Shown here in pieces: positions 1-19,177 of a stretch of 19,177 nucleotides of DNA. The position numbers were made by a program, and so were the translations under genes. The stretch covers positions 1 through 19,177 of the forward strand of contig CAZJVP010000095.1 of NCBI GenBank assembly GCA_964549615.1, in the 5' to 3' direction. This DNA is from an uncultured Thermococci archaeon. GTDB taxonomy: Archaea; CAYQAE01; CAYVLA01. Every line of letters starts with the position of its first letter. Position 1 is the first letter of the stretch. Below the pieces are notes generated by a model. That model had not been told where the DNA came from, did no database searches, and saw only the letters and a program-made list of their open reading frames with translations.

Positions 1-204
1 GCCACAGGCACCACGTTGCCGTCACTCCGGGGTTGGTGTTGGAGCCCCTTCGGGAGGCCCTTGAGCGGTACCTTGGCTTTCAAGTTGTCGTGCCCCAGCA
101 TGGCTAGTGCCCCTGGCCAACCGCGGCGGGCCCTGGCTCACGGGTGAGATCACGGCAATCGACACCGTTACCTGGATGTACGGAAGCTGGGTGGCCAGCA
201 CGCC

Positions 205-497
205 GTGCGAAATACGTCTTGGCATGAAGCGCTCAACGCGTTGTGGCAAAGCGGCTGCTTTGACGATGAGGAACTCACCCTCGTGGCGAGGGCGCTATAC
301 AAATACGGCTTCGACGTATTGGAGCCAAGGGGAATCACAATCGAGCGCGCGGCTGCACCGAGCGTGAAGGAGGGCATCTCCGTTTACGACGCGTCGCACT
401 AGCGCTCGAACTCAAGGCCGTCCTTTACACGGCGGATGCCGAGCTCATCAGGAAGTTCCCGGGTACTGCTCAACACATAAGCGACTACAAAACCTGA
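205..497 (+). pseudogene. vapC: PIN-domain (VapC-like) toxin remnant, 5'-truncated and frameshifted near 395
   Basis: One frame reads WHEALNALWQ...KEGISVYDAS. After a shift near 395 another frame reads ALALELKAVLYTADAELIRKFPGTAQHISDYKT-stop (TGA 495-497). These match the PIN E-xxN, YDAxYxALA and TAD motifs. The N-terminal D-containing motif and an antitoxin gene are not seen. Confidence 0.75.
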
Positions 498-699
498 GGC
501 TATCGAGCGCGAGGACGTCCGGGATATCTTGCAGAACTCTTGTCCCGCGGGACAACCAAGCGACTGGAGAAAAGGGGCCCACGGCGGAACACCTAGGCGA
601 GCTTGGCCTGCTCGGCATGCCCGTAGAGACGTCTCTGCTTTCAAAGACCATGCATGTGGTGCCGCCATGCTCCGAAATGGTCAGGAAAGGGTGCGGCGT

Positions 700-1941
700 T
701 CATCGGAACCGGGAAGCTGGGTCATGAATTGAGGTTGAGTGCAACCTGAACCCGAGTGATTGCAACCGCGCCTCAATGCGGCCCAGGGCGTTTTTGAAGG
801 CCGAAAGCGTCCGAGCCATTTCGGCGGCGAATTCCCCCGTTATCTCCTCCGCGGACAGGACCCCCCAGGTTCCGTCGTCCTCGATCGTCACCGGGACCCG
901 GCCTGACCCATCGTAGGAGACGGATTCCCATGCTCCGTGGTCCTTGATCGGGTAGAACATCCTCTCCCATCCGCCCTCTTGAGTCTGTGTGGCCATGAAG
1001 GTTACCTCGGAAACGTTGGCCGCGGCGTCCCTGTGCGCGGGCAAGCCCGTGACGGCGTACAGCTCTGCCGCACCCCATCCGATCTTGCAGTAGGATGGCC
1101 AGCGCAACCCCGCAGGGTTGAGCCGGGCTTCGAACCTAGCCAGCTTGAGCGCCGCATCGAGGTATCTTGATTCGCCCGTGGCCGCATACACGTCGGATAG
1201 GGCTGCCATGGCAGTCCCCACTTGGTAGAAGTGCTGCTTGGGCTTGGCCGTGTCGACGAAGCAGTTGATCTCCTGCCCCGGCTCTGGCTCCGTCACAAGA
1301 CCGTCCGTGGCGGGGTCGTAGTTGTAGTAGAACCGCCCCGGCTGGGCATCCATGTGCGAGAGATTGGCCTCAACCATTCTGGTCAGAAAGTCAGCGCTCC
1401 GCTTGGCCGGGCCGTTCAAACCTGCTGCCAGGGCCCACTCGGCGAAGAAGGAGGTGACGAGCGGACCGATGGTCTCCATGTAACGCGGGTCATCGATGTT
1501 CGCGAAGACGCCGCCCGAGCTGTGCTGGTGGGCTAGGATCTCGCGCCTGGTTTCCCTGTTCGCGAAGGCTGGGTGGTTGAGGCGTTCCGCCACCTGCGCA
1601 AAAGTGAGGACCCTGTAGAGCCGTTGAAGGTCCTTGTTGAACGCAGGCTCCTCCGGGAAATAGTAACGACCGACGCTCACCCTGGCGTTTGAGGCGATCC
1701 AGTCAAGCAGCAGGCGGGCACCATCCAGGCGTCCCGCCTCGTAGAGGCCCCACGTAACCTTGTGGCAGTAGCTTAAGTCCCGCTTCCCCATGATCGGCCC
1801 ATGAGGTGCGAAGCGGCCCATTAGCCAGTCCGCCGCCTTGGATATCGACCGTTCCATGGGCCCGATCAGGCCCAGCAGGCAGCGCCTCTCTTGCAGCAAT
1901 TCCCTTGCGCCAAGTGTGCTGATCGCGTTAGTCTCGCGCAT
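700..1941 (-). CDS. Hypothetical 413-aa protein, probable (alpha/alpha)-toroid fold (six-hairpin glycosidase or prenyltransferase/terpene cyclase-like)
   Basis: Long ORF. Repeated helical hairpin motifs (ALSDVYAATGESRYLDAA, AAELYAVTGLPAHRDAA) and QW-like turns (HQHSSGGV, TQTQEGGW). The fold is inferred from these motifs only. Confidence 0.75.
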   Translation of the reverse strand: MRETNAISTLGARELLQERRCLLGLIGPMERSISKAADWLMGRFAPHGPIMGKRDLSYCHKVTWGLYEAGRLDGARLLLDWIASNARVSVGRYYFPEEPAFNKDLQRLYRVLTFAQVAERLNHPAFANRETRREILAHQHSSGGVFANIDDPRYMETIGPLVTSFFAEWALAAGLNGPAKRSADFLTRMVEANLSHMDAQPGRFYYNYDPATDGLVTEPEPGQEINCFVDTAKPKQHFYQVGTAMAALSDVYAATGESRYLDAALKLARFEARLNPAGLRWPSYCKIGWGAAELYAVTGLPAHRDAAANVSEVTFMATQTQEGGWERMFYPIKDHGAWESVSYDGSGRVPVTIEDDGTWGVLSAEEITGEFAAEMARTLSAFKNALGRIEARLQSLGFRLHSTSIHDPASRFR

Positions 1942-3435
1942 GTAGATCCCTCAAGGGAACGACCCAGGTGTCGGCTGGGCACCCCTCAGTCTCCCTTTCC
2001 GGCCCAAGGCCTTCCGGCGCAGAGTAAAAGATCTTCCGTTTTGCCACATGCCGCGGTCCGGTCGATGGCTATAACCATTCTTCCACAGCCCATCGAATCC
2101 GGGGATCAGAAGGCCACGCAAACTGCAAGAGGCGGGGTCTGAAGGATGCTTTTAAGCTCCGGTGAGGCTGCCATAGCTTGCCTTGTCCCCCGTTTCAGGT
2201 GCCTTTCTCGATCTCAAGGACGACCAACATCGGCATCTGGCCCTGCCGAGCCGACGGAGTCCAACGCCGGGGCGGATGCGGGCGCATCCCGGCCCAAGTT
2301 TCCCTGGCTTGCCGACCTGAACCACCGGCAGCTTGAAGCCGTGACGCAATGCAGCGGCCCGCTTTTGGTCGTTGCCGGCGCTGGGAGCGGGAAGACGCGC
2401 ACGTTGGCCTACCGGGTTGCCTACCTGATCGCGACCGGAACCGACCCCTCCAAGATCCTGCTGCTGACTTTCACGCGCAGGGCGGCCGAAGAGATGCTGC
2501 GTAGGGCCTACGAGATCATGGGTCGGGGCGGGTCATCCGACGGACATGTCTGGGGCGGGACCTTCCACGCGACGGCGAACAGGTTGCTGCGCATCTACGG
2601 CCGGGCAATCGGGCTTGACCCGGAATTCACCGTGATGGACAGGTCGGATGCAGAGGACATGCTCGACCTGATCCGACACGAACTGGGGCTCGACAGCCGT
2701 GATCGGCGTTTCCCTCGCAAGCAGACCTGCATGGACATATACTCGAGGTGCGTCAACGCCTGCGAGCAGCTCGGGGATGTGGTGAAGAGGCACTTCCCAT
2801 GGTGCACTGATTGCGCCGACGACCTGAAACTGCTGTTCCGTCGGTGCGTCGAACGCAAGCAGGAACATAACGTTCTTGATTACGATGATCTGCTACTGTA
2901 CTGGGCCCATCTTGTCTCGGATGAGGCTATCTCCCGCGAGATGGGCTATAGGTTCGACCAGATCCTCGTGGACGAGTACCAGGACACGAACAGGATACAG
3001 TCGCAGATTCTCAGAGGAATGCGGCGGTACAACAAGAACATCATGGCCGTGGGGGACGACGCGCAGAGCATCTACAGCTTCCGGGCCGCAACCGTCCACA
3101 ACATATTGGACTTCCCCAAGCACTTCCCCGGCGCAAGGGTACTGACCCTCGAGCAGAACTACCGCTCCGTGATGCCTATCCTGGAGGCGACAAACTTGGT
3201 CATAGCCCAGGCGAAGGAGCGGTACGCGAAGAACCTCTGGTCGACCCGGAAGGGCGGTTCTCGCCCCAAGCTCGTCACATGCGAGGATGAAGGCGATCAA
3301 GACGAGTTCGTCGTTCGCAGGGTTCTTGAGCACTATGAAGAGGGAATCCCGCTCAGACGCCAAGCCGTTCTATTCAGGGCTGCGCATCTCTCCGATTCCC
3401 TAGAAGTTGAGCTCGCTCGGAGGAACATAGGGTAC

Positions 3436-3440
3436 CACAA
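3436..3440 (+). repeat. Left 5-bp direct repeat CACAA (target duplication or recombination core)
   Basis: Identical to 8138-8142 and located where helicase homology stops. Confidence 0.85.
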
Positions 3441-3481
3441 AGTAGATTTGCCTAAGAAACACCATACCCAAGCAGCCCGCC

Positions 3482-3496
3482 GAAGTGCCTTCGATC
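3482..3496 (+). repeat. Left arm of a 15-bp imperfect inverted repeat (GAAGTGCCTTCGATC)
   Basis: 13/15 identical to the reverse complement of 8120-8134 (GAAATGCCGTCGATC). Confidence 0.75.
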
Positions 3497-3928
3497 TATG
3501 TGCATCTTTCGGGTAGGGATGTGGATGATGCCCTGCTCGGTGTGTACGGGTTGCGCAAGAATGCTGAGGAGAAGCCGCAGCTTTCTCCGAAGGTCTGTCC
3601 CAGGTGCGAGGTTGCCAATGTTTATGATGCCAAGTTCTGTTCAAGGTGTGGCCTGGCTTTGGATGTTAAGGTGGCGCAGGAGCTTGATGCCTTTCTGGCG
3701 GGGATGTCGCGCGAGCAGGTCGTGGCCCAGAACATTGAGCTAGCGGCCAAGGTCAGGGAGTTGACAGAGACCATTGCCAGACTTGAGAAGGGGTACGCCA
3801 AGGTGTCGGGGCAGGTGACGAGGGTTTCGGGCGAGCTGACCAGGGTGTCTGGAGAGTTGGCAGAGCTTAAGAGGGAGGGGCCGTCCGTCTCGGGGGAATC
3901 GGTCAAGAGGCCTGAGAAGACTTCCTAG
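3485..3928 (+). pseudogene. C-terminal fragment of an archaeal-type tyrosine recombinase/integrase (catalytic-Tyr helix, Zn ribbon, coiled coil)
   Basis: PSIYVHLSGRDVDDALLGVYGL followed by CPRC-x10-FCSRC matches the MPxxYVHLSGRDVD plus Zn-ribbon tail of archaeal integrases. The upstream catalytic residues (R, K, HxxR, GW) are missing, and there is an in-frame TAG at 3443-3445. Confidence 0.8.
3800..3862 (+). repeat. Three degenerate 21-bp tandem repeats encoding heptads (KVSGQVT/RVSGELT/RVSGELA)
   Basis: AAGGTGTCGGGGCAGGTGACG, AGGGTTTCGGGCGAGCTGACC, AGGGTGTCTGGAGAGTTGGCA. Confidence 0.8.
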
Positions 3929-4119
3929 CCGGCAGAAGAGCAGACACGGCAACAGGTGCTAGGCCGTCGAGTGTTAGATGTTGATAAGACCGAACCGGGA
4001 GACGGAGGAACTGCGGCCACATCCCTCGTGGTAAGGTGGTACCCTTTGGTAACGGGGGAGTCCCTGAGATAGCTCAGCGCGTCGAAATCCTAAAATAGGG
4101 GATCGCGCGACTCACACAC

Positions 4120-4760
4120 GTGCAGGGCCCTTCAAAGACGCACACCTCCATCGCCAACAAACCGGTTGGTATTCGTCCTCCGGCAATTGGCAGACTCTGT
4201 AAGTTGGCTCTCTGCCTAGCAACACTCACTGCATTTAGCAGTATATGCATGGCCACAGAGGTTAATCTGGGAGATCCAGACGATTCTGACTATGGCTCGT
4301 CCGCGTCGGGTAACGCCCATGCGGAAGTCGACCCATGGCAACCGCATTACATCTATCGGGGCGATGGCTATGCACAGACACGCGGTTCGGGATCTACTGG
4401 TTTATCCAGATATGGTATGCTAGCGAGAGTCAGTTGGATGGCCTAAGTACGGTAGAGGCATGCTATGGGTTTGCATACACTGAATGTTCAACAGGGGACG
4501 GAAATGGCCAAGTCCAGGTGACACTCACCGTATATGAGTGGTCGGGTAGTGATTGGGTTTGGAAAGCCAGCGGCCTGAAGAACTATTATGATAGTTATTC
4601 CGGAGATGAAACATTAAGCGTGAGTTACGAATTCGGTTCTAGCGCATATCGATTCGTTCTACGCACCCAGACCAACTTTGGGGCCTCGGATGGATATGTG
4701 AACGTGTATACGGAGATTGAGTGCGGTGAGTACAAGGGCTATTTCAAGGTGTATGGTTGA
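4120..4760 (+). pseudogene. Secreted beta-rich hypothetical protein with an apparent 1-nt frameshift at 4401-4403
   Basis: ORF 4120-4446 has a signal-like segment (KLALCLATLTAFSSICMA). Adding one T to TTT at 4401-4403 joins it to ORF 4335-4760 (GSTG-FIQIWYASESQ...), giving one Ser/Gly/Tyr/Asp-rich protein. A TATA-like CCTAAAATA lies at 4089-4097. The shift may be a sequencing error. Confidence 0.65.
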
Positions 4761-5015
4761 AGAAAGACCGAATCCCCTGCTGTGCACATTTCAGCCCGTA
4801 GGTGGTCGACGTTCTCCCGCAGCTGGTCTTTGTTTCTTTCAAGGGGTCAAACCCCCTTACAGTGGCTTTTCCATGTGCCTCGGCAAGACACGGCAGGGAA
4901 TGGGGAGGGGAGCTGTCACTGTTACCCAAGAAAGTTGAAGAGAACCGAAAGAGAAGAAGGGAACGAATCACCCGTCATAGATACTGCACGAGGCTAATTT
5001 GGATCGTGTTGGCGC

Positions 5016-7385
5016 ATGTGGAACTGGACGGAGCAGCATGCAACTGCCAGGACTGGTTGTGGGCGTCTTCGGGTAGTGCTAAGGTTGTCTGCTCGAAAAG
5101 GATTTGGTCCTAACTCAGCGGTTCTTGTGTTTCTGCTACTTGTGATCTGGTGTCTCTTTCAGGTCAGTGAGGTATCCGGAAGCCAGCCACCGATTCACGT
5201 GAATCATACTCTTGTCGATGAATATTTCTCGGGAGAGACTCTTGGCATCAGAGTCGTAGGGGTTGGGGACATACTTGGTAGTACCGAGATCATTGTCTGG
5301 GTAGAGTTCCATAATCTTGAGAATCGCAGCAAGAGGATCGAACCCAGATTCCTTACTGCCCGTGTTAATGGCGGAGAGGCAAGGTCGCCTTCTCGGTCTT
5401 GTTGGTCTGTGACTGGTGCGAAAGCCAGTTGTGGCGAGCGGGAATATGTGGAATGGAAGGACCCGGTCGAGAAAATACCTTTTTTGGATCCGTACACAAG
5501 TGTGGCGTGTTGGGTGGTTTTCTGGTTGACCAAGAGCGAGTTCGAGGGTATGAGGAGGCTTGAGGTCACCTATCGCGGCCTTGGCCAACTTGTGGATGTG
5601 GAGATCTCTCCTTTTCGCCGAAGCAGTATGACCTACCTCAAGATGATCAGACCATACGAAGGCCAACAGCTTGCCGCGCTTAGATCCATAAAGTTCCGCC
5701 TGGTGGAACAATACATTCCGTTCGACTGGTCGATCCAGATCGATGGAAGGCTCGTTTTCGCGGGTCGGGCGGAGCCCGAACTACACTGGCTAGGATCGTT
5801 CCAGTTCGCGTGCCCGGTGACGGTCGATGTGCCAACCCATTCGCTGAACCTAGGACCAGGGCAGCACGATCTGGTGGTGTACGCATCTGACGGAACAACC
5901 ACGGAGACCGTTTCAGCAAGCTTTTTCATACAGCCCGGACATGTCGAGGAGCTGAGCACCAAGTGGGTTCTTAACGTGAGTGGCTACTTTTCAGGCATGG
6001 TTTTTGCCAGGAGCGAGCTAAGCGGCCAGACTGTCTATGACATCGATGGAGACGGGTTGAAGGAGATCATCTTCAGCACACTGAGAGGAGCAAGCGGGAG
6101 GCTTTGGTGTTTTGATTCTGGGCTTAGACTGGAATGGGTCTACCCTGAGATGGGTCAGGACGGGCTGCTAGGCCCCACCAGTAAGGTATCCTTGGTGGAT
6201 GTGGACAGTGATGGCGTACACGAGATCTGCTTCACCAGCGGCGGAAGACTCCACATCCTGAACCGAGATGGATATCTCCTGTGGGCATGGGACAATCCGA
6301 GGGGACGTCCTATGCGCGGCGCGCCGCAGGCATATGATATCGATGGAGACGGTTTGGTCGAGTTCTTCTTACAGGATGACCTGGGCTATCTTTTCCGCAT
6401 AGACCATGAAGGAAGCCTGGTGGCCACAACCCAGATCGGCAAAGGAATGATGCAGCCAACAATAGCTGATATCGACGGTGACGGCGAGTACGAGGTTCTG
6501 GCTGCAGGGGGAGACGCCCTGCACTGTTTCAGGGCCAATGACTTCTATGAGAAATGGAGATACCACGCAGCAGCCCTCATGGATGCCAGCCAGATCATCG
6601 TAGCTGATATCGATAGTGACCGCGAGTACGAGGCTCTTACCTGGAGCAGCGCACCTGGAAGCGTGATCTGCGTCTCTCACAGCGGGGAAGAGGTCTGGAG
6701 ATGGCGGCTTCCCGGAGATGGGGTCGTAAGGTTCTGCCAAGCGGTGGGTGATCTCGACAAAGATGGCAGCATGGATATGGTGGTAATGTCGCATGTTGGT
6801 ATCTTCCGCCTCGATGTGGGGGGAGAGTCTCCAGTCCTTAAGTGGGAGGTTAATCTGACTCGGTGGAGTGCCGACGGGCTGATCCCAGATGGGGCCTGGG
6901 CTCACTATTGGTCTTCTAATCAGCTGATAGCGGATATTGATGGTGATGGCCGTCTCGAGGTCCTTCTTCTTGTTCCCTTCCCCATCGTTGTGGATGCAGC
7001 TACAGGTGTTCTCAAGGCCTACTACTTCAACGAGCATCTCTTGACCGGAATACCACGAGACAACGGTGCGTGGTGGGGCGATGTTGACGGAGATGGTCGA
7101 AGTGAGTGGATCTGCGAGCTTATCGGATGGACTCATGCGAAGACGATGACGTACTGTCTTACCTTGGATGGTGTGTTTCCAGCTGAATCTCCTTGGCCGG
7201 AATACTGGCATTCCGCGCTACCGGCATCGGATCAACTGGCTGCCACTTGGCTAACCCTAAAGGGAGCATACTCAAACTCCGTCTGGTTTCCAATAAGGGA
7301 AGGAAGCCAAGGCATAGTAGGAGGCATCGTCTTGACACTGTTAGCAATTACGATGGGGAAGGCAGGAATGGACTGCCGCCGTTAG
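5016..7385 (+). CDS. Cell-surface protein: signal peptide, Ig-like N-terminal region, FG-GAP/VCBS-repeat beta-propeller, C-terminal membrane anchor
   Basis: 789-aa ORF with hydrophobic AVLVFLLLVIWCLF near the N-terminus. Eight DxDxD(G) loops (DIDGDG x4, DVDSDG, DIDSDR, DLDKDG, DVDGDG). It ends in FPIREG plus IVGGIVLTLLAITM. The true start may be slightly downstream. Confidence 0.88.
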   Translation: MWNWTEQHATARTGCGRLRVVLRLSARKGFGPNSAVLVFLLLVIWCLFQVSEVSGSQPPIHVNHTLVDEYFSGETLGIRVVGVGDILGSTEIIVWVEFHNLENRSKRIEPRFLTARVNGGEARSPSRSCWSVTGAKASCGEREYVEWKDPVEKIPFLDPYTSVACWVVFWLTKSEFEGMRRLEVTYRGLGQLVDVEISPFRRSSMTYLKMIRPYEGQQLAALRSIKFRLVEQYIPFDWSIQIDGRLVFAGRAEPELHWLGSFQFACPVTVDVPTHSLNLGPGQHDLVVYASDGTTTETVSASFFIQPGHVEELSTKWVLNVSGYFSGMVFARSELSGQTVYDIDGDGLKEIIFSTLRGASGRLWCFDSGLRLEWVYPEMGQDGLLGPTSKVSLVDVDSDGVHEICFTSGGRLHILNRDGYLLWAWDNPRGRPMRGAPQAYDIDGDGLVEFFLQDDLGYLFRIDHEGSLVATTQIGKGMMQPTIADIDGDGEYEVLAAGGDALHCFRANDFYEKWRYHAAALMDASQIIVADIDSDREYEALTWSSAPGSVICVSHSGEEVWRWRLPGDGVVRFCQAVGDLDKDGSMDMVVMSHVGIFRLDVGGESPVLKWEVNLTRWSADGLIPDGAWAHYWSSNQLIADIDGDGRLEVLLLVPFPIVVDAATGVLKAYYFNEHLLTGIPRDNGAWWGDVDGDGRSEWICELIGWTHAKTMTYCLTLDGVFPAESPWPEYWHSALPASDQLAATWLTLKGAYSNSVWFPIREGSQGIVGGIVLTLLAITMGKAGMDCRR

Positions 7386-7388
7386 TGC

Positions 7389-7409
7389 AACACTCTGAGA
7401 GAGGGTGTT
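7389..7409 (+). terminator. Hairpin directly after the FG-GAP gene stop codon
   Basis: AACACTCT-GAGAG-AGGGTGTT stem with one G-U pair, 4 bp after TAG. There is no strong U tract. Confidence 0.3.
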
Positions 7410-8015
7410 CGGCAGGCTTTCGCTGTTCGGTGCTCTTTCGCCGTTCGGTCGGCCTGAGTCTCGGCCCTCCAGGCAGCTCCAAAGTCGATGCGCGTGAGAG
7501 ACGATGCCTGGGAGACCCAGGACCGAAACGGGTCCTTTGAGCCCCGAGTTCCCCGGTTTCCGGTCTCCGATCTCCGTGGTATGCCGGGCAGGCTTCGCCG
7601 ATATCAGGCTGGTAGGGGAGGAGGATAGGGTCAAGCTAGCCTGTTTTTTCCACGCCAAGCTAGATTCTTGAGGTTTCACTCGGATGTCAGCACAGCCGTG
7701 AGGACACCCCGAGCGGGCTATCCAGCCCATATCGGGGGCTTCCCCAGCCGGGCTGACCTCTTCTTCTGAGCATCAGGCCCCCTTCTCTGAGCTGGCTGAG
7801 ACTGAGCAAGCCAGCCCGACTCCTGAGCTGGGCCCCTCCCCCGAGCCAGCTCCCCCCGACGAAGACCTCTTCGCCACACCTGCACACTACCTCCTGGCTG
7901 AGGTCATGTATGCTGGCCACAGGGCTCAGCTCTCTCAAGGCCTGGGTTATCTCCTGTGAAAGACCTTGGGTTCTGGTGCTCGGCCTCTCTCTTCGCTTTC
8001 CCGCCTGTCACTCAT

Positions 8016-8132
8016 CTATGCAGGAATCACATCTAGTACCTCCATCTTCTCTGCTATCTCCAGGATCTGGGCCAGAGAGGTCTTCCTCTCCCTAGCCCGT
8101 CTTGCCTGGGACCTGATGCGATCGACGGCATT
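8016..8132 (-). pseudogene. Startless helical peptide frame pointing inward from the right end of the element
   Basis: Reads NAVDRIRSQARRARERKTSLAQILEIAEKMEVLDVIPA-stop and is preceded by TGA at the element end. It is amphipathic and protein-like, but no family was recognised. Confidence 0.4.
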
Positions 8133-8134
8133 TC
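8120..8134 (-). repeat. Right arm of the 15-bp imperfect inverted repeat
   Basis: GATCGACGGCATTTC, ending 3 bp inside the right element boundary; pairs with 3482-3496. Confidence 0.75.
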
Positions 8135-8137
8135 ACT

Positions 8138-9012
8138 CACAAGTTCGGCGGCCTGAGGCCTCGAGTCCTCGCATGTCAAGGATGTGGTGGGCCTCCTCCG
8201 CTTGGCCCAGAACCCGCGCGACGTGATGGCCTGGTTCCGCTCGCTGCAGCTTCTGGACGGCATCGGGCCGGCCACTGCCGCACGGGCGCTGGGGCATCTC
8301 TCGTCCCATCGGAGCGAGCCGGGATCCCTGCGTTCCTTTGCAGTGCCTGCCTCGGCCGCGGAATCGCTCGAGGCCCTGGTGAGCACAGTGGAGGATCTCA
8401 ACCAGGTCCGGGAACTGGCGCCGACGTCCAGATCGAAAGAATCCGGTCATTCTACGATCCGCTGTTGATGAAGCACAACGAGAACCCCCTCGTGGGCATC
8501 CGGGACTTGGACAATCTGGAGAGGATAGCTTCGGAGTACCGCTCGGCCACCAGATTCCTGGAAGTCCTCACGCTCGACCCCCGGCCTCGACGAGCGACCT
8601 GGCAGGCGATCCGACAAAGGATGAGGACTGGCTGGTCCTTTCAACCATCCATTCGGCGAAGGGATGGGAGTGGGACGTCGTCTACCTGATCCACGCCGCC
8701 GACGGCTGTCTTCCCTCCGATGTTTCCACAGGGTCGGAGGAGGAGGTCGAGGAGGAACGTCGCTTGGCGTACGTGGCAATGACCCGGGCGAGGGACTTCC
8801 TCTACGTAACTTGGCCCCTCCGCTACTACCACAAGCGCCACAGGTACGGCGATCGGCACAGCTATGCGCAACTCTCGAGGTTCATCACGGAAAGCGTTCG
8901 CGCGAAGTTCGACCAAATCAATTTCGCCAATGTTGGTGCTGATGGGTTCGAGCCGGCCGGTGCTCAAATCGAAGGGGATGTCCGGCTGAAGCTTAGGGCG
9001 ATGTGGGGCTAG
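8138..9012 (+). pseudogene. uvrD: UvrD/REP helicase 3' half with three frameshifts; begins with the right CACAA repeat (8138-8142)
   Basis: HKFGGLR / LESSHVKDVVGLLRLAQNPRD...LDGIGPATA / DVQIERIRSFYDPLL...LTLDP / ASTSDLAG...LSTIHSAKGWEWDVVY (motif V)...EERRLAYVAMTRAR (motif VI). Shifts are near 8159, 8422 and 8578-8582. Confidence 0.92.
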
Positions 9013-9431
9013 GTCGATCGGGTTTCCTGGTGGTCGAGGAGGCTTGCTACTCGAATCCAACCAAGCTGCCGTCTTCGAGGTCGTCCATTCAGGAAGGGCC
9101 GCCGATGCCACTGCATCGTTGATATTCCGCGCCAAGGCGGATGGAGATGGGCGCGAGGCGGACCGAGCCCTGGCACTGGGTCGGCATCGCCTGGCGAGCA
9201 TGCGATCGATGGCCGCAGATGAGGCAAGCGGCAGCAAGACCTTGTGGACCGCAAGCCGATCTGCCGGGGCGTGCGCTTGGCGTTGCGGGCCTGTGGGTGT
9301 CCCGATCTGGGCTAGGTTCGCTGGCGTGGGCGCATTCGGGCGATGCTCGGCATCGGGCGCCGGAACCGGAGTGTCCGATTTGGAATGGAGGACCGTTCAA
9401 GTTGTTCTTCCTATGTTGGTGCTCTGTGTGG

Positions 9432-10679
9432 CTAGGTTCCAGGAGAAGGGGGGAGCCTGGTCACCCCAATCTCCTTATAGACGCGCCGCTTGACCATGAG
9501 GGCATATGTGGCCAGGCCGCAGGCCATGGCAGTTCCGCTCACCGCAGCCCACTCAGTGAGGTAGACCCAGAAAAGCGCCTGCTCCTTCAACCTGACCGAC
9601 TTCGCCTCGATCTCCATCATCATTGCAAGGCATCTGTCAACGGTGTCCTTGGCGGTCGAGTGGTCCTGTTTGAGATACAGGTCCTTGGCGCGGGATCTGA
9701 GTTGGCTGACCTGGTCTAGGTCCATCTCAATGCTCCTAGCAGACGCGCCGAAGGTCTCCGTGAAAGCCACTACCGCGAGAACGAGCTGGGTCCTGATCTG
9801 CATGTCGCGCAGGCCGCGCCTGATGGCATTCGTGAGGAAGATGTCTTGGGGGATCTCCTCTCCGACAAGCCAGTAAAACTGGTTTAGGAAGAAGTCCGGA
9901 TAGAAGTCCCACTGTTGCGCGGTCTGGCCGTCCATCCAGTCCAGGCCGGCCACAGTCGCGGCGGCCCGGCCGAGGCCGTACTCCCTGGTCATTATCGCGT
10001 CTATGTCGGTGTAGCGGAACCACGCTATGGTCTCGGCCCCTGGCCTGGGGACCTCGAGGCCATACACGCCGGCCCCAAAGAGCATGAAGCGATCCACGCC
10101 TGGGAGGTCGACGAGGGGGTTGCCCTTTTCGACCCTGATCCCATCCGGGGCCCGACCGGGCTGCCCCAGCCAGCCGCTGACCGGGATTAGCAGTTCGGGC
10201 ATGTCCGCAGGGAAAACTGGGTAGACAGCGCTCGCCCACCAGTGCTCCATGGGGTAGGCGCCTCCTCCGACTTGGTAATGCAGCTCGTACTTGGCAAGGC
10301 CCGCCCCCTCGTCGCGCACCGCCCGCTCAAACCACCGGTAGTGTTCGGCTTCAAGCATCATCATGGGGTAGTCGGAGAGGATGATCAGGTCGTATCTGGA
10401 CAGGAAGTCCTCGTACCTTCGGGGTATGTAAAGTCGAACGAACCTCTTGAGTGCGTCCGGGCCGCCGAAGGTGAAGGTTCCCTCGTACAGGTTGGCAGGG
10501 AGAGGGTTGTACTCGACCTTGGGGTCTCCGGCCACGACCAGCGGGAGTATGGTCTCGGGGTAATAGGACTCCCCGATGCATAGCACCCGGATCACGCCGG
10601 TTGGGCCGGTCTTGGCCAGGGCTGCGCCCGGGGAGATGACGGCCAACAGTGCGACGGCGGCGAGGGTGCTTCGCTCCAT
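9432..10679 (-). CDS. Secreted, C-terminally membrane-anchored class I GATase-like (DUF1355-like) protein, paralog A
   Basis: Signal peptide, IRVLCIGES, YDLIILSD and REYGLGR motifs, helical stalk, then TM and tail ALFWVYLTEWAAVSGT...LMVKRRVYKEI. ATG 10679 was chosen by alignment with paralog C; the ORF extends to 10715. Confidence 0.85.
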   Translation of the reverse strand: MERSTLAAVALLAVISPGAALAKTGPTGVIRVLCIGESYYPETILPLVVAGDPKVEYNPLPANLYEGTFTFGGPDALKRFVRLYIPRRYEDFLSRYDLIILSDYPMMMLEAEHYRWFERAVRDEGAGLAKYELHYQVGGGAYPMEHWWASAVYPVFPADMPELLIPVSGWLGQPGRAPDGIRVEKGNPLVDLPGVDRFMLFGAGVYGLEVPRPGAETIAWFRYTDIDAIMTREYGLGRAAATVAGLDWMDGQTAQQWDFYPDFFLNQFYWLVGEEIPQDIFLTNAIRRGLRDMQIRTQLVLAVVAFTETFGASARSIEMDLDQVSQLRSRAKDLYLKQDHSTAKDTVDRCLAMMMEIEAKSVRLKEQALFWVYLTEWAAVSGTAMACGLATYALMVKRRVYKEIGVTRLPPSPGT

Positions 10680-10714
10680 GCGAGGCATTACTGCAGCACC
10701 TTTGGCGCTGCTCA

Positions 10715-10724
10715 AATGTATATC
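10715..10724 (-). promoter_or_regulatory. Putative archaeal TATA-like box for paralog A
   Basis: GATATACATT 36 bp upstream of ATG 10679; an equivalent GAATATATTT lies 38 bp upstream of paralog C. Confidence 0.45.
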
Positions 10725-11053
10725 GTGCCATTTCCATAGCCAGCCGTTCCATTCTTGACGTTCTGAGGAAGGAGCAGAACCACGCCAGAGCCGTCAGACG
10801 ACTGAACAGGGTCAGGGAGGACTAGGATCTGCGCACACCGGTGCGGTGATCCGCGAGATCTCCACGCCCTTTCATGAAGAGGACGATGATGCCGGAGAGG
10901 CCAAAGCTTGCGTCGTTGCCATCGCAGGTCTGACGATGCTCGAATCGATCACCAGTTCGATCTCGCACGTGCGCCGTGCTCCGGGTCTCTCCATGCGACG
11001 CCCTCGATCGGGTAGACCTTGAGTTGTGCTTGTTCTTGAGAGGGATGCCGCTG

Positions 11054-12442
11054 CTAGCTGTAGACGAAGTAGGCGGTGGCGGTACAATCCTGCTCGGCAG
11101 TGATCCGGACCCAGTGAGCCGAGAACGCATCGGGGAACTCGTGGTGCACGTAGCCGCCGCCGGGGACCTTGAAGGAGTCGTACTCCTTCCAGCTTCCGTT
11201 GCCAAGGAAGTCGACCTCGATCAGGAAGGTCGACTCGCGGCCCGACTTCTGGCAGATGTGCACGACCTTCTTGTCAAAGCCCGTCATCAGGAACGGGTCC
11301 GACGTCTGGCCAGCCCGAACGGCTTCCTCCCACCAGGGGCCACCCCAGCCGCTGGGCTTGCCCATTTGCCATAACTCGTCGATGTTGCCGAACCACAGGC
11401 CGGACTGTGGCTGACCCTCGTCGTGGTCGATCTGATCGCCAGCCAAAACAAACAGGCCGCGCCAGTAGCAGAAATCGGGGACGAGTCGCAGGTGGGTGCA
11501 GATCGGGCGCACGCCCCAGACCCGGCCCGAGTAGGCGAAGGGCGGAAGCTCATAGAACATGCCGTGCAGATCCATCAGGTAGCGCTCGGTCTGGGCATGG
11601 CGGATCCGCATCCACTCCGTGTTCCAAGTGTGGTCGAAACACTGGCCCGCTTTGGGAAGGAGGTAGCGCGACCACGCGCCCCTGTTGTACACCCTGAGGA
11701 TCGCCGAGGAGCGACACCACCCCGTGGCGTAGACGGATGGGCCCCCGTAGCGTGGGCCTCCGCCGCCTCCGGCCCCGACGAACGGGTTTCGTTCAACGAT
11801 CGTCCAACGGTTCCCATCCCAACAAGCGAGGCGCCCTGCCTGACGCTCGCCAAGGAACTCCTCCTCTTCGTAGGTGTTGTGTGTGACCACCAGGCGATCT
11901 GCGGCGCAGAACGCGTCCTTGAAGTGGGCTTGTGCCCCGGCCGGAATGTCAAGCTCTCTGACGAGGTCAAAGAGGAGGGTGGCCTTGAGGGTTCTGACAT
12001 CCACCTCGTAGAGCCTACCCTCCATGGTGAGGAAGTAGACCAGTCTTTCCGGGTCGGTGAGGTGGGTGGCGGTGGCTGCAAGCCTCTGTTTTCTCAGGGC
12101 CGCTATCGTTCGGACCTTGCCGTCGGCATCTATGGCGTGCGGCCCTATGAAGGCCTGGTCCGAGGGCCAGTGGGGCAGGCGGTTGGCGAAGGTCCCGGTC
12201 ACGGACGCACGGTGACGCCGCATGGACATGTCCTCGTCGATCTCGTAGAGGCCAAGGCCCCGGCCCTCGATATGCGAGACGTACCCGACGGCCCAAAGCT
12301 TGTCCGCCCAGGGGATGAGCGCGCCGATGCCGGCTTCGGTTCGGCTGCCCACGCCCCTCGCCATCGCGGTGATGTGGGGGAAGACGCCTTTCACCTGTGG
12401 GTACTGCCTTTTCCTCGTCGGCCTAGTAGCTCGATCCGGCAT
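11054..12442 (-). CDS. Conserved hypothetical beta-rich protein of unknown function
   Basis: Long Trp/Gly/His-rich ORF (GIGALIPWADKLW, GTFANRLPHWPS, WNTEWMRIR, QPQSGLWF, GWGGPW, SDPFLMTGFDKK). From memory it resembles an uncharacterised family common in bacteria. The start at 12442 is inferred from the promoter position; the ORF extends to 12493. Confidence 0.85.
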   Translation of the reverse strand: MPDRATRPTRKRQYPQVKGVFPHITAMARGVGSRTEAGIGALIPWADKLWAVGYVSHIEGRGLGLYEIDEDMSMRRHRASVTGTFANRLPHWPSDQAFIGPHAIDADGKVRTIAALRKQRLAATATHLTDPERLVYFLTMEGRLYEVDVRTLKATLLFDLVRELDIPAGAQAHFKDAFCAADRLVVTHNTYEEEEFLGERQAGRLACWDGNRWTIVERNPFVGAGGGGGPRYGGPSVYATGWCRSSAILRVYNRGAWSRYLLPKAGQCFDHTWNTEWMRIRHAQTERYLMDLHGMFYELPPFAYSGRVWGVRPICTHLRLVPDFCYWRGLFVLAGDQIDHDEGQPQSGLWFGNIDELWQMGKPSGWGGPWWEEAVRAGQTSDPFLMTGFDKKVVHICQKSGRESTFLIEVDFLGNGSWKEYDSFKVPGGGYVHHEFPDAFSAHWVRITAEQDCTATAYFVYS

Positions 12443-12465
12443 AGCGCTTTGTGGTCTGGGCATGG

Positions 12466-12479
12466 CTTTAACCCTTTTG
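12466..12479 (-). promoter_or_regulatory. Putative archaeal BRE-TATA promoter (CAAAAGGGTTAAAG)
   Basis: Purine-rich BRE followed by TTAAA about 25 bp before ATG 12442, the spacing typical of leaderless archaeal transcripts. Confidence 0.5.
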
Positions 12480-12817
12480 CCAACGTGACGCACAGAAAGG
12501 GGCTACGATGGAAGCGCCAAGCCATGCTCTCGGGCGCGAGGGGTAGCGCGGTTGCACCGCCCGTTTGGCAACTTCGTACAGCTTGGCATTTGCGGTCCAA
12601 TCGGCGATGCTCTTGGGTTCGGCAATCTAAAGCGAGTTGTGGGCAGAAAGGTTTTCGCCCAATCCCCTGCGAAGAGGGGAGGGGTAATTCGGAGGCATTG
12701 CGCTGATGGTGGTGCGCTAGGACAGAAGCATTGGGAGGATGGCAAGCGCCGCATATTGCGTGAAATATGGTTCTCTAACGGGCGGTTGGCGTGCGGGTGG
12801 GGATGAGCGTCGCGCCG

Positions 12818-14164
12818 CTAACCATCGTTCCCCGAAAGGTGAGATGGTCCGTCCGGTACTCCAAGGCGTGTGGTTGCTACCTCTCGGTACAGCCTGCGGC
12901 GGACCATGAGCGTCCAGAGGACGAACCCGCAGGCAAGGAGGGTCCCGGTAACTGCCACCCACTGCGTGAGGTAGATCCAGAGAAGCGCTCTTTCCTTCAG
13001 GTGCAATGCGTCGTTCGTGAGTGCTGCGAACCTGGACATCGCTGACTCCATGATGTCCTTAGCGGCGGCGAAGTCGCAAGCCCGATACTTGTCGAAGGAT
13101 GTCAGCCTCAGCCTGTCTACCTCATCCATCTGGAGATACACGCCTTGCGTGTTGGCCCCAAACCCATCGATGAAGTCGAGAAGGCCGATCAGCAGCGATC
13201 TTTCCACGTTGTAGTCGAAGTAAAGCCTACGCAGCCGGTGCACCTGGAGGATGTCTTGGGGCAGCGAGGCGCCGGTTGAGTGAAGGAGGATGTTCAGGAA
13301 GACGTCGCCTGCGTACTCGTTTTCGCAGGGGCCAAGCACCGACGACCACCACCGGGCATCGAGGTCGTCCGCCACGGCCCAGAAGATGCCGCCCGTCGGC
13401 CCGACCCTCCACGAGATCAGCCAGTCGGTTTCCTTTCCGAGGCCGAGTGACATCATCGCCTCTGCCACGACTTTCAACCTGCCCCAGACCGTTGCACCCT
13501 GTCTTGTGGTTAGATGCGAGAACTGGGATCCCTGGATCGTCTCAATCCCCAAGGGCTTGAAGGCCGACAATACCGGGGGATCATCCTTGACGATCCTGAT
13601 GGTGAAGACGGAAGAATCAGCCTTCATCCTCTCGCTGAGCTCGACTGGTAGGATCTCCTTCAGCACTGCGTTCGACCAACTCGGGTACACCGACCCGCCT
13701 GGGTTGGATAGGCCCCCTCCCATCGTGACCAACGCTCCCAGCCCGTTCTCAACTGCGTATTTCATGTCGGCTATCTGAGACGGGGTGAATGGATCCAACC
13801 GTCCGTCGGGGAAGGCCAGGAAATCGAAGCCTTCAGTCAAGGCCTCTCTTGTCTTGGGGAAATAGAGGCGGACGGCTCTCTGCCAGTCGAGATCACTGCC
13901 ACCAACTGAGATGCCCTTGGTTGGGACGAGGACGTAATCGACGAGTGGATCCGCATCGAACCATAGCGAGATCGGGCAATCCCCCGGCATCACCTGGCCT
14001 ATCGCCAGTACGCGGATCTGACCTGCGGCGAGGACGGCCGGTGAGAGAAGTAGGAGGGAGAGAGGCGTCCAGGCGAGGCGCGCTGAAATTGAAATCCTGC
14101 GACGTCTCAAACCGGTCCAGATTTTTTCAGTCATCAGGCGAGATACCATCCATCTAGGCTCCAA
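12818..14164 (-). CDS. Secreted, C-terminally anchored GATase/DUF1355-like protein, paralog B
   Basis: IRVLAIGQ, RLYFPKT, LPQD, FIDGFGAN and LKERALLWIYLTQWVAVTGT...LMVRRRLYREV are shared with paralogs A and C. The real start may be ATG 14134. Confidence 0.85.
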   Translation of the reverse strand: MEPRWMVSRLMTEKIWTGLRRRRISISARLAWTPLSLLLLSPAVLAAGQIRVLAIGQVMPGDCPISLWFDADPLVDYVLVPTKGISVGGSDLDWQRAVRLYFPKTREALTEGFDFLAFPDGRLDPFTPSQIADMKYAVENGLGALVTMGGGLSNPGGSVYPSWSNAVLKEILPVELSERMKADSSVFTIRIVKDDPPVLSAFKPLGIETIQGSQFSHLTTRQGATVWGRLKVVAEAMMSLGLGKETDWLISWRVGPTGGIFWAVADDLDARWWSSVLGPCENEYAGDVFLNILLHSTGASLPQDILQVHRLRRLYFDYNVERSLLIGLLDFIDGFGANTQGVYLQMDEVDRLRLTSFDKYRACDFAAAKDIMESAMSRFAALTNDALHLKERALLWIYLTQWVAVTGTLLACGFVLWTLMVRRRLYREVATTRLGVPDGPSHLSGNDG

Positions 14165-14492
14165 CCTCGAGATAGCGGCGGAGGGCCGACGTTAGGTCAC
14201 CGCCGAAGGCGCGAGCGCTCCGTACGTTAATTACTTTTCCGTCTGTGGTGGCGTAGGGGATCTCGAATGTGGTCGAGAGCCTTATGCCCTCAAGGACGCG
14301 CGCCCAGTCGCTGAAGCTCCTATCAGTTCCATCCTCCCTGTTCCACTCTTGGCCGAAGGGAATGTTGTCTGAGGCCCTGTAGGGTAGCGTGCCCCTTGCC
14401 GTGCTTCTTAGGATTCCCCCGAAGGCGCACTGTTCCCGCCACTTGCCTTGGTCCCGGCTTCCAACCATGTAGATTACTTCCTTGTGCGGGCC
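14154..14492 (-). pseudogene. 3' fragment of an M14-family (zinc carboxypeptidase-like) protein
   Basis: GPHKEVIYMVG...LPYRASDNIPFGQEWN...SFSDWA...TTFEIPYA...SARAFGGDL resembles M14-like C-termini with the catalytic Glu in TxEIPY. The Zn-binding HxxE and DxH motifs are absent, and the ORF sequence upstream of 14492 does not look homologous. Confidence 0.6.
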
Positions 14493-14940
14493 GTGTTTGC
14501 TGGCCCTTTGAACCTCCCTCGCCCGGCATCGGAAAGGACAGATCAGAGCCGACTGAAGACTGTTTGGTCGAAGGATGAAAACCGGTTCAGCGTCCTTTTG
14601 GCGAGCGGCGGAGGCCTGGCCGTGAAGCGTCTTGAGGGTGGCGCAGGGGAGAACGCCGATAAAGGCTCGGGAATCAGTCCTGCCGTTTAGTCTGGGCACC
14701 TCAGGTCCCAGAAGAGTTCCGCTTCTAAACCTACCACGGATGGGAGTTCAATCCACCAGTTCTTCGACGAGAGTCAATGCGGCGGAGGTGGATGCGGAGG
14801 ATCTGAGCGTTCGGGGTGCGGCGAAATGGATGTCCTGCTGCAGCTGCGCGCGATGTGGGACTAGGTTATCTGGTGCCGATTGCTTCATAGCATGGGTCTA
14901 TGGAGTCGCGAGCGGATGCGGCCCTTCGTTGAGCCTACCA

Positions 14941-14956
14941 GGGGAGGTAGCTCCCC
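14941..14956 (-). terminator. GC hairpin downstream of paralog C
   Basis: GGGGAG-GTAG-CTCCCC perfect 6-bp stem, about 14 bp past the stop codon. Confidence 0.3.
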
Positions 14957-14969
14957 GGGACGCCACGGC

Positions 14970-16193
14970 CTAGCCCAGGGGGGTGAGCCTCGTCACGGAG
15001 ACCTCCTTGTACATGCGGCGCCTCACCATGAGGGTGTAGATCGCCAGACCGCAGATCATGGTGGTTCCGCTCACCGCAGCCCATTCTATCACGTAGATCA
15101 AGAGAAGAGCCCGGTCCTTGAGTTTCAGGGATTTGCCCTCGATCTCCGCCATTAGGGCGAGACATCTTTCGACCGTGTTCCTGGCCTCCGAGTAGTCCTG
15201 CTTGAGGTAGAGGTCCTTGACCTGGGACCGGAGCTGGCTGACCTCCTTTAGATCCATCTCAATGCTCCTCCCCGATGCGCCGAACGTTTCCGTGAAGGCA
15301 ATGACGGCCAAGACAAGTTGGGTGCGGATCTGCATATCGCGCAGCCCCCTTCTGATCGCATTGGTGAGGAAGACGTCCTGGGGGATGTCCTCTCCCACAA
15401 GCCAATAGAACTGGTTCAGGAAGAAGTCGGGGTAGAAGTCCCACTCCTGGGTGGTCTTGCTGTCCATCCAATCCAGGCCAGGCACGGTCGCCGCGGCCCG
15501 GCCCAGGCCGTATTCGCGGGTCATGATCGCGTCTATCTCGGTGCCCCGGAACCAGGCTATGGTCTTGGCTCCCGGCCTGGGCACCTCGAGCCCATATCGC
15601 CCATATGCGCCGGCGCCGAAGAGCATGAAGCGATCCGCGCCCGGGAGGTCGACGAGGGGGTTGCCCTTCTCGATCCTGACTCCGTCGGGGAGAACCGGGG
15701 TCAGGCGCTCGGGAAGGTCGGCAGGGAAGACCGGGTAGACCGCGCTTGCCCACCAGTCCTCCAATGGATAGCCGCCCCCTGTGACCTTGTAGCTCAGCTC
15801 GTACGTCGCGAGGCCTGCGGCCTCCTCGCGCACCGCTCGCTCGAACCATCGGTAGTGGTCGGTCTCTAGGAAGATCATGGGGTAGTCGGACAGGATGATC
15901 AGGTCGTACCTCAAGATGAAGTCCTCGTACCTTCGGGGTATGTAGAGCCGCGTAAGCCTCCTGAGGGCGTCCGGCCCAGCGAACGTGAAGGTCGCCTCGT
16001 AGATGTTTCCGGGAAGAGGGTTGTACTCCAGTTTGGGATCGCCGTCCAGGAGCAGTGGGAGGACGGTCTCGGGGTGGTATGACTCGCCGATGCACAGCAC
16101 CCGGATCACCCCGGTCGGTCCAGTCTTCGCCAGGGTTGGGCTCGAAGTAAGGATGGCCAAGAATGCGGCAGTGGCGAGGGTCCTCCGGTTCAT
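14970..16193 (-). CDS. Secreted, C-terminally anchored GATase/DUF1355-like protein, paralog C (close duplicate of A)
   Basis: 407 aa with long runs identical to paralog A (AKTGPTGVIRVLCIGESY, WDFYPDFFLNQFYWLVGE, FLTNAIRRGLRDMQIRTQLVLAV). Confidence 0.88.
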   Translation of the reverse strand: MNRRTLATAAFLAILTSSPTLAKTGPTGVIRVLCIGESYHPETVLPLLLDGDPKLEYNPLPGNIYEATFTFAGPDALRRLTRLYIPRRYEDFILRYDLIILSDYPMIFLETDHYRWFERAVREEAAGLATYELSYKVTGGGYPLEDWWASAVYPVFPADLPERLTPVLPDGVRIEKGNPLVDLPGADRFMLFGAGAYGRYGLEVPRPGAKTIAWFRGTEIDAIMTREYGLGRAAATVPGLDWMDSKTTQEWDFYPDFFLNQFYWLVGEDIPQDVFLTNAIRRGLRDMQIRTQLVLAVIAFTETFGASGRSIEMDLKEVSQLRSQVKDLYLKQDYSEARNTVERCLALMAEIEGKSLKLKDRALLLIYVIEWAAVSGTTMICGLAIYTLMVRRRMYKEVSVTRLTPLG

Positions 16194-16230
16194 TCAGCGG
16201 GCCAGTGCGGCAACATTCGCCATGGCTCGG

Positions 16231-16240
16231 AAATATATTC
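16231..16240 (-). promoter_or_regulatory. Putative archaeal TATA-like box for paralog C
   Basis: GAATATATTT in a GC-rich background, 38 bp upstream of the ATG and positionally conserved with paralog A. Confidence 0.45.
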
Positions 16241-16510
16241 TGGTGGCTGTATATGTTCGTGATCTACGGCTGCGGAGGGCTTTCGTAGATTGCCTTCGCC
16301 ATGCGTCCAGTTCGCTGTTGCTGAGGAAGGGGGAGCTTTGCCTCCTGCCTTTCCTGCGATTTCCGGGCCTGTTCCAGCAGCAACTTGCCGACGGCTTTAC
16401 GCGAGCGGCACTGTTGGGCTAAGCACCAAAAACTTCGTCTGAACGCCTGAGGGCCATGTGGACTAGAAGGAGGCCGGAGGCCAAAAGCCGGAAGAAAAGC
16501 TTTTATCGAA

Positions 16511-17104
16511 ATGGCGGCCAGACAGGGGGCGCGCGTGTTGAAGATCGTTGCCGTCCATGGGAGCGCCCGCCGCGGCGGGAATACCGATATCCTGCTTGAG
16601 CGCGCCATTGCCGGCGCAAGAGGCGAGGGGGCAGAGGTACGCCTCGTTAGGGCGGTGGAGCTGAAGATAGCTGGATGCAGAGGCTGTGATGGTTGCAAGC
16701 AGACCGGGCGGTGCGTGCAGAAGGACGACATGCAAGGCATCTATGACGAGTTCCTTGCCGCCGGCGGCTACATCTTCGCTACGCCCATCTATGGCTGGGG
16801 GCCGAGCGGACAGATCAAGCTCTTCCTAGACCGGCTGTACGCCATCGTCGGGCCGCTTCAGCGAAGGGATAGGAAGGACCGAAAGTACGCGGTGCTGATC
16901 ACCGCCTTTGGGTCGACGGATCCCTCCACGGCGGATGAGACCGTCGGCATGTTCAGGAAGATCTGCAGGCACGTGCGGGTCGACTTCCTGGGCGAGCTGC
17001 GCGTCACGGCCCAGGAAAAGGGGGAGGTCCTGAAGAAGCCCCGGGAACTTGAGAGGGCTGAGGATCTGGGCCGGGATCTTGCTCGCAGGATCAAACGCCT
17101 CTGA
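16511..17104 (+). CDS. Flavodoxin-family NAD(P)H-dependent FMN reductase / iron-sulfur flavoprotein (Isf-like)
   Basis: GSARRGGNT FMN loop, CRGCDGCKQTGRC (CxxCxxCx5C) cluster motif, DDM, ATPIY and KLFLDR. GAAAAGCTTTTAT at 16494-16506 suggests the true start is GTG 16535 or TTG 16538. Confidence 0.93.
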   Translation: MAARQGARVLKIVAVHGSARRGGNTDILLERAIAGARGEGAEVRLVRAVELKIAGCRGCDGCKQTGRCVQKDDMQGIYDEFLAAGGYIFATPIYGWGPSGQIKLFLDRLYAIVGPLQRRDRKDRKYAVLITAFGSTDPSTADETVGMFRKICRHVRVDFLGELRVTAQEKGEVLKKPRELERAEDLGRDLARRIKRL

Positions 17105-17149
17105 CCGGGCATTTTGGTAAGGATTGCATCGGAGGTCGACCCGGTTCGC

Positions 17150-17349
17150 CTTGAAATCCCTTCGTTGGAACCAGACTGTAGTCGACGAGTGAGTCCGCAT
17201 CGAACCATAGCGAGATCTGGCAATCCCCTGGGATCACTTGGCCTATTGCGAGCAACCGGATCTGGGCTCCGCCGAAAGCAGCCGGGGAGAGAACAACAAG
17301 ATCAAGAATCGTCCAAGCGAATCGCACACATATCAGACCGCTCTGGCAT
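17150..17349 (-). pseudogene. 5' relic of a GATase-like paralog close to paralog B
   Basis: QIRLLAIGQVIPGDCQISLWFDADSLVDYSLVPTKG versus QIRVLAIGQVMPGDCPISLWFDADPLVDYVLVPTKG in B. GAGGTGA precedes an out-of-frame ATG at 17349. Homology ends about 50 bp from the flavoprotein stop. Confidence 0.85.
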
Positions 17350-17462
17350 CTCACCTCACTTAGGTGTCGGGCTGGGCTTGAAAAGGAGCTTTCGAGACTC
17401 GCTTCATCCCGCGACTGAACGTCGAAAACCGGGACGGACATCGGAGTAGGCAAGACGGGCTC

Positions 17463-17759
17463 ATGTCCAATCAGGGAAGAAGAAATCGAGAGACGAAGGC
17501 GGAGATCCACCTAGGCATCACGGCCACGCTCGGGAACAGGAGCGTCCGCATCACCGGCACGGTGCACAACCAGTTTGCGGTTCCAGGGGTCTGGTTGCAG
17601 GGCTTCGTGCACTGCCATCTGAACAGACCGGGATGGCTGGCCAGTGCAGTGGAGCACTATCGCAGGCTTGGGGTACGATTTCATCGCGGGCATGGGTCAC
17701 AACAGGATGATATCCGCCTGAACGATGGGCAGGAAGATGTATTAGGTGGATGCGTGTAA
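17463..17759 (+). CDS. Possible small hypothetical protein
   Basis: 98-aa ATG ORF filling a gap and co-oriented with downstream genes; no recognisable motif. Confidence 0.3.
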   Translation: MSNQGRRNRETKAEIHLGITATLGNRSVRITGTVHNQFAVPGVWLQGFVHCHLNRPGWLASAVEHYRRLGVRFHRGHGSQQDDIRLNDGQEDVLGGCV

Positions 17760-17778
17760 CCGTTAGGCGATCGCGGAA

Positions 17779-18159
17779 ATGTCGTGGATGTGGTTTCGGC
17801 GGTTCAGGGTCAGCAATCCATGGAGCTTCTCGTTCTTGATGTTCTTTTGTGGCACGATGCTTGGCGGCGTTCTGTATCTGATCTGGCATCCGCTCCTCCA
17901 GGCATACATGGTCGGCCTGGCCGTGGCCTTTGCGCTACACGAGTTCCGGAAGCGGCTGTTCCGGGATCGGTCCGGCTTGGTTTGGCTGCCCTTCCTAGCG
18001 GGGCTGGCGTTCATCATCCTGTGGCCGGTCCGCGAGGACATACGTGGGCTGGGCTTCATCATCTGGATGTTCGCGGGCGTGTTCATCCTGAAATGGCAGA
18101 GAAGAAGAACTTCAGCAGCCGGCGATGCACAGGTCGCCGTGGCTCAGCAACCTTCCTGA
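17779..18159 (+). CDS. Small integral membrane protein (about 4 TM helices)
   Basis: Four hydrophobic segments separated by basic loops (RKRLFRDR, KWQRRR); ends about 20 bp upstream of the next gene. Confidence 0.75.
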   Translation: MSWMWFRRFRVSNPWSFSFLMFFCGTMLGGVLYLIWHPLLQAYMVGLAVAFALHEFRKRLFRDRSGLVWLPFLAGLAFIILWPVREDIRGLGFIIWMFAGVFILKWQRRRTSAAGDAQVAVAQQPS

Positions 18160-18179
18160 GGAAGGGGCGGTTGGGTTCA

Positions 18180-19177
18180 ATGGGATTGCACTCCGCAAGG
18201 GCACTCGGAGTCTCGATCGTCGCTCTCTTGTGCCTCAGCGGTGCTAGGGGCAAGGCCATAGACCTGCTCTACATATCTAGAGGCCTTGCCCAGGGTTCGA
18301 TCACCGACAAGATGCTCGGTGCCGACCCCGCGATCAACGTCCGCCCAGTGCCGATGCCGGGCCACTACTCGATCGGGTCCCTCGGCATGGATGCCGAGGT
18401 GATAAACCGGGCGATGAGGATCTACATGCCGAGGAACTACCAGCATCTGTTGGACAACTTCGACCTGGCCACCTTGCATGAGGCACCCTGCGGCGCGCCG
18501 GACTACCAGGCCGTCTACTTCGATGCAAAGTGGATGGACTGGTTCATCAAGGCGGTCGAGTCAGAAGGCTTCCACCTCTCCATGTGGGGAGGCGATGCAT
18601 CGTGGGGAGGCGAGAAGGGGGGTTTCTACCTCTCGTGGGGCGACACCATCATGGCAGCCATACTTCCATTCGAGTGCATACCCCGCTTCACCCACGGAAT
18701 CTCAATGCCGCACAGGATCAGGTTCCTGGAGAAGGGGAACCGCTTGGCCAACCTTCCCTGGAGCCAGGCGGGCCCGGTGGAACTCATGAACGAGGTCGTG
18801 CCCAAGGCGGGCTGCGTTGTCGTGGCGGAGGCGTACATTGGCGACTTCACCAATCCATGGATCGGCTACTGGCGGTACGGGAAGGGCAAGGTAACTGGCG
18901 AGACCCAGATATTCGGCAGCAGGGGCACGACCAACAGGATGATGCTGTGGGACTGGTACCAGGACTTCCTCATCTACCTGACCTATTTCGCGGCGGACAA
19001 GGAGATACCGGCCGACCTCTATCGGGCGCACAGGATCAGGGAGGAGATAAACACCCACATCGCAAAGGCCTCGATGCTGATCTCGCTTCTGGAGTTCGTC
19101 GAGCGCTTTGGCGCGAACACCGCAAGGCTCTACCGAGACCTGGACGCGATAGAGAAGGTGGAGAAGCAGGCCGAGCA
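18180..19177 (+). CDS. Secreted GATase/DUF1355-like protein, paralog D (runs off the window end; missing from the supplied ORF track)
   Basis: Translated by hand from ATG 18180 with no stop: MGLHSARALGVSIVALLCLSGARG...ADPAI...RIYMPRNYQHLLDNFDL...WFIKAVESEG...YWRYGKGKV...WDWYQDF...EIPADL...LEFVERFGANT, matching paralogs A-C. Confidence 0.88.
   Translation, partial: MGLHSARALGVSIVALLCLSGARGKAIDLLYISRGLAQGSITDKMLGADPAINVRPVPMPGHYSIGSLGMDAEVINRAMRIYMPRNYQHLLDNFDLATLHEAPCGAPDYQAVYFDAKWMDWFIKAVESEGFHLSMWGGDASWGGEKGGFYLSWGDTIMAAILPFECIPRFTHGISMPHRIRFLEKGNRLANLPWSQAGPVELMNEVVPKAGCVVVAEAYIGDFTNPWIGYWRYGKGKVTGETQIFGSRGTTNRMMLWDWYQDFLIYLTYFAADKEIPADLYRAHRIREEINTHIAKASMLISLLEFVERFGANTARLYRDLDAIEKVEKQAE

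Follow-up and report, generated by a model that had tools for sequence, protein, structure and literature searches.

A helicase-splitting insert in a hot-spring archaeon as the probable remnant of a tRNA-linked integrase element

What placed 4697 bp of low-GC DNA in the middle of an archaeal helicase gene, between two copies of the pentanucleotide CACAA? The gene lies in a 19,177-nt stretch of DNA (the window, to which all coordinates refer) from the genome of a hot-spring archaeon, G000, of a Hadarchaeota-labelled genus; the collection searched contains just five genomes of its phylum (G000–G004), one of which, G001, belongs to the same genus. We find that a truncated tyrosine integrase gene of a widespread archaeal family lies just inside the left junction, that members of this family sit behind tRNA genes, and that the helicase site mimics their junction. 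The reading that we favour, with a probability of roughly 0.6, is that an ordinary integrase-driven element, normally linked to tRNA genes, entered the helicase gene off-target at a secondary attachment site, and that the insert is what remains of it after decay.

The interrupted helicase gene and its empty counterpart

The features of the locus are as follows.

2146–3440, plus strand: 5' portion of a UvrD/PcrA helicase gene of bacterial type; 431 codons without a frameshift
3436–3440, no strand: left CACAA copy, the presumed shared crossover core; doubles as helicase codons His-Lys and is single in the G001 empty site
3441–8137, plus strand: the insert, 4697 bp, probably a decayed integrative element, delimited by the repeats, GC content and the G001 empty site
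3441–3485, plus strand: left arm, 45 nt, collinear with the natural tRNA-to-integrase spacer at ~60% identity overall
3486–3928, plus strand: C-terminal 147 codons of a tyrosine integrase, covering the region of the catalytic Tyr (SIYVHLSG), the zinc ribbon and a coiled tail
3929–3988, plus strand: conserved 60 nt past the integrase stop, the end of an "integrase module" common to loci L011 and L012
4120–4760 (4120–4446 and 4335–4760), plus strand: two overlapping small ORFs with no Pfam, PHROG or NCBIfam match
5016–7385, plus strand: intact cargo gene for an FG-GAP/VCBS beta-propeller protein of 789 aa (Pfam PF13517 at 4e-19, PF25292 and PF01839)
7386–8137, no strand: right arm, no convincing gene and no family matches
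8138–8142, no strand: right CACAA copy, seen in the sequence and in the G001 comparison
8143–9012, plus strand: remaining 3' portion of the helicase gene, pseudogenised, with three or more frame changes (~8157, 8400–8426 and 8578)

The insert starts AGTAGATTTGCC and finishes GGCATTTCACT, and interrupts the helicase gene mid-way, at codon 430 of ~716; its GC content is 50–56% across 4000–7400, compared with ~60% in the flanks. G001 carries an uninterrupted orthologue of 716 aa that reads ..RRNIPYHK/YGGLRF.. across the insertion point, with one CACAA there against two in the window, a direct repeat that is very short for a recombination core. This comparison confirms the observation of a first-pass annotation, made from the sequence of the window, that a CACAA-flanked insert splits a UvrD helicase. 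That annotation also held that the gene rejoins precisely once the insert and one repeat are removed: both junctions are indeed exact to the base relative to G001, but the gene is not made whole again, as a 2-nt gap lies 15 bases beyond the junction and two more frame changes follow near 8400–8426 and 8578.

The helicase 5' part is 71% identical in amino acid sequence to the G001 orthologue, and its ORF continues 25 codons into the insert, to a stop at 3516. It matches the Pfam UvrD-helicase domain (PF00580) at 1e-63 and the UvrD_C profile (PF13361) over positions 2–98, the latter resuming downstream of the insert at profile positions 295–347; it also matches the NCBIfam PcrA/UvrD models, although, the query being half a protein, its scores stay under the curated cut-offs. 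A tblastn search with the G001 helicase protein follows the 3' part through frames 3, 2 and 1, in agreement with the DNA alignment. The split gene is the only UvrD-like gene detectable in the genome, and itself looks acquired from bacteria. An intact helicase, 87% identical, is on record as P0122.

The integrase fragment and its family

The first-pass annotation saw no recognisable intact recombinase inside the insert. This is literally true, yet a truncated tyrosine integrase gene is present, 45 nt inside the left junction and reading inward, in the native orientation of the natural copies. The fragment aligns without gaps to residues 292–443 of an integrase of this family, P0001, at 86% amino acid identity, and is 97.3% identical in nucleotide sequence to the full 443-aa integrase gene on G001 contig C91; ~290 upstream codons (~880 bp) are missing from the insert, and Pfam detects only the zinc ribbon in what is left. 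From the full catalytic set (Arg, His-x-x-Arg, Tyr), the Tyr region alone remains, and deletion of the part that bears HKLRHSR in P0001 makes the insert a dead member of the integrase family. The N-terminal part of the integrase is absent from the window and from the genome (tblastn with P0001, P0002 and P0009, E up to 10), and G000 likewise contains no full integrase of the family.

Full-length members have ~395–443 aa, with a XerD-like catalytic domain followed by a C-terminal zinc ribbon, and are widespread in archaea, those returned by the protein search being labelled Nitrososphaerales / Nitrososphaeria and Bathyarchaeota / Bathyarchaeia; a scan of viral contigs gives one distant relative at 28% identity. 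We inspected 16 loci whose integrases are 58–100% identical to P0001, comprising six close-kin loci (G001 C91, C241 and C79; G000 C64; L011; L012) and ten others (L013, L014, L015, L017, L018, L022, L120, L121, L123 and L124); since L018 and L124 appear to be one sequence, 15 are distinct. In every one of the 16, the integrase is preceded by a tRNA 3' end and a junction motif, and the tRNA in the close kin is tRNA-Thr. The natural order is tRNA, junction motif ACC-NN-AA(A)-GTATAAA, inward-reading integrase gene and then variable cargo. Of the loci scanned with ARAGORN, 8 of 20 from metagenomes and 4 of 17 from genomes receive a tRNA call next to the integrase; the misses are loci at contig ends, loci with split tRNAs or kin whose identity is ≤49%. 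The close kin keep whole integrase genes while integrated, and G001 has two or more copies of the family's integrase.

The insert preserves this arrangement at its left end, where the integrase gene adjoins the junction and reads inward from behind a junction motif. Each of five semi-global alignments of the left arm to natural spacers starts with base 1 of the insert, and the block GAAACACCATACCCAAG matches L012 at 15 of 17 aligned columns. The motif is degenerate, with GTAGATT in the window against GTATAAA in the natural copies, and their TATA-like box is not conserved; the significance of the alignment is modest, as 0.7% of genome 45-mers and 4.3% of shuffles score as high. Identity jumps at 3485/3486, from ~60% in the left arm to 97% in the integrase fragment, and this sharp change indicates that the two do not have a simple common history; the break could reflect a mosaic structure, a patch of conversion or divergence of the arm. 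On the far side of the integrase gene, the insert, L011 and L012 all cease to be homologous at one and the same base.

Beyond this point the insert carries its cargo, whose ORFs give nothing in PHROGs or NCBIfam. The two small ORFs may represent a single secreted protein that a frameshift has disrupted; an Atlas search with the 141-aa ORF returns weak leads only, and a decayed relative lies at G000 C87:360–553. The 789-aa FG-GAP protein has hydrophobic segments at its N and C termini, as judged by eye, and paralogues at 44–52% amino acid identity on G000 C5, C16, C48, C37, C41 and C7. The right arm has conserved pieces at 7422–7564, 7951–8009 and 8038–8114, with short pieces matching G001 C136 (83%), G001 C185 (88%) and G000 C18 (79%), and a 38-codon ORF with no start codon on the minus strand (8019–8132). 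No transposase or Cas1 is found in the insert with Pfam, PHROGs or NCBIfam; the window contains no tRNA, and an Rfam scan of 3300–8300 gives no real match in the insert.

The helicase site as a look-alike junction, and competing explanations

The target of insertion is a helicase ORF that mimics the natural junction, in place of a tRNA gene, and this marks it as a secondary attachment site. A 9-nt word, 10 nt long in the G001 empty site, is common to the helicase site and the junction that G001 C79 naturally carries at tRNA-Thr(GGT), while only 21 of 20,000 random 20-mers from the genome match any of six natural junctions over at least 9 nt (P ~0.001). CACAA is part of the natural junction motif, and the insert begins at the matching junction position. 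The first-pass annotation's suggestion of CACAA as a tyrosine-recombinase crossover core thus gains support from three sides: the integrase fragment 45 nt away, the motif-matched start and the mimicry of the junction by the target. The ends of the insert are weakly inverted, as had also been noted; 9 of 12 positions match with one gap, and the anchored score is reached by 1.7% of random pairs (P 0.017).

These observations are consistent with a history in which the ancestor was a small integrative element with a tyrosine integrase, normally integrated directly 3' of a tRNA gene. A circular copy would have recombined with the look-alike site in the helicase gene, at codons Tyr-His-Lys, by conservative site-specific recombination at a secondary site, with no duplication made by a transposase; as CACAA is common to both partners and lies in the crossover region, it would then appear on both sides of the insert. 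The helicase, once split, would have decayed downstream of the insert, and the element would have lost ~880 bp of its integrase gene and so become fixed in place, with the FG-GAP surface-protein gene surviving intact. Points against this reading include the size of the core, which at 5 bp (7 with one indel) is shorter than the cores in the published systems cited below, the low identity and modest alignment score of the left arm, and the lack of a full family integrase in G000.

We sought the right-hand site of the natural elements in several ways. Scans of 8 loci and of 14 loci, several with 10 kb of downstream sequence, reveal no direct repeat of the tRNA region of at least 12 nt downstream, as fits a short core, and scans for shorter cores give ambiguous matches only. 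A 53-nt repeat in L124 belongs to a different element upstream of the tRNA, and the candidate right sites of L120 and L121, which fall within a conserved coding block, show no significant likeness to the insert's right end (P 0.76). The G000 flanks of tRNA-Thr genes give no informative match to an attR in G001. The right end of the insert is not significantly similar to the tRNA 3' end (P ~0.10); its likeness to the tRNA 5' half reaches P 0.03 for one of four targets and 0.6–0.9 for the other three, which we treat as chance, and the half-site symmetry of the natural junctions (7–8 of 11) does not exceed the scanning null. No natural attR or attP of the family emerges from the loci scanned, and the true crossover point is therefore one that we infer, as we do the agency of the integrase and the order of events. 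It is possible, and we put it forward tentatively, that the family crosses over in the trailer just behind the tRNA, ahead of its own TATA-like box and outside the tRNA body, with a core of ~5–9 bp (ACC-NN-AA), the integrase perhaps being supplied in trans by a co-resident element. Were this so, the family would be prone to look-alike sites in ordinary genes, and would here have destroyed the host's only UvrD-type helicase.

The insert might instead have arrived with no integrase at work. Illegitimate, microhomology-mediated capture of a linear or circular fragment of a tRNA-linked element, through end joining or template switching where the helicase gene was broken, would leave CACAA as the microhomology, and five bases are a typical length for such a tract. 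Truncation of the integrase gene fits this account, as do the right end, with its start-less 38-codon ORF and no recognisable attachment features, and the identity break at 3485/3486, a sign that rearrangement that is not site-specific did happen in the element. However, both junctions restore the helicase to the base with 5 bp duplicated, which follows directly from one reciprocal crossover with a circle and would be a matter of luck in two end joinings; moreover, the left boundary falls on the natural junction motif that the target mimics. We consider such a capture unlikely.

The first-pass annotation proposed a possibly undescribed class of non-autonomous cargo elements, possessing recombination sites only and moved in trans into protein-coding genes. 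The lack of an intact recombinase and the weak, non-random terminal inverted repeat (P 0.017) are compatible with that proposal, and in a host such as G001 the two or more family integrases could act in trans. Yet the remains of a known-family integrase gene stand in their native position, and sister insertions, sought in G000 with both 30- or 50-nt ends, are lacking, as neither end is found besides in the insert itself. In G001–G003, the sole match near an end is to the integrase fragment (3486–3970, on G001 C91), and the outermost left 45 nt and the terminal right stretch are unmatched; a pattern scan of G000–G004 for the natural left arm yields nothing beyond three known G001 sites, and plasmid and phage collections give no match. 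A new class is thus very improbable. A co-resident element of the same family may have mobilised the insert in trans, but the data can be explained without this, and the insert reveals no new kind of mobile element.

The 5-bp direct repeat and weakly inverted ends would also be expected of a DDE-type transposon or IS derivative that made a 5-bp target duplication and whose transposase was lost or is encoded elsewhere. We give this little credence, as no insert ORF has a transposase domain, neither the 30- nor the 50-nt ends have a second copy in the genome, and the repeat belongs to the integrase junction motif and is not an arbitrary target. Finally, because the genome is a draft in 104 contigs assembled from a metagenome, the helicase contig could in principle be a chimera with unrelated DNA, but this is exceedingly unlikely: the helicase halves are in the correct order and orientation, a 13,868-nt Logan contig of run X1 (probably the source sample, and probably assembled from the same reads) spans 3000–8600 and both junctions with 0 differences and even depth, and the 456-aa read-through helicase ORF that runs into the insert (P0121) is recorded in the protein collection on two contigs, the longer of 119 kb, the last two findings together making an artefact of one assembler unlikely. 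The contigs of this one run show the occupied form, and contigs alone cannot reveal rare empty-site or circular forms.

Significance and relation to known systems

If the secondary-site reading is correct, this locus provides a base-resolved archaeal integrase element caught at a secondary site, with an orthologous empty site for comparison, in a poorly sampled lineage, and illustrates how a host gene can be inactivated by an element of this sort, which afterwards stays fixed in place with its cargo preserved. The junction motif, for its part, gives a testable feature for a widespread and uncharacterised integrase family.

Tn7- and Mu-like DDE transposons make 5-bp target duplications and have TG..CA ends. 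The insert resembles them in its 5-bp direct repeat and departs from them in having no transposase and no TG..CA ends, in occurring as a single copy and in the location of its repeat within an integrase junction motif. Casposons use a Cas1-type integrase, carry long terminal inverted repeats and generate a target duplication of ~14–15 bp, whereas the insert gives no Cas1 match in Pfam and its repeat measures 5 bp.

Phage lambda and SSV1 can integrate at secondary attachment sites, and such events can hinder excision and permanently capture the element (reviewed in PMC8371274); the helicase insert is alike in representing probable off-target recombination at a partial match to the cognate core, with the differences that it is known from its sequence alone and that we infer the cognate crossover point of its family. 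In the "suicidal" integrases of SSV type, att lies inside the gene and the N-terminal part ends up at the opposite end of the element, on the same strand (PMC7253208; PMC8371274). The helicase insert is likewise an archaeal element with a partial integrase gene beside its left junction; unlike those, its N-terminal integrase part is nowhere in the genome, and its close kin keep whole genes while integrated. Tyrosine-integrase iMGEs of thaumarchaea, including cryptic integrated elements, have att sites down to 8 bp, and 14 of 68 lie in protein-coding genes, with others in sites that include tRNA genes; as Krupovic et al. 2019 (PMC6563490) describe them, these insertions sit in 3'-distal gene ends and tend to keep the ORF. 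Unlike these, the present insert lies mid-gene, has killed the gene that it entered, has a core of 5 bp and carries a truncated integrase; like them, it is a small archaeal element with a tyrosine integrase and a very short att.

The interrupted helicase gene

The helicase gene, of UvrD/PcrA type, is split by 4697 bp lying between two copies of CACAA (3436-3440 and 8138-8142); the left end of this insert starts AGTAGATTTGCC and its right end finishes GGCATTTCACT.

The insert and the gene that it interrupts
2146-3440, helicase 5' part: open 431-codon stretch, Pfam UvrD-helicase (1e-63), UvrD_C profile positions 2-98
3485-3928, ORF translating ..PSIYVHLSGRDV.., then a CxxC..CxxC zinc ribbon
4120-4760, two overlapping small ORFs, no assigned function
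5016-7385, intact FG-GAP beta-propeller gene, 789 aa, with paralogues elsewhere in the genome
about 750 bp, right arm, no convincing gene
8143-9012, helicase 3' part: UvrD_C profile positions 295-347 resume downstream of the insert

The CACAA pair, the split UvrD domains, the empty site in a same-genus genome (G001), a GC content that drops to 50-56% over 4000-7400, a Logan contig that covers 3000-8600 with zero differences and comes from a hot-spring metagenome, probably the source run, and a read-through ORF from the helicase 5' part into the insert recorded on a 119-kb contig together establish that the insertion is real and precise. The draft genome, G000 (3.2 Mb, 60% GC), comprises 104 contigs, one of which, C95 (19,177 bp), is the entire window; the read-level evidence is assembled contigs from one run, and we regard misassembly as improbable.

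The G001 orthologue is uninterrupted (716 aa) and carries a single CACAA at the exact position of the insert, so that the site proposed in the first-pass annotation is precise, but removing the insert does not restore the reading frame as supposed there, with the 3' part aligning to G001 in three frames. Three frame changes fall within the 870 nt of the 3' part versus none within 1293 nt of the 5' part, where about 4.5 would be expected at the same rate (Poisson P about 0.012); this absence may reflect chance, or selection still acting on the 5' fragment. A search of G000 found no second UvrD-like gene. The helicase looks like a bacterial import, given its 65-70% identity to PcrA/UvrD-type proteins of Kiritimatiellae, Verrucomicrobia, Lentisphaerae and Planctomycetota (PVC-group bacteria), and of 41 archaeal genomes related to this one only 11 contain any match. 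The rRNA of G000 scores best against archaeal SSU and LSU models.

The window also holds four paralogues of an expanded protein family.

Paralogues of the expanded family
9432-10715, minus strand
12818-14164, minus strand
14970-16193, minus strand
17784-19175, plus strand

These proteins are about 410-450 aa long and share 28-75% amino acid identity among the three tested; by eye, the N terminus looks signal-like and a hydrophobic helix lies at the C terminus; each of three queries gives about 135 tblastn matches across G000 at E<1e-10. No Pfam or NCBIfam family was assigned to the four, save a weak PF07090 match (E 0.003) for 17784-19175.

An integrase fragment and its family at tRNA genes

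The first-pass annotation, which recognised no intact recombinase inside the insert, overlooked an integrase fragment: the ORF at 3485-3928 is 86% identical to residues 292-443 of a full 443-aa tyrosine integrase (P0001). With an E-value limit of 0.01, a search for longer proteins returns 153 relatives, P0001 being the best; nearly all of the best 120 are 346-443 aa long and carry Pfam Phage_integrase. The DNA match is sharply bounded, from 3486 to 3988 (60 nt beyond the stop codon), with 91% and 87% identity to L011 and L012, two loci of the family, and 97.3% to a full gene on G001 contig C91. An SSV-type split integrase is ruled out because G000 lacks an N-terminal integrase part, the sole match being a 25%-identical recombinase on contig C3 that is probably the chromosomal Xer. 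The fragment differs from the G001 copy by 2.7%, with no indel, versus about 27% DNA difference between host genes of the two genomes; the element, or its patch from 3486 onward, was thus shared by both lineages well after their divergence.

Scans with P0001 identified 71 metagenome and 25 genome loci. We inspected 16 loci, 15 of them distinct, with integrases that are 58-100% identical to P0001. All 16 have a tRNA gene 3' end, in the same orientation, and a conserved motif within about 40-60 nt before the integrase start. The motif reads ACC-NN-AA(A)-GTATAAA, with the ACC, AA and GTATAAA blocks conserved and NN variable, and bases 1-3 after the tRNA are CCA or TTA. The family uses tRNAs for Thr, Pro, Gly, His, Glu and Asp, and close kin occupy all three tRNA-Thr isoacceptors.

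Occupied tRNA-Thr genes
CGT: G001 C91, L012
TGT: L011, G001 C241, relic on G000 C64
GGT: relic on G001 C79

Downstream, no direct repeat of 12 nt or longer from the tRNA region was detected, including at loci where 10 kb of sequence follows, and no natural attR or attP was found; the lack of such a repeat, together with the conserved motif, suggests that the core used by the family may be short and lie in the tRNA trailer.

G000 holds a second relic of the element family at C64:2279-2456, where tRNA-Thr(TGT) is followed by a diverged spacer and some 20 codons of integrase before the sequence switches abruptly to a DapA-like gene. In G001 C241 the DapA gene lies on the opposite side of the tRNA in opposite orientation; this implies a rearrangement with one breakpoint inside the integrase gene. 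At locus L124, a perfect 53-nt direct repeat (1431-1483 and 9851-9903) of the promoter and 5' half of tRNA-Thr(TGT) encloses 8.4 kb with a Prim-Pol replicase gene, just upstream of a family integrase; a single tRNA gene thus seems to serve two different elements, one in each half, and small ORFs abutting both repeats might be a split integrase. A second junction-like site, GGTAACCAAAAAGTAGAATT, lies at L120:1966, about 410 nt past the integrase stop, and is closer to the left junction of the insert than is the usual GTATAAA form, a hint that arms vary or that sites occur in tandem. ARAGORN calls only 26 tRNA genes in G000, rated 99.5% complete, some with odd anticodons; the tRNA-Thr CGT and TGT genes (87-90 nt) seem to contain introns.

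Junctions and origin of the insert

Three independent observations tie the left junction to the natural junction. The first base of the insert falls at the same natural-spacer position in five of five semi-global alignments, whose score is attained by 0.7% of 45-mers drawn at random from the genome and by 4.3% of shuffles; in one block just ahead of the expected start codon, 15 of 17 aligned columns match L012. The pre-insertion helicase site and the G001 C79 natural junction have a 9-nt word, ACCACAAGT, in common, and the empty site of G001 itself shares 10 nt with that junction; only 0.1% of random 20-mers share at least 9 nt with any of six natural junctions. CACAA is the NN-AA portion of the motif rather than a random target, and its proposed role as a recombinase core is supported. 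G000 contains 98 copies of the word ACCACAAG and therefore many pseudo-sites. The weak inversion of the ends noted earlier is likewise above chance (P 0.017); no analogous symmetry exceeds chance in natural junctions.

We favor an integrase-mediated insertion at a secondary site, with a probability of about 0.6. If a circle and the helicase gene underwent reciprocal crossover inside the shared bases, the product would be exactly the observed structure, with the target intact to the base and shared bases flanking both sides. The estimate is held there because the right end does not significantly resemble a tRNA end or anything in natural loci, the core is shorter than the cited minimum, and the left arm breaks at 3485/3486. 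There, identity shifts sharply from about 60% to natural spacers (left 45 nt) to 97% to the G001 gene, so that more than a simple deletion took place, whether a mosaic, a conversion patch or divergence of the arm. Capture of a fragment through microhomology is unlikely. A transposon-like origin is less likely still, as is the earlier proposal of a possibly undescribed class of transposase-less cargo elements mobilised in trans; no transposase, Cas1 or phage families were found in the insert (Pfam, PHROGs, NCBIfam).

Paralogues of the FG-GAP cargo (44-52% amino acid identity) lie on G000 contigs C5, C7 and C37 (<3 kb) and C16, C41 and C48, and the very short contigs suggest that these surface-protein loci are repeated or variable and so break up the assembly. 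Short, conserved, non-coding pieces of the right arm (7951-8009, 7422-7564 and 8038-8114) match G001 C185:4507-4565 (88%; there an arm of a long inverted repeat), G001 C136:7016-7154 (83%) and G000 C18:50530-50602 (79%).

Comparison with known integrated elements

The phylum is represented by five genomes in the collection searched, and the accessible literature on Hadarchaeota/Hadesarchaea yielded no paper devoted to its integrases or mobile elements. Published accounts describe att sites down to 8 bp in thaumarchaeal integrated elements, with 39 of 68 elements in tRNA genes, 15 intergenic and 14 in 3' ends of protein genes (PMC6563490), and record that lambda and SSV1 have secondary attachment sites and that integration at a secondary site can trap an element (PMC8371274). 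The core shared by the insert is shorter than the 8-bp minimum cited there (PMC6563490; PMC8371274). The insert belongs to a known sort of element; only the very short core, the target in mid-gene and the clean comparison with an empty site set it apart.
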